From NCBI GenBank assembly GCA_015233155.1, contig JADFYG010000002.1, forward strand, positions 110,734 to 174,733: a stretch of 64,000 bases of DNA. The letters run 5' to 3'. Of the stretch, positions 1-64,000 are shown in pieces (the first letter of the stretch is position 1; each line of letters opens with the position of its first letter). The DNA comes from Candidatus Rifleibacteriota bacterium. Its GTDB lineage: Bacteria > Muiribacteriota > Ozemobacteria > Ozemobacterales > Ozemobacteraceae. The notes under the pieces were generated by a model. That model had not been told where the DNA came from and made no database searches. It was given only the letters and a program-made list of their open reading frames with translations. The position numbers were made by a program, and so were the translations under genes.

Positions 1-210
1 TCTTTTTGTGCAAAAAATTGCTACACACGGCAACCTCCAGAGGGACGGTTTTCCCTTCATTATACGAACCGTACCCCGGGAGGCGTCAACAAAAAATATC
101 AATACACATTGTGACTGGCCGAATAAATGAGGACACAACACAAGATACCGACCGAGACTCGGAACAGAATAAAAAAGTCCAATTGGTCGATATATAATTC
201 TGATTAATGG

Positions 211-765
211 CTACATGGAATTTGCGGCTTTTCCACGAGCTAGTTTCCTGACCGGCTTTATCGTGAGAGGCCCGAATGTCGAGCCCCCTGCGGCCGCCAC
301 CGATTCCAAATTACCATACCAGGAGTATGTTTTTGTCAACGGATTCAATTCAGCAAACAGGTCGGCCTTCCCATTGCCATCGGTATCGATGTAAATTTTT
401 TCCGGAACACCATCGTGATCCGCATCATATTCCCACTGGTCAACTTTACCATCGAAGTTACGATCATACTGATAGTCGTCTGTAAGTCCATCAAAATCAC
501 GATCAGTCGCCCAATAATCACCGATACCGTCACCATTTCGATCCACAATAATTAAATCAATACGACCATCACCATTGCGATCATAGCGTCCAGGTACAGA
601 GTTGAACTGGGTGGACCCGTAATCGAGACCTGCTCCCGTCGCGGGAGATGCGTGAGGATAGAAGCCCCCCGAATCAGATCCTGGGCCAGTAAAACCCTGT
701 GCAAAGATAACCATGGACAATCTTATGAAAAACACTGCCATTGTAGTGAGACGCCATGTCCGCAT
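211..765 (-). CDS. Secreted protein with tandem DxDxDG calcium-binding-like repeats
   Basis: Signal-peptide-like N-terminus; six Dx(N/D)x(D/N)G motifs (DRNGDG, DRNGDG, DRDFDG, DRNFDG, DADHDG, DTDGNG); GGAGG RBS before the ATG at 765. Confidence 0.7.
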   Translation of the reverse strand: MRTWRLTTMAVFFIRLSMVIFAQGFTGPGSDSGGFYPHASPATGAGLDYGSTQFNSVPGRYDRNGDGRIDLIIVDRNGDGIGDYWATDRDFDGLTDDYQYDRNFDGKVDQWEYDADHDGVPEKIYIDTDGNGKADLFAELNPLTKTYSWYGNLESVAAAGGSTFGPLTIKPVRKLARGKAANSM

Positions 766-859
766 AATGCACACCTCCAAAAGAATAGGAAATACAAGGT
801 GAGAAAGTATGCGAATTCATCCCTTTGGCAAGGATTTTTTTCAGCAGGAAATATATTGT

Positions 860-1465
860 TTATTTTTTTGCGGGAAACCATTCCACGCGAACTCGAAGAG
901 ATACGAGAATTTCATTTTCAACAGAATAATCCAGTATCAATACACGCAAAGTCCCCGTGGGTAGCTTCCAGAAACGCTTGAGGCCAAACGTTCCATCCTT
1001 AATCGGAGCGAATTGCCAACCGAAAAACTCGAAAGGCTGTGGTCCATGCTGAATAGAAGTATCAATCAACAGATTTTCTCCGGAGTCCCCAAGCGAAAGA
1101 ACCCAACCCAAACGCCTGCCGGAAGCGTCAACTTCCGGAAACCAGGCGAGGCTTGCCGTTCCGACTTCAGAGGGAAGACCTGAAGCTATTGGAACAGCCT
1201 TTCCTGACGTCAGAATTACATCCCAGAACCAGGTCGCCGATGCCTGAGCATTATCCATATTCTGCACATCAGACATCGGGAAATGTGACATACAGGAAGA
1301 TGCAATAGATGCAGACTTAAACGAGCTGCCTGACTCCAATATTGAAGATTGCCCCCAGGCGATATTTTCAATCACAATCAAAACCAGAAGAACTACAAAT
1401 ATAAGGCGCCTTGAAAGGCGATTCATAAGTGCGGAACAAATATAATATTGTGCAAAACGCATCAC
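860..1465 (-). CDS. Hypothetical exported protein
   Basis: 201-aa ORF with a hydrophobic N-terminal segment, co-oriented with both neighbours; start uncertain. Confidence 0.55.
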   Translation of the reverse strand: MMRFAQYYICSALMNRLSRRLIFVVLLVLIVIENIAWGQSSILESGSSFKSASIASSCMSHFPMSDVQNMDNAQASATWFWDVILTSGKAVPIASGLPSEVGTASLAWFPEVDASGRRLGWVLSLGDSGENLLIDTSIQHGPQPFEFFGWQFAPIKDGTFGLKRFWKLPTGTLRVLILDYSVENEILVSLRVRVEWFPAKK

Positions 1466-1497
1466 TTTATCTCTTTTCCTTGGTGCTCAAACACATA

Positions 1498-3723
1498 TTA
1501 TTGTTGCATGAGAAGTGTCCAAAGCGTGATTCCATTAAACGTCAAAAAGCATATCATTCCGGGAAACAAACTTCCAGTAATCCGAAACATCCAGGTACAA
1601 AAAACGCTGAGAATAAACACCGGCGGTAAAAGAAGTATTGGATGAAGAAGAGCAGAACAGGCTCCATTTAGAAGCAGACCTACTGATCCGGTGAACCCTT
1701 GCGCTCGCAGGGCCTGATCGAGAAAACCGCGAAAAAATACTTCTTCAATCACGGATGCAACCATACATAGTGCAGCAAAAAACACGCCTGTCGCCAATGA
1801 GCCACCGAAAAAACCAGCCAGCCAATTCCAAACGTCCACATTTGAAACGAAGGGATCGAATCCCAATGTCGGAATCAAAAGAAGATATTGTCGACCTAAA
1901 TACCCCGCAACAAGACCTGTAAACAATGCACCGATAAACAGACCGATCGATGGCAGACGACATCCGAGGGCAGTAATGGGTGAAAAAAAACGTCGCCGAA
2001 CATTCAGCAACAACGAACGGGCCAGAACCAGAAGAACGGGAACAGAGGCAAACAACCATGGCCAGAAGGAAAAAACGGCCTTATAAAGAACCCAGTGAAA
2101 AACAGATCCGACAACGACTTGGATACCCAGTGCGCACGCCAGTGGCAATGCGGCATCAATCAGTCTGAACATCGGCTCAGTTCCAGCATCAGGATCGTTG
2201 CGTATAGAAAAGACCTCACAAGCACGATAATGAAGTGTAAGTGCCAATGACATAAAAACCAAAAAAGCGAAAACGGCTGATGGAGAAGCTTCTTTTGTGG
2301 GCAAGCATACAAACATGATCATGCAGGCGAAAATTTTCCCGGTCAGGGATGAACGCATCTGGAGAACTTTTGCATCATAGTCCGGGAAAATCGCCGATGT
2401 GGAAACAGCAGCCCAGACACAGCTGATAATAAACACGGCAATCCAGACTACAAGTGTCACACGATCGGCAATATTCAGCCCCAGATACCATCCGATTCCC
2501 AGGGCAGCCGGCACAAAGAAAATCAAAGCTATGGTTCCCCAAAAGATGGTCTTCTGTCCGATGATCCGACCGGGTTCGATAGGAAGTGTTTCGATAATTG
2601 ACACGCCCTTTCCCTCAGAGCCGACAGCATTCACAGGACCAAACATGCAAAAATAGATTACAGCGGCCGCCATTGCATTCATGACATTGGATGTCTGAGA
2701 AAGCGAAAAAACATCTTTCAATACATATATTTCAGCAAAAATTATGGTCAATGGCAGCAACAATGCGTTCAGTAGTAAATGCATATCATTGCGAAGCAGC
2801 AACGACTCTTTTCGAATCAGGCCATATAGGCGAAATGTATTAGCCGATGCCGGAGCAGATATTCCGGAATTAACCCATGTCAGCCACTGAGCCCTGGCCA
2901 TAGCATTAAAAAAACAGATACCAAGTATGAAACATGCAGACCAGAAACACTGCCAATGCCAGAAAGATCGACCAAAGTCACCATCCATAAGAGTCTCCGC
3001 CAGCATTCGAGCGGGTTTAAGCGGGAATCTAAGCCATGGTTCAAGATTCGCCCACACTCTTATGAGCATTGGAATAATTTGTTCGTTAATAGAGGAAAAC
3101 CAAACACCGTGACCAAGGCCCACGATGACACCAAAATAGCTCAGAAACGCGAGTAAATTCCGGAGCGTAGTCGGACGGAAGAAACGACCGAATGCGACAG
3201 TCAGAAGGGTTACAAACAGACCTATCAGTAGTTCTATCTGGCTATAGAGAAGCGTTCCGATAAAAAGACCCTGCAATGAAAAGCCCTCACGCATAATCAT
3301 TCCAAGCATGCCACCGAGCAGAATTACGGGTGCGGCCCAGTCAACGGAGAGCCGCTCAAAAAGCTTACATATAAGAAGCGCGCTTGGAGATATGGGAAGA
3401 GTACAGAGATATTCATGATCTGTACTCATCTGCCCAAGGTTGAGGGTATACCCCATCAGGAGATCACTTATGAAAACCAGGATTACACCATAAACCAGCA
3501 TCAATGCGAGGGCGGTTATGACCAATTCTTGCGGAATAACCATGGAAGCAGATTGAAAGATTCCTCCTATTCCCTGCCCGATAACAAAACATAGAAATAC
3601 AACCAGCAAAACTATCAATGGAGTTGAATAAAACCAGCGCCATGAACGCAATCCATTCCAGAAAAGGCGCATTTTCATGCGTATTAAAGCTATTGTGGCA
3701 GAGATAGAAGAAGTCATAGACAC
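1498..3723 (-). CDS. ABC-2-type exporter permease-like membrane protein with a C-terminal CPBP (CAAX/Abi) intramembrane protease domain
   Basis: Many TM helices; two permease-like TLPI..K motifs; C-terminal EEVFFRG and SALLH motifs. Confidence 0.7.
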   Translation of the reverse strand: MSMTSSISATIALIRMKMRLFWNGLRSWRWFYSTPLIVLLVVFLCFVIGQGIGGIFQSASMVIPQELVITALALMLVYGVILVFISDLLMGYTLNLGQMSTDHEYLCTLPISPSALLICKLFERLSVDWAAPVILLGGMLGMIMREGFSLQGLFIGTLLYSQIELLIGLFVTLLTVAFGRFFRPTTLRNLLAFLSYFGVIVGLGHGVWFSSINEQIIPMLIRVWANLEPWLRFPLKPARMLAETLMDGDFGRSFWHWQCFWSACFILGICFFNAMARAQWLTWVNSGISAPASANTFRLYGLIRKESLLLRNDMHLLLNALLLPLTIIFAEIYVLKDVFSLSQTSNVMNAMAAAVIYFCMFGPVNAVGSEGKGVSIIETLPIEPGRIIGQKTIFWGTIALIFFVPAALGIGWYLGLNIADRVTLVVWIAVFIISCVWAAVSTSAIFPDYDAKVLQMRSSLTGKIFACMIMFVCLPTKEASPSAVFAFLVFMSLALTLHYRACEVFSIRNDPDAGTEPMFRLIDAALPLACALGIQVVVGSVFHWVLYKAVFSFWPWLFASVPVLLVLARSLLLNVRRRFFSPITALGCRLPSIGLFIGALFTGLVAGYLGRQYLLLIPTLGFDPFVSNVDVWNWLAGFFGGSLATGVFFAALCMVASVIEEVFFRGFLDQALRAQGFTGSVGLLLNGACSALLHPILLLPPVFILSVFCTWMFRITGSLFPGMICFLTFNGITLWTLLMQQ

Positions 3724-3822
3724 AAGTTACCACAATTCCTGAATACCGCAATGTGTCACAGGAATTTGCCAAGGATATTTAATTCTTCGTCGCTGAATAG
3801 CTTGAGCTCGTGGCAAAAAAAC

Positions 3823-3851
3823 GCGGCGCGCCCGGCGGTCGCTGCCCTACC
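3823..3851 (-). repeat. REP-like GC-rich palindromic unit (GTAG type)
   Basis: Minus strand GGTAGGGCAGCGACCGCCGGGCGCGCCGC; near-identical copy at 43924-43951 (+). Confidence 0.6.
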
Positions 3852-3987
3852 GGTCGAGAATTATATGCCCTGGGAAATACCCTTGAACAACTAACTACGT
3901 GCATACGATGCTCAGGGACGATGCGTGGATCGGCCGGGGAGCACGAGCGTAATTCTTGATTGGTAAAAAAAAAGATGGATGAACGCG

Positions 3988-4011
3988 AAAAGCGCCCCGG
4001 AAAGGGGCGCC
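3988..4011 (-). terminator. Intrinsic terminator downstream of the candidate large ncRNA
   Basis: Minus strand GGCGCCCC-TTTCC-GGGGCGC-TTTT, with a further T9 run about 15 nt downstream. Confidence 0.7.
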
Positions 4012-4026
4012 AATCGTCTAAAAAGA

Positions 4027-5129
4027 GTTGAGTGACCGGAAGTCATTAGTCAGCGAATTGGTTTGCCTTACTGAAGGTCATATACGAAGAAAAGTAACGA
4101 ACAAACATTACTGCCTGAACGAAATCCCTCGTGTCGTTTCTTGTTCTCTAAGGTTTTACCACGGTTATGCTATGACGCATATTTGGTTACGCCAAGCCTT
4201 TGATGTTTCAACACCCTCAAGGCACTCGACACAACCGCCGCATGACGGTTTCCCGAACATACTCTATCCCTTTTTGAACTTCAGCCGACTTCAGGGTTTA
4301 CCCTTTCTTCGGCACCAGGTTGGGACCCCAGCACCTTCTTAGGTTTCATTCCCTTTCAGCGCCATCATCACTGGACGAGACAAACGAGACTCCCATCTCG
4401 CCGCTCCCCGCTCGCAGGTTTTGTCCACCTCTCAGCAGGTACCATCATCCGACATGACTGACGAGCTTATCCCATCTCGCCGGCACTCGTAGGGTCCGGG
4501 CCTTCAGAGTATAACCTTAAAACGATCGGTCACTGTCATCCAGTGCCTGACTTCTTCGCCGTTTCCGCCCCTCCATGACTTCCTTCCTCGATTGCGCAGA
4601 TGACCCCTAGTCATCTATCAACACAGCGGCTTTCACCATCTGCAAATCTCGCGCAGTCGCGGCCCCTGGTAACTCTTTCAAATTACTGGCTGCCATCCTG
4701 GGGTTCGGTCGACCTTGAAGTTTTATGCCCGTTTCAAAGCGTTTCGTTCGCACAACAGTTTCACCCATCGTGCGCGACAACAACTCTCCTGGCCTTCCGC
4801 TTCTTCAGGGTATTGCTCCGGGATCGCCCTGGGTTGCCCCTCCCCCTCGTGAGGTTACTATCCCCTACAGGGTTCTTCTGCAATCATCCGGATTGTCTTC
4901 TCGCTTGTGACGAGAGGACATCCCCTCTTGAAGTTTTTGCCTTTTGTAACAGATCTTCACGATTAGAACGCAGAGAGCACTTAGGTCATTGCTTCCCTTC
5001 AGGTCTACATCGATTGTCACCAACCGATAATCAACCATCTGCGGCACTCGATTCCCGCGCCTTACCGGAGCTCGGAAGATCAAAACTTTCGGCCACCAAT
5101 TCGCTTGTCAAAGGACCAGTCACTCAACA
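4027..5129 (-). ncRNA. Candidate very large (~1.1 kb) structured non-coding RNA, family unassigned
   Basis: Own sigma70 promoter and terminator; ends pair (5116-5128 with 4027-4039, 13 bp with one G-U; 5095-5105 with 4052-4062, 11 bp perfect); GNRA-capped and G-U-containing hairpins on the minus strand; repeated internal motif; no credible CDS. Confidence 0.8.
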
Positions 5130-5134
5130 CAGCT

Positions 5135-5163
5135 AATCTATCATTCGACGGGGAAGTTGTCAA
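5135..5163 (-). promoter_or_regulatory. sigma70 promoter with extended -10, driving the candidate ncRNA
   Basis: TTGACA (5163-5158), 17-nt spacer, TAGATT (5140-5135) preceded by TGn; predicted start about 5129, at the 5' end of the terminal helix. Confidence 0.85.
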
Positions 5164-5281
5164 CACATATTTTATTTATTTTTTCAGAGGAGCAAAAACA
5201 GATGGCCCCATTGCCAGTTAGCATGAAGAAAATCCGGCTATCTTTTCAAAGAGAAATTTCTTTATTGCCTCCAGGCCACTG

Positions 5282-8200
5282 TCAAAATGTAATAACCATC
5301 TTGGCATTCGCTATGGTGGCCTCATATCCGGCACCGGTGAGACCACCGGTTGATTTCACTTTTTTTACCTCTCCATCGATTATGCTATCTGTACCGATGA
5401 ATTGAGAAAAATTCAATCCCCCCTCGATATGTGTTTCAGGTTTCACGGATTCAATCGATTTATGCATGATAAATAGCTTATACCGCTGATTTTTTGCCGA
5501 GGGAGTCAAAACAAATGCGGCATTTTCCTGCCATTCCTTACTCGGCATTTTTTGATCTATGACGTTACGCTGAACACCTAATTCAAGAGTGGCGGCACGC
5601 GAAAAAACCCGATTAAATTCGGCAATCCTGCTGACAGTATGCTTGCTATTGTCGCTGAGATACACATCATTTTCATCATGATCTTCCCAGCGTCCGGTAA
5701 CGATATATCCTTCATAGAATTCGTTACGAATTTCAATCCGTTTTAACGTATCAAGCAGTTCGGTCTTCGGTGTAAAAGAGGCGACAGCTATTGCAGTTGG
5801 TGTTGCAACCGATGTTACAATAGCTGAAATAGAAGCAGTCTGAGAAGCAAAATTCAACGATCTCGCCACTCCATTTTCGTAATCCATCGTAATACGAATC
5901 TGTTTGACCGGAACATATTTGAATTCATAACTCCGTCGATCATTGTGTGACAACAAATCTCTGGTCGAGCGGTCTATAAGATCACGACATTTCCAGTCGA
6001 AATATGTTTCTACACGCTCACCAAGACGATAATTCGTCGTAAAATTTGTAGTTTCTTTTCGTACCGGATTCTCGAATCTGCCCACGACTTCCACCGCATC
6101 CTGTGGAGTAACTGGCAGACTTGGAGGCCTCACATACTTTGCCGGGTCAATTGATGGATCACGAACGATCTTGGTCGTATTCTCAACCTTGTATTTGAGC
6201 TGCGTAGTAAAATCCGAAGTCGGCTGATATCTGAATCTGGAATCAGCAACCTCATCATTTTGATCGGTCTTCACCAGAAAATCATGTTCGTTGCGCCACT
6301 GAAAAATACCTCTAGCATTGAATACACGATTGGGATCAAAGTTCATATCGACCGTGTAATTGTTGATCGTCGATCGCAATTTGCCCGGTGTATAATCATC
6401 TTCAAGATTGAGTCGTGAATACCCGGTCGACCATGCAAAACGCTTCTTCTCCGCAGAGTTTATCGAAGTAACCAACTGCAAAACACGCGAACCGGACGCC
6501 AAATTCACACTATCCAGATATGTCGTTCTTTCCAGCTTAGTCTGCGCGGCAATTTTTCCAAATTCATGATCCCACACAAATGCACCGAATTGTTTATCAC
6601 GATTCGTTAGCGGAGTATCCTTGTTCTCACGGTCTATCTGTTGTTCAAGACGCCCCTCGACCTGTGACCCATGTTTGTATTTCCAGGTTACGCCGCCATT
6701 TCTTGCAGCAAAATCGATCCTGGAAAGCGTCGGATCATGCGACATGTTCGTTTTAGATTGTTCAAGGCCCCCGAACAAAGAAACCGTCGGCCGAATCGCG
6801 TAGTTGAAACGCCCAGTTTCTTTTCGAATATCGCTCACAAGGCCGCGCTCTCCAAGCTCTGTCACTCCGCCTTCGCGGCCGATAAGCTTGAAATCTTTTC
6901 CAACCTGGCGAATACCGAGTTCCCCGTCAAGGCGCTCGTTCTTTGCTTTGATTTCCAGTCGGGATGCCGAATCCGTGAAAGCACGGTCCGCGGGGGTCTC
7001 TTCACTGAGCGCATTAGGATCATACTTCGATCGAGAATATTCCCCGGACAGACTGAATGTCTTGTTCAGCCGCCACTGACCATCAAATCCTGCGATGACA
7101 TGATCCATGGGGCGGGCCGTGGCCGTTGCCGTTTCACCACCCTTGGGAACCGTCGCATCGAGTTCGCGCAAAATTGTCATCCCAACGCGATTGGCTTCGT
7201 TTCGTTCGTATACGATTCGCCCTCCATACAGATTTCGCTTGAAAGCAAGCTTCTGATCCGTTACCTCATATTCGATAACAATCCAGGAAGTCGCCTCTAC
7301 CGGTAAAAGATGAGGCTGCAATTTCATGATGCCTTCCTCATAATCAATCAAATAATCAGTTCCACGAACTAATGCTTTTCCGTCTATGCTGGCACGCTCG
7401 GAATTTTGCACCACTGGTTTTCCGAGCAATCGAAACTCCTGCTGCTGTCCTGCTCCGCGAAATTGTTCACGCCGCGCAACTCCTTTCGACTGCGAAAACA
7501 GCAGGACCGTTTTCCAATGTTTGTTTATTGCTCCCTGAGCGAGAATACCGCGCACTTCCTTGTTATTCAAAACAAACTCGGTGTCCTTGAGCGTGAGTGG
7601 AAAATCGCCGATCGTGAAATCCCAGATCGGCCCATTGATGAAAACGGTGAAACGACGATCCTGATCTTCTTTGTCATCAAGAACGGCATTAACCTTGGTA
7701 TTGCGATTGATGTTCCCGTCGATCTCGATATGCAAGCTCTGATCAAGATGAAAGCCGGGAATACAATCATAGTTTTCCGTGGAAAAATGGCCTATGTCAC
7801 CTTTCACGTCGGCTTTTTTCATTGCGAACGTCTTGCTGCCGGAAATATTGAGCTTCCGTTCTTCCGGTTGGATTTCCGAGTCCACTGGCATTTTCGAAGG
7901 AGGTAATTCCAGTGATCCGGAAGCAACCATTTCAGAAATGCGCTTTGAAGCGGATGCTGTAACAGTTTGATTACGCTGATTATTTGGAATTCCCATTACA
8001 GGTTTGTTTAACAAGGATCTATTGTCGGTGGGTATGATTATAGATTTTAGTCTGGATGTCGAAGTGGCTGCTGATATCGGTTTGCCGGCAATAATAGAGT
8101 TCAGCATCGGAATCTTCTTCGACGGTGCTCCGCGTGTCTTGGCGATACTCGTGACTGCCATCGAAGTTCTACGATTAATAGTAAAAGCTGAGCTTGCAAT

Positions 8201-8635
8201 CAATCCTGCGTGTTTTACCATGTAAACTGTGCCGTTCTTTGCTCCGGGCTTTTCCGCCTTCGATATTTTTGAAGACCCGGATGCGTTTTTTGTAGAAATG
8301 CCTTTACGTTTTAATGCTTTTATTGATATTCGCGTACTCGTTTTTTTACATGCAGGATTTGTAATAGATGCCGATTCAGAAGAAATCTTATCGAGAAATT
8401 TACGTAATCGATCGAGTTTCTCCAAAAGAGTGGGAGAAATGCATGGAATCGATGTCAGTTCAGATTTCGATCCAGTATCAGTAGAAACCTTAGCGCAATA
8501 CGCAGGCGCGCCACTTGCGACCAGCAATAGCAGCATGATTAATATGCAACTGCAGCAAGCCCCCCATACAGGCGCGCGAGGAGTATTAGTTCCTCTTTGA
8601 GAGTCGGCGATTCGAACACGCAGGAAATGCTTCAT
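5282..8635 (-). CDS. Large exported protein, probable outer-membrane beta-barrel with a SprA-like segment
   Basis: Signal peptide; low-complexity S/K/T-rich N-region; ISGSK...LDQSL and SERASIDGKALVRGTDYLIDYEEG segments; amphipathic beta strands; C-terminal Phe; ATGA overlap with xerD. Confidence 0.6.
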   Translation of the reverse strand: MKHFLRVRIADSQRGTNTPRAPVWGACCSCILIMLLLLVASGAPAYCAKVSTDTGSKSELTSIPCISPTLLEKLDRLRKFLDKISSESASITNPACKKTSTRISIKALKRKGISTKNASGSSKISKAEKPGAKNGTVYMVKHAGLIASSAFTINRRTSMAVTSIAKTRGAPSKKIPMLNSIIAGKPISAATSTSRLKSIIIPTDNRSLLNKPVMGIPNNQRNQTVTASASKRISEMVASGSLELPPSKMPVDSEIQPEERKLNISGSKTFAMKKADVKGDIGHFSTENYDCIPGFHLDQSLHIEIDGNINRNTKVNAVLDDKEDQDRRFTVFINGPIWDFTIGDFPLTLKDTEFVLNNKEVRGILAQGAINKHWKTVLLFSQSKGVARREQFRGAGQQQEFRLLGKPVVQNSERASIDGKALVRGTDYLIDYEEGIMKLQPHLLPVEATSWIVIEYEVTDQKLAFKRNLYGGRIVYERNEANRVGMTILRELDATVPKGGETATATARPMDHVIAGFDGQWRLNKTFSLSGEYSRSKYDPNALSEETPADRAFTDSASRLEIKAKNERLDGELGIRQVGKDFKLIGREGGVTELGERGLVSDIRKETGRFNYAIRPTVSLFGGLEQSKTNMSHDPTLSRIDFAARNGGVTWKYKHGSQVEGRLEQQIDRENKDTPLTNRDKQFGAFVWDHEFGKIAAQTKLERTTYLDSVNLASGSRVLQLVTSINSAEKKRFAWSTGYSRLNLEDDYTPGKLRSTINNYTVDMNFDPNRVFNARGIFQWRNEHDFLVKTDQNDEVADSRFRYQPTSDFTTQLKYKVENTTKIVRDPSIDPAKYVRPPSLPVTPQDAVEVVGRFENPVRKETTNFTTNYRLGERVETYFDWKCRDLIDRSTRDLLSHNDRRSYEFKYVPVKQIRITMDYENGVARSLNFASQTASISAIVTSVATPTAIAVASFTPKTELLDTLKRIEIRNEFYEGYIVTGRWEDHDENDVYLSDNSKHTVSRIAEFNRVFSRAATLELGVQRNVIDQKMPSKEWQENAAFVLTPSAKNQRYKLFIMHKSIESVKPETHIEGGLNFSQFIGTDSIIDGEVKKVKSTGGLTGAGYEATIANAKMVITF

Positions 8636-9525
8636 TTTCCGCGTGGATGCGCCCGACTGTGAATTCGCTTAAGATCCTGCCCCGTAAGATGTGTGTAAAT
8701 TTGCGTAGTTGAGACGTCAACATGGCCCAGCATTTCCTGAACCGCGATTATATCCGCACCACCTTCAAGCATATGTGTGGCACATGAATGGCGAAGAGTA
8801 TGCGGTGATACTGAGCGAGCTATACCTGCAGCCACAGCGTATTTACGCACTATTTTCCAAACACCCATCCGCGAAAGGGCCTTTCCCATTGGATTCAGAA
8901 AAAGCGTGCGCACTGTGACGTCGGTAATCAGTTTCGGACGTCCATGCAAAAGATATATATCGATTGACTCCAAAGCATATGTTCCGATTGGAATGATACG
9001 TTCGCGCCCTCCCTTCCCAATCACGTTGATAAACTCGGCCTCGCGATGAATGCTTCCAATCTGCAAATCGATCAATTCGGATTCACGAACGCCTGTTCCA
9101 TACAGTGTTTCCAAAATCGCGTGATCACGTAAATGAAGGGGCGATTCACCGGTGGAAGCGACAAGCATACGCTCGATTTCCTCCGGAGAAAGCACTTTGG
9201 GAAGCGGCCGGCCTGGCTTGGGACGCTCAATGACTCTGCTGGGATCCTCTTTTAGTCGCCCCTCGCGCATCAGGAACCTGTAAAAACCACGTATAGCAGA
9301 AGCTTTTCGGGCAATTGAACGGGGCGACAAACCGCGTTCATGCAGCGTGACTATAAACATGACCAGCGGACCTTCAACGGAAGTTTCATCGGCGCGGCGG
9401 CCACGCTCGTCAAGAAACACGAGGAAATCCTCGAGATCATGACGATATGCTTCCAAAGATTTCGGCCTCAGACCGCGATCAACGGCCAGATATGCCAAAT
9501 GCTGGTTAAGCAAATCGGCTTGCAT
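8632..9525 (-). CDS. xerD: Site-specific tyrosine recombinase XerD
   Basis: LRDHAILETLYGTGVRESEL, GKGGRERIIP, SPHTLRHSCATH and LGHVDVSTTQIY motifs; 297 aa. Confidence 0.88.
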   Translation of the reverse strand: MQADLLNQHLAYLAVDRGLRPKSLEAYRHDLEDFLVFLDERGRRADETSVEGPLVMFIVTLHERGLSPRSIARKASAIRGFYRFLMREGRLKEDPSRVIERPKPGRPLPKVLSPEEIERMLVASTGESPLHLRDHAILETLYGTGVRESELIDLQIGSIHREAEFINVIGKGGRERIIPIGTYALESIDIYLLHGRPKLITDVTVRTLFLNPMGKALSRMGVWKIVRKYAVAAGIARSVSPHTLRHSCATHMLEGGADIIAVQEMLGHVDVSTTQIYTHLTGQDLKRIHSRAHPRGK

Positions 9526-9635
9526 GCGCCTCCTGAAATGACCTATTTCAAGAGACTATCGGATGTTTTCGCCCTTTTATTGACGTTAAGATCTGCAAAT
9601 ACAATGAAGAATTGAACGCCGGAAAAATAGCACGC

Positions 9636-11363
9636 TCACGATGCAGTAGCAGTCTTATGCATAAGATGCGAGGAGAAACAATCCAAAACCCGGTCGATTT
9701 CCTCCCGTGGTAAACGCCCTGTCTGGCGCTCCTGTAAAAGCGGAATCAGCGATCTCACATCAGCAATTTTCCCAAGTGCGTCAATGGCGTTTCGATAGAC
9801 GACATCTTCCTTGTCAGCCAGCAATTCAAGCAATACCGTAACCGATTCGCGATCACCAATCTCACCTAATGCAAAGGCCGCCGAAGCGCGCACCCACTTT
9901 AGCGATTCGCCGGTCATCGCTCCAAGTGTGGTCACCACACTGCGATCACCCAGTCGCCACATGGCAATCGCGGCATTCACGCGAACACGATCGTTGGCAT
10001 CGCGAAGATGAGCCTCAAGAGTCTTCTTAACCCCGGAACCGCCGAGTCGGGCGACACCCTCTATAGCATTGGCACGCACGCGTGCATCCTGATGATCAAC
10101 GAAACGAGTGAAAAGATGTGCCGATTCGCCAGTGCTCAGGCGGGCAATTGCGGAAAGCAATGTAGCCAGAACCCACACATCCTTTTCATTGGCCAGTAAC
10201 TCTATCAGCTTCGCCACATACGATTTTGCGCCCATACGCGCCAACGCTTCAATCGCATTCAGTCGAAGCCAGCGCTCTCTGGCGACACAAAATTCTTCCA
10301 GAACAGGAAGGACAACATCAGTCCCTATTTCTCCGAGAATAAGAAGCATTTGTTCTTTTACAATCAGAGAAAGTTTCGGTAATTCGCTGATGATACGATC
10401 AAGAATCACCGGCCCCATGTCGACAATAGCACGACGTCCCAACCGTTTATGTTTTTCCTGCGGCAAATTGAGGAGTTTTACGAATTCCGGATACAGGTGC
10501 AACGCTTTCTCCCGGGCAGCGAGTTCTAAAAGCTGAATACGCACCCCTTCCTCGCGCTCCTTCGACAATAGATCCATGAAAAGATTGCACCGCTCGGCAA
10601 CATTAAAGAGACTAAGACCCTCCAGAGAAAGCGCGCGAATCTGCGGATGAGCATCACGCAAAAAAAGTTCATACAAATCCCGATCCTGGATCATAGGCAA
10701 GCGGTTCAGACCGGTGAGGATGGCGAGACGAATAGGATGTGCCGGCGATTTAGCCAAACGCTTGAGCTGGGAATGCGCCCCCTCGTCTCCAAGACGCGAC
10801 AAAGCCAAATTGGCCGCCATCGCCACTTCCCATTGTCCGTTTCCAGATAGCATCTTTAGGACCGTGTGCCGGTCGGAGGCGGGAAATCTGACAAAATAGC
10901 CTATTGCTTCGACAAGCAGACCCCCATCCTGGGTCTGACCAAGAACCTCATTCATCGCGGCAACCACGCGAGCCTCTTTTACTCCCGCAATTAAGGCCAG
11001 CAAACGACGACGAAGCGCGGGAGGTCGATCAGAACCGGATACCTTTATAATTGGTTCCAATAAGGCTTTAGCATCGAATCTCTGCAGAGCCTGAAGGGCC
11101 CTCTCGACATATTGCGGGTCTTCACCAAGGACAAATGATAGAAGATGTTTGACTGAGCGAGGGTTTCCGATACTACCCATCGCATCTATGACTGCGTTGA
11201 CCACATCGCCATCAGGCGATGACAGCAAATCGACAAGTAGCTCTGCGTGTTCATGTACACGCAAAATTCCCATCGCTGCGATCGAAAGAAGCTTCTCTTC
11301 GCGATCGCGACTGAAGAGTCCTTTTTCAATCCGGGCGAACCGGTTGATCTCGGCATTGCTCAT
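9636..11363 (-). CDS. HEAT/PBS-lyase repeat protein
   Basis: Repeated VRANAIEGVA, VRVNAAIAMWRLG and VRASAAFALGEIG units. Confidence 0.85.
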   Translation of the reverse strand: MSNAEINRFARIEKGLFSRDREEKLLSIAAMGILRVHEHAELLVDLLSSPDGDVVNAVIDAMGSIGNPRSVKHLLSFVLGEDPQYVERALQALQRFDAKALLEPIIKVSGSDRPPALRRRLLALIAGVKEARVVAAMNEVLGQTQDGGLLVEAIGYFVRFPASDRHTVLKMLSGNGQWEVAMAANLALSRLGDEGAHSQLKRLAKSPAHPIRLAILTGLNRLPMIQDRDLYELFLRDAHPQIRALSLEGLSLFNVAERCNLFMDLLSKEREEGVRIQLLELAAREKALHLYPEFVKLLNLPQEKHKRLGRRAIVDMGPVILDRIISELPKLSLIVKEQMLLILGEIGTDVVLPVLEEFCVARERWLRLNAIEALARMGAKSYVAKLIELLANEKDVWVLATLLSAIARLSTGESAHLFTRFVDHQDARVRANAIEGVARLGGSGVKKTLEAHLRDANDRVRVNAAIAMWRLGDRSVVTTLGAMTGESLKWVRASAAFALGEIGDRESVTVLLELLADKEDVVYRNAIDALGKIADVRSLIPLLQERQTGRLPREEIDRVLDCFSSHLMHKTATAS

Positions 11364-11391
11364 GCTGCCTCATTCTCCTACGGCTGATTTG

Positions 11392-12657
11392 TCAATGGTT
11401 TTCTTCTTCGAGACGGTCGATACGAGCGCCGAGCAAGCGCAATCGCCCAACCAGGTTTTCATAACCCCTGTCTATGTGATGAATGTTTCCAACTTCGGTT
11501 TTTCCTTCGGCACAGAGCCCGGCGAGCACCATGGCCGCACCCGCACGTAAATCGGTGGCATTCACGGGAGCACCGATGAATTTTTCCACGCCCGTAACCA
11601 CAACCGTTCGATCGCGAATACTGAGGTTCGCTCCCATGCGAACCAGTTCAGCCACATGCATAAAACGATTTTCAAAAACCGTCTCGGTTATAACCGAAGT
11701 GCCACCAGCAAGACACATTGCTACCATTAATTGCGCCTGCATGTCCGTTGGGAAGCCGGGAAATGGAAGCGTCTTTATTTCCACGGGTTTCAGGCGCTCC
11801 GGGCCGCGCACGATCGCTCGTGATTCTTCACACTGAACATCGGCTCCCATTTCCTGAAGTTTAGCAACGACAGCCTGTAAATGTGCCGGGATACAATTAT
11901 CAACTATGATCGGTCCCTTGAACAGTGCTCCGAGGACCATAAACGTGCCGGCTTCTATGCGATCCGGTATTATGCTGTATTTTGCCGAATGAAGTTTCTG
12001 AACACCATTGATCGTAATCGTTGGAGTTCCCATGCCTGAAACGCTCGCGCCCATAGCGTTCAAAAAATTACCGAGGTCAGTTATCTCTGGTTCACAGGCT
12101 GCATTTTCGATTGTCGTCGTGCCTTCGGCGAGAACTGCCGCCATCATGAGATTTTCTGTAGCGCCGACTGAGGGGAAATCCAGCATGATTGGAGCACCGA
12201 TGAGACGGTCGGCCATTGCGACAGCACAACCAGCCTCAAGAGAAACACGCGCTCCAAGCGCCTCGAAACCCTTGAGATGAATGTTAACAGGCCTTACTCC
12301 GATGGCACATCCCCCGGGAAGAGGTATGCGGGCACGCTTCAGTCTGGCCAGCAACGGCCCCATGACAAAAAAACTGGCACGCATCGTCTTCACAAGATCA
12401 TATGGCGCTTCTTCGTTGCAGCCACCTGGCGAAGCCAGCTCCATGTCACCATTTTCAAGGCGACGACTCTTCACCCCAAGCGCTTCGAGCACCTTTTGCA
12501 TAGTGCCGACATCGTTGAGATACGGAATATTAGAAAGAATGATTGGACCTTCGCCGAGTATGCAGCCAGCCATGATAGGCAAAGCAGCATTTTTGGCTCC
12601 GCCGACGCAAACGGTACCAGCGAGAGAATTTCCGCCTTCAATCAGGATCCGTGACAT
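11392..12657 (-). CDS. murA: UDP-N-acetylglucosamine 1-carboxyvinyltransferase
   Basis: [18 protein letters not shown] (catalytic Cys), [16 protein letters not shown] and DLRAGA motifs. Confidence 0.97.
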
Positions 12658-13315
12658 GATCTTCCTCGAGTTGAATTCTTTCCATCTGAATTTTGCCTTC
12701 TTTTAGCATTTCCAGAGCAAGCGTGTCCGGGTAAGCACCCAGAAATACGACTTTCTCTATGCCCGCGTTTAACAACATCTTTGCGCAAGTAACACATGGT
12801 TGATGCGTACAGTATACGACGCCTCCCTTGAGAGAAACACCGAACGCGGCGGCCTGGAGAATCGCATTTTGCTCGGCATGCAAACCACGACATAATTCCT
12901 GACGCTCTCCTGACGGAATTCCCCGGGCTTCGCGTAAACAGCCGCCAGGTATCTCGAAGCAGTGACGCAACGTACTGGGAGCACCATTATATCCTGTAGC
13001 CAGAATGCGGTTCTCGCGTACAATGACAGCCCCGACGCGGCGACGCAGGCAGGTAGACCGGGTCGCGACGAGTCGGGCGATACGCATAAAATACGTTTCC
13101 CAGGACGGACGCTTGATCCCTGGGATTGGAATTCCGGGATCGGCGGTGGGCGGTATAGAAGTTACGGGCTGACGCGAAGACGCAACCGTCAGTCGTGCCG
13201 CCCGTCCCATGCGTAGGATAGGTTTGTTTTCCTCAACGATTTTTTTCACGGAAGCCTTGGACGCTTTTTTTGCGTGAGTGAGCTTCGCGGTCTTCACTGA
13301 TTTAGTCGCCTTCAC
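12638..13315 (-). CDS. dCMP deaminase family protein (ComEB-like)
   Basis: [31 protein letters not shown] and PCVTC motifs; basic N-terminal extension. Confidence 0.9.
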
Positions 13316-13397
13316 GACATTTCACCTTTCTGATTTCGAATGAATTTGAGCCCATTCGCGGTTCAATTTTTGCTTCGCAGCAGGCATTCCATCTGTT

Positions 13398-14030
13398 CTA
13401 TTTCGTACCATACAGCCGGTCTCCGGCATCGCCCAGCCCGGGCATAATGTATCCATGTTCGTTCAGCCGCTCGTCTATCACGCATGTGAAGATATCGACG
13501 TCGGGGTGTGCTTCCTGTAAATATTTCACACCCTCCGGGCATGAAACTATACATAGAAAGCAAATACGCCTTGCACCGATTTCTTTCACTATTTTTATGG
13601 CTTCGGAAACCGAGCCTCCGGTGGCAAGCATCGGATCAAGAATGAATACATCCATGTTTTCGATATGATGTGGAAGCTTGCAATAATATTTTACCGGCTG
13701 GAGTGTCTCGTGATCACGATATAGCCCGATATGCCCGACTTTTGCCATAGGCATGAATTTGAGCAATCCCTCGACCATGCCCAAGCCGGCACGCAGAATT
13801 GGCACGAGCGCAATCAGCTGACTGGAGATCATGTATCCGGTAGTCTTGGTCAACGGCGTTTCACAATATGTTTCCTCTACAGGAATGCTTCGCGTGGCCT
13901 CATAGGCCAAAAACATGGACAATTCCTGCATCAGTTCCCGAAACATGTGGACATCGGTAAATTTTGAACGCAAGAAGGTGATCTTATGCTTGACCAGCGG
14001 ATGATCGATAACGGTAACGCTGCTCATCAA
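13398..14030 (-). CDS. upp: Uracil phosphoribosyltransferase
   Basis: VPILRAGLGM, DPMLATGGS and YIMPGLGDAGDRLYGTK motifs. Confidence 0.97.
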   Translation of the reverse strand: MMSSVTVIDHPLVKHKITFLRSKFTDVHMFRELMQELSMFLAYEATRSIPVEETYCETPLTKTTGYMISSQLIALVPILRAGLGMVEGLLKFMPMAKVGHIGLYRDHETLQPVKYYCKLPHHIENMDVFILDPMLATGGSVSEAIKIVKEIGARRICFLCIVSCPEGVKYLQEAHPDVDIFTCVIDERLNEHGYIMPGLGDAGDRLYGTK

Positions 14031-14036
14031 AGCCTC

Positions 14037-14537
14037 CTAAGGAATTTTTACGATTGGATCGATCGGGGAATGAGTCATCACATGTGTGAAGTCATGCGAA
14101 AGCCCCACATCTGATTCAATCTTTTTGACCCTGTTCGCATGACGACCGCCCATAAATGCTGTAGAGAGAAAGGTTTCCAGAGTATCTATCGCGGCTTCCT
14201 CGCCAAGAATGCGTCCACCGAGTACAAGTATATTGGCATCGTTGTGCTGCCGCGAAAGTCGCGCTTCAAGAGCGGTATGACAGAGCGCGGCCCTTGCGCC
14301 AGGATGTCGGTTGGCCGCGATAGACATTCCAATTCCTGAACCACATATCAGGAGACCGAGCGTGCCGGTTTCGGCAATGATACGACGCGCAACAGCATGA
14401 GCGAAATCCGGATAATCACAAGAATCTGTGCGATCGGTTCCGAGGTCGAGCGTCTCATGCCCCAACTCTTTTATACGCCCCAATAAACGCTTTTTCAAAG
14501 CAAAACCCGCATGATCGGAGCCCGCGATAATCTTCAT
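14037..14537 (-). CDS. rpiB: Ribose-5-phosphate isomerase B
   Basis: SDHAG, DYPD, CGSGIGMSIAANR, HNDAN and GGRH.NRV motifs. Confidence 0.95.
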   Translation of the reverse strand: MKIIAGSDHAGFALKKRLLGRIKELGHETLDLGTDRTDSCDYPDFAHAVARRIIAETGTLGLLICGSGIGMSIAANRHPGARAALCHTALEARLSRQHNDANILVLGGRILGEEAAIDTLETFLSTAFMGGRHANRVKKIESDVGLSHDFTHVMTHSPIDPIVKIP

Positions 14538-14917
14538 GCGTTAACCTGCCCCCAATTTTCCCCGAGATGGCTTATATTATCACGAAGACATTCGAAGAGG
14601 AAACAACGGAACCCAAGTAATCGGAGATTGGCTAATTCCTTACTTTGCGAAACTGCCTCTGATGACTCTTTTTTATCGTTCCGGGTGAAATCAAAATATG
14701 GGTATAATATCAATCCCAAAATGTTTGTGCGCACTCCACTGGCGATCCACCGTATCGTCCCTGGGCACCACTTACACACGAATTTTCTGGGATTGGTATA
14801 ATAACTACAAATACCTATGCGTGTGTTGCCGCCAGTCTCGGCATCAGGTATCCTTGTTTCGCGACTTTCTGCTTATTAATGGTCATTGATCACAGCAAAG
14901 AGGTGAATTACATCAAC

Positions 14918-16351
14918 ATGTTCAAATCCGTAAAAGAAGTGATAGGGTTCATCAAGAAAAACGAGATCATTGCTGTCGATCTCAAATGCTGTGATCTCTT
15001 CGGACGCTGGCGACATCTCACCATACCTGCAAGATGCGTCGACGAGTCGGTCCTGAATGAAGGCTTTGGCTTCGATGGCTCCAGCTATGGTTTTAAAAAG
15101 ATCGATAAATCGGACATGATTATTTTGCCGGATATCACCACGGGCTTTATCGATCCATTCTGTGAACATCCAACGCTTTCTTTCATCTGCAACATCCATT
15201 CCACTGATTTAGACGAGCCACGCTTTGAACAGGATCCGCGCTATGTGTGCGACAAGGCTGAAGATTATCTGAAAAAGCTTGGAATAGGCGAAACCATGCT
15301 GCTTGGGCCGGAATACGAATTTTATCTTTTTGATAACGTGTCGTTCGAAGATCGCATGGAAAAAAGCGGTTTTTCCATCAATTCCCACGCCGCTAACTGG
15401 AATACCGGAAACATGGAACAGAATAATTGTGGCTATCAGATGCCACTCAAAGGCGGATATCACGGGGGCCGCCCGGAGGACCGCCATGCCGACTACCGGA
15501 CTCGCCTGACCGAGATTTTGTTCAAAATGGGCATCGGAGTCAAATATCATCATCATGAAGTCGGCGGACCAGGGCAACTGGAAATCGAGACTGAATTCGA
15601 CACTCCTCGCCGCATGGCCGATAAGACCTTGGCAATAAAATATGCAACGAAGAATCTAGCTATTCGCGACGGACTGACAGCGACATTCATGCCCAAACCC
15701 ATGTTCGGCGCCCCCGGGAGTGGCTTTCACGTGCATTTCAAGCTCCTGGATAAAAAGCGAAATGCATTTGCCGATCCGACTGGGTATGCCGGGATGAGCA
15801 AGACGGCTATTCACTTTATAACGGGGATGCTGGTTCATGCGCGTGCCCTGTCCGCATTCGCAAACCCTTCGACGAACTCTTACAAACGCCTGGTGCCTGG
15901 ATACGAAGCTCCCGTCTCGATAGTTTTTGCCGAATCGAACCGCTCGGCAGCAATTCGCATTCCCGGCTATGTTAAAAATGCCGAAGACAAACGTTTCGAA
16001 TATCGCGCAGGCGATGCGACCGCCAACCCATACCTGATGTTTGCATCCATGATAATGGCAGGAATCGATGGGGTAAAACGCGAGCTTGATCCGAAACAAG
16101 AGCGTGTGGGCCCTATCGATGGCAATTTATACGAACTGCCGGAGAGCGAGCGAAAAAAGATCGGTATACTGCCGACATCACTGTTTGAAGCGTTGGATGC
16201 GCTTCATGCCGATCACCAGTTCCTGCTTGAGGGTGGCGTTTTCACTAAACATCTGATCGAAACCTGGATCCATCGCAAACGCGAAGAAGAAGGATTGCCT
16301 GTACATTTGCGCCCGCATCAATATGAATTTATACTATCTTATAACTGTTGA
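14918..16351 (+). CDS. glnA: Glutamine synthetase type I
   Basis: FDGSS, GPEYEF, HHHEV, TFMPKP.FG..GSG.HVH, NSYKRLVPGYEAP and NRSAAIRIP motifs; GAGGTG upstream of the ATG at 14918. Confidence 0.96.
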   Translation: MFKSVKEVIGFIKKNEIIAVDLKCCDLFGRWRHLTIPARCVDESVLNEGFGFDGSSYGFKKIDKSDMIILPDITTGFIDPFCEHPTLSFICNIHSTDLDEPRFEQDPRYVCDKAEDYLKKLGIGETMLLGPEYEFYLFDNVSFEDRMEKSGFSINSHAANWNTGNMEQNNCGYQMPLKGGYHGGRPEDRHADYRTRLTEILFKMGIGVKYHHHEVGGPGQLEIETEFDTPRRMADKTLAIKYATKNLAIRDGLTATFMPKPMFGAPGSGFHVHFKLLDKKRNAFADPTGYAGMSKTAIHFITGMLVHARALSAFANPSTNSYKRLVPGYEAPVSIVFAESNRSAAIRIPGYVKNAEDKRFEYRAGDATANPYLMFASMIMAGIDGVKRELDPKQERVGPIDGNLYELPESERKKIGILPTSLFEALDALHADHQFLLEGGVFTKHLIETWIHRKREEEGLPVHLRPHQYEFILSYNC

Positions 16352-16411
16352 GGACGATGCGATGTATAATCGGCGGATGAAAGTCATGCAATGTCTTAGA
16401 GTCTTCCTGCT

Positions 16412-17542
16412 ATGATAGTCGGCGACGTAATAGTTCGCGGAGCTGGTGGTGGTAAGCCGATTAAGGAATGGCGGGAAAATGGTCTTGTTACAGCAGCCAC
16501 GGGCTGGGGTGAAATCGGATCCGCAAGAATTGCCGATGTTTTTGTCACTCACGATTCGAATGGCTCCATTCTCTCGATGAAAACCTCGAGAGGTCACACT
16601 CTCCGTTGTAGTCCTGAGCAGCTTTGTTTTTGTAAATTCGATCCCATGAGCCGGCTGTATTATCTGTACTTGATGGAACGCTCTACTATGGGGTTTCGCG
16701 TAGGAATGAGCCAGGATTTGTTGCGCGATGTTTTTGCGCTGCAAAGCACGAAACTCGTTGAAAATGATGCTTCTGAGATAGTTGATCGAATCTGGATCAT
16801 AGAAGGAACCGAAAGTCTCCCGAAAGCTGTTTTCCTGGCGCGTTATGCGTCATGCAAATATGGGTTGCCCGATGTCCCGTTCACAGGGCAGCATGCGACA
16901 GCCGAATTACCGGACGAACTTTTGCGCGAATTATTCAACCGCATTGACACCCCGTCACGTGCGCATCAGTTGCTGCTGGACTCGCTGATGTTTGAAGAAT
17001 ATCCACATATTACCGTAAAACTGAATAAAAATGCGCCCACGGCAAGCAATGCTGTTCAATTCATTGTTTTCGGTGCAGCCGAAAAAGCTGGTAATTGTCC
17101 GGGTTATGCTCATCTGATACGAATCGACTCAGCCATCGAACTGAATCGTGGTGAGCATAAAGCCTTCAAGCGACGGATGAACAATCGCGGTCTATGGCAT
17201 CTGGAAGTCGCACGCGAAGAATTTGAAGAAGCACAACTTTTTGTCAAGACCCTCGCAGCCCTGGATAATCTCGAAATCATTAAAAAAATTCAGTTAACCA
17301 AGAAAGCTCCCTTCTACATTCTCCCCGCGTCTCACGTGAAGCTTGGCATGACCGTGTCTGTCGCTGGCGGACGCAGCATAGAGGAGGACACAGTGACAAG
17401 TATCACCGTTGAATCCTGGGATAATCCTCTATACGATCTTAAGACTGAGGGAATACATAATTACATCGCTGGCGACTGGGTCGTTATGTCCTACTCCGGG
17501 CAGATCTCAACTGCTCCATCACTAAAGCGGGATGTCGTGTGA
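16412..17542 (+). CDS. Stand-alone intein-like (Hint domain) protein lacking the splicing residues
   Basis: Hint-N-like start (IVGDVIV..GGGKPIKEW..G.V; KTSRGHTLRCSPEQ), Hint-C-like end (LPASHVKLGM...LYDLKTEGIHNYIAGDWVVMS); no Cys1, no block-B TxxH, no terminal HN; GTGA overlap with pcrA. Confidence 0.75.
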   Translation: MIVGDVIVRGAGGGKPIKEWRENGLVTAATGWGEIGSARIADVFVTHDSNGSILSMKTSRGHTLRCSPEQLCFCKFDPMSRLYYLYLMERSTMGFRVGMSQDLLRDVFALQSTKLVENDASEIVDRIWIIEGTESLPKAVFLARYASCKYGLPDVPFTGQHATAELPDELLRELFNRIDTPSRAHQLLLDSLMFEEYPHITVKLNKNAPTASNAVQFIVFGAAEKAGNCPGYAHLIRIDSAIELNRGEHKAFKRRMNNRGLWHLEVAREEFEEAQLFVKTLAALDNLEIIKKIQLTKKAPFYILPASHVKLGMTVSVAGGRSIEEDTVTSITVESWDNPLYDLKTEGIHNYIAGDWVVMSYSGQISTAPSLKRDVV

Positions 17543-19842
17543 TTGCGTCCGCCCCCCGATCTTCCGTCGTTCAGGCTGTTGCAACACTTAACCCGCGTCA
17601 GCGAGAAGCCGTCGAAATCCTTTCCGGGCCATTGCTTATCGTCGCAGGCGCCGGTTCGGGGAAAACCAAGACACTGACTATTCGGGTCGCGCATCTCATC
17701 GAGCAGGGAGCATCGGCGAACTCTATTCTTGGCGTGACATTTACCAATAAAGCTGCTCGCGAGATGCGTGAGCGTGTAGAAATGCTGATGCCAGGCGTCG
17801 GTTCAGCGATAACTTTGACGACATTTCATTCTTTCTGTGCCATGACATTGCGTAGATGGTGCAATCACCTCGGATACCCTCATGAATTCACCATCTACGA
17901 TGCTGATGATCAAGAACGTCTTATGAAACAGGTCATAGCGGAGCTGGATATCGATGGAAAGAAATTCTCCCCATCATTTCTTCTCAACTGCATTTCGATT
18001 GCAAAAAATGATTTGATTTCACCGACTGATTACCAACCGCCCGGCAAGGAAAAGGAGCTGATCAAATCAGTCTACGAAACATATCAGAAAAATATTTTCG
18101 CGGCTGGTGCAATGGATTTCGATGATCTGCTTTTTATGACATGGCGTTTGCTTTCAGAAAATCTGGATTTGCTTGAAAATATGCAACGCCGTTACAAACA
18201 TTTTTTTGTTGACGAATATCAGGACACCAATTTTGCACAGTATAAACTGATCTCCCTGCTTTCGCGTCAAAGCGGGAACCTCTGCGTGGTCGGAGACGAA
18301 GACCAGTCAATTTATGGTTGGCGTGGAGCAAGCATTCGGAACATCATCGAGTTTGAAAAAGATTTTCCTGGCGCTCGTGTTGTCGTACTTGACCAGAATT
18401 ATAGATCCACTCAACGTATTCTCGATGCGGCAAGCAGCGTCATAGCAAAAAATTCCGGCCCCAGAAAAAAACAACTTTGGAGTGAAATGAAGGGTGGCGC
18501 CCCGATAACTTTTATCTATGCTGATGATGATCGTGGAGAAGCAGATAGGGTGTCGAACGAAATAGAACGTCTCCATGTCGACGAACAACTTCCCCTCGGC
18601 AGTATGGCCGTGTTGTTTCGCATGAACAGCCAATCCCGTGCAATAGAGCAAGCTTTAGTGCGAAAACAGATTCCATATGAAATGACTGGTGGCACAAAAT
18701 TTTTTGGGCGAAAAGAGGTAAAAGATGTGCTCGCCTACCTGCGTGTCCTGGTAAATCCGCGCGATCACATCTCTCTGCGTCGCATTATCAATGTCCCGAC
18801 ACGTGGAATCGGCGATACTACGGTATCTCGTCTGACCGAAGAAGGCCCCCTCTGGGAAGCCTTGGCATCCCGCGCCACGGGACAAAAACCTGGAAAGCTG
18901 GCTCCATTCTATCGACTCATGCTTGATTTACGCGAACTTGCTGGAGAGGGTGGCATATTCGCCGTTGCCCAGTCCGTAATTGATCGCACTGAATATTTGC
19001 ACTTCCTGCGTCAGACAGACGAGGAAAAAGCGGAGGAACGTATATCCAACGTCGACAGTCTTCTCTCCGACATGAGGCTCCAGGAAGAAACAAATCCGGA
19101 GATTACACTTGCCGGTTATCTGGAGCAAGCCGCTCTCCACGCCGAAGCTGACGATCTCGATGAACGCGTTGAACGCGTACATCTGCTGACAATGCACAAC
19201 GCCAAAGGACTGGAATTCCCGAACGTGTTCATCATGGGCCTTGAAGAGGGAGTATTTCCTCATCACTCCTCGAAGGACGAGCCCGAAAAACTCGAAGAGG
19301 AGCGGCGTCTCGCATACGTTGGCATGACACGTGCTATGAAAAGGCTTTATCTATCGGCCGCACGTAGACGCATGATATTTGGTCAATGGGGATTTAATCC
19401 AATTTCCAGATTTATTCACGAGGTCCCACGAGATTTGTTCGACAGGGAAAAGCCTCCAATGCCGCTGTCCAACAATTTTAATCGAACAGCTCCTTCCTGC
19501 GGAGATTCGTCATCTCCTCGATCATTACAGGGATTTAACGGAAACGCCGTTGCCTTTTCGGCAAAATCAACAGAGTCATTAAAAGAGAAACCATACGCCG
19601 GTTTATTTTCGGGACCATCGAGACAATCGGTTACGGCTGAAGTGGTTCAAAATGGGATCCAGGGAACAATGGCAAATATTCATGTCGGCGTGAAGGTCTT
19701 TCACGTTATTTTTGGACCAGGCAGAGTGATAGCAGTGGATGGCGCATCACTGGCTGATTTTAGAGTCCATATCGAATTTTCTAAAGTCGGAAAGAAGACA
19801 TTACTCTTGCAGTATGCTCAGCTTCGGGTTATAAATATCTAA
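17539..19842 (+). CDS. pcrA: ATP-dependent DNA helicase PcrA/UvrD
   Basis: AGAGSGKT, TFTNKAA.EM, VDEYQDTN, VGDEDQSIYGWRGA, QNYRST, TMHNAKGLEF and EEERRLAYVGMTRA motifs; C-terminal Tudor-like domain. Confidence 0.95.
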   Translation: MIASAPRSSVVQAVATLNPRQREAVEILSGPLLIVAGAGSGKTKTLTIRVAHLIEQGASANSILGVTFTNKAAREMRERVEMLMPGVGSAITLTTFHSFCAMTLRRWCNHLGYPHEFTIYDADDQERLMKQVIAELDIDGKKFSPSFLLNCISIAKNDLISPTDYQPPGKEKELIKSVYETYQKNIFAAGAMDFDDLLFMTWRLLSENLDLLENMQRRYKHFFVDEYQDTNFAQYKLISLLSRQSGNLCVVGDEDQSIYGWRGASIRNIIEFEKDFPGARVVVLDQNYRSTQRILDAASSVIAKNSGPRKKQLWSEMKGGAPITFIYADDDRGEADRVSNEIERLHVDEQLPLGSMAVLFRMNSQSRAIEQALVRKQIPYEMTGGTKFFGRKEVKDVLAYLRVLVNPRDHISLRRIINVPTRGIGDTTVSRLTEEGPLWEALASRATGQKPGKLAPFYRLMLDLRELAGEGGIFAVAQSVIDRTEYLHFLRQTDEEKAEERISNVDSLLSDMRLQEETNPEITLAGYLEQAALHAEADDLDERVERVHLLTMHNAKGLEFPNVFIMGLEEGVFPHHSSKDEPEKLEEERRLAYVGMTRAMKRLYLSAARRRMIFGQWGFNPISRFIHEVPRDLFDREKPPMPLSNNFNRTAPSCGDSSSPRSLQGFNGNAVAFSAKSTESLKEKPYAGLFSGPSRQSVTAEVVQNGIQGTMANIHVGVKVFHVIFGPGRVIAVDGASLADFRVHIEFSKVGKKTLLLQYAQLRVINI

Positions 19843-19864
19843 ACTCACCAGGAGGTGTGAAACC

Positions 19865-20323
19865 ATGTTCAGGTTTTTGCGGTTCTTGTGGAAGATTTTC
19901 GTTCTTGCCAGCGCTTTTGGTATTGGATATATCATTGGTCGCGAACATAGCTTCGAGGAAGATGAAGAGTGGGAAAACGAAGAAGCTGAGAACGATAAGA
20001 AGGATGAGAAGAATAAAGAGGCTACCAGCCCCACCCCATCTGCGGCTTCTGTTGTAACTGGGGCAGAAAAGCCATTTACCTTCGAGTATACTGATCCTAA
20101 GGCCACCCACGTTGCTGTAGTGGGCGATTTTAATGACTGGAACAAAGACAAGAGCTCCATGACGTTGGAAAATGGCGTTTGGAAGCTGACTGTTAATCTC
20201 AAGCCCGGTCGGCATGAGTACAAGTTGGTAATCAATCACACCGACTGGATCACAGATCCGAAATGCAGTGAAACCGTTGCTGACAAGGTCGGCGGCCGAT
20301 CATCACTGGTCGAGATCCACTGA
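19865..20323 (+). CDS. Membrane-anchored CBM48/AMPK-beta-like glycogen-binding domain protein
   Basis: N-terminal TM segment, acidic linker, VAVVGDFNDW...LKPGRHEYKLVI..WITDP; AGGAGG RBS. Confidence 0.8.
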   Translation: MFRFLRFLWKIFVLASAFGIGYIIGREHSFEEDEEWENEEAENDKKDEKNKEATSPTPSAASVVTGAEKPFTFEYTDPKATHVAVVGDFNDWNKDKSSMTLENGVWKLTVNLKPGRHEYKLVINHTDWITDPKCSETVADKVGGRSSLVEIH

Positions 20324-20483
20324 TCTGAGGCGTGTGCCCGCCCCGGTGCTGAATTCGGGATGGCGGGTCGGTTAGCGTTTCCCCCGCCGCTGCGAGTGCA
20401 TGTCGTTCGCGGCGGGCGTGTCTTTCCTCTGGCCCCGGTTTTCGAGGCTATCGTTACCATCTTTTCAAAGACGATGAGGCATC

Positions 20484-23400
20484 TTGGTTAAACGAATCTA
20501 TCTTGAAGAAATAATTGAACGGGAGCTTTTGAAAAGCTTTCTGGCACGAATGCGTCTGTTTACGGGGCTGACTGTCGTGCCGTTCAACGACCGAGGCGAA
20601 GCCATATTTGGTGATCCTGTCGAATTGTTCGGCGCAAAAGATGAAATTCTCGATCTCGAGCGACTTGCCGGACGCGATCTCATAACACGAACCGATGGTG
20701 CGCTGATTCGTGTTGTCAGATTAAGCTGGCGCGGTAATCTATACGGCATAGTACTTTTGGGACCCTATTTTCCTGCTGAGGCAACCAAACCCGGATCAGA
20801 AATAGTTTCATCACAAATAATGTGTAGTAAAGCTGACGTTGTGCAAAACATAGAAGCCCCGACAGAGCCAACTTCTCATGCAACCAAATCACACGGGCGC
20901 GAGGAAAAAAAATCTCGTCGCGAAAACAAAATCGGTCTTCACTCAAAAATTGCCGCTTCTGCTGATGTTGCAGATAAAATTCGTCTTACAAATGAACAGA
21001 TACTTGCCGCTGCAGAGTTGATCGAACAGTTTTTCTCACAACAAGTAGAGATTACCGGGGAACGAGAAGCACTGCGCCGTAAGGAGAAAATTCTCTCGGT
21101 GCTCGAAGAAGCGTCAGACATTATGAATTCCAAGCTGGAATTCAACCGCCTCCTGGATTTTCTGATGGATATAGCCATCGACATAACCGGAGCCACATGC
21201 GGAGCATTACTTCTGAAAAAAGAAAGTAAGCGATATCTCGAAGTTGCCGTTGCTCGGGGCAAATACCCCCAGGAAGTTAAAAAAATTCGCGTTCCTATTG
21301 GCCAGGGCATTACTGGCTGGGTTGCTCGTAATCATGAATCACTCATTGTACCCAATGTTCTTCTTGAGCCACGATACATTGAAACCCCGGAAACAATCTA
21401 CTCTGAAATGGCGGTTCCATTGCTTGTCGGGGAAAAACTTATCGGAGTTATCGCCGTCGATTCGTCGGAAATAAATGCGTTTTCCAAGGAAGACTGTGCC
21501 ACTCTCGGAACTCTGGCGTCCATGGTGACCAAGGTTCTTGAGAATGCCCGCTTACTTGCAGTTTCAAATCAGAAGGTTCGGGAAATAACGCGTCTGTTTT
21601 CAATTTCAGAACGTCTGCTGGATGGCAATGGCGCACCCGCTCTAATTCCTGCGGTATTAGTCGATGTCGCTGAAGCACTCAGTTGCAAAGGCATCTCACT
21701 CATGGCATATGACAGTGATCGCGACGATCTTTCGATGATGGCGACCCATGGATTATCAGAAGAGGTCAGGGGACTGCGCATTCCGATGGGGAAAGGCATT
21801 CACGGATGGGTTGCACAACAGCGGAAACCACTGTTGATACAGGATACCACTTCGGAAGCCTCATTCGTCAGATATTCTCTTCTTGATCAGTTTTCTCGTT
21901 CTTCGCTGACGGTTCCCCTGCTTGCCGGCGACCATTTAATTGGAGTGTTATCCGCCTATCAGAAGTCCGAGGAAGCCTCTTTCCAGGAAGATGATGAACG
22001 GCTGCTCACAGCTATCGGTCGCATTTTGACGGTACATTTCGAAAATCGCCGACTGTTCGACGATTCACGACGGAAACTTGATTACCTGACCACATTATAT
22101 CAGGTCAGTTCGTCGGTTTCCCGCACTTTGAATCTTGCAAAGCTTTTTGGAACAATTCTCCAGCAGGTCCAGGATGTAATGGACGTGGAAAATTGTTCAC
22201 TTATGGCGTATGACTCAGTAAAAAATCATCTATCTCTTGATGCTGCCATAGGAGTTCCGAAAAAACTTGTAGGAATGGTCAATGTTCCGATGGGGGAAGG
22301 GATTTCCGGCTGGGTTGCCAAGATGCGTCAACCGGTGCTTATCAAGGATATAGCCAAAGATGAGCGATTCATCCACCATCCGGGTCGCATGGATTATAAG
22401 ACACGTTCGGCCCTTTCTGTTCCAATTATTCACAACAGAAATCTTCTTGGTGTAATCAACGTCAACAATAAACGTTCAGGTTGTATCTTTGACGACGATG
22501 ATCTTAATCTGCTGATCGGGATTTCCGGCCAGATCGCTCAGGCAATTGCAAACGCCAACCTGTATGAACGGACAGAGCAGCAAGTTGCTGAACTGAGCTT
22601 GATCCAGGAACTGGGTAAGGCGATCAATTCATCGCTCGACCTCGATTCAGTGTTGACTTACTTTATAGACATGACATCCCGTATCACTGATGCTGACAGA
22701 TCGACACTGATGTTATTCGATGATGAAAAACAAGAATTATATGTCCAGGCTTTCCGTGGATTCAAAGAAGCCGAGATTCGTGTAGTACGTTTTAAAATTG
22801 GCGAAGGCATTGCCGGACAGGCTGCTCAGACTCGTCGACCTATACGGGTTATAAACACACACGAAGATCCCCTCTATACGCAACTCGGAGTGCTTAATTC
22901 CGCGCAACCACTCACAATGATTTCCGCTCCACTGGTGAATCGCGACAAACTCGTTGGAGTCATAAACTGTGAACGTGAACTCGGGCGCAAGGGACCATTC
23001 TTGCCAGAGAACCTGGACCTGCTCGACACACTTTCCTCGCAAGCCTCAGTGGCAATAGAAAATGCGCGCCTATATCATAATCTATTGAACGTCTACCTCG
23101 AAACTATCCGCGCTCTTGCGGCCGCAATTGATGCAAAGGACAGCTATACGAGCGGCCATTCACGCCGCGTTACAGAGCTTTCTGTCGCGCTTGCACAAGC
23201 AATGGGATTGCATCGCGAAGAAGTCGATACGATCCGACATGCCGCCTTACTGCATGATGTTGGCAAGATCGGTATAAGTGAACGCATTCTCCTCAAACCG
23301 GGTCGCTTGACGGATGATGAATTCGAAACGATCAAATCTCATCCACACATTGGTGCCGGCATTCTTAATTCTATTGAGTTTCTGAAAAATGTTTGTTCAA

Positions 23401-23744
23401 TAATTGAACATCACCATGAAAGATTTGATGGCCGCGGGTATCCTTCCGGGTTGAAAGCTGCTGAAATTCCGCTCGGGGCAAGAATAATAATGGTTGCTGA
23501 CTCCTTCGACGCAATCACTTCCAGTCGCCCGTATCGCAAACCGCTGACTTTTGCTGAAGCAACTGAGGAAATTCGCCGATGTGGCGGGACTCAATTCGAC
23601 CCGAAAGTTGTTGAAGCATTCGTCGCTTTGCGGAATAATGTTTTCTGTCCAATCTGGCTGAAAAAAGAAGCACTTGAACCTGAAACAGAGAATGAATCTC
23701 AACTTACAGCGGAAATACAATCTTTTCCCGGCCTGCGTATTTGA
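20484..23744 (+). CDS. Multi-GAF HD-GYP cyclic dinucleotide phosphodiesterase
   Basis: Four GAF repeats (G.GI.GWVA...PL...G.I); DAKD.YT.GHS.RV, LHDVGKIG, HHERFDGRGYP and ADSFDAITS.RPY motifs. Confidence 0.92.
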   Translation: MVKRIYLEEIIERELLKSFLARMRLFTGLTVVPFNDRGEAIFGDPVELFGAKDEILDLERLAGRDLITRTDGALIRVVRLSWRGNLYGIVLLGPYFPAEATKPGSEIVSSQIMCSKADVVQNIEAPTEPTSHATKSHGREEKKSRRENKIGLHSKIAASADVADKIRLTNEQILAAAELIEQFFSQQVEITGEREALRRKEKILSVLEEASDIMNSKLEFNRLLDFLMDIAIDITGATCGALLLKKESKRYLEVAVARGKYPQEVKKIRVPIGQGITGWVARNHESLIVPNVLLEPRYIETPETIYSEMAVPLLVGEKLIGVIAVDSSEINAFSKEDCATLGTLASMVTKVLENARLLAVSNQKVREITRLFSISERLLDGNGAPALIPAVLVDVAEALSCKGISLMAYDSDRDDLSMMATHGLSEEVRGLRIPMGKGIHGWVAQQRKPLLIQDTTSEASFVRYSLLDQFSRSSLTVPLLAGDHLIGVLSAYQKSEEASFQEDDERLLTAIGRILTVHFENRRLFDDSRRKLDYLTTLYQVSSSVSRTLNLAKLFGTILQQVQDVMDVENCSLMAYDSVKNHLSLDAAIGVPKKLVGMVNVPMGEGISGWVAKMRQPVLIKDIAKDERFIHHPGRMDYKTRSALSVPIIHNRNLLGVINVNNKRSGCIFDDDDLNLLIGISGQIAQAIANANLYERTEQQVAELSLIQELGKAINSSLDLDSVLTYFIDMTSRITDADRSTLMLFDDEKQELYVQAFRGFKEAEIRVVRFKIGEGIAGQAAQTRRPIRVINTHEDPLYTQLGVLNSAQPLTMISAPLVNRDKLVGVINCERELGRKGPFLPENLDLLDTLSSQASVAIENARLYHNLLNVYLETIRALAAAIDAKDSYTSGHSRRVTELSVALAQAMGLHREEVDTIRHAALLHDVGKIGISERILLKPGRLTDDEFETIKSHPHIGAGILNSIEFLKNVCSIIEHHHERFDGRGYPSGLKAAEIPLGARIIMVADSFDAITSSRPYRKPLTFAEATEEIRRCGGTQFDPKVVEAFVALRNNVFCPIWLKKEALEPETENESQLTAEIQSFPGLRI

Positions 23745-23775
23745 CGTTCGATTTCACAAAATATTCTAACGAACC

Positions 23776-23858
23776 TGTCGGAAAACTCATAAGCGCCTTT
23801 CAGAGACATATTTTTGAATTTGTACACCGAAATTCTTTAAAACCATACTTTTCCGACA
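23776..23858. repeat. Short inverted-repeat element, possible MITE remnant
   Basis: TGTCGGAAAA (23776-23785) and TTTTCCGACA (23849-23858) flank an AT-rich spacer. Confidence 0.4.
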
Positions 23859-23919
23859 AGCTCTAACGGCGCCGTTAACCATGTTCCCTGAAACGAGATA
23901 TTTGCCCATCTGCATGGGG

Positions 23920-24046
23920 GCATATGCGCTTACTTAAACGTCCAAATTCTACTTTTGTCATTTCGACCGAAGGGAGAAATATTGTATTTATGAGAGCTCT
24001 CACATTCGTTCGAGATGACAAGCTATTCCTAAGTAAGCGCATATGG
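23920..24046. mobile_element. MITE-like element with 16-bp inverted repeats and a 9-bp target-site duplication
   Basis: CATATGCGCTTACTTA (23921-23936) and TAAGTAAGCGCATATG (24030-24045); TGCATGGGG on both flanks (23911-23919, 24047-24055); internal GTCATTTCGACCGAAGGGAGAAAT unit also present at 37127-37192. Confidence 0.75.
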
Positions 24047-24139
24047 TGCATGGGGAAGGCGACGTCGCGACGTCGCAGAAGCGAAGCTCGCGACGTTGCT
24101 GAAACAGATAAAAATAGACACAGTCATCATTTCAGCACT

Positions 24140-24155
24140 TGGCACAATGTTTGCT
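24140..24155 (+). promoter_or_regulatory. sigma54 (-24/-12) promoter of the hsp20 pair
   Basis: TGGCAC-AATGT-TTGCT matches TGGCAC-N5-TTGCW, about 60 nt upstream of the hsp20 ATG. Confidence 0.75.
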
Positions 24156-24213
24156 TAAACAATGGCAAGAGGAAATGACCTCAAGTATTCAAAATCCCAA
24201 AGGAGGTAAAATT

Positions 24214-24657
24214 ATGAATTTCTGGAAGTTGTTCAAAGAAATGGAGTCCCTGCAAAATCAGTTGAGTGATGTAACAAAAGAATATGGTATCCGACTTCCC
24301 AGACTCGCATTTTTGCCCGGTGTATCTGCTCGACACTTTCCGCTGCAGAATGTCGGAGAAGACCAGACTAATGTCTACGTAGAAGCTCTAGCCCCAGGAG
24401 TAGATCCAGGATCTCTAAATGTCAGCATCGTAAAGAATACGTTAACTGTGAGCGGTGAAAAAGTTAAATCCCAGATTTCTGCGGAAGATTATCATCGTTC
24501 CGAACGCGGGGCAGGAAAGTTTATACGTACCATTGAACTTCCCGTTGAAATCAATCCGGACCAGGTCTCTGCAGAATATAAGAATGGCATTCTAAATATC
24601 ACGATGGGCAAAGCAGAAGCTTCGAAACCTCGTCAGATCGAAATAAAACTCGGCTGA
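24214..24657 (+). CDS. Hsp20/alpha-crystallin small heat-shock protein
   Basis: APGVDP..L.VSI....LTVSGEK, ERG.GKF.R.IELP and A.YKNGIL.I motifs; AGGAGG RBS before the ATG at 24214. Confidence 0.92.
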
Positions 24658-24827
24658 TTGAATCATGTGTAAAAAACATACTCGAGACCCAATATTCCCA
24701 GATCTGAATAAAACACATTCAAACCCTATCGACACAAGGAATATTCGATTCCGCAGTGTAACGATGCCTTGCAAATGCAGTCTATATCAATAACCACACA
24801 TTGAATTTCGCCAGGAGGAACGAAAAT

Positions 24828-25229
24828 ATGCCAGAGAAAACTATTCCCAACATTCAGCAGGAAGCTTCAACAGAAGTGAGTCGCGAGGTGACACGCACTC
24901 CAGAGCGATATGTCCAGCCACTGGTTGACATATATGAAACCAAGGACGGACTGACAGTTGTTGCTGATATGCCCGGTGTTCCCAAGGAAAATCTGAACAT
25001 CAAGGTGGAAAATGATATTCTCACCATCGAAGGACACATGACAAAGCCGGATCGAGAGCTGAATTTCGAACGGGAATTTGAGTTTGTAAGCTTTTTCCGC
25101 CAGTTCGAATTGTCCGAAGCTGTCGATCGGGAAAAAATCGCTGCTTCTATCGTGAATGGAGTTCTTACAGTCAACCTCCCAAAAACAGAGAGTCAAAAAC
25201 CTCGCCAAATAACAGTCCGTGTAAGTTGA
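24828..25229 (+). CDS. Hsp20/alpha-crystallin small heat-shock protein
   Basis: PLVDIYET...ADMPGV, F.RQF.L...VD.EKI.A...NGVLTV.LPK motifs; AGGAGG RBS. Confidence 0.92.
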   Translation: MPEKTIPNIQQEASTEVSREVTRTPERYVQPLVDIYETKDGLTVVADMPGVPKENLNIKVENDILTIEGHMTKPDRELNFEREFEFVSFFRQFELSEAVDREKIAASIVNGVLTVNLPKTESQKPRQITVRVS

Positions 25230-25390
25230 TCGCATTCGTCTCTCACGGACTCTCTTGATCACGTCATCCAATCCCAGATAATACGGGTTTCGCACCATCT
25301 TAATAACCAAAACTCACGGATAATAATATTCGTGGGAGAGAGGTGATAGAATGGTGCGAAATTTTTTTGTTATTGGGAGTAAAAACTGCC

Positions 25391-26176
25391 ATGGAAGTCA
25401 TTATAAAAAATAACCAGGAACAGGCTTGTAAGCTCGGAGCAAAAATAGTTGCACGTTTCATGCGGAAAAAAACAAAAATGGTCCTCGGCCTGGCAACCGG
25501 GTCCACTCCTTTGCCCATCTACAAGGAATTGATACGAATGCATCGGGAAGAGGGCTTGAGCTTTAGCCAGACCGTTACATTCAATCTCGACGAGTATGTT
25601 GGGCTTCCTCCAGGGCATCCAGGGTCGTATCGCACTTACATGGAAGACAATTTGTTTAGACATGTGGATATTGCCACTTGTGCCACACATCTCCCCAATG
25701 GAAATGCTGATGATATTCCGACCGCCTGCGCTGAATATGAGCGCAGTATCCAAACAGCCGGAGGGATCGATCTGCAAATACTCGGTCTGGGTGGAGATGG
25801 TCATCTGGCATTCAACGAACCCAGCTCGTCGCTGCGATCCAGGACCCGGCTGAAAACCCTTACTACGGAAACCAGAAAGGCAAATGCGGCTGTATTCGGC
25901 AAAGCAGAAAAGGTGCCAATGCATGTTATCACCATGGGACTGGAAACAATCATGGCAGCGCGTTGCTGCCTGTTGTTCGCTTTTGGCCGTGGCAAGGCCG
26001 ATGCCACACAAAAAATGATAGAAGGTCCGGTTTCAGCTTCCTGTCCTGCCAGTATTCTTCAGTTTCACGAACAAGCAGTCGTCATTATCGATGAGGATGC
26101 TGCTTCGCAACTAATAAATCATGAATATTACCGTGAGGTCTATTCCGAAAAACCAGACTGGCAAAAATGGGAATAG
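25391..26176 (+). CDS. nagB: Glucosamine-6-phosphate deaminase
   Basis: LGLATGSTP, TFNLDEYVG, GGIDLQILG.G.DGH.AFNEP and CPASILQ.H motifs. Confidence 0.95.
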   Translation: MEVIIKNNQEQACKLGAKIVARFMRKKTKMVLGLATGSTPLPIYKELIRMHREEGLSFSQTVTFNLDEYVGLPPGHPGSYRTYMEDNLFRHVDIATCATHLPNGNADDIPTACAEYERSIQTAGGIDLQILGLGGDGHLAFNEPSSSLRSRTRLKTLTTETRKANAAVFGKAEKVPMHVITMGLETIMAARCCLLFAFGRGKADATQKMIEGPVSASCPASILQFHEQAVVIIDEDAASQLINHEYYREVYSEKPDWQKWE

Positions 26177-26341
26177 TTATGCTGAATTTTCTAATTAGAA
26201 ATTCAGACTCCAGTATTATAAATGTGTGTGTTCCGTTTTTTATTTTCTTGCTGTAGAATGACAAAGTAGAAATATCCTCAGTCATTCGGCCGATTATCTA
26301 CCAATGAGTAGACATTTTTGGCAAATGTGATGGAATAAAAA

Positions 26342-27787
26342 GTGGATCAGGTTGGACCTTCGACACCATTGACGACATCGACGGAAAGTGAAGCCAGCAT
26401 TACAAAACGGCTTCGCAATGTTCCTTTTTTAGAAGGTTTTAGTGATGCCGCAATACAAAAAGTGGTGGCGATTACCGGCGAAACAACTTTTCCCGCACGT
26501 TCTGTAATTTTCCGCGAAGGTGATCGCGGAGATACCCTATATATACTTAAATCCGGTCGCGCAACGATCTCCAAGAAAAATAGACTTGGAGTGAATGTTG
26601 TTATTGCCACTCTGGTCGAAGGGGCTGTCATAGGCGATATGGCATTGATCGATAATCAGCCGCGATCTGCCACATTAGAGACTCTTATTCAATCCACATT
26701 TTTCATAATCAAGGAAAGTGATTTTCAAAAGCTGCTCTATAACGATCGCGAGGTCACTCAGGGAACCCTGATCCTTCTTACTGACCGCATTCGTCGTTCT
26801 AATGAAAAGTTGATAGATTTTGCCCTCGATAATCATCCCGACATGGTCATACTGACTGATACGGATTTTCGCGTTACCGATATCAATAAACAGGCGCAGA
26901 ATCAATTGAAAATGAATCCTAAAGAAGGAATTCAGCCTGGAGTTCTCGGCAAAATACGTTTCCTGTTGGAAAAAGTTCGTCAACAGGCTCAAGAGCGAAA
27001 TCCATTTTTTCTGATTCTCATGAAACCGGAAAAGCTTTTTCTTTGGGTACATGTTAACCCCTTGAAAAATCCACAGGGATTTCTGCAAGGATATCTGATC
27101 GAACTTCGTGACATTACTCAGGCACGCGACAGCAGCCGTCGAAGTCTTGAAATTGCAAGTTTTATCATTCACCGACTTCCTGGTTTAGTTGAAAAAATGA
27201 AGGGCTTTACACCTGCTGAGTCGCGAGATACTTCTTCCGAGCAAACGGAATTGGTTCGTGAAATTAACCGTCAGGTGAACAAACTTGTAGCATTCACAGA
27301 TCTGGAAGCCGGCCCTCTTCGTATTCAGCGCGTCGACATGAACCCTGATCAGATTGCAACGGATGTAATTAATTCGCATCAATTCGTGATGGCCGCCAAA
27401 TCCCAGGCTCTCGATTGTCGTTTAGAATTTGGAGAGGGACAGATTTTTGCTGATGATGACTGGATCCGCAAGTTACTGACCATCCTTTTGTGCAATGCAA
27501 TCACATATTCGGAACCCGGTTCTCTCATTGTCTTTCAGACATCGCAACCAAACAATGGACGATTCCGTTGCAGAATCCAGAACCCGACAGATTTCACAGT
27601 TTCTGAAGATGATGCCCGCAGATTTTTCAGCATCAGTCAACAACTCGAAGATTTTGAATCTCTCCGCTCCACCGATTTCGGTTTAGAACTCCCACTCGCC
27701 AAGCATATAATTGATGCTCACAACGGACGGATCAGCATTGAACCTAATTTGAATAATAATCTATTTTCGGTGGTCTTTGAACTCTGA
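26342..27787 (+). CDS. cNMP-binding/PAS/histidine-kinase-like sensor with degenerate kinase boxes
   Basis: IFREGD.GD.LY and GDMALIDNQPRSAT (cNMP domain); NAITYS and GLELPLAKHIIDAHNG (HATPase-like); atypical H box. Confidence 0.75.
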   Translation: MDQVGPSTPLTTSTESEASITKRLRNVPFLEGFSDAAIQKVVAITGETTFPARSVIFREGDRGDTLYILKSGRATISKKNRLGVNVVIATLVEGAVIGDMALIDNQPRSATLETLIQSTFFIIKESDFQKLLYNDREVTQGTLILLTDRIRRSNEKLIDFALDNHPDMVILTDTDFRVTDINKQAQNQLKMNPKEGIQPGVLGKIRFLLEKVRQQAQERNPFFLILMKPEKLFLWVHVNPLKNPQGFLQGYLIELRDITQARDSSRRSLEIASFIIHRLPGLVEKMKGFTPAESRDTSSEQTELVREINRQVNKLVAFTDLEAGPLRIQRVDMNPDQIATDVINSHQFVMAAKSQALDCRLEFGEGQIFADDDWIRKLLTILLCNAITYSEPGSLIVFQTSQPNNGRFRCRIQNPTDFTVSEDDARRFFSISQQLEDFESLRSTDFGLELPLAKHIIDAHNGRISIEPNLNNNLFSVVFEL

Positions 27788-28251
27788 TGAAAGACATTCG
27801 CCCAGAACCTCTTAAACATCGACTGCAACTACCAACAAATCTTGCCAGTATTCCAGTGGGCCAGGATTTTTTAATGTCTGTCCTGCGGAAAGAGAATGCT
27901 CCGGAAGATTTTATTAGAAAAATGCGCCTCGTTTTAGATGAAGCCTTAACCAATGCAATTGAACACGGTGGTATCAGTGCTGGTGTAGATACCATAAGCC
28001 TGAGCTGTCAAATGATTGAATCATCTTTTCAGATCCAGGTGGAAGATTTTCAAGGCCGGATGTTCGATCCGGAATATTTTCGTCGTATTGCCGTAGCCAA
28101 AGGGTGGGGCAAAGGTGGTCGAGGAATTCTGCTTATTGATTCTATTGTAGACCACATGGCATACCTTATTGAACCCGGAAAACACACGATCTTATATATG
28201 GAAATCACCGCTCCATGGCTGAAAACCTCAGAATCTAAAACTTCTCCATAG
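27787..28251 (+). CDS. RsbW/SpoIIAB-type anti-sigma factor (HATPase_c_2)
   Basis: LVLDEALTNAIEHG, VED..G..FDP and GGRGILLI...VD motifs; start overlaps the upstream stop codon. Confidence 0.85.
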   Translation: MKDIRPEPLKHRLQLPTNLASIPVGQDFLMSVLRKENAPEDFIRKMRLVLDEALTNAIEHGGISAGVDTISLSCQMIESSFQIQVEDFQGRMFDPEYFRRIAVAKGWGKGGRGILLIDSIVDHMAYLIEPGKHTILYMEITAPWLKTSESKTSP

Positions 28252-28360
28252 CCGGTGAGCTTTCCCGGTTAAGATTTTCCCTGCATCGAAAATCTATATT
28301 TTCAAGCAAGCATCAACGGCTGATATTCGTATCTCTCCCTTGCGGTTTCTTCAAATTGTA

Positions 28361-28762
28361 TTATTTTGCGGAAGGACGCCTGTAACCGCACTTGCATGGT
28401 CCTTTCTTTACCATTACTCGTGCGCAATTCGGGCAGTATTTGCTTACCGCCTTTTCCGGATTCTGCAACTGTTGTTGCTTTGCGAGCTGATCCTTTTGCT
28501 TTTCAGATTCAGTTTTTTTCGCAGATTCGATAGAATCCTTACTTTCAGGAACTGATTTTGCTGAACAGTGCGGTTTTCCTGTGATTTCCTGGAATTTTTC
28601 TGCATAATCCGGATTATCATCCAGGTATTTTTCGAAGGCATCCTTCGGAGACAGCCCCTTCTTCCAAAGGTGGTCATAAGGATAAAGCGGCTCTTCATCG
28701 AGATACTTTTCGCAGAGCGAAACGAACGTATCATCCCAGGAGTCGTAAGATTCACGTGCCAT
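28361..28762 (-). CDS. Hypothetical protein with a C-terminal zinc ribbon
   Basis: CPNC-x8-CKCG at the C-terminus; AAGGA RBS before the ATG at 28762. Confidence 0.6.
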   Translation of the reverse strand: MARESYDSWDDTFVSLCEKYLDEEPLYPYDHLWKKGLSPKDAFEKYLDDNPDYAEKFQEITGKPHCSAKSVPESKDSIESAKKTESEKQKDQLAKQQQLQNPEKAVSKYCPNCARVMVKKGPCKCGYRRPSAK

Positions 28763-28925
28763 ATAGTCTTCCTTTCGAATGGCTCTGGCTTTTATCAATT
28801 GCTCGAAACGAACTTCAGTGTTAATGAAATACCCTAAAAACACTTTGGTTTCAAATACAATGACAAACAGCAAAATAATGATATGTTTATGATAGAGGCA
28901 GAATTATTCGGTTCCGGAGGTTTGT

Positions 28926-29804
28926 ATGGTCGATAAAGTCCAAATGCCATTGTCATTCTCACAGACGGAATCAGGAACAGTAAAAACATTATCATCACTT
29001 AATTCGTTAATCAGCAGTACAAGTAATGGAGTGACCGATCCATTAAAAGGGTTGAATATTGATCAAATGAATCTTTCAGTCGATGCCCAGAATAAGATAG
29101 CCTGGGCCAGATCTCAGTTTGAGGTGAACTACCAGGTAATAAAATCCATAAACACATCGCAAGGCGTTGAAACGTCCCAGGAGAGCTTCTCATTTCAGGC
29201 CAGTTACGATTTCTTGCAAAAGGTTTCCGGGCAGACACCGGTTCCAGTACCTGGCAGTGTAGCCCAATCGTCTTCCACAGACGGGCAGCAGGCTTCTCAA
29301 AATACTCAGGATGCTCAGGCTGCGCAAGGCACACAAACTTCGCAGGATGCTCTTTCTCAGCTTCAGGACTATTTTTCCCCGGAAAAAACCGCGCAACGGA
29401 TTCTTGATGTGGCAACCAGTTTTTATCCGGTCAGCGACACAGGACAAGCTGCGGGGAATACCGAAGCGGGGCGCCAGAAATTTTCGGATTTTATCGGAGC
29501 CAGTATCGAGGAAGGGTTTCGGCAGGCATATGGTTTACTCGGCACATTGCCGGATGACGTGAAAGCGGGAACTGATAAGACTCATTCTCTTGTGTTCGCA
29601 GGGCTTGATAATTTTGTAAAAAACGGCGTAGATCCCGAAAAAATGACGACGGGCGGAGTCATGGATAAAATCGCTGCATACAGATTGGAAGCTGCGCAAA
29701 ATACTGATCGTATAAGAAAATCCCTTGGGATTACCGGCTACAACGCACAAGGGGACCCGCGAAACACCTCATCTGATACTTCTACAATTTCCACAACGGG
29801 ATGA
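28926..29804 (+). CDS. DUF5610-like protein
   Basis: YFSPEKTAQRILD.AT...IEEGF.QA...LG.LP motif; Q/S/T-rich linker; GGAGG RBS. Confidence 0.55.
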   Translation: MVDKVQMPLSFSQTESGTVKTLSSLNSLISSTSNGVTDPLKGLNIDQMNLSVDAQNKIAWARSQFEVNYQVIKSINTSQGVETSQESFSFQASYDFLQKVSGQTPVPVPGSVAQSSSTDGQQASQNTQDAQAAQGTQTSQDALSQLQDYFSPEKTAQRILDVATSFYPVSDTGQAAGNTEAGRQKFSDFIGASIEEGFRQAYGLLGTLPDDVKAGTDKTHSLVFAGLDNFVKNGVDPEKMTTGGVMDKIAAYRLEAAQNTDRIRKSLGITGYNAQGDPRNTSSDTSTISTTG

Positions 29805-29825
29805 CCTGATAACTACATTTATTTT

Positions 29826-31457
29826 TTAATACCACTGTTTCAGGATACTTCCCGGGAAGTAGTGTGCAAGAATCCGGTCGTAGCTCCAACCGCGTTTAGC
29901 ACGACTCTGGGCCCCCGTCTGACACATTCCCACCCCGTGACCGAAGCCGGCTCCAGACAAGTCAGCACTTATGATGAACCCTGCCGCGTCACGATTCCAT
30001 GTCGCCACAAAGCAGGAACTGCGCAATCCACCCAACAGTTTTCGAATATTCAATTCTTTCATGATTGTTCGGGAGCCGCGCTCGCCAATAAATGTGAGTC
30101 GATATATTCGACCTGAATAACCGCGGGCAATATCTGTAATTTTCTGGATTCGTCCTACGCCGATCGCATTTTCTATATTTTTCCAGTCGATCGTTGAAAA
30201 TGTTTTCTTCCAGCGAAAATTGACTCCTCCCTCAACTGATGTGTCACCGCAGTAACAATCGGGAGGAGTATTGATGAAAACACCAACCTGCTGTTCCTCA
30301 GATAGATCCAGGTTTTGCGTGGTAACCGAATCCCAGTCCCCTTTCAGAATAGGGCTGGGAGGTGTAGACCAGACTATATCACACGCCTCACCATGCCCTC
30401 CGCAGTTACCCGAATATACCGCTCCCACAACTCCTCCGCTTGAACTAACCATGATAATTCCATGCGTTGGAGCAATTTTCTGAGCTATGATTGCTCCCTG
30501 GGAGGTTTCTCCTGCAAACACCTGACAATGTTGTTCAGAACAAATATCGAAGCCTTCGCCTGCATGAGAAGAACCTATTTTGCTCAGAATGTCTCCGCGA
30601 GCGGCAACTGCCTGGGCCTGCAAAGCACCTATTTCAGATTTTCCGGAGATTTCAGAAGGAACCACGCCAACAAGAATGTTTTCCAGCGAAGTTGTCAGAA
30701 CACAGTCGACAGCATCCTGGGCTCCCCATCGGTAAATCATCGGTCCCCGATAGGTGCGATCCTCGAATCCATGCCAGGAATAACCTGCGGCATATTCAAC
30801 TTTTTTCATAAGAACGGTTTGTGCTGGCGACAACAATAATTCATCGCCTTCCGCTTGAATCTGGCCATTTATCGTAAGAGTCAGGCGACCTTGAGAACGA
30901 CTGACGATTTCCACAAATATCCAGCTTGATTTCCCTTGGGAAGCGAGTTTATCAACCAGTGCCTGGGCGGACTGGTAATCTGAAAATACTCCCACATCCG
31001 CCTTCACATCTCGATTGTCTACAACTATCGTCTTGCCATCAGAAGCGACAAACTGCTCGCCTAAAATCATGGTATGAACTTGAAAACCCTGGGCTTCCCA
31101 TTCCGCAACGGTCTCATTTACCTTGCTCGTATCAGCTGCTCTCACTGAAGCGACCATTACATGGTAACGTTTCACTGCACGCTTTTCGAGAACACCTGAC
31201 AAATTACAATTCGCTTGCGCAGGCACTGAACCGGTTTTATCTCCCAATGCCCAGCTTCCCCCCTGTGCGCAAATGAAATCAATATTAGTGGCATATTGGG
31301 CGACTTTTATGGCAATCTGGCGCTCAGCGGCTGTAGCCGGCAAAGAGGCAACCAACAAAGCTCCAAAAATAGCATACAATGCTACTCCGAGGGTTCGGCG
31401 AAAGAGAGTATGAAATGGCAACATGCGCTGGCTCCTCAAAAAGCTCAGGATTCTCAT
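29826..31457 (-). CDS. SpoIID/LytB domain peptidoglycan hydrolase with SPOR-like segments
   Basis: GVVPSE..ALQAQAVAAR, FDICSEQHCQVF and GAGFGHGVGMCQ.GA...IL.HYFPG motifs; signal peptide. Confidence 0.9.
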   Translation of the reverse strand: MRILSFLRSQRMLPFHTLFRRTLGVALYAIFGALLVASLPATAAERQIAIKVAQYATNIDFICAQGGSWALGDKTGSVPAQANCNLSGVLEKRAVKRYHVMVASVRAADTSKVNETVAEWEAQGFQVHTMILGEQFVASDGKTIVVDNRDVKADVGVFSDYQSAQALVDKLASQGKSSWIFVEIVSRSQGRLTLTINGQIQAEGDELLLSPAQTVLMKKVEYAAGYSWHGFEDRTYRGPMIYRWGAQDAVDCVLTTSLENILVGVVPSEISGKSEIGALQAQAVAARGDILSKIGSSHAGEGFDICSEQHCQVFAGETSQGAIIAQKIAPTHGIIMVSSSGGVVGAVYSGNCGGHGEACDIVWSTPPSPILKGDWDSVTTQNLDLSEEQQVGVFINTPPDCYCGDTSVEGGVNFRWKKTFSTIDWKNIENAIGVGRIQKITDIARGYSGRIYRLTFIGERGSRTIMKELNIRKLLGGLRSSCFVATWNRDAAGFIISADLSGAGFGHGVGMCQTGAQSRAKRGWSYDRILAHYFPGSILKQWY

Positions 31458-31610
31458 ACGAAGTTACTACATATTATACCTCGCAGAAGATAGACTCCGG
31501 AGTAAATATTTATTGTTTGAAATATTAACCCTAAATTATTCATGATTCCCCCTTGGAGGTACCCCAATATTTGGAGTATAATATTACAAGCTAAAAATAA
31601 GGAGCTGGAA

Positions 31611-32615
31611 ATGGGAAAATGGTCGCGCTTTTTTTTCCTTATTCTTTCCGTGGGCTTGTTCATGGCGATTTCTCCCCTTGAGGCAACGGAAGACTCCTCA
31701 AGTTATCAGGTCGCAGTGAATCCGGATTTTCTACTCGAGGGGCAATCCTATGGTCAGTTTGAAACGCCAGTGTACAATCTCGATCAGGAGCTGGACAATC
31801 TGCTGATATCGGTAGACATGATCAAGGCTCCCAACTCTCTGGTTCGTTCTTATGCCCGATTTTTAAATCAAAAGACTGGCCGCTGGACTCGATATCAGGC
31901 CTTTGACGGTGAATTCCATTTTGCTGATATTACTCCCGTTTCCGCTTATCAATTGATGTTTGTGGTTCGCGATCCCGACAAAGGAAAAACAGAGATTAGG
32001 CGTTTTACGGTTCAAGGGACAAAACTGGGCGAAGCAATCATGGAAGCTCTTTCTCAAAAACCAGCTCAATTCAATGCAGCCAGGGTTTGGCCAAAACCAT
32101 CGATTGTTTCACGTGAAGGCTGGAAAGCACGACCTCCCAAGGCGGAATACACCCCTCACCAGCCGCAAAGGATCGTTATACATCACAGCTGGAGTCCCAC
32201 CCAGGCACAATACACTGGCGCCGCCACTATTCGCGGAATTCAAAATTATCATATGGATGACCCAAGCACCGGGTGGATGGATATCGGTTATCATTTCCTG
32301 ATCGGCCCCGAAGGTATCATATATCAGGGTCGCCCGGAAACGGTCGTCGGAGCTCACTGTCCACCAAATACGAATATGGTTGGTATTTGCATCATCGGAA
32401 ATTACGATCCGAATGCAGACAATGTCAACGCAAAGATCGAATCATCCCTTACGAATCTTCTTTCCTGGCTGTCTTCAACCTATCACATCGATCCTCGCGT
32501 TAATTATTTTGGTCATCGCAATTTTTCCACAAAAACATGCCCGGGCGATATCGTCTATAACCGGCTTCCACTCTATGAGGAGCAAGTTATTAAAAACATA
32601 GGAGAGCTGAAATAA
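31611..32615 (+). CDS. PGRP-like N-acetylmuramoyl-L-alanine amidase (Amidase_2)
   Basis: IVSREGWKAR, IVIHHS, IQNYHM..GW.DIGYHFLI, GAH and GHR...TCPG motifs; signal peptide. Confidence 0.9.
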   Translation: MGKWSRFFFLILSVGLFMAISPLEATEDSSSYQVAVNPDFLLEGQSYGQFETPVYNLDQELDNLLISVDMIKAPNSLVRSYARFLNQKTGRWTRYQAFDGEFHFADITPVSAYQLMFVVRDPDKGKTEIRRFTVQGTKLGEAIMEALSQKPAQFNAARVWPKPSIVSREGWKARPPKAEYTPHQPQRIVIHHSWSPTQAQYTGAATIRGIQNYHMDDPSTGWMDIGYHFLIGPEGIIYQGRPETVVGAHCPPNTNMVGICIIGNYDPNADNVNAKIESSLTNLLSWLSSTYHIDPRVNYFGHRNFSTKTCPGDIVYNRLPLYEEQVIKNIGELK

Positions 32616-32634
32616 GCTCTGGTTGATTATTCGA

Positions 32635-32675
32635 ATAAAAAAAACCAACACTTTTTCGGTGTTGGTTTTTTTTAT
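32635..32675. terminator. Bidirectional intrinsic terminator
   Basis: A8-CCAACAC-loop-GTGTTGG-T8 between convergent genes. Confidence 0.8.
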
Positions 32676-32689
32676 CGTTATTATCTATA

Positions 32690-33778
32690 TCAATCCCAGG
32701 ACACACCATCGATCCCATCGATTCCAAGTCCGGGAGCATCCGGGACGGTGAGCCAGGGACCATCAATTGAGATTCCACCACGCACGGGATCCTGACTGCA
32801 AAGCGATGGGCTATCGAGATCGCATTTTGTGATTATGCTTTTAGCACAAGCGAGATGAACTGCTGCGGTCACGCTCAATTTGCTCTCCATCATGCATCCC
32901 ATGAAACACTCCACACCATGGAGTTCTGCAACAGAACAGATCCTGAGTGCTGAACGCAATCCGCCGGTTTTCATGAGCTTGATGTTTACAAAGTCGGCAG
33001 CCTTCATTGCAATGATTTGCTCCGCATCGAGAGCCGAGAACACGCTTTCATCCGCAAGAACGGGCGTGGCAATCGATTCCTTAACCTGTTTCAAACCTTC
33101 TAAATCGTGCGCAATTACAGGCTGTTCCAGGAGTTCAATACCAAGATCAGCCTTCTCAAGAACTTTCATGATATTAACAGCTTCTCGCACCTTCCATCCC
33201 TGATTTGCATCTACTCTGATCAAAACGCTCGTTCCGACGGCTTCGCGTACGGCTCGAATCCGCTCTATGTCAAGCTCCGGTTCGAGTCCGACCTTTATTT
33301 TCAAAATCCTGAAACCGCGCTGCACTGCTTCCAGGCTGTCCTGGGCCATCTCCTTCGGACTGTTGACGCTGATAGTGAGATCCGTTTCCACTTTTCTTCT
33401 GAAGCCTCCGAAGAGTTTGAAAAGAGGTATTCCGTAAAGTTTGCCGAAGAGATCATGTACCGCCATATCCACGGCGGCTTTTGGACTTCCATTCTTCACG
33501 CAGGACGTGTCGAGGGCATTGAGAGTGTCTTCCAGATTGTCGATTCTTTTCCCCTTCAGTCGCGGCGCAATGTATTCATGGATTGCTCCGCGTATGCTGC
33601 CGAGAGAATCGCCTGTGATTGGCCCGGTGGGCGGTGCTTCACCGAAACCGACGACTCCGGTATCCGTGTCAACCGCCACAACAATTGTAAGAAGACGCTC
33701 GACCGTACGAAGTGCGGTCTTAAAAGGCTTTCTCAATGGAACTGAAAGAGTTCCTGTTCTTATGTTTGTTATAATCAA
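32690..33778 (-). CDS. L-Ala-D/L-Glu dipeptide epimerase (YkfB/YcjG family)
   Basis: PF.TALR, KIKVG, RVDANQGW, EQP, DES, NIKLMK.GG, GCM.ES and DLD motifs; GGAGG RBS before the TTG at 33778. Confidence 0.9.
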   Translation of the reverse strand: MIITNIRTGTLSVPLRKPFKTALRTVERLLTIVVAVDTDTGVVGFGEAPPTGPITGDSLGSIRGAIHEYIAPRLKGKRIDNLEDTLNALDTSCVKNGSPKAAVDMAVHDLFGKLYGIPLFKLFGGFRRKVETDLTISVNSPKEMAQDSLEAVQRGFRILKIKVGLEPELDIERIRAVREAVGTSVLIRVDANQGWKVREAVNIMKVLEKADLGIELLEQPVIAHDLEGLKQVKESIATPVLADESVFSALDAEQIIAMKAADFVNIKLMKTGGLRSALRICSVAELHGVECFMGCMMESKLSVTAAVHLACAKSIITKCDLDSPSLCSQDPVRGGISIDGPWLTVPDAPGLGIDGIDGVSWD

Positions 33779-33926
33779 GGTGTTCCTCCAGATACAAGGC
33801 CGTATTTGCAATCAGCGGCAGATTTTATACCAATCACAAAATGTCTGTGCACACTCTACGGGCAACCCACCGGGCGCCCCTACGACATCATTACCAACGT
33901 ATTTAGGTATAACAACGCGCGCCCAA

Positions 33927-35411
33927 TTATTCCAGCCTGAATTCACGCGCGGCATACAGACCTTCCATGTATGTTTTATTAGTTGAAAGGAATGTGGCAA
34001 CAAGGGGTGTCACAAGAACGCCTCTCGTTTTCGAACGTATTAGTTTTCCGCTCTCGTCCGGAGCGCTGAAGCCGGCAAAGTCATGGATTATGAAGTAATC
34101 TTTTTCATATTTCCAGAGATAGAGCATGGCATGTCCGCTCATATAGACGGGAGTCGCCGGGGGCAGACGATCGAACAGTTTTTTTCTTGCATCAAGATCC
34201 ATGTTTTCAGGTATCTCATAAGTTACGCCGAGTGCCTGCTTTCCCTGTTCTCCGGCATTTCGTGGAAGCATCACTCCCATGCTTCTGAAATTGTCCATTA
34301 TGAATGCACTGCAGTCTCGCGTGTTAAACATTCCGCCCCAACCATAACGTTGGCCAAGGAACTTGAATGCCTGGATAATTATGTTGCGCTTAGTGAGCGG
34401 AAGGAATCCGACGCGAACGTCATCCGCACGCGATATGAGACCAAGTCTCCACTCCAGTTGCCCATCTTTGCCACGTGCGGGAAGTTTGACCACATAATTT
34501 CCCGCGGGATGTTGCCCGCAAATCTCCGCAGGTATCTCATCTCGGGATGCAAGAGGGATTCTCACTCCCATATCGAGTTGAAGTTCAGAAATTTCAGGCT
34601 GGAATGGGTTGAATCCTGTGAAAACTCCCTTGCCGGTAACAACGAGAAAATCCTTCGTATCCAGATATGAAAAAAGCGTCTTACGGTCGGTCAAGGCGAC
34701 ATCACTTGCCGGAACCCAGGCACGATAATTGAATGCCTGAACAAAAAACCATTTTTTATCAGCACTTTCGTGGAGTATGGCAAGAGGTTCGACAGGGTAA
34801 AGAGCCGTTTCGACGAAACGGTCGAACTCATAGTCATCCGGCTCGGAAAAAACTCTATCGGAGCTGGGAAATGCCCTCATTTCCGTTCGTTTGACTGTGA
34901 TACCGAAACGAATGACAACGCTTTCCGGAATGGAATCCAGATTAAGAGCACGATTCAATGAATCGTAGTAACTGTCGGGGACTACTTTTCCAGTGAGATA
35001 TCTTGTTTTTGTCGGCCGGGCACTGACGCTTGCGATCATATCTCTAACTTCTTTTCCAGGCAAAACTCTACGGAATATTCGCAAGTCTTTCAGCATTTCA
35101 CACTCACGCAAACTCCTGTGGTTATATCGTTCGATTTCAATTGGCGACATTACTATTCTGTCTGGATCAGGAATACGGCTCACCCAGAAAGAGCTTTCAA
35201 GCATCTCCTGCGTCACTCCGGGAATATTCAGATCAAACTGTACGAATGTAGTCGAATGACCTTTTAAATTTTTTCTGCAAACGACATCGTCAGAGGCTCC
35301 AGCAATGACCACGCCTGAAGATAAACAGGCAAGGAGGAGAAAAAACGCCTGTCTCCAAACGCATGATCGCAGAATATGTATTTCTATTTGAGATTTTATA
35401 AACAATTTCAT
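33927..35411 (-). CDS. SH3 + NlpC/P60 gamma-D-glutamyl endopeptidase (YkfC/DVU_0896-like)
   Basis: FLGQRYGWGG...RDCSAF, LPRNA..Q, GHAMLY and IIH motifs; start uncertain. Confidence 0.85.
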   Translation of the reverse strand: MKLFIKSQIEIHILRSCVWRQAFFLLLACLSSGVVIAGASDDVVCRKNLKGHSTTFVQFDLNIPGVTQEMLESSFWVSRIPDPDRIVMSPIEIERYNHRSLRECEMLKDLRIFRRVLPGKEVRDMIASVSARPTKTRYLTGKVVPDSYYDSLNRALNLDSIPESVVIRFGITVKRTEMRAFPSSDRVFSEPDDYEFDRFVETALYPVEPLAILHESADKKWFFVQAFNYRAWVPASDVALTDRKTLFSYLDTKDFLVVTGKGVFTGFNPFQPEISELQLDMGVRIPLASRDEIPAEICGQHPAGNYVVKLPARGKDGQLEWRLGLISRADDVRVGFLPLTKRNIIIQAFKFLGQRYGWGGMFNTRDCSAFIMDNFRSMGVMLPRNAGEQGKQALGVTYEIPENMDLDARKKLFDRLPPATPVYMSGHAMLYLWKYEKDYFIIHDFAGFSAPDESGKLIRSKTRGVLVTPLVATFLSTNKTYMEGLYAAREFRLE

Positions 35412-35730
35412 GTTATGCAATCGTACAGAGATTATCATATGTAAATAACTCCCTGAATCTAACTGTAGTCGGTCCAATAAATCAGCAAAATAGTGTTCAT
35501 GCCTGTGTCAATATATCTTCACAGGGAATATTGCTTTAACGAAGTCTACCAGAGAAGGAAGAACGTTACAAGAAATGATGTGGAATACAGGCATCAAAAG
35601 TAATTTTTCGCAGCAAAGTCAGATCACTTTAGATAATGGTCAGACTGATATAATTGACTTGAAAAATTATGCTGCTAAAATTCCATATAATTTATCAGTA
35701 AAGACAGCCAAAAGGATGAGAAAAATAACT

Positions 35731-37053
35731 ATGCGCTCACTATGCCTCCGTCAGATTTGTGGAGTGGTAATACTGATTGTATTTCTGCCGTTTTTGGCCT
35801 CGGGCTCCGATGTGCTCCAAATGAGTGCAAAAGCCGTAAAGAGCCCGGTAGCAGGCATTGCCAGAATCACCAGTAAACAAATTTTGCCGGAACCGTCCTT
35901 CCCTGAACCTTCCGCAGGAAAGCCAGTGATCGACCCGACATTTGGAACTAGTTTGCAAAGGCTTACAGACGCTGGTCTGCTCAAGCAACCCGGGGTTGTC
36001 CCTGACTACTCGAAACGACAGGCCTTCAGTCCAGACGGCAAATATCTGTTATTGCGAAACACCGAGAGCCAGGCCCTGTTGTTTTCAGCCAAAGATTACA
36101 GCTTCATCAAACCGCTTGAGGGAGTTGCCGGCGAGGATCTGTTCTGGGATCCAAGACATCCGGGCACATTATTGTTTGCCATAGAAAATGTACTGTCTAG
36201 TTGCGATGTGGTTTCAGGCAAGATTAAAGAAATTCACCGTTTCGACGGGTATGCATTTGCCGATACACGCGGCGAAGGCAATCTTTCACTGGATGGCCGC
36301 TACTACGCCATTGCCTGTCGTACATATGATGCAAAATCCGGTGATGTTGGTTACAAGAATTTGCTGGTTTTCGATCTTCAGGAAATGCGTGAAATTGCAC
36401 GTCTGGCCTTTCCGCCGAAAATAGAAAACTTTGACTGGGTCTCGATATCTCCGCGCGGCAACTATGTCGTAGTTGATTACGCCGACACTGAAAAAGGACG
36501 TTTTCACGGAGTGGAAGTCTACGATCGCAATCTGAAAAATATATGGCAAAAACCACTTGGAGCCGGCCATAGCGACATTGGTCTTGATATTAATGGTGAC
36601 GAGGTATTGGTTATGGATATATATGACGAGCAACGCAATCAGACTCTGATCAAAAAGTTCCGACTATCTGACGGAAAAGAGACGGAGTTATTTGCCGTAT
36701 CTCCTTTATTCGATCTGCATATTTCGTGTCGAAATACCGCCAGGCCTGGCTGGTGTTATATAAGTACGTTCGATTATGTCCAACGCTTAACACATAACGC
36801 AAATGATTTTCTGCCATTCGAGGATGAGATTTTCGCGCTTTCTCTGGATGGCAACGCGACAACAGAGCGTCTGGCACATCACCATAGTCGTCGTTTTGCA
36901 CCAAATGCACCGGATGCCGATCATAGCTGTTATTTTGCTGAACCACACGCATCGGTAAGTCCTGAAGGCGATCGCATAATATTTGGCAGCAACTGGAATC
37001 ACGAAGTCAATAACGCCTCAGCCCTGGACACATTCCTGATTGATCTCCGTTAG
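35731..37053 (+). CDS. Secreted beta-propeller-like protein
   Basis: Signal peptide; DPTFGT..RLTD, YSKRQAFSPDG, SPRG and EPHASVSPEGDRIIFGSNW segments; start uncertain. Confidence 0.65.
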   Translation: MRSLCLRQICGVVILIVFLPFLASGSDVLQMSAKAVKSPVAGIARITSKQILPEPSFPEPSAGKPVIDPTFGTSLQRLTDAGLLKQPGVVPDYSKRQAFSPDGKYLLLRNTESQALLFSAKDYSFIKPLEGVAGEDLFWDPRHPGTLLFAIENVLSSCDVVSGKIKEIHRFDGYAFADTRGEGNLSLDGRYYAIACRTYDAKSGDVGYKNLLVFDLQEMREIARLAFPPKIENFDWVSISPRGNYVVVDYADTEKGRFHGVEVYDRNLKNIWQKPLGAGHSDIGLDINGDEVLVMDIYDEQRNQTLIKKFRLSDGKETELFAVSPLFDLHISCRNTARPGWCYISTFDYVQRLTHNANDFLPFEDEIFALSLDGNATTERLAHHHSRRFAPNAPDADHSCYFAEPHASVSPEGDRIIFGSNWNHEVNNASALDTFLIDLR

Positions 37054-37126
37054 CGCGCTTTCACAGTAGTTTCGATACTTCGATACTATCCGGCCATGAT
37101 TAACAAAGGATGCTAACCGGTTAGCT

Positions 37127-37192
37127 GAGATTTTTTCCCTTCGGTCGAAATGACAGTATTGTTTGTCATTCCGAACGAATGTGAGGAATCTC
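37127..37192. repeat. REP-like palindromic pair
   Basis: GAGATTTTTTCCCTTCGGTCGAAATGACA and TGTCATTCCGAACGAATGTGAGGAATCTC, the same half-units as 23956-24020, between convergent genes. Confidence 0.7.
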
Positions 37193-37262
37193 GCTTGGCG
37201 TAAAGTCGTGAATATTTCGTCTTCTTTGGTAGTCATGTATCCGACTTAAATTTCGTCAGAGT

Positions 37263-38588
37263 TCATTCCTGATCAAAACCGTTCTCTGTACCCAATGCGA
37301 CGCGGGCCTCGGCAACAAGTTTGTCCACTTCCTCCTGAACTTTTTCGGAATCCAGACGAAATTTAGGAACATCAAGATATTGTGCAAAAATGCTGTCGCG
37401 AAGCAATTCCTTGGCTTCGAGGGTAGCCGGATATCCGTCTTCCAGAGCAGCAACATTGGATACAGCTTTCTCGACGCAGTTGAGAACCATCTGGTCCTCC
37501 AGATGTGACTTCAATAGTCGAACCTGCCCCAGGCTCTCGAACAGGCCTTGAGCTTGCGGAAATTTGCTTATGAGGCCATCGTCTTCCAGAGGAAACGGCG
37601 GCAAGCGCTGTAGCCAATAAGATCTTCCCTTGAAAGGAAGGTCGAGAGGCACATTTTCAAAGTTTGCAGCCAATGGTTCCGCGACGGGACCAAAGTGTGT
37701 CAGGTGAAATTTCTCCAGAACAGAGGATCCATACGATGTAGAGACCTTTGTTTCCTTGGTATTCGGGGCCTCAATGAATTCCTGTAACAAGTCGTGAATT
37801 TCACCTATTGTCATCAACCATCGAAAGCGAATGAGCAAAGCCTCCGCTTCCCGAATTTTGCTGGCTATTGCAAATACCTTATCCTCAGGAGTCGAATCCA
37901 TGGAAAGAATCGCATAAACGTTATTGCGCCATATTATGGAGGCTGTTTCGAGAGAAACAATCGCATATTTTCGAATGCGCTCCGTAAGAACCTTTACAGC
38001 CGCTAAAAAGCTGTCAGAAGATCTTTTCAGATCCGGACTACTTTTTGTCCAGTCGCGTTCAAAAATAGATCCCGTTATCGATCTCAGGCTTTCCAGCAAT
38101 TCTTCCAACTGGTTTTCCAGCTTGAAATGTACAGAATATGGCGCCAAACCAATTTTCATTTGCAGCCGCTTCGACAAATATGCGGTAAAAACAGCCCGCA
38201 GAAAGACTACGCTATCATATCCCACATAAACCAACCCGGCCCAAAACAACATAAAACTGATCGGAAAAGCAAAATGCAGGAAAAGAAAGAGACCTCCGAA
38301 TATGACCGACAGAAAGGAAAAACCAAGATATGGATTCTGAAATACTGTGTTCAGGTGTTGCCATAGTTCGTTGCGAATATTTTCTACAAGGCTGTTTTTC
38401 GGATCAACTGACTCGCACATCCCACTAAACTGTTGCGGAACAAGGGGGTTGGCAAGCAAAAATTCCTGCTCAAGAGCGTTAAGATCTTCTTTTTTCGGCC
38501 GCATCAACCCACACAAGGGACAGACCTGGGCATTATGTAGCAATGACGCCCGACATCGCCGACAACACGATTTCAGTAAGTACTTCAT
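37263..38588 (-). CDS. Hypothetical membrane protein with an N-terminal zinc ribbon
   Basis: CRRC...CPLCG followed by two TM helices and a helical domain. Confidence 0.65.
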   Translation of the reverse strand: MKYLLKSCCRRCRASLLHNAQVCPLCGLMRPKKEDLNALEQEFLLANPLVPQQFSGMCESVDPKNSLVENIRNELWQHLNTVFQNPYLGFSFLSVIFGGLFLFLHFAFPISFMLFWAGLVYVGYDSVVFLRAVFTAYLSKRLQMKIGLAPYSVHFKLENQLEELLESLRSITGSIFERDWTKSSPDLKRSSDSFLAAVKVLTERIRKYAIVSLETASIIWRNNVYAILSMDSTPEDKVFAIASKIREAEALLIRFRWLMTIGEIHDLLQEFIEAPNTKETKVSTSYGSSVLEKFHLTHFGPVAEPLAANFENVPLDLPFKGRSYWLQRLPPFPLEDDGLISKFPQAQGLFESLGQVRLLKSHLEDQMVLNCVEKAVSNVAALEDGYPATLEAKELLRDSIFAQYLDVPKFRLDSEKVQEEVDKLVAEARVALGTENGFDQE

Positions 38589-38860
38589 TTCTGTTCTGAC
38601 TTTCCTGTAAATTCAGTATTTCCCGGGCGGGTTACTCAGAAAACGCTCTGCACCATGATATTCTCATATGATTTTTAAAAGCAAGCATGATAGAATTTCA
38701 TTCTCGAAAAAAACAGGATAAAACCAGACACTGTCAATTTAGTGACGTGAAAGAAACAATCCAAAATTTCCAATTCTCAGAACGAGATTAATAAAGTATA
38801 CTGCGCGAGATTTCAACCTTTAACCATCTGGAACAGATGGGACTCTAGAAAATAATCGGG

Positions 38861-41800
38861 ATGAATGCTATGTCTGTGGCAATCGTTGGCAAAAGTTCGC
38901 TGTTTTCCGCATCATTGCAACGAAAGACCTTTTGGTTAAACCTTCTTGGCATCAAAGGGCTGATATCAGGGTTAGCCACGGGACAATGGCCTTTCAGCGA
39001 TTTTATTTCCGAAAAAGATCTGAACAAGCTTAAAGAGTTTGTCATGAACAGCGGTATCATTTCTTCCGGCGGACTTCCCAAAGATGGTTTTGAGATTCCT
39101 TCAGAGATCCTGAAGATGTCAGATGTTATTCCAATTCTTGCATTATTTCAGGCAAAGCAGGCGCTCGAAGATACAAAGAGTTTTTCTACCCGAAAATTTT
39201 CCCCTGAGAAAGCCGGGGTCATTTTTGGAACACTTCATGATACAGCTTTGATTAAAGAATATTGTATTGATCATCAGCACTCAATTTGGACAAATGCTCT
39301 TCGCAAGATCAATTGCAGTGAAGAACAAATCAAAAGCGTCTGTGAGCCCGTTATGCAGATGTTGTCTGATCAGGGAAATGATCTCTCAGAAGAAAGTATC
39401 GTAAAAAAAATCGAGAAAAAATTTGCCAATCAGTTTGGTTTCACAATTTGCCTTGCCAGGGAAAATGCACCCATCCCCGGAGTTACTGGATTGGTTTGGC
39501 TTGCTATCCGAGAACTTCGAGCAAATAAAGCAGACCTGATGATTGTTGGCGGAATCGATTGTGTTAATTCTGTTTTTTCATATCTGGATGGACTTACAAA
39601 TTCTACATCCACACAGGACAAACGCTATCGGGAAGGCCTTGGAATGATCGCTCTGCGAAGGCTGGAAGATGCTCAAAGAGATGGCGATAATATTTACGCT
39701 GTAATGTCCGCTACTGACGCATCTTTCATAACCATTTCTGAAAAACCTTCCGTGCAATGTATTAATCCGCAACCTTCTACTCCAGTAGTCGAATCAACAA
39801 AAACTGAATCTTTTCCTCGCGAATCAGGAAGCGTCGCCTCTGTAGTTGTTCAAGAGCAAACCTTTACTTTCACCGATTGCCTGATCAATGGCGAAAATGG
39901 AACCCGGGAAATCCCATGGACCATGAATCTTTCTGACAATCCATGGATTCTAGATCACAAACCTAATTATGTAATTCCAGCTCTTCCACTTATGTGCACT
40001 CTTGACTGGATGGTTCGATTTCTGGAGAAAGAAACCGGAAACAAAGTTATAGGTGTTAACAAAATGGAAGCATTGCGATGGGTCGGCTTTGATCAGCCGT
40101 CGATTCATGGCAGCATTTTGTATCGACAAACCGAATCAGGATCATGGCGAGTGGACTTGAAAACCGATCGTAATGGGGAGATGATCCGCGCCGTAGCTGC
40201 AGAATTGCAAATAGGTGCTGCTTTCCCTATCAATGAAAACAAGGAACTCTCGACACTTTTCTCCGCCGAAGATCAACCTCTTCCCTATCAAACTCATGAG
40301 GTTTCCCATGGACCATGCTTTCATTTGATGGAGCAGTGGAAATTGGGAAGAAATGGCGCTTCATGCGATATTCGAAATACAAGCCAGGGTGTTCCGTTGT
40401 ATTCGATCAATCCGGGAATGCTGGATGCATCTCTCCACGGCATTCCATGGACGCGTTTGAATCGCTGGTTTCGCGATCTTCCTGACGGACAGACAGGTTT
40501 TCCAATATCTCTTGAAAATGTGCGTTTTTTTGATCGAATTCCAACCGAAGGAATGACTCACGTCGAAACCAGACTTCTTTTTTCAAAGGGAGTTCCCAGG
40601 GTCCAGCTTTGGCTTTTTCATAATGGCGCTTGTTTCGCCACATTCAGAGTCGCCATTTTTTCCTTGCCTCTTGGCAGGTTTGGCCCCCTTTCACCGCTCA
40701 AACGTCGAGCGTTTTTTAGAGATAACAGATATGTAACTGGGGCATCCATTTCAGAAACTGGCTCAGATCAAACTCATACTGATAAAAATACACTGCGAAA
40801 TATAGACTGGCTACCGAACACTCTTTCCCGACTTTATCGAGTTTCCGGAACATCTTCAGACTGCTACAGACAGATTATCCGGGCAGAACATATTGCCCAG
40901 TTTGCACGACTTCATCCTGCTGATATCGTCTGCGATTCTACCGGTAATTCCTGCAGAAATTTGCCCTTTAACCCCATCTCCGTTTCCGTTGAAGAAAGTG
41001 GAGAGCAACTGATCGCTCGCGGCACTCCAGCTTCATCACTTGATTGGAAAAAAATTCGGTCATCCTGGGTGCAAACAATAGGACCGCGACGGTTCTTCCA
41101 TGATTTGCTGGGCGCACTTTTAGGGACTTTTGTAAATCGGGTTGTTTTGCAAAAGCCTGAGGAATTCAATTCTGTAGCTTCTCGGCCGGTAATGTATCTT
41201 GCAAATCATCAAATTGGTCTCGAATCTCCTTTATTCATGGCTCTCTCGTATGCTATGACCGCAAATACCGTTCAAGCCATTGCAAAACCTGATCATGTAA
41301 ACGCCTGGTTAGGCTTTCTTCTGGCCTTTGCCAAAGATTCGATCGGAGACAATCATCCATTCCAGTTGCTGTATTTCGATCGCTTCAAACCTCAGGGATT
41401 GCTGGAATCCCTGAAAAAAGAGGGAAGCCAGAAAGCGTCTCTTTTAGTTCATGTTGAGGGAACCAGAGCTACTGAAGCCGGACAACCCGTAACAAAATTG
41501 AGTTCCGTGTTCCTGGACATGGCTATTGCAAAAAACATTCCTGTGATTCCGGTTCGATTTGTCGGGGGTTTGCCACCTGACAAAACCTCTGAGAGACTTG
41601 ATTTTCCTTTTGGCAACGGCAAACAGGATTATTTTATCGGGGGGCCAATTCTTCCCGAAACGTTAAAAAAAATGCCCTACGGTCATCGTCCCAAATATGT
41701 CATGGATCAGATTAATTCAATGGGACCACTGAACGACGAGGATGTACTTCTTCCACCTGATAAAAAATTTGAAGATAAGACAAAGTTTTTCATGGAAACC

Positions 41801-41980
41801 TTCGGGTTTCCCAAAATGCAGGCCATGCTTTTTGCCCTGCTCGGGATAATTGATGATCCATGCGAGGAAACCGCCTTGCTCATAAAAGCTGTCCAGTCCG
41901 GAAAACTAAGCGGCGACAGCTCACAGGTTCCTCCCGTACTAAAAAACTTTCTTATTCATGTGAAAACGAAATTTTCCTGA
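38861..41980 (+). CDS. PKS/PUFA-synthase-like fusion: degenerate ketosynthase, dehydratase and PlsC-type acyltransferase
   Basis: EGLGMIALRRLEDAQRDGDNIYAV (KS); WILDHKP....PALP, HGP.F and PGMLDASLH (DH); ANHQIGLES and LVHVEGTR...PVIPV (acyltransferase). Confidence 0.75.
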   Translation: MNAMSVAIVGKSSLFSASLQRKTFWLNLLGIKGLISGLATGQWPFSDFISEKDLNKLKEFVMNSGIISSGGLPKDGFEIPSEILKMSDVIPILALFQAKQALEDTKSFSTRKFSPEKAGVIFGTLHDTALIKEYCIDHQHSIWTNALRKINCSEEQIKSVCEPVMQMLSDQGNDLSEESIVKKIEKKFANQFGFTICLARENAPIPGVTGLVWLAIRELRANKADLMIVGGIDCVNSVFSYLDGLTNSTSTQDKRYREGLGMIALRRLEDAQRDGDNIYAVMSATDASFITISEKPSVQCINPQPSTPVVESTKTESFPRESGSVASVVVQEQTFTFTDCLINGENGTREIPWTMNLSDNPWILDHKPNYVIPALPLMCTLDWMVRFLEKETGNKVIGVNKMEALRWVGFDQPSIHGSILYRQTESGSWRVDLKTDRNGEMIRAVAAELQIGAAFPINENKELSTLFSAEDQPLPYQTHEVSHGPCFHLMEQWKLGRNGASCDIRNTSQGVPLYSINPGMLDASLHGIPWTRLNRWFRDLPDGQTGFPISLENVRFFDRIPTEGMTHVETRLLFSKGVPRVQLWLFHNGACFATFRVAIFSLPLGRFGPLSPLKRRAFFRDNRYVTGASISETGSDQTHTDKNTLRNIDWLPNTLSRLYRVSGTSSDCYRQIIRAEHIAQFARLHPADIVCDSTGNSCRNLPFNPISVSVEESGEQLIARGTPASSLDWKKIRSSWVQTIGPRRFFHDLLGALLGTFVNRVVLQKPEEFNSVASRPVMYLANHQIGLESPLFMALSYAMTANTVQAIAKPDHVNAWLGFLLAFAKDSIGDNHPFQLLYFDRFKPQGLLESLKKEGSQKASLLVHVEGTRATEAGQPVTKLSSVFLDMAIAKNIPVIPVRFVGGLPPDKTSERLDFPFGNGKQDYFIGGPILPETLKKMPYGHRPKYVMDQINSMGPLNDEDVLLPPDKKFEDKTKFFMETFGFPKMQAMLFALLGIIDDPCEETALLIKAVQSGKLSGDSSQVPPVLKNFLIHVKTKFS

Positions 41981-41982
41981 TT

Positions 41983-43179
41983 CTATCGCCCTCTGTCTGA
42001 TTCTGAAGCCAAAGAATTACCAGGCGTATTACGGCGCAATGAATCATCACGAATCTTCAGATCAAGCATATTTGAGCCGCTCCCCTGGTTACTTTTCGTT
42101 CCTTCGCTCACGGAAGTCGTGCTTGCGGGTTCCGATTTTCCGGGCCATGGCGGAAGTTCAATCGAAGCGGATTTCGAGCTTGTAATATTCCGCACTGAAG
42201 CCGGCGTTACCGCGTGATCCACATGGTATTTATCAAGAGGCGCTTCGTATTCAAGATCGATATCCCTGCCATTACCGCCGAATCGACAGGAGAAGCGAAT
42301 TTTATGTTTCGAAGCGTCTTTTTTAGGATTAGGAGTCAGATAGGAAACGGTAAAATGACGTTCCTGGCGCATTCTCTGCACAATTTTCTGGTACAATCCC
42401 GCAAGATCTTTCGATGTCGGAGCAAAAAGATACCAGCCGTGAGTTTCACGGGTAAGTTCGAGCAATACTTTCTCATCTATAAGCGAACCCATGCCAACAC
42501 TGATTATTCTTACATTGCGCTTGCGGGCTGCAGTAATAACTTCGGACAGATTACGTGTAGACATCTGACGATTACCAACGGGAGTTTCGTCTTTGCCGTC
42601 GGTGAAAAGAACTATGGTTCTCAAATCGCGGGGATCGGTGTTTGCATACAGCATCTCGATTCCAAGATACAGTGCATCGTACAGTGAGGTTCCGCCCCAT
42701 GCCCGTATCGTCTCTACTGCGTGTGTCAGCTCTTTCTTCACGGTGGTGAAGTCCTGGTTGATTTCAACATCGCTGGCAAAAGAGATCACGGAGGTTTTTA
42801 CGTCTGATGGAAGTGATTCAAGGAACAGTGCAGCAGACCGACGAATATCACTGATCGAGTTTTCCAGACTCGAACTGCGATCCAGCAACAGAACCAATCC
42901 CTGTCTGGGAACGGCGCTGGCGATAATAATATTACTGATGGGTATGTCATCCTCGATAATATTGAATGTGCCGGATGTGATCTCAATCGGGGCGGTCGCC
43001 AGAATTTTTATTCGCAATGACATCAGCGGAAAATCGACTGTCAGCGGAGTGACTGTCACCCGCCCTGACAACGAGGCCAGTTCTTCGGAGCACGCCATTC
43101 CTTGAACAAAGAGAAAGCTCAATAAAACCAACAATGGCAACGCCGCTGAATAAGAAGGCCTGCCACTGATAAATTTCAT
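41983..43179 (-). CDS. Secreted VWA domain protein
   Basis: MIDAS LLLDRSSS, GGTSLYDAL and VLFTDGKD motifs; signal peptide. Confidence 0.88.
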   Translation of the reverse strand: MKFISGRPSYSAALPLLVLLSFLFVQGMACSEELASLSGRVTVTPLTVDFPLMSLRIKILATAPIEITSGTFNIIEDDIPISNIIIASAVPRQGLVLLLDRSSSLENSISDIRRSAALFLESLPSDVKTSVISFASDVEINQDFTTVKKELTHAVETIRAWGGTSLYDALYLGIEMLYANTDPRDLRTIVLFTDGKDETPVGNRQMSTRNLSEVITAARKRNVRIISVGMGSLIDEKVLLELTRETHGWYLFAPTSKDLAGLYQKIVQRMRQERHFTVSYLTPNPKKDASKHKIRFSCRFGGNGRDIDLEYEAPLDKYHVDHAVTPASVRNITSSKSASIELPPWPGKSEPASTTSVSEGTKSNQGSGSNMLDLKIRDDSLRRNTPGNSLASESDRGR

Positions 43180-43258
43180 AAAATTAACATTGCGCTGCCG
43201 TCTTTATTTTCTCAGGATGGGGTTGGCGTCGTTGTAAATCGTGCGAAAATTAGAATGA

Positions 43259-43810
43259 TCAGAGACGTTTTCCACAATGCTTGAATCCATGCTTTTTATT
43301 ATATTCGCGCAGATAGGCCAACTCATCTTCGAGTCCCTTCATCGCGGGAGTCTTTTCGGTCGCAGTCTTTTCGATACAATATAGTTTCCAGGCTTCCCCG
43401 CGATACCCCTTCTGTCTGACATACCATTCGGCACCATCGCCATCCTGGGAAATTGGAAATAACACGCAAAGATGTGGTTTATATTTCCACTTTGCGCCAT
43501 CTGCCTCTCCGGCTTTCTGCAGTATGCATCCTTCATTTGCAAAAATACACCAGCCATCGACCACTGCCATAGTGCGCCGATTCTCTTTTGTACGACCTGT
43601 CACGAAGCCTTGTGCCTCAAGAACTTCAACTGCATGTGGTCGCATGAGTGGCTTGAACTTGGCCAGATTGCGTTCTATAAGTGCAATTTCGTGACCATCC
43701 AGCCCGGGGCGGCCATTTTTACAACACACTCCACCGCACTCCGGAAAACAACACCGGAATTTAGCTTCACAAAGATTTACTACAAGAGAGTTTTCATTCG
43801 AAGTTGTCAT
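43259..43810 (-). CDS. YkgJ/DUF3109-like cysteine-cluster protein
   Basis: FRC...CGGVCC.NG, CIF...GCIL and KP..C.LFPI motifs. Confidence 0.75.
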   Translation of the reverse strand: MTTSNENSLVVNLCEAKFRCCFPECGGVCCKNGRPGLDGHEIALIERNLAKFKPLMRPHAVEVLEAQGFVTGRTKENRRTMAVVDGWCIFANEGCILQKAGEADGAKWKYKPHLCVLFPISQDGDGAEWYVRQKGYRGEAWKLYCIEKTATEKTPAMKGLEDELAYLREYNKKHGFKHCGKRL

Positions 43811-43923
43811 ACTGCCTTTCCCTCTTCAAGTGCGAATATATACGAAGAATGGTTGAAATATATCTCATTGAAACAAATTACATCTCGCCCGCACACATTG
43901 CGAGGCATGGTTAAAAGCTCTGT

Positions 43924-43985
43924 GGTCGGGCGCGACCGCCGGGCGCGCCGCTTCGCATTTCGGCATGCCCGACCATCATGCCCTA
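43924..43985 (+). repeat. REP-like dyad
   Basis: GGTCGGGCGCGACCGCCGGGCGCGCCGC followed by a degenerate inverted partner; related to 3823-3851. Confidence 0.55.
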
Positions 43986-44002
43986 TAATCATAGTTGCCA
44001 TA

Positions 44003-44533
44003 TCAGACAAAAATGGCTGCATTGCCGAGATGTTTGGTGAACATTACCAGATCATCACCTGGTCGGTAAAAATCAACCAGGCGTGCTTCTTCACGATATC
44101 CTATGCGCTTATAGAATTCGCGAGTAGAATCGTATTCAGGTTTACCGGATGTCTCGGCCAGTACAATCCGACCTCCGCGTTCATGAATACGCCGCTCGGC
44201 CCATCTCATGAGCGCTCGTCCAACACCTCCACGCTGCGCATCAGGATTGACAACGATCCAATACAAATCATAAGTTCCTTCAGTCAAAGGCCGCTCGCCA
44301 AAACAGACATATCCGGAGACGGACGACTTACTCCCACCATCAGGACACACGGCGACACCGAAAAAATAATCTTGCTGATCAGGTTTTTCGAGCGCTTCAT
44401 CGACCAACTCAATCGCCACATCGACTTCTTCAGGGGAAAAAAAGCCTGTCGCTTTGACAATTTCCCGGATAGGCTCACGATCGGAAGCATATAATTCGCG
44501 AATATGTACGGTATCGGAGAAAGGTGGTGTCAT
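44003..44533 (-). CDS. GNAT family N-acetyltransferase
   Basis: DLYWIVV.P..QRGGVGR.L and ETS...Y..TR.FY...GY motifs. Confidence 0.88.
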   Translation of the reverse strand: MTPPFSDTVHIRELYASDREPIREIVKATGFFSPEEVDVAIELVDEALEKPDQQDYFFGVAVCPDGGSKSSVSGYVCFGERPLTEGTYDLYWIVVNPDAQRGGVGRALMRWAERRIHERGGRIVLAETSGKPEYDSTREFYKRIGYREEARLVDFYRPGDDLVMFTKHLGNAAIFV

Positions 44534-44550
44534 ATAGTCTTACAATCCTT

Positions 44551-45141
44551 CTATATTTTCTGCTGATTGAGTTTGCTTAGTAAATTCCATCCCCGGGGAA
44601 TAATGAGAGCTGCAATAATCAGTTTTACTAAATCGCCCGGAATGAATGGAATCAAACCAGCACTCATTACGCATTTCCAGCCTGTGAACTTTGCAAGCCA
44701 CGGCAATCCGAAAACATATATGGCGATATTGCCGAAGAGCATTGCCGCGGCGGTTGTAGTGCAGCGCCGATCCCATCCCATCTCCGCGAAAGCTCCAGTA
44801 ATCCACGCAGCAGCTACCATCCCAATAAGATAACCCCCCGTTGGTCCCATCAGGTGAGCAAAACCAGCCGCTCCCCCAGCAAAAACCGGAAGTCCCAGGC
44901 AGCCTTCCGCAATATACATTATGAGGCTGGCCGCTCCCCTTTCTTTGCCGAGAAGTATTCCGACAAGTAGCACACCAAAGGTTTGTCCTGTGACAGAAAC
45001 AGGCACAAAAGGAATTTCCAGTCGGGCACTGAGAGCGACAATGATACTTCCCAGAATGATAAGGGCAATGTCTCTCACCAACCCTCTTGATGCCGGGAAG
45101 ACGTCTGCAAAAACCGGAAAAGACAAAGATTTCGTATTCAT
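44551..45141 (-). CDS. bioY: Biotin transporter BioY
   Basis: VP.T.QTFGV, GLPVFAGG, GPTGGYL.G and PFIPGD..K motifs. Confidence 0.93.
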   Translation of the reverse strand: MNTKSLSFPVFADVFPASRGLVRDIALIILGSIIVALSARLEIPFVPVSVTGQTFGVLLVGILLGKERGAASLIMYIAEGCLGLPVFAGGAAGFAHLMGPTGGYLIGMVAAAWITGAFAEMGWDRRCTTTAAAMLFGNIAIYVFGLPWLAKFTGWKCVMSAGLIPFIPGDLVKLIIAALIIPRGWNLLSKLNQQKI

Positions 45142-45259
45142 AATTCACCCCCGAAAGTCACTAAAATAAGTCTCCACAGGATAACACAGAAATCGGTCTG
45201 AGAGACGTTGTCTTTGAATCAATATTTAGGCCGACATGCCATTTTATTCCGAATGGTGG

Positions 45260-45778
45260 TCAGTGAATTTTAGACGCCGGGAAAACATTCATGCGCTTGA
45301 GTTTTTGTGACAGATCTAGTTCGAATTCAATCTTCAGATCGTTTATATCGAAAAAAAGTATAATCTCGACCTCATCTTCATCGATCTTTTGAGGGTCGCC
45401 GAGAAAGGCAACCAGATCGTTTTTTGCAGAATTTTTTGAAAGAATGATTGTTTTTCCATCAGCGTCAACCAATGTTGTCTGAGCCTCGGCAAAGCCTTCT
45501 TTGGCATCATCCTGAATGATGAATGCAAAAAAATCTATTTTTTGATCGTCCAGTTCGACGATCAAACCATGACGAAGATAATGGAAGGTCTTATCATATA
45601 TTGGCATTTCATTGTCGGGCTTGCCGAATATCTCGAGTGCCTCGAAGGAATGTCCGAACGTCATGCCGTTCAATGTCTTATCAGCAAGGCTGAACTTCAG
45701 AGATTTACGTGGCATGGCAGGCCAGTTGCGCGTTGGATCCGACTTGAAAAACTCAATGATTCGTTTAAGAAAACTCAT
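45260..45778 (-). CDS. Hypothetical protein
   Basis: 172-aa ORF co-oriented with neighbours; no recognisable motif. Confidence 0.6.
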   Translation of the reverse strand: MSFLKRIIEFFKSDPTRNWPAMPRKSLKFSLADKTLNGMTFGHSFEALEIFGKPDNEMPIYDKTFHYLRHGLIVELDDQKIDFFAFIIQDDAKEGFAEAQTTLVDADGKTIILSKNSAKNDLVAFLGDPQKIDEDEVEIILFFDINDLKIEFELDLSQKLKRMNVFPASKIH

Positions 45779-45903
45779 TTTTTATGCCTTTACAAACGAT
45801 AAAAATGTCTATCTTTGTTTTGAAAATATCGAAAGCATGTTGCTGAAAATCAAATTTGGCTTTCCCGGACAGATGCATTGCCGATGTCTGGCAATAGCGA
45901 AAC

Positions 45904-48786
45904 TCATATACTGGATTCTTCAGAAGACAGTGCCTCAGAACCAGGCTCCGGAGAGACATCGTCATCGCGCACCCAAAGAAAGCCATTCGGCAAGGCTTCC
46001 CCAAATGATTCGGCGATTTCAGACTCTTCAAGTCTCCGAATATTGTGAAGCGGAGCGAGAAACTCTTTTTTTCGGTTATTACGCTTGAGCTGTTCGATGA
46101 TTCGACGTCGCGTCTGCTCGTCTATTTGTACCAGAAGATCTCCGACCTTGCGACCAAGTTCTTTCAGCGCCCAATCAAGATATGAGATGTTTGCCGCCCC
46201 GTGTTTTATCAATTCTACCGCCCAGTTCTGACATACTGTGCGGCTCACCAGCAACGTATGGTCAGCATACGACAATTCGCGAGCGCCGAGCCGTCCCAAA
46301 GCATATAGAGCGACTGTATCGCGACTGAACGTAGGCGGAGCTTTTGTTATCCAGGTGCCGAGTCGTTCTTTTTCGGAAACAGGAAGACGCTCGAGATGCC
46401 CAAGCAATCTCCACAGATGATTCCGCTCATGTTGCTCGACCTTGCGTACTCCTTTTTCAATACGTTTGGGAGGAAACAATGTCGATTCTATGCGTTCGAG
46501 AAGACCTCGCTGACGATCTGCCGATAAGCCGGCTGCCACACGTTTCCAGAGAATCCACCATTCCGACCAGAACTCCGTGTTCGATGAATCGAAAGAAATG
46601 GCGGTCATAAGCGCCCATAGACGATCCAGGCGTTCATCGTCAGTGACCGTGCCAAACCCGGGACGCGCACAAAAACCCAGTATGCGAAACCAGACAATAC
46701 GCGCCTCGTCCACGGTGTTAAATCTTTCATCATTGATGAACATGTCAAACAAAGCGCGTAATGTTGACAGCTCCCAGTCTTTGCGCGATACTTGGAGAAT
46801 CTCTTCAATTCGCTTGAAAACCAGATTAAAGGAAACAGGATCTTCCGCATTTTCGACGAACAATGAGTCGCAAAGTTTTTTAACTTGTGCAGCTTCACGC
46901 TTTGTCAAAGGTTGCCGGGTTTTGCGTTGCTGTTTTTTGCCAACAGCTTCATCACCAACCGCGACCTTGCTTTCGCTTCTGGAAGCAGCTTCACGCGCCG
47001 AGTCACCAATAGCGAATGCCAGCTCCCGTTGAAATTTTCCCTCTAATGCTTTGCAGGTAATCTCTAAATAGCCTGTCTCGCGCAGTTTTACGAACAGGTT
47101 TACCTGTTCGATCGCCGTCTCGCTCTTTGAAACATTTTTCTCGGCACGCATGAATAACGGTGGAAGTGATTTATGACGACGTCCATTATAACGCGCCGTT
47201 TCACCCACTTTTTCGCCTGTTGATGACACACTGTAATACAAGTAAAATGCTGAATCACGTCCGCGGTCGAAACCGAAACTTTTGCCCTCTACATGCTCCT
47301 CCCGCTCGCTCTCGGCGCCCTTCGGAAGAAGACAAAGAACCTGTTCGGGCACATGACGCACAGGGGTTGAACTCCTGGCAGTACCGATACCGAGATACAG
47401 GGAAACAGGATTCCCGCTTTGTATACGTTCTCCCAGACCGTGTCTCGCCATTCCAAACGCCACTGCGCCGGCAGCTACCGCAAGTGTCGGATGCGGATTA
47501 TCAAGGACCGTTGGAGTCTTCCCACCGCGCCATGCGGTTATCTGATCTATCAGTCTGCGACGCAAAGCAGGCGCATTCATGGTGCCACCGTTGAACAACA
47601 CGGCATCGGGCATAATACCATTATCCGCAAGAAACGCCGCAAGATGTCGGGTGACAGCCGGATCACGCGAGTAGGGCAGGCCCGCCTCAGACAGGCCGAA
47701 TGCACCTTCTTCCATGGGCCTGGTTTCGAAAGGCGTGATAGGAAAAAAGCCTTCCAGTAAGGTATTACGGGTTTCCCTGGAGCCCAATTTTTCTTTCAAT
47801 GTGCCCGCCAAAACAGAACTTCCGGCTCCGGAAAGCGTGAATGTCAGCGTATCGTCGCTATCATCAGCAAGCAGTCGCTCTTTCGCCACCTTGCTTTGCC
47901 CAAGCAGTGCGAGCCATTGGCGCGTAAGAAGTCGCTTATTTCGGTGTTTGAGCCGTGTTTCAACTTCACGAGCCACTGCCAGATCCAGATTATCGCCACC
48001 TATAAGTAAATGTGGGCCAACAGCAAGACGTGTAAATGTAAACTTGTCGTTATTCTTTTGTAACTCAGCTGCGGGAGGGGTTATCCCTATCAGAGAAAAA
48101 TCCGTGGTTCCGCCGCCGATATCTATTACAAGAACTGTTTTAACATTATCAAGGTCTGTTTTGAGAGTTTTCGCCCGACGCACAAGAAAATCATAAAAAG
48201 CAGCCTGAGGCTCTTCCAGCAAAGTCACATCAGGAATCCCCGCCGCCGTGATTGCTTCGATGGTCAAATTGCGCGCGGCGGGGTCAAATGACGCCGGAAC
48301 AGTTATTACGATGTCCTGCTTGCTGAACTCAGCATCCGGGGATAGCGGAAGCATCACGTGATTCCAGGCTTGAACTAAATGTCGTAAGAGAAATGCGCCT
48401 GCCGCGACTGGTGACAATTTCTCGGATACCGTATCGCTTTGCCACGGCAAAATTGAAGCTGTACGATCAATGCGTGGATGAGACAGCCATGATTTAGCGC
48501 TATGGATGAGACGTGACGGAACAGAAGCACCCAATTCCCGGGCAGCTTCTCCAATTATCGGACCAAAATTCCAGGGGGTATCAGGTAAAACCAGATTTTC
48601 TTCGGGAAGATACAAAAGTGAGGGAAGTGTTGGCAAAGCCGCTGTCTCGCGAGGTGAAACAAATTGTGGAATCTTCAGAAAACGAACGCCTGCCTCTGGT
48701 TCCTCGACATCGATCCAGGCAAGCGCTGATTGAGTGGTGCCAAGATCGATGCCGATCAGATAACGCACATGTTTTCGTTTAGTCAT
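45904..48786 (-). CDS. Hsp70 family protein with a DUF3731-like C-terminal domain
   Basis: GIDLGTT, ITVPASFD, LEEPQAAFY, DIGGGTTD and LFNGG motifs; W-rich C-terminus (GFCARPGFG, EWWILWKRVAAGL). Confidence 0.88.
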   Translation of the reverse strand: MTKRKHVRYLIGIDLGTTQSALAWIDVEEPEAGVRFLKIPQFVSPRETAALPTLPSLLYLPEENLVLPDTPWNFGPIIGEAARELGASVPSRLIHSAKSWLSHPRIDRTASILPWQSDTVSEKLSPVAAGAFLLRHLVQAWNHVMLPLSPDAEFSKQDIVITVPASFDPAARNLTIEAITAAGIPDVTLLEEPQAAFYDFLVRRAKTLKTDLDNVKTVLVIDIGGGTTDFSLIGITPPAAELQKNNDKFTFTRLAVGPHLLIGGDNLDLAVAREVETRLKHRNKRLLTRQWLALLGQSKVAKERLLADDSDDTLTFTLSGAGSSVLAGTLKEKLGSRETRNTLLEGFFPITPFETRPMEEGAFGLSEAGLPYSRDPAVTRHLAAFLADNGIMPDAVLFNGGTMNAPALRRRLIDQITAWRGGKTPTVLDNPHPTLAVAAGAVAFGMARHGLGERIQSGNPVSLYLGIGTARSSTPVRHVPEQVLCLLPKGAESEREEHVEGKSFGFDRGRDSAFYLYYSVSSTGEKVGETARYNGRRHKSLPPLFMRAEKNVSKSETAIEQVNLFVKLRETGYLEITCKALEGKFQRELAFAIGDSAREAASRSESKVAVGDEAVGKKQQRKTRQPLTKREAAQVKKLCDSLFVENAEDPVSFNLVFKRIEEILQVSRKDWELSTLRALFDMFINDERFNTVDEARIVWFRILGFCARPGFGTVTDDERLDRLWALMTAISFDSSNTEFWSEWWILWKRVAAGLSADRQRGLLERIESTLFPPKRIEKGVRKVEQHERNHLWRLLGHLERLPVSEKERLGTWITKAPPTFSRDTVALYALGRLGARELSYADHTLLVSRTVCQNWAVELIKHGAANISYLDWALKELGRKVGDLLVQIDEQTRRRIIEQLKRNNRKKEFLAPLHNIRRLEESEIAESFGEALPNGFLWVRDDDVSPEPGSEALSSEESSI

Positions 48787-48808
48787 ACCGGGAAACTGAT
48801 TTTTGGTT

Positions 48809-50635
48809 TTATTTTATAGCCTCACGAACATTAAATTCCAATTTCCAGCGACCATCGCCTCCGACTTCCCGGCACCAGATCTCAAGTGTCCCGATTTCAG
48901 TAATGGCAACCTGTAATGTGACGCTCACGGGCGTTCCCGGAGTAACTCCTTCGCGGGCAGGGAGATCCAGCTTCAGGCTGCTGGTCTCCTCCATGTCGCT
49001 GCTCAAATCATCAAGTAATTGTCCGGGTTTGTCGTCACGGCGTGCGTTGGCCTTGAAAAACTTGAATTCGACAGGACGTCCTACCATGAGACTGAAACTG
49101 CGATTCTCTATATCCGCAATAGAACCCTCTTCCATGCCTTGTGCCGCTACGCACAACGCTTTGAGTGGCGGAGTCATTCCCGGGATGGCTGGAAGTGCTG
49201 ACTCGATGCCGATATAATATGACTGGGAGACGCCTCCGCGAATCCGGATGCCTTTCCCGCAACGCGCCAGACCAAATGCCGTCGCTCCTACCGCAACGGC
49301 GCGAGTAAGATCCATGCCTTCAAGCACCTTGATTGCGGGTTTTCCCGCTTCCTTCAGCCATGAGTTTACAACCTCGATCAGACGATCGCGGAAGGGCTGG
49401 GAGAGAAAAACACCACCATTGAACAGTATCGCTTTCGGATAGCGGAATGCATCACCGGAAGGGAGTGCATTATCGCTAGTTGATGACTGATTTTTTTCGC
49501 CGCCCTGAGCCGAAAGAAATTTGGCCAAATGCCGTGTAATTGCAGGATCAGCCGCGTAGGCAAGATTAACTTCCCGAAAACCCGCACCAGTGTCTTCCCG
49601 GGGGAAATCGGACATTTTGCATGGTGGAAAGAAGCCATCGATCAGGATCGACTCAATATCTTTGCGATCAAGAGTGGTTTTCATCGTTCCGCCGATTACT
49701 GAGCTGCCGCGCCCGGAAATAACCAGCGGCTCGGATTTGAGTTCCGGGTTGTTCAGTAAATTCTCTTTGGCTTTTCTACAGGCATGACTTAGTACAAGAG
49801 TTTGCCATGTGTCGATTTTCTTCTTAGCGGCTTCGAGTTTGCTTTTTGCGTGAAATGCGAGCGTGAGATCCATGTTGTCGCCGCCGAGAAGAATGTGATT
49901 GCCTACCGCTACTCGCTTAAGTGCAAGGTCACCATTTTCTTCCTCTATCGCAATCAGGGAAAAATCAGTCGTTCCCCCTCCGACGTCGACGACCAGTACA
50001 ACGTCGCCCTTCTTTATCTGATCGCGCCATGGAGCTTCAGACTGGGTTATCCAGGAGTAAAAAGCGGCCTGAGGTTCTTCAAGCAGTGTGACATCAGACA
50101 AACCGGACTGCTTTGCCGCTTCGACGATCAAATCACGTGCAGCCGCATCGAATGAGGCTGGAATCGTTATAATGACCTGCTGGTCTTCGAGTTTGTGTTT
50201 GTTTTTATGGTTCCAGGAGGCACGGGCATGTGCGAGATATTCGCTCATTGCTTCCAGGGGCGAGATTTTTTTGGTTCCTTCCGGGGCATTCCAGGGTAGA
50301 ATCGGATCGCGTCGGTTGACGCGCGGATTGCATAACCATGATTTTGCAGAACTGATTAATCGCGCTGGAACTTCGGCACCGCGTTCCCTGGCATACTCGC
50401 CAACGATGAATGGACTTTCTCTTTTCCAGGGGAGGGCAGCTTTTTCCTGAAGGCGTTCGAATAAAAATGAAGGTAGAATATCGCGCTCTTCAACGCTTCC
50501 CTGAGCGAATTCCTGGATTAGTGGAAAAACTTTTATTTCAGGCTTCTTGTCTTCGGCCGCCGAAATAGTAGTGTGTGTAACTACCGTGTTGGTTGTTCCG
50601 AGATCGATTCCAACAATGCTTTTTGCCTGACTCAT
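48809..50635 (-). CDS. Hsp70 family protein (atypical DnaK-like)
   Basis: GIDLGTTN, PASFD, EEPQAA, DVGGGTTD and GGDNMD motifs. Confidence 0.9.
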   Translation of the reverse strand: MSQAKSIVGIDLGTTNTVVTHTTISAAEDKKPEIKVFPLIQEFAQGSVEERDILPSFLFERLQEKAALPWKRESPFIVGEYARERGAEVPARLISSAKSWLCNPRVNRRDPILPWNAPEGTKKISPLEAMSEYLAHARASWNHKNKHKLEDQQVIITIPASFDAAARDLIVEAAKQSGLSDVTLLEEPQAAFYSWITQSEAPWRDQIKKGDVVLVVDVGGGTTDFSLIAIEEENGDLALKRVAVGNHILLGGDNMDLTLAFHAKSKLEAAKKKIDTWQTLVLSHACRKAKENLLNNPELKSEPLVISGRGSSVIGGTMKTTLDRKDIESILIDGFFPPCKMSDFPREDTGAGFREVNLAYAADPAITRHLAKFLSAQGGEKNQSSTSDNALPSGDAFRYPKAILFNGGVFLSQPFRDRLIEVVNSWLKEAGKPAIKVLEGMDLTRAVAVGATAFGLARCGKGIRIRGGVSQSYYIGIESALPAIPGMTPPLKALCVAAQGMEEGSIADIENRSFSLMVGRPVEFKFFKANARRDDKPGQLLDDLSSDMEETSSLKLDLPAREGVTPGTPVSVTLQVAITEIGTLEIWCREVGGDGRWKLEFNVREAIK

Positions 50636-51348
50636 GCTATCTCGACCTCAGCGGGAGCAATAACGCGACCTTCCCAACCTGAAACGAGTTCCGGAAGTTT
50701 ACACTCCCTCAGGCGCCATCCGCGATGAACGAGTGTTCCACGATATGGTCCCGTGGGAGCCACATTTCCGGTAAGTTTTATGGCATGCTGATCAATGCTT
50801 GTTCCCAGATCGACTGTTTCTCCTTCGGGCGCTTCGATTATGTGCTCGATTATCAGCCGGTCCTGGAGTATTTTTTTGAGATCAGCATGAATCGGACGAA
50901 TGGCCCCCCCAAGCTCTTCATCCTGGAAAGGCGTGATGTCTTCCATCAGGAAATCGAGCAAACGCCCCTCCTTCTGCAATAAATACAGGATCTGCAATGC
51001 TATGGCGGGTGGCGCGCCGGAGTCGCTGGAAGGAACAGGTTTGGGCTCCGGTTTAGGCTCGGGCTTCGGAGTCTCTGGAGCGGGCACCGGCATCGGTTGT
51101 GGAGGAGGGGCAGGCAACGTTACTGACGCTTTAGCGCACGGTTCGTCCATCGAAAGCAAACTGGCAATGGAAGTGAACAGAGCCGCAAAGAAAAAAAGAC
51201 TGATTCCTATTGTCAGATTAATCTTATTGATCTCAATCAAAAAGAGAAGCAATTTTGCTGATGGGGCTTTGTGCAAAATTGCAGCAGTACCTGAAATGAT
51301 AATGGTTGAACCTGCGAGGGTAAGCAGGGCCATGAACTTTTTCAGCAT
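50632..51348 (-). CDS. DUF2760 domain membrane protein
   Basis: TM helices, Pro-rich linker, LQKEGRLLDFLMED, LTGNV...GPY.G.LVHRGW and IAPAEVE motifs; ATGA overlap with the Hsp70 gene. Confidence 0.8.
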   Translation of the reverse strand: MLKKFMALLTLAGSTIIISGTAAILHKAPSAKLLLFLIEINKINLTIGISLFFFAALFTSIASLLSMDEPCAKASVTLPAPPPQPMPVPAPETPKPEPKPEPKPVPSSDSGAPPAIALQILYLLQKEGRLLDFLMEDITPFQDEELGGAIRPIHADLKKILQDRLIIEHIIEAPEGETVDLGTSIDQHAIKLTGNVAPTGPYRGTLVHRGWRLRECKLPELVSGWEGRVIAPAEVEIA

Positions 51349-51451
51349 CGCTGACCTCGTTTTTTATACAATTTGAAGCATGTTAGTATGATGGAAAGTC
51401 TTTATGCAAGTCAAGAGGTCTTCGAATCGAAAAAACTTGTCGCTCAAGGGC

Positions 51452-51480
51452 TTGCGTTATTTTGGTCTGTCCGGTAAGCT
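51452..51480 (+). promoter_or_regulatory. Putative sigma70 promoter of the EndoU gene
   Basis: TTGCGT-17 nt-TAAGCT in the divergent intergenic region. Confidence 0.4.
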
Positions 51481-51621
51481 TATCAAAGTATATTTCTTCT
51501 AAGCATGAAGAAATTGTATTTATTATTGAGTATTGCGTAGATGTTCGTTCCTGGAAATCTCGTTTAAAAACCTAAGTTGTTCGTGTGTTTTCACACATTT
51601 TGTATCAAGTAGGGAGTAAAA

Positions 51622-52707
51622 ATGCGACGTATATTATCTGCATTGATAGGTTTTTCTCTCTTTGTCGGGACTCTTGTTTTTGTTCCGACCCTCTATGCCG
51701 GAACTCTTGAACAGTGGTCTGGCCGCCTTGAAGCTGTCGAAGATCAGGAAATCCGACAAACCCTCCAGAACAGCATTATCGCAGGTCTGATTGTCAGTCC
51801 AGCCGATTTTGATACCGCTCTCGCGTGTGCAAATTCTCGTAAAAATGGCGGAAACCCACATAACGGCGGAAACACAAATGGTGGGAGTCTGAATGAGACC
51901 ATAGCCAAATTGTCCGCTTCTATTCCTCAGCTTGATCGCGACGCAGTCGCTGCACAAAAAGGTGACGGAATGCGCGGACATCTTTTCGAACCTATAATTG
52001 GGAATCTGCCCCCCAGCTTCGAAGCAGCATACAATCTGGCCATAAAATTTGATCCGCGGTCCGGAACGAATGACGCCCCACGTCTCGACAAAGACATTGA
52101 CGCCTTTTTGGCAGTCATTGCTGACGACCCCGTTATCAAACAGGCACTGAGTTCGACCGGCACAACTATAAGCGATCTTAAGCGCAACTGGTTTGGCCCC
52201 GGATTGGGCTTTGAACACGTAATCGCAGGCGAAATCAAAGGCAGTGAAGTCAGCGGATACCATTGGTGGTATAAGTTTTATCGTGATGAAATTGCAGGCA
52301 ATGCGAAATACATATCGACTATGGGCAATGTAGGTGACCAGCATGCTTATACCGGCCAGTTCTCCTGGGACCCGGACGGCGACGGCCCGCTACCTCGTGC
52401 CGTCAAGCACAAAGGCGGCTTCATTATAGGAAATTCCGTTCAGGCAATTTTGGCTCTCGGTCATATAGCTATTGAGTCAGCCCGTAAGCTCGGAAACATT
52501 CCAGGCGCCTTCACTTTCGACGCGAATGTTAACGGTGAAACCTTTACTTGGCAATGTTACACGATTAGCGGCTCAATCCGAAGTCTTTATCCGATGGGTG
52601 GAAAAGCGGGGTTGCCGGCTCCGGCAGATGCAAGTCGAGAGTATTACGAGCTGGAAGAAGATGCAGCGAAGGCCTTGAATCACGCAGGAAGTCTTACAGT
52701 TCACTAA
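51622..52707 (+). CDS. Secreted EndoU (XendoU-type) ribonuclease-like protein
   Basis: Signal peptide; GFEHVIAGEIK...VSGYH.WY.FY (two catalytic His) and K..GGF.IG.S motifs. Confidence 0.75.
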   Translation: MRRILSALIGFSLFVGTLVFVPTLYAGTLEQWSGRLEAVEDQEIRQTLQNSIIAGLIVSPADFDTALACANSRKNGGNPHNGGNTNGGSLNETIAKLSASIPQLDRDAVAAQKGDGMRGHLFEPIIGNLPPSFEAAYNLAIKFDPRSGTNDAPRLDKDIDAFLAVIADDPVIKQALSSTGTTISDLKRNWFGPGLGFEHVIAGEIKGSEVSGYHWWYKFYRDEIAGNAKYISTMGNVGDQHAYTGQFSWDPDGDGPLPRAVKHKGGFIIGNSVQAILALGHIAIESARKLGNIPGAFTFDANVNGETFTWQCYTISGSIRSLYPMGGKAGLPAPADASREYYELEEDAAKALNHAGSLTVH

Positions 52708-53442
52708 TTATTTGCCAGCGAGACGCAAGCGGTTAACCTCTATGTGAGCCAGACGCGTTGGCTCCGGGAGTCGATACTGGCGGCAGCCTGAAAGCGTAAG
52801 GCTGATTGCTCCGGCAATGTCTATGAGATGCCCGGGAGAAATCCAAAGAGGTTTAACACCGCGTTTTGTTCTAACGAGCGCCCCGATGATTTCGTCGCGA
52901 TCGATAATCGGAGTATGCGCTCCCACTTCATCCGCCGGCTCCATGGCTTCTCCAATCAGACGACTTTTTGCAACACCGACAGTTGGAACACCCAGTCGGA
53001 GACCGATATGAGCCGCGATGCCGAGGCGCCTCGGGTGCGCAATTCCTTGTCCGTCAAACAAAAAAGCGTCTGGGGCGGTCTTTAAGCGATCGATAGCTTG
53101 AACTACTATTGGCCCCTCACGAAATGCAAGAAACCCGGGAATATAAGGAAACATTGCCTTTCCTGATGCCCCAGCGATTTCAACAATACGATTTTCAGCA
53201 AGATCGTAGATGACAGCCGCCGCCCATATATGCGATCCGCGCCATTCGCATGAACAATCGATTCCTGCAACAAAGCGTATATGATGCAGAGGATTAGTCA
53301 GAACCAATCGCTTTACGAGTCGGCGTTGAAGCTCAACAGCCTCAGCCGGCGTCAGATTCCATGGATGATTTAGGTCATCATCATTCGAAGAGACGAACGT
53401 CGATGATTTCTGATCCTGCCCACACGCCAGGGAAAAAACCAT
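52708..53442 (-). CDS. nfi: Endonuclease V (deoxyinosine 3' endonuclease)
   Basis: VAGID, FPYIPGFLAFRE, DGQGIAHPRRLGIA.H.G, GVAKS, SPGH and YRLPEPTR.AH motifs; start uncertain. Confidence 0.93.
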   Translation of the reverse strand: MVFSLACGQDQKSSTFVSSNDDDLNHPWNLTPAEAVELQRRLVKRLVLTNPLHHIRFVAGIDCSCEWRGSHIWAAAVIYDLAENRIVEIAGASGKAMFPYIPGFLAFREGPIVVQAIDRLKTAPDAFLFDGQGIAHPRRLGIAAHIGLRLGVPTVGVAKSRLIGEAMEPADEVGAHTPIIDRDEIIGALVRTKRGVKPLWISPGHLIDIAGAISLTLSGCRQYRLPEPTRLAHIEVNRLRLAGK

Positions 53443-53470
53443 GGGCGTTGACGAAATACTACCGAGATAA

Positions 53471-54904
53471 TCAGTGCAGAATCTGCAGCCACTGATCAAT
53501 TATTTTTAAAACATCTGGGTGACACGCCAAGGCAAGATGATTCAGTTTTAATTCTTTCATGCCTAACAGAGATGCCCCACGTTTGAGCGCATTCGTCGTA
53601 GCCCTCGCCGAGCAGAGAGGCAGGAGTCCGTCGCCATCCGGAGTGAAATATTCCCATGGCATCGGAACAACTTTCCCATCAATAAAGGTGATATAGGGAG
53701 AGGTGCCAGCAATCACGCCAAGCCTTATCGAAGGATCCAACCCCTTATCTTCCAGACGGTAGATCAGTCGCTCGCCTTGTTCTATGGCGGCGTCGATTCC
53801 ACGCGACTTCAGGAACATTGATGTCCCGCCATTATATAGAGCAAGCATACTGACACCAGCATCTGGCGTAAGGCTATCCAGACCCAGGGGTAGGCGCGAG
53901 CTCTTATTTTTACTGAATTGTTTGACATCCTGAATGAAAAGGTCCAGATTCAATGGAGCGGACTCATCGCGAACCAAGTTATACAGCAGCTGACATTGCC
54001 CTGGGAAATAATTCTTCGACGTGTCAGTATAGATCGACAGATCCGCGGTATTCTGCCACATACCGTAGAGCAACATTGCTTCAGCACCAATGGCAGCCCC
54101 GATACTGTGATCAGCCGCGGCCGCGAGGTTGAGTCCATAGTATCGAAACGCAGTGTCAATACCCTTGAACGGGCATGCGATAGCGATGAATGCCCGGACG
54201 TCTTTTCTGAAAGGAGTCAGAAAAGTCTTCCGGGGGAAAATCGATCGCCCGTCAGAGCAGTAAAGACGAGCTGCAACATTCCCTTTTGAATGGGCGATAA
54301 CATCGACTTTAAAATTCGGATCGTCGGTCTTATGCATTAAAATGCGAATACGTCGAATAGCATCCGCAATCTGTTCGGCCTGCAGAAAATTATCGCCCTG
54401 TCCATGTGCAAACGTTACTGCGAACACAGAATAGCCAAGCTTGGACAACCAGTATGCATAGCCACGGATAATTTTCTGATTGGTGTCGAAGTCAGCAGGA
54501 CACTCCGAAGTCCCAGGATGCATCCAGGCACGATTTGCATTATCAGCACAGCCATGGACAAGGAGAATGGGAACAGGAAAAGTTTTTCCCGACCATCCAG
54601 GGGCACAATGCAATAGAAAACGACTGGATGGCGGAGTATCACGACCACCGAACCATTTCACGATCAACGAACTTTGTTGATGTCCTGCCGGGTGAAAGGC
54701 CTCCTGAATAAATGCTTTGTGCATGTCAGCGAGTCGTTCTACACGCTCCCAGGGGGCTGCTTCAGATGCTGTAAAAATCGCTTCCGGTTCAGGGTTGAAC
54801 TGTTCGGAAGCCGGCAAACTGGGACAAACACAGGCGAGAAGAAGGGTAATAATAGATCTTATTATGAGCAGACGTCGCCATGATAAGTGACGAGTGGATT
54901 TCAA
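53471..54904 (-). CDS. Secreted alpha/beta hydrolase (lipase-like)
   Basis: PILLVHG, nucleophile elbow AHSKG, DGLLP and C-terminal His; signal peptide. Confidence 0.8.
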   Translation of the reverse strand: MKSTRHLSWRRLLIIRSIITLLLACVCPSLPASEQFNPEPEAIFTASEAAPWERVERLADMHKAFIQEAFHPAGHQQSSLIVKWFGGRDTPPSSRFLLHCAPGWSGKTFPVPILLVHGCADNANRAWMHPGTSECPADFDTNQKIIRGYAYWLSKLGYSVFAVTFAHGQGDNFLQAEQIADAIRRIRILMHKTDDPNFKVDVIAHSKGNVAARLYCSDGRSIFPRKTFLTPFRKDVRAFIAIACPFKGIDTAFRYYGLNLAAAADHSIGAAIGAEAMLLYGMWQNTADLSIYTDTSKNYFPGQCQLLYNLVRDESAPLNLDLFIQDVKQFSKNKSSRLPLGLDSLTPDAGVSMLALYNGGTSMFLKSRGIDAAIEQGERLIYRLEDKGLDPSIRLGVIAGTSPYITFIDGKVVPMPWEYFTPDGDGLLPLCSARATTNALKRGASLLGMKELKLNHLALACHPDVLKIIDQWLQILH

Positions 54905-55016
54905 AATTAACCTCCCATCCCGCTGTTGAATCGAATTTCAAAAATCAAAAGTATATTTGTTAATTGTATGAATTTCTCAGGATGTGTCAATATTTCCACA
55001 CAGATGAACAAAAATA

Positions 55017-55382
55017 TCAGAATCTTCTGTGACGAATGCCGTCAATAATATGCATTAGCGCTAGCAGTGGCCGAACAAAAAGAAGTCTTGGACCCGCAAA
55101 ACGCATCACTTCGCGCACTGCTTTGCGTGATTCAACAGAGTAACAATGGATTTTACAATTTGCACATGTGGGCTTGTCTGAGCCGAACGGGCAGCGGGAA
55201 AGTCTTGTCCGGGCTATGTTTTTTAACTCGAAACACGTTTTACAAAGCCGGCTGTTTTTTTCATGCGAGGGCTTGTCCTGACATGTCTCCGGTCTGTTAT
55301 GGCCATGATCACAATATATTTGGATCATAGCTGCAATAGTGCGATATTCCCTTGTGAGACGGTCTTTGCACGGAAAAAACAT
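55017..55382 (-). CDS. YgbA family (nitrous oxide-stimulated promoter) protein
   Basis: RE..TI..MI.IYC...H, RL..CPFG..KPTC..C.IHCY and VMRFAGPR motifs. Confidence 0.88.
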   Translation of the reverse strand: MFFPCKDRLTREYRTIAAMIQIYCDHGHNRPETCQDKPSHEKNSRLCKTCFELKNIARTRLSRCPFGSDKPTCANCKIHCYSVESRKAVREVMRFAGPRLLFVRPLLALMHIIDGIRHRRF

Positions 55383-55588
55383 CATTACCTCCATGGATTT
55401 TTCCTGTATTACGTCAGTGAAGTTTCGCACATTTATACCGGCCGTGGAACTTCACTCCAGGAACTTGTTGGCGGGAAATGTGCAAAAGTCCATCGTCACA
55501 AGAATAAAACTATGCTCGTATATGGTCAAGAAACGGAATATCATATTAGATAATGTCGGTTTTTTGATCGTTGTATCAGGAGGGTATC

Positions 55589-56044
55589 ATGTCAAAGCTA
55601 TTGAGAGTCCTTCAGCGGGAACAATGTATCGGGTGTCTGAGCTGTATGCTTGCGTGCAGTCGATCATGGTTTGCAGCGCTGACGGTTGAAAAAGCTGCGT
55701 TGCGCATTCGCAATTACGCTGGTGTCGAAGGAGCTTTTTCAATCAGAGCTTGCTACGGTTGTCTGGAACCTGACTGTGCACGAGCATGTCCGACGGGAGC
55801 GTTGTCCAATCGTTCCGGTGGTGGAGTGATTCTCGACGTCAAAAAATGCGATAACTGCGGTGATTGTGTCAAAGCATGTGTTCCCAAAGCCCTCCAGTGG
55901 GATGTTGAAGCGCGCCAGCCGATTCCATGTCGTCACTGCGGGATCTGCACCGGATTTTGTCCAAATGCGGTTATCGGTATGACGGATTCCGACGCAGGCA
56001 CCAATGGCCCCGACATGATCAAACCGGCCCGAAAGGATCAATGA
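55589..56044 (+). CDS. 4Fe-4S dicluster electron-transfer subunit
   Basis: CIGCLSCMLAC, C..C.EP.C..ACP, C..CGDCVKAC and C.HCG.C..FCP motifs; GGAGG RBS. Confidence 0.9.
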   Translation: MSKLLRVLQREQCIGCLSCMLACSRSWFAALTVEKAALRIRNYAGVEGAFSIRACYGCLEPDCARACPTGALSNRSGGGVILDVKKCDNCGDCVKACVPKALQWDVEARQPIPCRHCGICTGFCPNAVIGMTDSDAGTNGPDMIKPARKDQ

Positions 56045-57813
56045 CGATGGCTACGCGCAAATTTCAAATGATGGATGTGAACCTCACGACAGGCGAGTCA
56101 GGAATAACTGATATTTCCGACTTGTTTGACGAATTTCTTGGTGGGACTGGCGTTGCAACTAAACTGTTGTCGGAAATGCCTCCCGGGATGGATTCATATT
56201 CTGCGGAAGCCCCTGTGATCTTTGCCATCGGACCATTCGACACAATATTTCCGGTTGCAACAAAGACTGTGGCATTGTTCAAGTCTCCCCTCACCGGAAA
56301 TCTTGGCGAGTCACACGCCGGTGGACGCCTGGCTATGGCAATGTATGGAGCCGGTATTCACGTACTGCGTATCAGGGGGCGTGCTCCAACATTGTCATAT
56401 CTCGTAATAGATGAAGAGACGGCTGTTGTGAAACGTGCCAACTCTCTCAAGGGAATGTCGGCTCTCGCGACTGAGCGGATGTTGCGCGACCGTGAAGATT
56501 CCGAATTCAAGCGATCTATTATTCGTATCGGTCCGGCCGGCGAAAGGTTGTCGCCAATCGGTGAAGTTACCGTCGATGCCGCGCGACATTTCGGACGTCT
56601 TGGCCTTGGAGGTGTTCTTGGTTCAAAAAATCTTAAAGCCATCATGATTTCCGGAGGCAAATACTGGAAGATTGATAATAAGGGACAATTCAATATCTTC
56701 TACAAGAAGCTTTATGACAGTGTCGTAAACTCACCACTCATGAAAAAATATCACGAACTTGGAACATCGGTAAACGTAATTCCACTGTCGAAAATCAATG
56801 GAATGCCGACTCGAAATTTTAGCCAGGGCTCATTCGAGGGCGCGCGTGAAATCAGCGGCGAACGTTTTGCCGAGAAACATCTCAATCAACAGATAGCCTG
56901 TGCGCACTGCCAGGTTGGTTGCATTCACGTAGCTTCGCTTCGTGAACGATTCAGTGCCGAAGATCAGCATTACAAGACGTTCAAGGTATCATATGATCAC
57001 GAACTTATTTATGCCTGGGGCTCCAATCTTTCAATAGGTTCGACGGAAGAAATTTTGCGCCTGTTGCTTATCGTAGAAAAACAAGGCTGGGACGCCATTT
57101 CAATGGGTACAACTCTTGCTTGGACGGTTGACGCCTACGCTCATGGCTTCATAGGTGATAAGGAAACAGTTGGTTTGATTCCTGCATTTGGCGATGCGAA
57201 GACGTTTGAAAAAATGCTCGGTCGCATTATATCCGGGCATAACGAGTTTTATCGCAGTCTTGAAAAAGGTTCCGTTTTTTGTGCGCGCATTTATGGTGGA
57301 AAAGAATATTCAATCGCTTTTGGAGGAAATGAAGCAGCCGGATATTCGACAGGATTATGGGGATTTCTCGGTTACGCGACAGGAGTTCGCCATTCACATC
57401 TTGATGCGGCTGGTTATTCGATTGATCAAGGCAATATATCCAATCCGCAAAGCGACGAAATACTCACCAGAAATTTATATAATGAATCCGTCTGGAGAAT
57501 GATCCTGAATTCGCTTGTCATATGTCTATTTGCGCGAAATGTCTATACGAAAGAAATTATTCTCGAAGGACTTGATGTATTAGGCATTAGTGGCTGGACC
57601 GAAGATCGTCTGATCAAGACTTCACGACACATTCACGCACTAAAATACAAATTCAAGGAAGATTGCGGTTTTAAATTTGAGGACCAGGAGCTTCCGGGAC
57701 GATTGCTCAGGACGGTCACCAGCAGTGGGATGCTATCGAGCGAACGCTTCCGCACTGAAATCGATCGGTACAAGTCATTCATTGCCGATGATCGGCGGTC
57801 TTTGGGAATATGA
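56041..57813 (+). CDS. Aldehyde:ferredoxin oxidoreductase family (W/Mo) protein
   Basis: FLGG.G, KSPLTG..GES..GG, IGPAGE, GR.GLG.V.GSKNLKAI, PTRNF and C..C.VGC motifs; ATGA overlap with the ferredoxin gene. Confidence 0.9.
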   Translation: MTMATRKFQMMDVNLTTGESGITDISDLFDEFLGGTGVATKLLSEMPPGMDSYSAEAPVIFAIGPFDTIFPVATKTVALFKSPLTGNLGESHAGGRLAMAMYGAGIHVLRIRGRAPTLSYLVIDEETAVVKRANSLKGMSALATERMLRDREDSEFKRSIIRIGPAGERLSPIGEVTVDAARHFGRLGLGGVLGSKNLKAIMISGGKYWKIDNKGQFNIFYKKLYDSVVNSPLMKKYHELGTSVNVIPLSKINGMPTRNFSQGSFEGAREISGERFAEKHLNQQIACAHCQVGCIHVASLRERFSAEDQHYKTFKVSYDHELIYAWGSNLSIGSTEEILRLLLIVEKQGWDAISMGTTLAWTVDAYAHGFIGDKETVGLIPAFGDAKTFEKMLGRIISGHNEFYRSLEKGSVFCARIYGGKEYSIAFGGNEAAGYSTGLWGFLGYATGVRHSHLDAAGYSIDQGNISNPQSDEILTRNLYNESVWRMILNSLVICLFARNVYTKEIILEGLDVLGISGWTEDRLIKTSRHIHALKYKFKEDCGFKFEDQELPGRLLRTVTSSGMLSSERFRTEIDRYKSFIADDRRSLGI

Positions 57814-57828
57814 AGCTTACTGGCCACT

Positions 57829-60800
57829 CTATTTGTATGCCGGTTTATTATCCGATTTACTGAATCGTCGAAGTACATTCTCAATAGTTTCCATGCTTAC
57901 AGGTTTGGCTAGATAATCGTCCATACCCGCTTCTATGCAATGGTCACGATCTCCGGACATGGCCATGGCAGTCAAAGCAATCACCGGAGTGTGTGATCGT
58001 CCTTCAGCGGCTTCTATGCTGCGAATTGTATGAGTCGCGGTGAAACCATCCATTTCAGGCATCTGGCAATCCATGAGAATCAAATCGAACTTCTTTCGTT
58101 TGAAACATTCTATTGCCGAAAAACCAGTTTCCGCGACTTCGACACGACAGCCAAAACATGAAATCATGGACGTCATAACTTTTTGGTTGACTACATTGTC
58201 TTCGGCAAGCAGCAAATCCATGTCATATCGATCACCGGCAATATCAGGCTTATGGGCTTCTGATGAAGCTGCTGAGTGAATATTTCCGGTCGGGATGGCG
58301 CTACCTGTCGACAAAAATTCATCGCTCTGACGAGCGATTGTTGGTGGAACTTCCTTTGGATTAACATTTTTATCGGGCAGTATCTTCGAATCTTCACTCG
58401 GAGCCATTGGCAAATCCAGATTGATGATGAATGTCGAACCTTCATTTACTCGACTGGTAAAGTCCATTGTTCCACCCATAAGATCAATCAATTGTTTGGA
58501 AATGGCCAAGCCAAGGCCGGTTCCGCCAAACTGTCGTGTTATCGTGGAGCTACCCTGCGAAAATTTCTGAAACATGGTGGCCTTTTGACTGTCCGGAATT
58601 CCTATTCCTGTATCTGAGACTTCGATGCGTATTCGCGCGTGCCCGGTCGAAGTGTCGATTGCAAAAACATCAACTGTTACGCGACCGCGTTCCGTAAATT
58701 TTATGGCATTGCCAACCAGGTTGGTGAGAATCTGGCGCAAGCGGCCGGGATCACCCAGGAATCGCCGGGGAGTCTCAGGTGAATATCGGACCAAAAACTC
58801 GAGATTTTTTTGTTCAGCGGAGGTGGAAAGAAGGCGGCGAATTGAATCGACGACAGTGGAAAGATCAAAGGGAATTATTTCGAGCGTCATTTTCCCTGCC
58901 TGGATTTTTGAAAAATCCAGTATGTCATTGATAATAGTCAGGAGAGCATTGGCTGATCCCAGGATAGTCTGGACCCATTCGCGTTCGCGCGGTGCCATGG
59001 ACGACTCGAGCAGTAATTCCGAGAAACCTATAATGCTGTTCATCGGGGTACGAATCTCATGTGACATGTTAGCCAGAAACTGGCTTTTGGCACTGTTAGC
59101 GATTTTAGCCTGTTCAAGCGCTTCGGCCAAATGTTTCTGATTTCTTTCAAGATCATTTTGTATCGACTTTTGCATTGTCAGATCGACGATAATGCCCACG
59201 AATTTATTGATCCTGCCATCCCTTTCCACGATCGGATTCAACGCAACCTGACAGGAAAGCAACGCGCCAGTGCGTGGGTGGACATATTCCGAGTCGAACA
59301 TCACTCGCTTCCCCTGCAACGACTGTTCAATGGATTTCTCGATGATCGGTTCGAAACCGTTTGGCCATATTTCGCAGAAATGATGTCCGATTATTGTTTC
59401 TGGATCGCGCCCAAGCCATTCAAGACCGGTTGGATTAACCGTACGACATTTTCCTTCGAAATCGAATAGAATTATGCAGTTCGGGGATCCCTGAACTATT
59501 GTGTGATACAAACTTTCGCTGGCTGTACGCAGTTCAGCTGATTCCTGAATATTTTCGAACGCGATGAAGCTCCCTATTAGCCCGAGGCTTAACAGCAACA
59601 TTACGATGATTCCGAAGAATCTGGCTATTGGAATTTCCTCGGATGGCCGAATAATAACCGTACTCCAGCCACTGATTTCAACCGGTGTACGCGTGATAAA
59701 CGCAGGGCGTTTTTCCCAGGAAATAATTCCTTCCTCCGGAACGGAATCAGCAAACAATGGTTTGCCGATAAGACTACCGAACCCGGAACCTGCGGAAAGA
59801 TCGGCTACTTTCGCGACTTCAGATGCTGAGAGAGGCCGAATCGGTCGGAATAAAAAATCGGGGTGGTTAGCTGCGAAAATAATTCCAAATGGATCCACCA
59901 ACATGCATGGAATGTCGTCACGCAGAAGCTGGGCCATATTCACCAACGGATTTTTTACCACGGCCGCTCCAATGGTGCCACCGGTTGGATGAAATATCGG
60001 ACAGCTTGCAAACATAGCCGGAAATTTAGAGTTCGCATCATACGCAATATATCGAGTCGGGAAGCCTCTCATGGATCTAAAGAAATATTTGCGGAACACA
60101 TCTGATGTTCCGGACGCACCTTCGGAGGAATCACTACTCGAAGTCGTCATTACTGCTCCACTCTCGTTCATGAGATAACAAGTGGAATTCTTGAATGGTA
60201 AGGAAAGACGGACGACCAGATCGTGAGCCTCAGAGACTACATTAACACATGGTTTAACTGATTTGCAGATTTCCAGGGCCTCCGGTGCGCGTGAAAGAAT
60301 TCCGGCTACGCGCTCTGTTTCGGTGAATACCTGATTTAATCTTTCGGCTATAACGCCTGAATATAAGCGTGCCGCCTGGGAGATCGAGGAATGAGCCAAC
60401 TGACCCAGCAAACATACCCCCCCCCAACCGGCGGTCAGAAGACAGAAAAGCATTACCGTGACACGTGGGCCATAACTGATTCTACGGCCATGCTGAGTTT
60501 CGCCAAGGGCTTCAAGTTCGTCATTTCCATATCTGCTTTGAGTTCGACAGAAAGCCCATATGCTGATGGTAATCCAGCAGGCTGCGCCGGCTCTCAATAT
60601 TTGGACAGGAATTCCGATTAGTCCCGTGAACGAAGTATAGTTTAGTACATTGGCGGGGAAAAATGGCGCCTCCGGTGTTATGAGACCGCTTACAATTGCA
60701 TAAAAGAGCATTCCGATAGAAGCTCCACCCAGGTAATTAGTGAAAACGCTGCCGCCATTGCCATTTTTCGACGGATATCGATCGATAAAACTTTTTTTAC

Positions 60801-61245
60801 GATTAACGTTCTCAAAGTAAAAAAGGCATCCAGCCAATAATGCACCCGGAAGGCCCAGTGTATAACGTAGAGTTGCATTTGCGCCGGCCGGACCAAACGT
60901 AAATCCGGCAACTCCTGTGGCGATTAGCGGAATATGTATCCATGCCCCGATGGAAAGAGTTTTACTCAAAGCGAGACCGCGTCGCCCGAATTCGAAGAGG
61001 CAAATGAATGAAGAGGCCATGATGATCGTTCGCACGATCGAAAAGCGAAGAGAGTCACCAAATGAGATTGCAACAAGATCGGTCCACTCGGCAAATCCGT
61101 GAATCAATCCAAAGTAAGTAAGCCAGAGCCACGGAAATGCTTTTTCCCGAGCGTGAAAGATTAGCGTTTGCGCCGCAAGCAATATAAACGAAAGACCGTA
61201 AACGGCGAAAACAAAATCGAGCTGGTTTTGAAAAAAATCCGTCAG
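57829..61245 (-). CDS. Membrane hybrid sensor histidine kinase/response regulator
   Basis: TM sensor, PAS domain, FLANMSHEIRTP, NLVGNAIKFT, DTGIGI, GGTGLGL and receiver (AEDN, LMDCQMP, AKP); frame stays open past the ORF-track TTG to a CTG at 61245. Confidence 0.92.
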   Translation of the reverse strand: MTDFFQNQLDFVFAVYGLSFILLAAQTLIFHAREKAFPWLWLTYFGLIHGFAEWTDLVAISFGDSLRFSIVRTIIMASSFICLFEFGRRGLALSKTLSIGAWIHIPLIATGVAGFTFGPAGANATLRYTLGLPGALLAGCLFYFENVNRKKSFIDRYPSKNGNGGSVFTNYLGGASIGMLFYAIVSGLITPEAPFFPANVLNYTSFTGLIGIPVQILRAGAACWITISIWAFCRTQSRYGNDELEALGETQHGRRISYGPRVTVMLFCLLTAGWGGVCLLGQLAHSSISQAARLYSGVIAERLNQVFTETERVAGILSRAPEALEICKSVKPCVNVVSEAHDLVVRLSLPFKNSTCYLMNESGAVMTTSSSDSSEGASGTSDVFRKYFFRSMRGFPTRYIAYDANSKFPAMFASCPIFHPTGGTIGAAVVKNPLVNMAQLLRDDIPCMLVDPFGIIFAANHPDFLFRPIRPLSASEVAKVADLSAGSGFGSLIGKPLFADSVPEEGIISWEKRPAFITRTPVEISGWSTVIIRPSEEIPIARFFGIIVMLLLSLGLIGSFIAFENIQESAELRTASESLYHTIVQGSPNCIILFDFEGKCRTVNPTGLEWLGRDPETIIGHHFCEIWPNGFEPIIEKSIEQSLQGKRVMFDSEYVHPRTGALLSCQVALNPIVERDGRINKFVGIIVDLTMQKSIQNDLERNQKHLAEALEQAKIANSAKSQFLANMSHEIRTPMNSIIGFSELLLESSMAPREREWVQTILGSANALLTIINDILDFSKIQAGKMTLEIIPFDLSTVVDSIRRLLSTSAEQKNLEFLVRYSPETPRRFLGDPGRLRQILTNLVGNAIKFTERGRVTVDVFAIDTSTGHARIRIEVSDTGIGIPDSQKATMFQKFSQGSSTITRQFGGTGLGLAISKQLIDLMGGTMDFTSRVNEGSTFIINLDLPMAPSEDSKILPDKNVNPKEVPPTIARQSDEFLSTGSAIPTGNIHSAASSEAHKPDIAGDRYDMDLLLAEDNVVNQKVMTSMISCFGCRVEVAETGFSAIECFKRKKFDLILMDCQMPEMDGFTATHTIRSIEAAEGRSHTPVIALTAMAMSGDRDHCIEAGMDDYLAKPVSMETIENVLRRFSKSDNKPAYK

Positions 61246-61316
61246 ATCAATATATCCTTATGATGAAGTTGTAAATATATCCTGTGAGGCACTTACAATA
61301 TTCACGAGATATCACG

Positions 61317-61344
61317 CAGGGGCGGGTTCGAAACCCGCCCCTAC
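61317..61344. repeat. GTAG-type REP-like hairpin, possibly also a terminator
   Basis: Minus strand GTAGGGGCGGGTTTCGAACCCGCCCCTGC. Confidence 0.55.
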
Positions 61345-61409
61345 AAATGGACGATGCGTATTCACTCATGATTGCCACATAATTTGGCAAGTTGCTCCTG
61401 TGAATAGCA

Positions 61410-63056
61410 TTAACGGCTCTGGGGAGTCGACTCCTGACTGGGCCCGATGGGGTGCTCAACCTCCGGGGTTGTGATAGAGGTTCCCGGACTTGAAGAAGCG
61501 GAGTTTTCGAGAGTCGCATGAGTACCCGTTCCATCTCTCAGAAGTTTCATGCCGGCAAGATCGGGAATGCCAGCCGTGCCGGAAAGATCGGTCCAAAGTG
61601 TGCCCGGGCCGGAATACATCATACGCAGTTTCAAATCGGGCGACATTTTCCTGGCGAATGAAAAATTTACGAACGCTTTGGGATTATCCCCGAAAGCCTT
61701 GATTTTGGCTTCAATGCCTTTGGATGTTGCCTCACCCTTGAGACGCACTACTGTGGCGGCCGCATCTCCAAGCATAATGGTTTTTGACGCTTCAATCGAG
61801 GCTATTTCTTGTTGCTTCTGTGCCACTTGTAATCGTGTATCGGCCTCGACGCGACCGATTTCCTGGTCGGCTTCGGCCTGTGTAATGTTCACGAGTGCGG
61901 CAGTTTGTGCGGTAACCTCTGCGCGTCTCTGAGCGATCATCGATCTTTCACGCTCGAGATCTCCGGCCGATTTTTTTGTCTCTTCCCAGACTTTGGCCGT
62001 TTTCTCTCTTTCGACAGAGATAAATGATTCGCGAATAGGCATTAACAAGTTATCCGGAATAGTAAGATGACGAATGAACGCTGAATGCACCGTAACATTC
62101 TTCATCTCGCATATGCGCTCCAGTTCATGGGTGAACGTCTGCTGAAATTTTTCGCGCTCCATTCCGAGCAAAAATTCCTTGGCTCCATAACTCGAACCCT
62201 GGATGCGGCCAATGGACTTACTTTGAGGAATTATGATCTTTTCTTCGATAGCCTGTTTGTTTCCGAACTCGACCATTACCTCGGCAACATGCTCGGGAAA
62301 CAGCTCCCATTCAACAGTCGCTTCTATCGTTATGTCGAATGCATCTTTTGATGGAAAACGAATGTTATTTTTATCCAGGAAATTGATCTGATACATTCCG
62401 ACTTCGACTTCCTGAACTCTGAATTCAAGCGGATTCAAATAATACAAACCTGGCGGCAACACATCCTTGTGGACACCGCGTTCGCCCTCGCCCGCAAATA
62501 CGATCCCCGAAGCCGAGGCGTTTTCCTGACCGGGTTTTGCATCTGCCGCCTTGGCAGTTAAAGCTTTTGGCTCCCGACCAACTAATGACGTAACGAAACC
62601 AACATATCCGGCTCGTATCAGCACGGCATCATGCTCCGTGATTACATAACCGTATGGATTCAGGCGATATGCGCCAGGTGTCAGCACGCGGCGGCGCGTT
62701 CCCCGTTCGTCTTCTCCAACGAGGATGGTTCCGGAAGCGGGCAACTTACCAACTTTAGATACGACCACCCCGATCTTACCGGGAGGAATCCTGACGATCG
62801 GTTTGATCTCAGTATGATAGATAACCGGCATAACAAAATGCAGGCCTTCACCGAGAACTTCCTCTAGAACGCCCTTTTGTCCTGGTTTAGCAAGCATCTG
62901 CCCAGAGGGCATTTCATCACCGTTTTTGGAAATAAGCACGAGCATATGACCAGGCGGAACATAGACCATGAACATGCTGTATATAACCGATAAGCAGACG
63001 CCTATCATCAACACCACCACTAATATCATTGAAACAAGATATCTGTTGAATATCAT
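61410..63056 (-). CDS. SPFH/band-7 (flotillin-like) membrane protein
   Basis: N-terminal TM segment, repeated L.PG.Y.LNP units, FPSKDAF.I core, Ala/Glu-rich coiled coil. Confidence 0.85.
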   Translation of the reverse strand: MIFNRYLVSMILVVVLMIGVCLSVIYSMFMVYVPPGHMLVLISKNGDEMPSGQMLAKPGQKGVLEEVLGEGLHFVMPVIYHTEIKPIVRIPPGKIGVVVSKVGKLPASGTILVGEDERGTRRRVLTPGAYRLNPYGYVITEHDAVLIRAGYVGFVTSLVGREPKALTAKAADAKPGQENASASGIVFAGEGERGVHKDVLPPGLYYLNPLEFRVQEVEVGMYQINFLDKNNIRFPSKDAFDITIEATVEWELFPEHVAEVMVEFGNKQAIEEKIIIPQSKSIGRIQGSSYGAKEFLLGMEREKFQQTFTHELERICEMKNVTVHSAFIRHLTIPDNLLMPIRESFISVEREKTAKVWEETKKSAGDLERERSMIAQRRAEVTAQTAALVNITQAEADQEIGRVEADTRLQVAQKQQEIASIEASKTIMLGDAAATVVRLKGEATSKGIEAKIKAFGDNPKAFVNFSFARKMSPDLKLRMMYSGPGTLWTDLSGTAGIPDLAGMKLLRDGTGTHATLENSASSSPGTSITTPEVEHPIGPSQESTPQSR

Positions 63057-63058
63057 TG

Positions 63059-64000
63059 TTAATTTCCTCTCTTCTCTTCATGAGCCGGAATCATGCTCGA
63101 AAAGATGCGCCCGAATATCCCTTCGGTGTTCGCAAATATTGTTCCGATTGACGGTGCAACTCGCATCAGAAACTCGTGATATGCGAATAATTCAGGATTC
63201 TTGAATGCCTCGACAGATTTTCTGAAGGCCTCAGCTTCCGCAGTACTGTTAAGAAGTATAACGTCAGCCTCTGCCTTTCCGCGAGCCAGGGTGGCTTGCG
63301 CTTCTTTCTGCGCAGCTTCGAGGAAAGTTGTTTCCATGAGTAGGCGCCGATTCTGATCAACAAGCGCCACAGTCTGCTTGTTCTTGGCTTCGATAACACG
63401 AACCATATTGGTGGTCTTTGCTTTAACCTTCTCGGTTTCCTGTTTCACCAGTTCTTCGGATCGCGCCAGGTTCTGCTCCGCCTGAGCCTGTTTAAGCTGG
63501 TTCTTGTTGCGATTCAGCTCTTCTTTCGCGATCTCGCGTTCGCGAATTGGTTTCGCTATTTCGAGAGGGGGCTCAATGTCGTTGATCAATACGGATTTTA
63601 TGAAAATGCCTTTCGGCTCGCAGGAAGCTTTTATTTTGGCGATAAGAGTATTTTGAAATAACTGACGAGAGTCGCCGCCGATATACTCGATTGCGGAATA
63701 TTTCGAACCTTCGATGCGTCCGAAGCCGCGAACAGCGGGAATAATAATCTTCTGAAGGATTTCATTCTTTTCCGCTTTCTCGTCAAAGCAACCGACACGT
63801 ACAAAAATTTCTGGAGCGCGAGACTGATCTATTGCCCATTCAATTGTCATCAGCACGTTCATTTCAAAGGCATCGCTCGATGGAAATTTTAGTGCGTCAT
63901 CGCCGGTAAGTTCGAAACGCTGTGAGCGGCAATCCATGATGTCGACATGCTGTATATACGGATGCAGATAATAAGTCCCGGGTGTCAGCACCTTCCTGGA
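63059..64000 (-). CDS. SPFH/band-7 protein (5' part outside the window)
   Basis: LTPGTYYLHPY, FPSSDAF and coiled-coil AEA repeats; frame open to the window edge. Confidence 0.85.
   Translation of the reverse strand, partial: SRKVLTPGTYYLHPYIQHVDIMDCRSQRFELTGDDALKFPSSDAFEMNVLMTIEWAIDQSRAPEIFVRVGCFDEKAEKNEILQKIIIPAVRGFGRIEGSKYSAIEYIGGDSRQLFQNTLIAKIKASCEPKGIFIKSVLINDIEPPLEIAKPIREREIAKEELNRNKNQLKQAQAEQNLARSEELVKQETEKVKAKTTNMVRVIEAKNKQTVALVDQNRRLLMETTFLEAAQKEAQATLARGKAEADVILLNSTAEAEAFRKSVEAFKNPELFAYHEFLMRVAPSIGTIFANTEGIFGRIFSSMIPAHEEKRGN

Follow-up and report, generated by a model that had tools for sequence, protein, structure and literature searches.

A gene for a structured non-coding RNA (ncRNA) lies on the minus strand of a Candidatus Riflebacteria genome at positions 5129–4019 of the window, the whole 64,000-nt stretch of DNA that was analyzed. 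Base pairs, and not a reading frame, are conserved among its homologs, and contigs of the size of the RNA were found, in agreement with the original prediction of an independently transcribed large ncRNA. Judged by sequence comparison, the RNA class is new: no homology to families in the catalogue could be detected. The explanation we favor is an abundant, vertically inherited chromosomal structural RNA, synthesized in an rRNA-like manner and assembling into a stable higher-order particle; we give this account as a whole about an even chance of being right.

Genomic setting

The RNA stretch is located in a 1.56-kb gap between two protein-coding genes on the same strand, and its neighbors in the window are of the housekeeping type.

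5282–8635, minus strand: upstream 1,117-aa gene with a weak SprA-like match; adjoins the RNA in many family members, not in the sister families
4019–5129, minus strand: giant structured ncRNA gene (~1,100 nt); homologs measure 1,076–1,113 nt across the same span
1498–3723, minus strand: downstream gene for a 741-aa membrane protein with a CAAX-protease domain; adjacency to the RNA is not conserved

The 1,117-aa gene adjoins the RNA on the same strand in 38 loci, a redundant count in which several genomes appear twice. Its conserved product (5282–8635, minus strand) has no Pfam match and reaches 34.6 bits against SprA, the T9SS translocon (cut-off 200); xerD lies upstream of the gene. The neighbors of the RNA in sister families f3 and f7, and of second copies, are unrelated to those of the family locus, and comparison of neighbors across the family, f3, and f7 found no gene linked to the RNA across families. 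These observations bear on the proposal that the RNA forms an OLE- or SRP-like envelope ribonucleoprotein, with the SprA-like upstream outer-membrane protein or another membrane protein as its partner. The recurrent adjacency fits such a role, as does the precedent of OLE, a large RNA that is chromosomal, abundant, and membrane associated. We nevertheless regard it as rather improbable: the RNA has its own promoter and no OLE match, its neighbors are unrelated in other family members, second copies, and both sister families, and the entire region is syntenic anyway, as the linkage to the SRP gene described below indicates.

Two small minus-strand ORFs, 211–780 and 860–1465, have no Pfam match; the first has a weak BamM match and repeated calcium-binding-like DxDxDG motifs. 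In two f3 genomes (L228:270-2735 and L230:2-1936), the RNA and a gene with multiple S1 domains, similar to ribosomal protein S1, are divergently oriented, and an MBL-fold gene lies downstream; L228 also has a tRNA-Sec gene nearby. Four other f3 genomes do not have this arrangement.

Transcription signals of rRNA type

The ends of the gene carry the following elements, listed in the direction of transcription.

5164–5180, minus strand: UP-element-like A/T-rich tract ahead of the −35 box; the same tract occurs in the rrn promoters of relative G008
5135–5163, minus strand: sigma70-type promoter, TTGACA-17-TAGATT, with extended −10 (TG)
5116–5128, minus strand: 5′ strand of the outer leader-trailer helix P0; pairs with 4027–4039 (13 bp, one U·G); the ends are complementary in homologs
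5105–5117, minus strand: boxA-like antitermination element, GGUCCUUUGACAA, looped out between P0 and P1
5095–5105, minus strand: 5′ strand of the inner closing helix P1; pairs with 4052–4062 (11 bp); pair 5099–4058 covaries
4052–4062, minus strand: 3′ strand of P1, partner of 5095–5105
4027–4039, minus strand: 3′ strand of P0; most transcript-sized contigs stop at or before it
3988–4011, minus strand: intrinsic-terminator-like GC hairpin with U4; counterparts in homologs

P0 and P1 had both been proposed in the original prediction and are present as listed, whereas its promoter and terminator fared less evenly. The promoter sequence at 5163–5135 is there, but by itself it does not rise above chance in a promoter scan (3 sites found versus 2.6 expected); what sets it apart is that all 20 aligned homologs have TTGAC[A/T], the A-rich tract, and a −10 box in identical placement. 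The GC hairpin with UUUU at 4011–3988 is likewise present, and a similar hairpin and U tract occur in most homologs, but with only 4 U it fails the rule of the terminator scanner and stays below its threshold. The boxA-like element had been missed in that reading, as had the repeated 3×3 loops described in the next section.

The boxA-like word sits about 15–25 nt into the RNA and is found in strict form (TCTTTGA[AC]AA) in 37 of the 74 homologs and in relaxed form in 66. GGUCCUUUGACAA matches the rrn boxA of G008, whose four rrn operons have the same promoter layout and carry boxA (GCTCTTTGAGAA/GTTCTTTGAAAA) preceding 16S and 23S. Two features of an rrn-type antiterminated transcript, a boxA close to the start and a leader-trailer helix, are both found in the RNA. 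With its promoter, UP tract, boxA, and long helix joining the 5′ and 3′ flanks, the RNA resembles rrn pre-rRNA as described in the available part of PMC10250234; the rrn helix encloses rRNA and its leader is cut off, whereas here a non-rRNA is enclosed and the RNA that accumulates still contains boxA and P1. According to the same text, E. coli boxA forms an antitermination complex and is proposed to keep the leader ready for pairing with the trailer.

The f3 RNAs retain the promoter, boxA-like word, terminal helices, and terminator. A NusB gene is present in four of five genomes examined, G030 being the miss. The G030 copies of the RNA (L232 and L233) are shorter, divergent, and without evident boxA by eye, an anecdotal coincidence in one genome with the sole NusB miss. 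From the promoter, boxA, terminator, folding, and G-U covariation, we infer that the minus strand is the transcribed one.

Conserved multi-junction fold

The minus strand folds at −403.3 kcal/mol compared with −358.6 ± 8.1 kcal/mol for 25 dinucleotide shuffles (z = −5.55); for the plus strand, z was −2.69, again with 25 dinucleotide shuffles. From 119 loci, 74 non-redundant homologs were obtained, with identities of 48%–97% (mean 62%). With RNAalifold, 18 sequences yielded 263 pairs, and both sides change in 191 of them. Covariation across all 74 sequences was scored by our own APC-corrected G-test (not R-scape) against 12 tree-based null alignments. Thirty-six pairs scored above the E ~ 1 null level (33 canonical and 3 homopurine), and 13, all but one of them canonical, topped every null value. 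The consensus fold has 314 pairs in 60 helices and contains 108 of the 150 top covarying pairs; conservation is at least 97% in 163 of 1,049 columns. P1 closes a large junction that carries domains 1–4 plus a 3′ block (domains 5–7).

4939–5093, minus strand: domain 1; UNCG-type hairpin 5070–5065, GUGA GNRA hairpin, conserved GAAACRAUAA loop 4996–4987
4800–4933, minus strand: domain 2; two purine 3×3 loops, 4929–4927/4806–4804 and 4868–4866/4850–4848
4499–4794, minus strand: domain 3; three purine 3×3 loops, invariant GUGAAA loop 4764–4759
4351–4494, minus strand: domain 4 (superfamily core); two 3×3 loops, T-loop-like loops 4475–4466 and 4428–4417, GG at 4393–4392
4066–4343, minus strand: domains 5–7; two 3×3 loops, conserved AACCAAU loop 4189–4182 with CC at 4186–4185

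Four hairpins picked out in the original prediction (5028–5009, 4774–4749, 4686–4669, and 4840–4831) are present where it had placed them.

Ten symmetric 3×3 internal loops were identified, one of which is pyrimidine-rich (columns 69–71) and was left out of the purine count. In the nine purine loops, the outer pairs are G·G or A·A in 1,267 of 1,332 cells and swap jointly, and the middle pair is free. The loops are placed 3–5 bp from junctions, behind A-rich linkers. As stated in the portion of 10.1101/098723 available to us, A:A and G:G trans W:W pairs are isosteric and seldom covary, and swaps between them occur where only a sharp-turn backbone is read, for example at the Rev peptide site. 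By analogy, the outer pairs of the 3×3 loops may adopt trans W:W geometry. The likeness to HIV-1 RRE stem IIB (Sharp-turn) is one of motif only: in both, G·G is interchangeable with A·A beside a canonical helix, but RRE has one such pair, whereas here two flank a variable middle pair in nine repeats of a bacterial RNA. The repeated G·G/A·A 3×3 loop is a recurrent structural module, which we could not match to any described counterpart. A K-turn reading of the CUGA/UGA motifs was discarded; the covarying register is the symmetric 3×3 loop.

Further recurrent parts include GNRA loops, a UNCG-type loop, the invariant GUGAAA loop, and two T-loop-like UG..A loops in domain 4. The window's copy deviates from the consensus in both T-loops, and one of them is altered in f3 and f7. 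A candidate long-range contact joins the CC of the AACCAAU loop (4186–4185) to the GG of a domain-4 hairpin (4393–4392). Over the 74 homologs, one of its pairs is G-C in 71; the other (columns 701–900) is G-C in 60 and A-U in 8 and falls short of the E ~ 1 null threshold. We found no pseudoknot of helix length, in that the unpaired columns hold no extra covarying helix of four or more pairs. A pseudoknot at 4179–4168 is not claimed: it competes with a nested helix, and its support is mixed.

Coding potential and known RNA classes

The stretch might not be a functional RNA at all but an mRNA, the 5′ leader of the downstream gene, or a spacer that folds by chance. Plus-strand ORFs of 178 aa and 104 aa speak for this, but neither has a Pfam match, only 171 of 2,196 indels in the 74 homologs relative to the window's copy keep the frame, and an ORF end is common to at most 21 of the 74. 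The downstream genes vary, and covariation is extensive. We consider this explanation barely credible. The homologs instead bear out what had been expected of a structured RNA, namely, covarying helices and no shared ORF.

A scan with Rfam 15 (4,227 families) produced no hit at gathering level anywhere in the window and none in 3700–5500 at E values up to 10, which upholds the original proposal of an undescribed family. There was no relevant Rfam match in 10 further class A loci, 20 loci mostly of class B (the wider superfamily treated below), or 7 sister-family and second-copy loci, and ARAGORN found neither tRNA nor tmRNA in the window. The genome has its RNase P gene on C117 and its tmRNA gene on C144, consistent with the initial remark that the RNA lacks hallmarks of either. 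An SRP gene was not found in the genome's own 84%-complete assembly, which prompted the idea of a giant SRP RNA, but 30 of 30 relatives carry a normal SRP gene elsewhere. Because the genes for all three RNAs lie elsewhere, the RNA is not an expanded form of any of them. Divergent rRNA was rejected with no model match and a longest word in common with the G008 operon of 10 nt. A group I or II intron was rejected as well: there is no catalytic-domain model match and no intron ORF, and the RNA sits between intact genes behind its own promoter. 6S RNA was set aside in view of a weak candidate elsewhere (G000:C75:1293-1494, L024), which scores 33 bits, below the cut-off of 46.4. The literature searched, mainly open-access main texts, contains no description of this family or of a like RNA, and the RNA is in all likelihood undescribed.

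Among known large RNAs, GOLLD (RF02032) is similar: it too is a very large bacterial ncRNA with multiple junctions, one half conserved and the other variable, and it tolerates insertions, according to the available text of PMC12286853 and PMC12990946. As described there, GOLLD RNAs measure ~700–830 nt, often occur in prophages or tRNA islands, and have many kissing loops; the present RNA is ~1,100 nt, occupies a fixed place on the chromosome, and contains repeated homopurine 3×3 loops, and the window holds no tRNA gene. The GOLLD covariance model, which covers the conserved 3′ domain, gave no match, the best hit (E = 0.88) being elsewhere in relative G006. ROOL (RF03087) is likewise a large ornate RNA of rRNA-like abundance with several multistem junctions. 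It has a mean length of 581 nt, three pseudoknots, and 10 highly conserved nucleotides in the part of PMC5737381 available, whereas here 163 columns are 97% conserved, in a more restricted range of taxa, and we found no long pseudoknot. The Rfam scan produced no ROOL match; a separate search with the ROOL model was also negative, but its positive control gave no match. OLE resembles the RNA as a chromosomal, lineage-wide, abundant large RNA of anaerobes. It is ~600 nt long, belongs to Bacillota, and is linked to oapA. The OLE model found no match, and Pfam scans of the neighbors revealed no oapA-like gene. The RNA therefore fails membership of GOLLD, ROOL, and OLE on model, size, pseudoknot content, and context, although its function may turn out to be like theirs.

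Distribution and inheritance

A BLAST search of 41 genomes found the RNA in 20 of 24 family members and in none of 16 others. R1, a covariance model of the core, matched the genome itself, 45 of 50 family genomes, 6 of 9 genomes of f3, and the single f7 genome, and it matched none of 26 genomes from eight other families. The RNA is therefore not universal: besides the other families, it was not found in 3 of 9 f3 genomes or in family members G014 (96% complete) and G022 (93%). Second copies occur in G006, G010, G054, and G030. An exact, class-A-specific pattern applied to 185,579 species genomes identified 23 loci, all scoring 598–970 bits on the family profile; where titles name a taxon, it is Ca. 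Riflebacteria or Ozemobacteraceae, bar one labeled Erysipelotrichia. A second model, R2, gave four weak matches in 35 genomes (E = 0.005–0.065), and the three inspected are protein-coding sequence.

In a 39-row tree, which was compared with the hosts by genus label, genera g3, g4, g6, g8, and g13 each form one side of a supported branch, and duplicates cluster inside g7/g11. The window's own copy has a long branch. The RNA and the SRP gene share a contig in 10 of 30 genomes, 26–74 kb apart. This distribution, the arrangement of the tree by genera, and the SRP linkage together are what is expected of a chromosomal gene passed on vertically. A viral origin was rejected on the basis of negative searches: of four pattern scans run on viral contigs, only the second returned any loci (6), which match neither profile nor model, and blastn against phages and plasmids likewise yielded no true match.

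Transcript-sized contigs

Small shares of the stretch are present in 11 sequencing runs from nine studies, 10 of them recorded as RNA. In four runs from four studies, contigs of relatives were found in all four RNA libraries, mostly at <95% identity, as pieces spanning 4020 to 5113 with contig depths of up to 422. Gaps in contig coverage of the flanks carry no evidential weight because these contigs stem from relatives with different flanks. High-depth contigs in runs X2 and X3 match domain 4 or 6 alone and then diverge, which suggests further subfamilies.

A pattern scan of metagenomes returned at least 123 loci; the matches listed comprise 74 of class A, 44 of class B, and 5 chance hits. The first 80 of these at least 123 loci represent 78 contigs, 49 of which carry a full-length class A RNA. 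Among the 40 of these 49 that were examined as whole contigs, 35 start at model positions 11–18 (window ~5120–5113), and 31 combine such a start with an end at 1045–1100 (around 4060–4010). Since DNA assembly would rarely stop at both ends of a gene, we infer that these contigs are RNA derived and come from a discrete, abundant transcript. BoxA and P1 are retained in them. RNase III processing at +13 was considered and not adopted: contig starts 10–17 nt after the predicted start (35 of 40) equally fit loss during library making, a step that can remove 5′ bases. In L111 (at both ends), L059, L063, L066, and L110, the RNA is joined to unrelated sequence, apparently 23S rRNA in the end pieces of L111; these are probably chimeras of abundant RNAs.

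Distant relatives with a common core

Class B comprises at least 44 metagenomic loci whose sequence-profile match to class A is mainly in domain 4, at 20–70 bits; on a joint core model they reach 97–159 bits, partly by construction. In the core, 97.9% of cells are paired, a value equaled in 0 of 500 shuffles, and 17 of 28 pairs show two-sided change. The domain-4 core alone survives in all subfamilies.

Subfamily B1 (26 units) has the same domain layout, including the AACCA loop, with homopurine 3×3 loops at 9/14 and no 5′ boxA seen in its contigs. These are 1.9–3.7 kb long, share start and end positions, and contain two paralogous units, each with a closing helix and 67%–80% identical to its partner; the first unit often carries duplicated arms or ~100-nt repeats. 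Ten contigs (L064, L071, L080, L105, L113, L120, L123, L125, L130, and L135) are whole-contig RNAs of 1.9–2.8 kb with two ~1.05-kb paralogous units. In L116:1-1150, and also in L077, L095, L107, and L125, degenerate ~100-nt hairpin repeats with CUGCUUGCAG in common occupy the first unit; Tandem Repeats Finder missed these arrays. Other members of class B are single 1.1- to 1.4-kb units or have long extensions. In seven loci (L082, L099, L124, L152, L157, L167, and L170), a boxA-like word follows the core and precedes a long UUCG-rich extension; this internal word resembles the spacer boxA that precedes 23S rRNA. Insertions of 0.1–2 kb and arm duplication are tolerated in distant members, and the variable regions of GOLLD and ROOL also tolerate insertions according to the available text of PMC12990946. 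Most class B contigs have no flanking genes; L138 is on an 11-kb contig.

Large repetitive expansions, tandem copies, and contigs lacking flanking genes are what might be seen if the RNA were a domesticated or selfish element (intron, satellite, or viroid like) or an inert nucleotide store with no specific task. Its patchy occurrence in the phylum and lineage-specific duplicates point the same way, and certain motifs seem akin to domain I of group II introns. No intron, ribozyme, or viroid model matches, however, there is no ORF, and no true viral, phage, or plasmid match was obtained. The locus is fixed, and purifying selection on non-canonical pairs is strong. A viroid-like circular RNA and its concatemers were rejected specifically: the tandem units are diverged paralogs, and none of the seven contigs with extra ends that were checked is circularly permuted, the extra parts missing the model and resembling assembly chimeras. 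An element with no task of its own is accordingly a poor candidate, though not a negligible one.

Survival of the core across subfamilies, together with the 163 highly conserved columns, could also mean that the RNA is a catalytic or tRNA/ribosome-handling machine, in which the domain-4 core with its two T-loops would be the active or tRNA-elbow site and the rest an RNase P-like scaffold. Signals of rRNA type would then couple the level of the RNA to ribosome synthesis, and large conserved RNAs are often catalytic, as noted in the accessible part of PMC5737381. The details do not fit well: the tRNA-elbow double T-loop described in the available text of PMC3664808 requires one AG..A and one UG..A loop, both with two free residues in front, as in RNase P, T-box RNAs, and the L1 stalk, whereas both loops here are UG..A hairpin loops. 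One T-loop differs in f3 and f7, there are separate RNase P, tmRNA, and SRP genes, complementarity to G008 rRNA never exceeds 10 nt, and the window has no tRNA gene. We judge such a machine to be unlikely, while giving it some weight.

Discussion

The preferred account, a structural RNA that forms a particle, comprises four steps. In the first, sigma70 RNA polymerase would initiate at the rrn-like promoter, and a Nus antitermination complex would be loaded at the boxA, an element present in the sequence whose function is predicted. Antitermination would aid the crossing of 1.1 kb of untranslated RNA and the closing of the 5′ and 3′ helices. In the second, the RNA would fold, as covariation indicates, into a multi-junction structure of ~314 pairs around the domain-4 core. 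We are nearly certain of these two steps. In the third, the nine 3×3 loops, with their interchangeable G·G/A·A outer pairs, would create backbone surfaces of the sharp-turn type. These surfaces, together with GNRA loops, T-loops, A-minor contacts, A-rich linkers, and the GG/CC loop-loop contact, would pack the domains and could provide a recurring docking site for further RNA copies, for many copies of one protein, or for both. In the fourth, the product would, like GOLLD, ROOL, and OLE, form a multimeric scaffold or cage, with the tandem paralogs of the distant subfamily serving as co-transcribed subunits. The packing by 3×3 loops and the scaffold or cage could equally well prove right or wrong.

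By analogy with what is described in the available parts of PMC12286853, PMC12990946, and PMC5737381, the RNA most plausibly works like GOLLD, ROOL, and OLE. Counting against a particle, the cages of GOLLD and ROOL use several kissing loops, whereas one long-range contact of 2–3 bp was found here. A particle is also made less secure by the fact that no gene is linked to the RNA across families, that the RNA is not universal, that B1 has no 5′ boxA, and that the window's own copy is divergent. More tentatively still, and with the balance somewhat against it, the RNA may be the first representative of an ancient superfamily of cellular RNAs on the kilobase scale. These would use the ribosomal transcription machinery and build a new kind of ribosome-sized RNA or RNP particle from a repeated homopurine 3×3 module. 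Riflebacteria would have a homo-oligomer, and other uncultured lineages a form with two co-transcribed subunits and expansion segments.

In the available text of PMC5737381, a survey from 2017, only rRNA, GOLLD, and group II introns are given as surpassing the 581-nt ROOL in length or complexity. At ~1,100 nt, the RNA exceeds the GOLLD RNAs listed in the accessible part of PMC12990946, and its distant members reach 2–3.7 kb. In contrast to GOLLD and ROOL, it has the behavior of a core gene of the chromosome. In vitro synthesis and imaging of the RNA are feasible, so that the role of large RNA-only assemblies becomes testable in a non-phage family. With rRNA-type transcription spent on a fourth giant RNA, the cell probably runs a process that has not yet been described.

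Follow-up and report, generated by a model that had tools for sequence, protein, structure and literature searches.

The window analysed here, a stretch of 64,000 nucleotides from a Candidatus Rifleibacteriota genome, carries between glnA and pcrA an open reading frame (ORF) of 376 amino acids (positions 16412..17542; this and all features below are on the plus strand) that is present in one copy in its genome. Homology, a predicted model and alignment identify it as a free-standing, splicing-dead homologue of the intein found in motif III of UvrD/PcrA helicases. An in-frame TAG stands five codons 5' of its ATG, so that there is no N-extein, and its stop codon overlaps the predicted GTG start of pcrA (17539) in the tetranucleotide GTGA (17539..17542). 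The pcrA gene (17539..19842) encodes a UvrD/PcrA helicase with a C-terminal tudor domain and is intein-free, its motif III site reading an uninterrupted GDEDQ|SIY (18292..18315, with the junction at 18306/18307). The stop codon, the overlap and the empty site are all present as a first-pass annotation of this DNA had claimed. A scan for promoters and terminators found 7 against 5.1 expected, which is chance level.

Searching 50%-identity representatives with the ORF gave 446 matches. Among the best 150, the majority were internal stretches (approximately residues 255–615) of proteins of 950–1150 amino acids, flanked by GDxDQ|C...HN|S/C, and UvrD and Intein_splicing Pfam matches were present in all 46 intein-bearing proteins scanned. 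Homology between the ORF and UvrD/PcrA inteins extends over the full length, at 24–33% identity and with E values to 6e-50, which bears out the similarity to motif III inteins first noticed in the sequence; that the top matches would mostly be internal helicase segments had been anticipated. There were 65 matches to near-length proteins, whose source names indicate Candidatus Riflebacteria and Ozemobacteraceae (in the Atlas, clusters of this kind are labelled Ca. Rifleibacteriota and Ca. Muiribacteriota), and 62 full-length members of the free-standing family were aligned from them; a word-index search for longer forms found three. For comparison we extracted 116 intact inteins from 150 proteins drawn from these searches, the remaining 34 being set aside as short, incomplete or free-standing; because this set was chosen by its Cys and His-Asn, these two columns are circular for the intact inteins.

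The AlphaFold model of the ORF (pLDDT 84.4, pTM 0.83) matches known Hint domains in structure comparison with Z scores of 18–20 and r.m.s.d. values of 1.4–2.1 Å over 124–142 residues, confirming that the N- and C-terminal blocks noted previously belong to a Hint fold. Its N-terminal half comprises residues 1–76 (16412..16639) and its C-terminal half residues 297–360 (17300..17491). The residues on which splicing depends have been lost from both. Met1 occupies the Cys1 column, which holds Met in 56, Val in 2 and a gap in 4 of the 62 family members, so that the loss of Cys/Ser1 seen in this ORF applies to the whole family. Block B reads S67-P-E-Q70 instead of TxxH, as originally described, and its His, present in all 116 intact inteins, is kept in 25 family members and replaced by Gln in 37. 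M359-S360 stands in place of His-Asn; neither the penultimate His nor the terminal Asn occurs in any of the 62, and there is no C-extein +1 nucleophile. The VVMSY ending reported by the first-pass annotation does mark the end of the Hint domain but not that of the ORF, which continues for 16 residues without a Cys.

Class 3 inteins are marked by a cysteine in block F, and splicing by this route was considered and rejected: the position holds Asp in 31, Asn in 29, Arg in 1 and Lys in 1 of the 62 members, with no Cys. An N-extein remnant was likewise rejected on the strength of the upstream TAG and of a tblastn comparison (E<1) in which PcrA found no match, and hence no fragment of itself, in 47 upstream stretches. 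With Cys1, His and Asn all gone and the start Met in the Cys1 column, the gene encodes almost exactly an excised intein that splices by no route we could test. The ORF descends from a PcrA motif III intein, has lost Cys1 and His-Asn, and has its start codon at intein residue 1.

Between the two Hint halves lies an insert of two domains. The first (approximately residues 77–200; 16640..17011) is weakly assigned as GIY-YIG-like by several weak signals. The modelled region matched I-TevI (1ln0; Z 4.8, r.m.s.d. 3.1 over 74 residues, model residues 82–181) and 1ywl (Z 5.3, r.m.s.d. 4.7 over 94 residues), both within the range of common arrangements, and when intact inserts were compared by hhalign with 10 GIY-YIG proteins the E value was 4.6e-4, the best of 20 shuffles giving 0.022. 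A PHROG homing endonuclease match (E 0.01) was obtained for one of six segments, and there was a T5orf172 lead for the region (score 0.75). The GIY-YIG-like start proposed in the first-pass annotation is weakly supported by these signals; a T5orf172 profile built from 3 sequences performed no better than shuffles.

GIY-YIG nucleases have a central Arg and a C-terminal Glu, according to PMC1564403. At the corresponding positions, that of the Arg being putative (a nearby Arg or Lys at 105 is present in 52 of the 62 family members), intact inteins have Arg in 109 and Glu in 110 of 116. The family has Arg in none and Glu in 30 of 62, the latter being absent from the other 32; the ORF itself has N118 and A143. 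The first Tyr is kept in 57 members. From these residues the insert of the ORF is predicted to be nuclease-dead. The nuclease role entertained in the first-pass annotation is accordingly disfavoured, the putative Arg being gone from all 62 members, the Glu from the ORF, and the basic charge being lost as well. Median pI is 6.4 in the family against 8.9 in the intact inteins, and net charge falls from +6.5 to −3 over the whole protein, from +2 to −5 in the GIY-like domain and from +7 to +2 in the second insert domain, whose pI is still 9.1.

This second domain (approximately residues 201–296; 17012..17299) combines a beta sheet with a helix and could be matched to no named family by its features, its structure or Pfam, a result that implies no novelty of fold. 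It contains a helix, residues 271–285, that is conserved throughout the phylum, and around it F277, T280 and Q294 are conserved in family and phylum alike. Elsewhere R90, R96 and R268 are invariant in the family alignment, and at 40 positions the family shows at least 90% conservation of a residue that is rare in the intact inteins. The conserved residues near the helix, together with the lost positive charge, fit a protein-binding surface; the basic character of the domain fits DNA binding as well. Neither the model nor Pfam reveals an added helix-turn-helix or zinc finger in the ORF.

We traced the gene through the phylum, in which 81 of 87 genomes carry it or its intein form; a first profile found 73 of the 87 and broader profiles added 8. 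The free form occurs in 70 genomes, of which 50 belong to the window's family (f1, which covers the whole class of the window's organism), the remainder being distributed over f2 (2), f3 (1), f5 (4), f6 (1), f7 (1), f8 (4) and f10 (7). The f1 gene is single-copy in 50 of 51 genomes, and the f10 members are very divergent. In the nine genomes of f11 the homologue lies within long frames, and all five of those read are intact inteins in PcrA motif III. In two genomes of f4 an intact intein (C...HN|S) interrupts a PcrA with degenerate Walker B and motifs III and VI, and other UvrD-like genes lie elsewhere. No match was found in six genomes: G053 (66% complete), G062 (77%), G067 (78%), G073 (85%), where the contig ends inside galU, and G071 and G072, where the gene is missing at the conserved locus (mnmA joins galU directly) and was not found elsewhere in either genome, a loss in one genus. 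A 342-amino-acid frame upstream of galU in G067 was discarded as a shadow frame. Since the gene is absent from G071 and G072 and very divergent in f10, it is not essential.

Conserved coupling to an intein-free pcrA, as the first-pass annotation had supposed, holds throughout the window's class. In 48 of 50 f1 genomes pcrA is the next gene on the same strand, the other two loci lying at contig ends. An in-frame pcrA start falls within 20 nucleotides of the gene's stop in 46 of these 48 loci, with the exact 4-nucleotide overlap in three, and motif III of pcrA is empty in all 47 loci in which it is visible (in one of the 48 it does not fall within the locus). Upstream neighbours vary; only pcrA is constant. 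Among 39 metagenome loci, which share members with the genome set and do not count as independent of it, 31 are free-standing, 7 lie as inteins within helicases and one is fragmentary; pcrA lies downstream in 30 of the 31 free-standing cases. Outside the class the arrangement differs. The locus reads gene-galU-(x)-pcrA in f7 and in six genomes of f10, and in f6 and f8 the gene precedes galU away from pcrA, so that galU is the constant neighbour in f6, f7, f8 and f10. In f2, f3, f5, f6 and f8 pcrA is not adjacent: the gene precedes chemotaxis genes (response regulator, chemoreceptor) in f2 and f3, and a STAS gene and a PolC-type polymerase in f5. This polymerase is the same one that lies downstream of the degenerate f4 helicase, which suggests that exteins were lost in place. 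As galU is the steadier neighbour outside f1, the linkage to pcrA may reflect history and not function, and the presence of the gene across the phylum, including sites away from pcrA, weakens any strictly local role.

Selection on the gene is as strong as on its neighbour. Median dN/dS (Nei-Gojobori, within-genus pairs with dS 0.1–1.5, which are not independent of one another) is 0.083 over 62 pairs, compared with 0.087 for PcrA over 50 pairs, and it is similar for the Hint domain (0.094), the GIY-like domain (0.092) and domain 2 (0.072). Pairs in f5, f8 and f10 and the f11 insert are constrained too, at approximately 0.03–0.25. Frames are full-length in the 50 f1 genomes, with no pseudogenes and, with one genome per species examined, no clusters. 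The expectation that the gene has been kept intact under purifying selection is therefore upheld, with no sign of pseudogene-like decay.

Phylogenetic reconstruction indicates vertical inheritance of the gene within f1, with a branching order that mirrors the host genera. Of the strongly supported splits, 23 in the gene tree and 22 in the PcrA tree, 18 are common to both, and seven of seven multi-member genera form single branches in the gene tree. All forms from the phylum lie on one branch relative to outside inteins, with SH-aLRT support of 90 in a first tree and 99 in a second, in which four more proteins were grouped with the phylum forms after the first had been seen; both were quick trees. 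The f1, f6, f7 and f8 forms group at 93 and their PcrAs at 96. Whether the free gene arose once or twice could not be distinguished (AU p 0.218).

The nearest relatives, the class 1 UvrD/PcrA motif III inteins, share with the ORF full-length homology, a Hint domain with a two-domain insert and a target site in common, one that stands empty in the gene next to the ORF. Unlike them, the ORF is a separate gene without exteins, lacks Cys1, His-Asn and the putative nuclease Arg, is not basic and is vertically inherited. Among known derivatives of inteins, the yeast WHO and HO proteins have an endonuclease domain of the LAGLIDADG type, and no LAGLIDADG family is among the Pfam matches of the 62 family members. 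As described in PMC7282813, they resemble the ORF in being intein-derived and in lacking both exteins and motif G; WHO genes also adjoin their host gene, and HO is domesticated. The same description presents them as fusions of an intein with a C-terminal zinc finger of 3–5 CxxC motifs that still cut DNA, and WHO genes as polymorphic clusters with host-gene fragments (PMC7282813), whereas the ORF is a single-copy bacterial gene upstream of its host gene, with no zinc finger and a GIY-YIG-like insert predicted to be dead. Membership of the WHO/HO group was rejected for want of a zinc finger, host-gene fragments and clusters, and for its vertical history.

WhiA is not known to have a Hint domain and carries an additional helix-turn-helix; the ORF keeps the entire intein, Hint fold included, and its intact ancestors survive in sister lineages. 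On the account given in PMC7282813, WhiA (DUF199) is a LAGLIDADG-derived transcription regulator and, like the ORF, a bacterial descendant of a homing endonuclease that has lost cleavage and is kept by its host. Both are single-copy, vertically inherited and constrained, with catalytic residues lost. Bacterial intein-like and Hedgehog Hint domains (2lwy, 6y75, 1at0) also show the Hint fold outside a classical intein. Those domains form parts of larger proteins and retain the chemistry of cleavage, whereas the ORF is free-standing, has kept an endonuclease-type insert and lacks the chemistry. The ORF is no longer a functional intein and works like a domesticated homing element of the HO or WhiA kind; with high confidence we regard it as a domesticated intein.

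Intactness under selection across most genomes of the phylum, despite dead splicing, makes a new job likely. On sequence grounds we tentatively favour, at a little under an even chance, a role for the ORF as an accessory factor, without enzymatic activity of its own, that serves PcrA or its DNA-repair pathway and is probably made together with PcrA by translational coupling; a helicase partner was also among the roles put forward in the first-pass annotation. The reasoning is that splicing of the ancestral intein yielded one copy for each helicase molecule, a ratio that coupling would keep. While the intein still resided in PcrA, each splicing event would have freed one intein per helicase, and the host could have come to depend on the freed protein. 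Such dependence would have let the intein protein persist beyond its host context in three guises, one still released from PcrA by splicing, one released in this way from a degenerate PcrA and one made straight from a gene for the excised product, with the largest lineage maintaining one-to-one stoichiometry with PcrA through translational coupling.

The main rival is that the ORF is a nuclease-dead DNA-binding protein, a transcription or chromosome factor of the WhiA kind independent of PcrA. Our analysis makes this rather unlikely: constraint on the whole insert, the three invariant arginines, the basic second domain and the several loci far from pcrA would all suit such a factor, but charge has been lost from the whole protein and from domain 2 itself, and no helix-turn-helix or zinc finger has been added. 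Domestication for a purpose unrelated to DNA, for example as a module for protein binding or sensing linked to galU or to other neighbours, is improbable. It accords with the neutral to acidic surface, with galU beside the gene in four families and with the STAS, PolC-type polymerase, response regulator and chemoreceptor genes beside it in three more; however, no single such neighbour is common to the lineages, and in the window's class only pcrA is constant.

The first-pass annotation had also raised immunity to re-invasion. In the form considered here, the dead protein would bind the empty pcrA homing site, shielding it from incoming inteins or tuning pcrA expression. All visible f1 sites are indeed empty, and synonymous positions near the junction are slightly over-conserved (z 1.8–2.0 after correction of six-fold codon families, which had inflated z to 2.9; permutation p 0.045–0.058). 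However, this signal, borderline and uncorrected, is much weaker than another peak in pcrA, third positions at the site vary freely, and rare invasions would hardly explain selection as strong as that on PcrA, which leaves the idea quite doubtful. Still less credible is an active free-standing homing endonuclease, a bacterial equivalent of WHO travelling with a resistant pcrA allele. An extein-less intein beside its host gene recalls the WHO genes as PMC7282813 describes them, and the Glu and first Tyr persist in many members, but this reading failed four of its tests. The Arg is lost throughout and the Glu from the ORF, no duplicated pcrA fragment occurs in the 47 upstream stretches, the gene is single-copy without clusters or pseudogenes in 50 genomes and has a vertical tree, and no match was found in 50,697 phage records. 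That the ORF is a relic in decay or an artefact of assembly, retained solely as a spacer for translation of pcrA, is largely refuted: one metagenome locus (L154) appears broken after 270 codons, but the arrangement recurs in 47 other genomes at a dN/dS equal to that of PcrA.

A search of titles and abstracts gave no description of the family, although supplementary intein tables could list members (for example that of PMC4760082, in which UvrD inteins are listed); on extein-less or free-standing inteins it gave only the WHO paper (PMC7282813), and on Riflebacteria with inteins nothing. The benefit of inteins to their hosts, an open question, is discussed in parts of PMC4760082 and PMC8987985 as conditional splicing; here it would lie in the excised intein itself. 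If the accessory role is true, the ORF would provide a bacterial parallel to yeast HO and would indicate a PcrA cofactor not known so far. The wider possibility, which we hold with some reserve, is that the phylum depends on an excised ancient PcrA intein that gained its function inside PcrA, outlived its host, was re-encoded with Met1, perhaps twice, and now forms a new class of helicase or DNA-repair cofactor, its intact ancestors forming an intein family that is widespread and carries a homing endonuclease of the GIY-YIG type. Should the insert be such a nuclease it would be notable, as a 2006 survey recorded no GIY-YIG nuclease in inteins (PMC1564403). Living genomes keep each stage, with the intein in a working helicase, in a degenerate helicase and free, which makes the question directly testable by biochemical comparison of the forms. 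Under the homing cycle outlined in PMC4760082, loss of the endonuclease domain would be expected once a mobile element has become fixed; the full insert is retained in all three states.

The intact UvrD/PcrA motif-III inteins (proteins P0072-P0215 and loci L153 and L157) form a widespread family. The insert of these inteins is without a Pfam endonuclease match, and within it a GIY-YIG-like Tyr-Gly-Arg-Glu pattern is conserved. A similar overall shape is seen among predicted viral structures, once within a 3'-5' helicase and once within an adenine methyltransferase.

Degenerate PcrA proteins with an intein inside are encoded at L042:2762-5875 (genome G004) and L043:3688-6765 (genome G005), and the database proteins P0150, P0159 and P0163 are further cases. 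The helicase is altered in its Walker B motif and in motifs III and VI but retains its tudor domain, the intein has all of its splicing residues, and a PolC-type polymerase lies immediately downstream.

Among the free-standing forms, P0174, P0184 and P0071 look like intermediates: P0174 is missing Cys1 and still has the terminal His-Asn, and P0071 retains the Thr-His of block B. At L154, a metagenomic locus, the frame of the dead intein appears to stop after 270 codons, which may be a sequencing error or a true pseudogene. The genome that contains the window also has another intein at a different place (G000:C124:144-902), which exceeds the Pfam cut-off.

The pcrA gene of the family carries its top excess of synonymous conservation at codons 358-366 (about 18610-18636 of the window), centred on ATG AAC AGC NTN AGC and about 5 SD over the mean; this excess was not seen in other families. 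A DNA or RNA signal possibly underlies the conserved codons.

The dead intein is separated from pcrA at L173 (genome G012) and at L146 by a gene of about 1.9 kb whose start is predicted to be signal-peptide-like. On the 3' side of pcrA, a small gene (window 19865-20323) encodes a protein that has a hydrophobic stretch at its N-terminus and an acidic linker in addition to a CBM48 glycogen-binding domain, and the CBM48 gene is likewise found downstream of pcrA at L001, L002 and L052.
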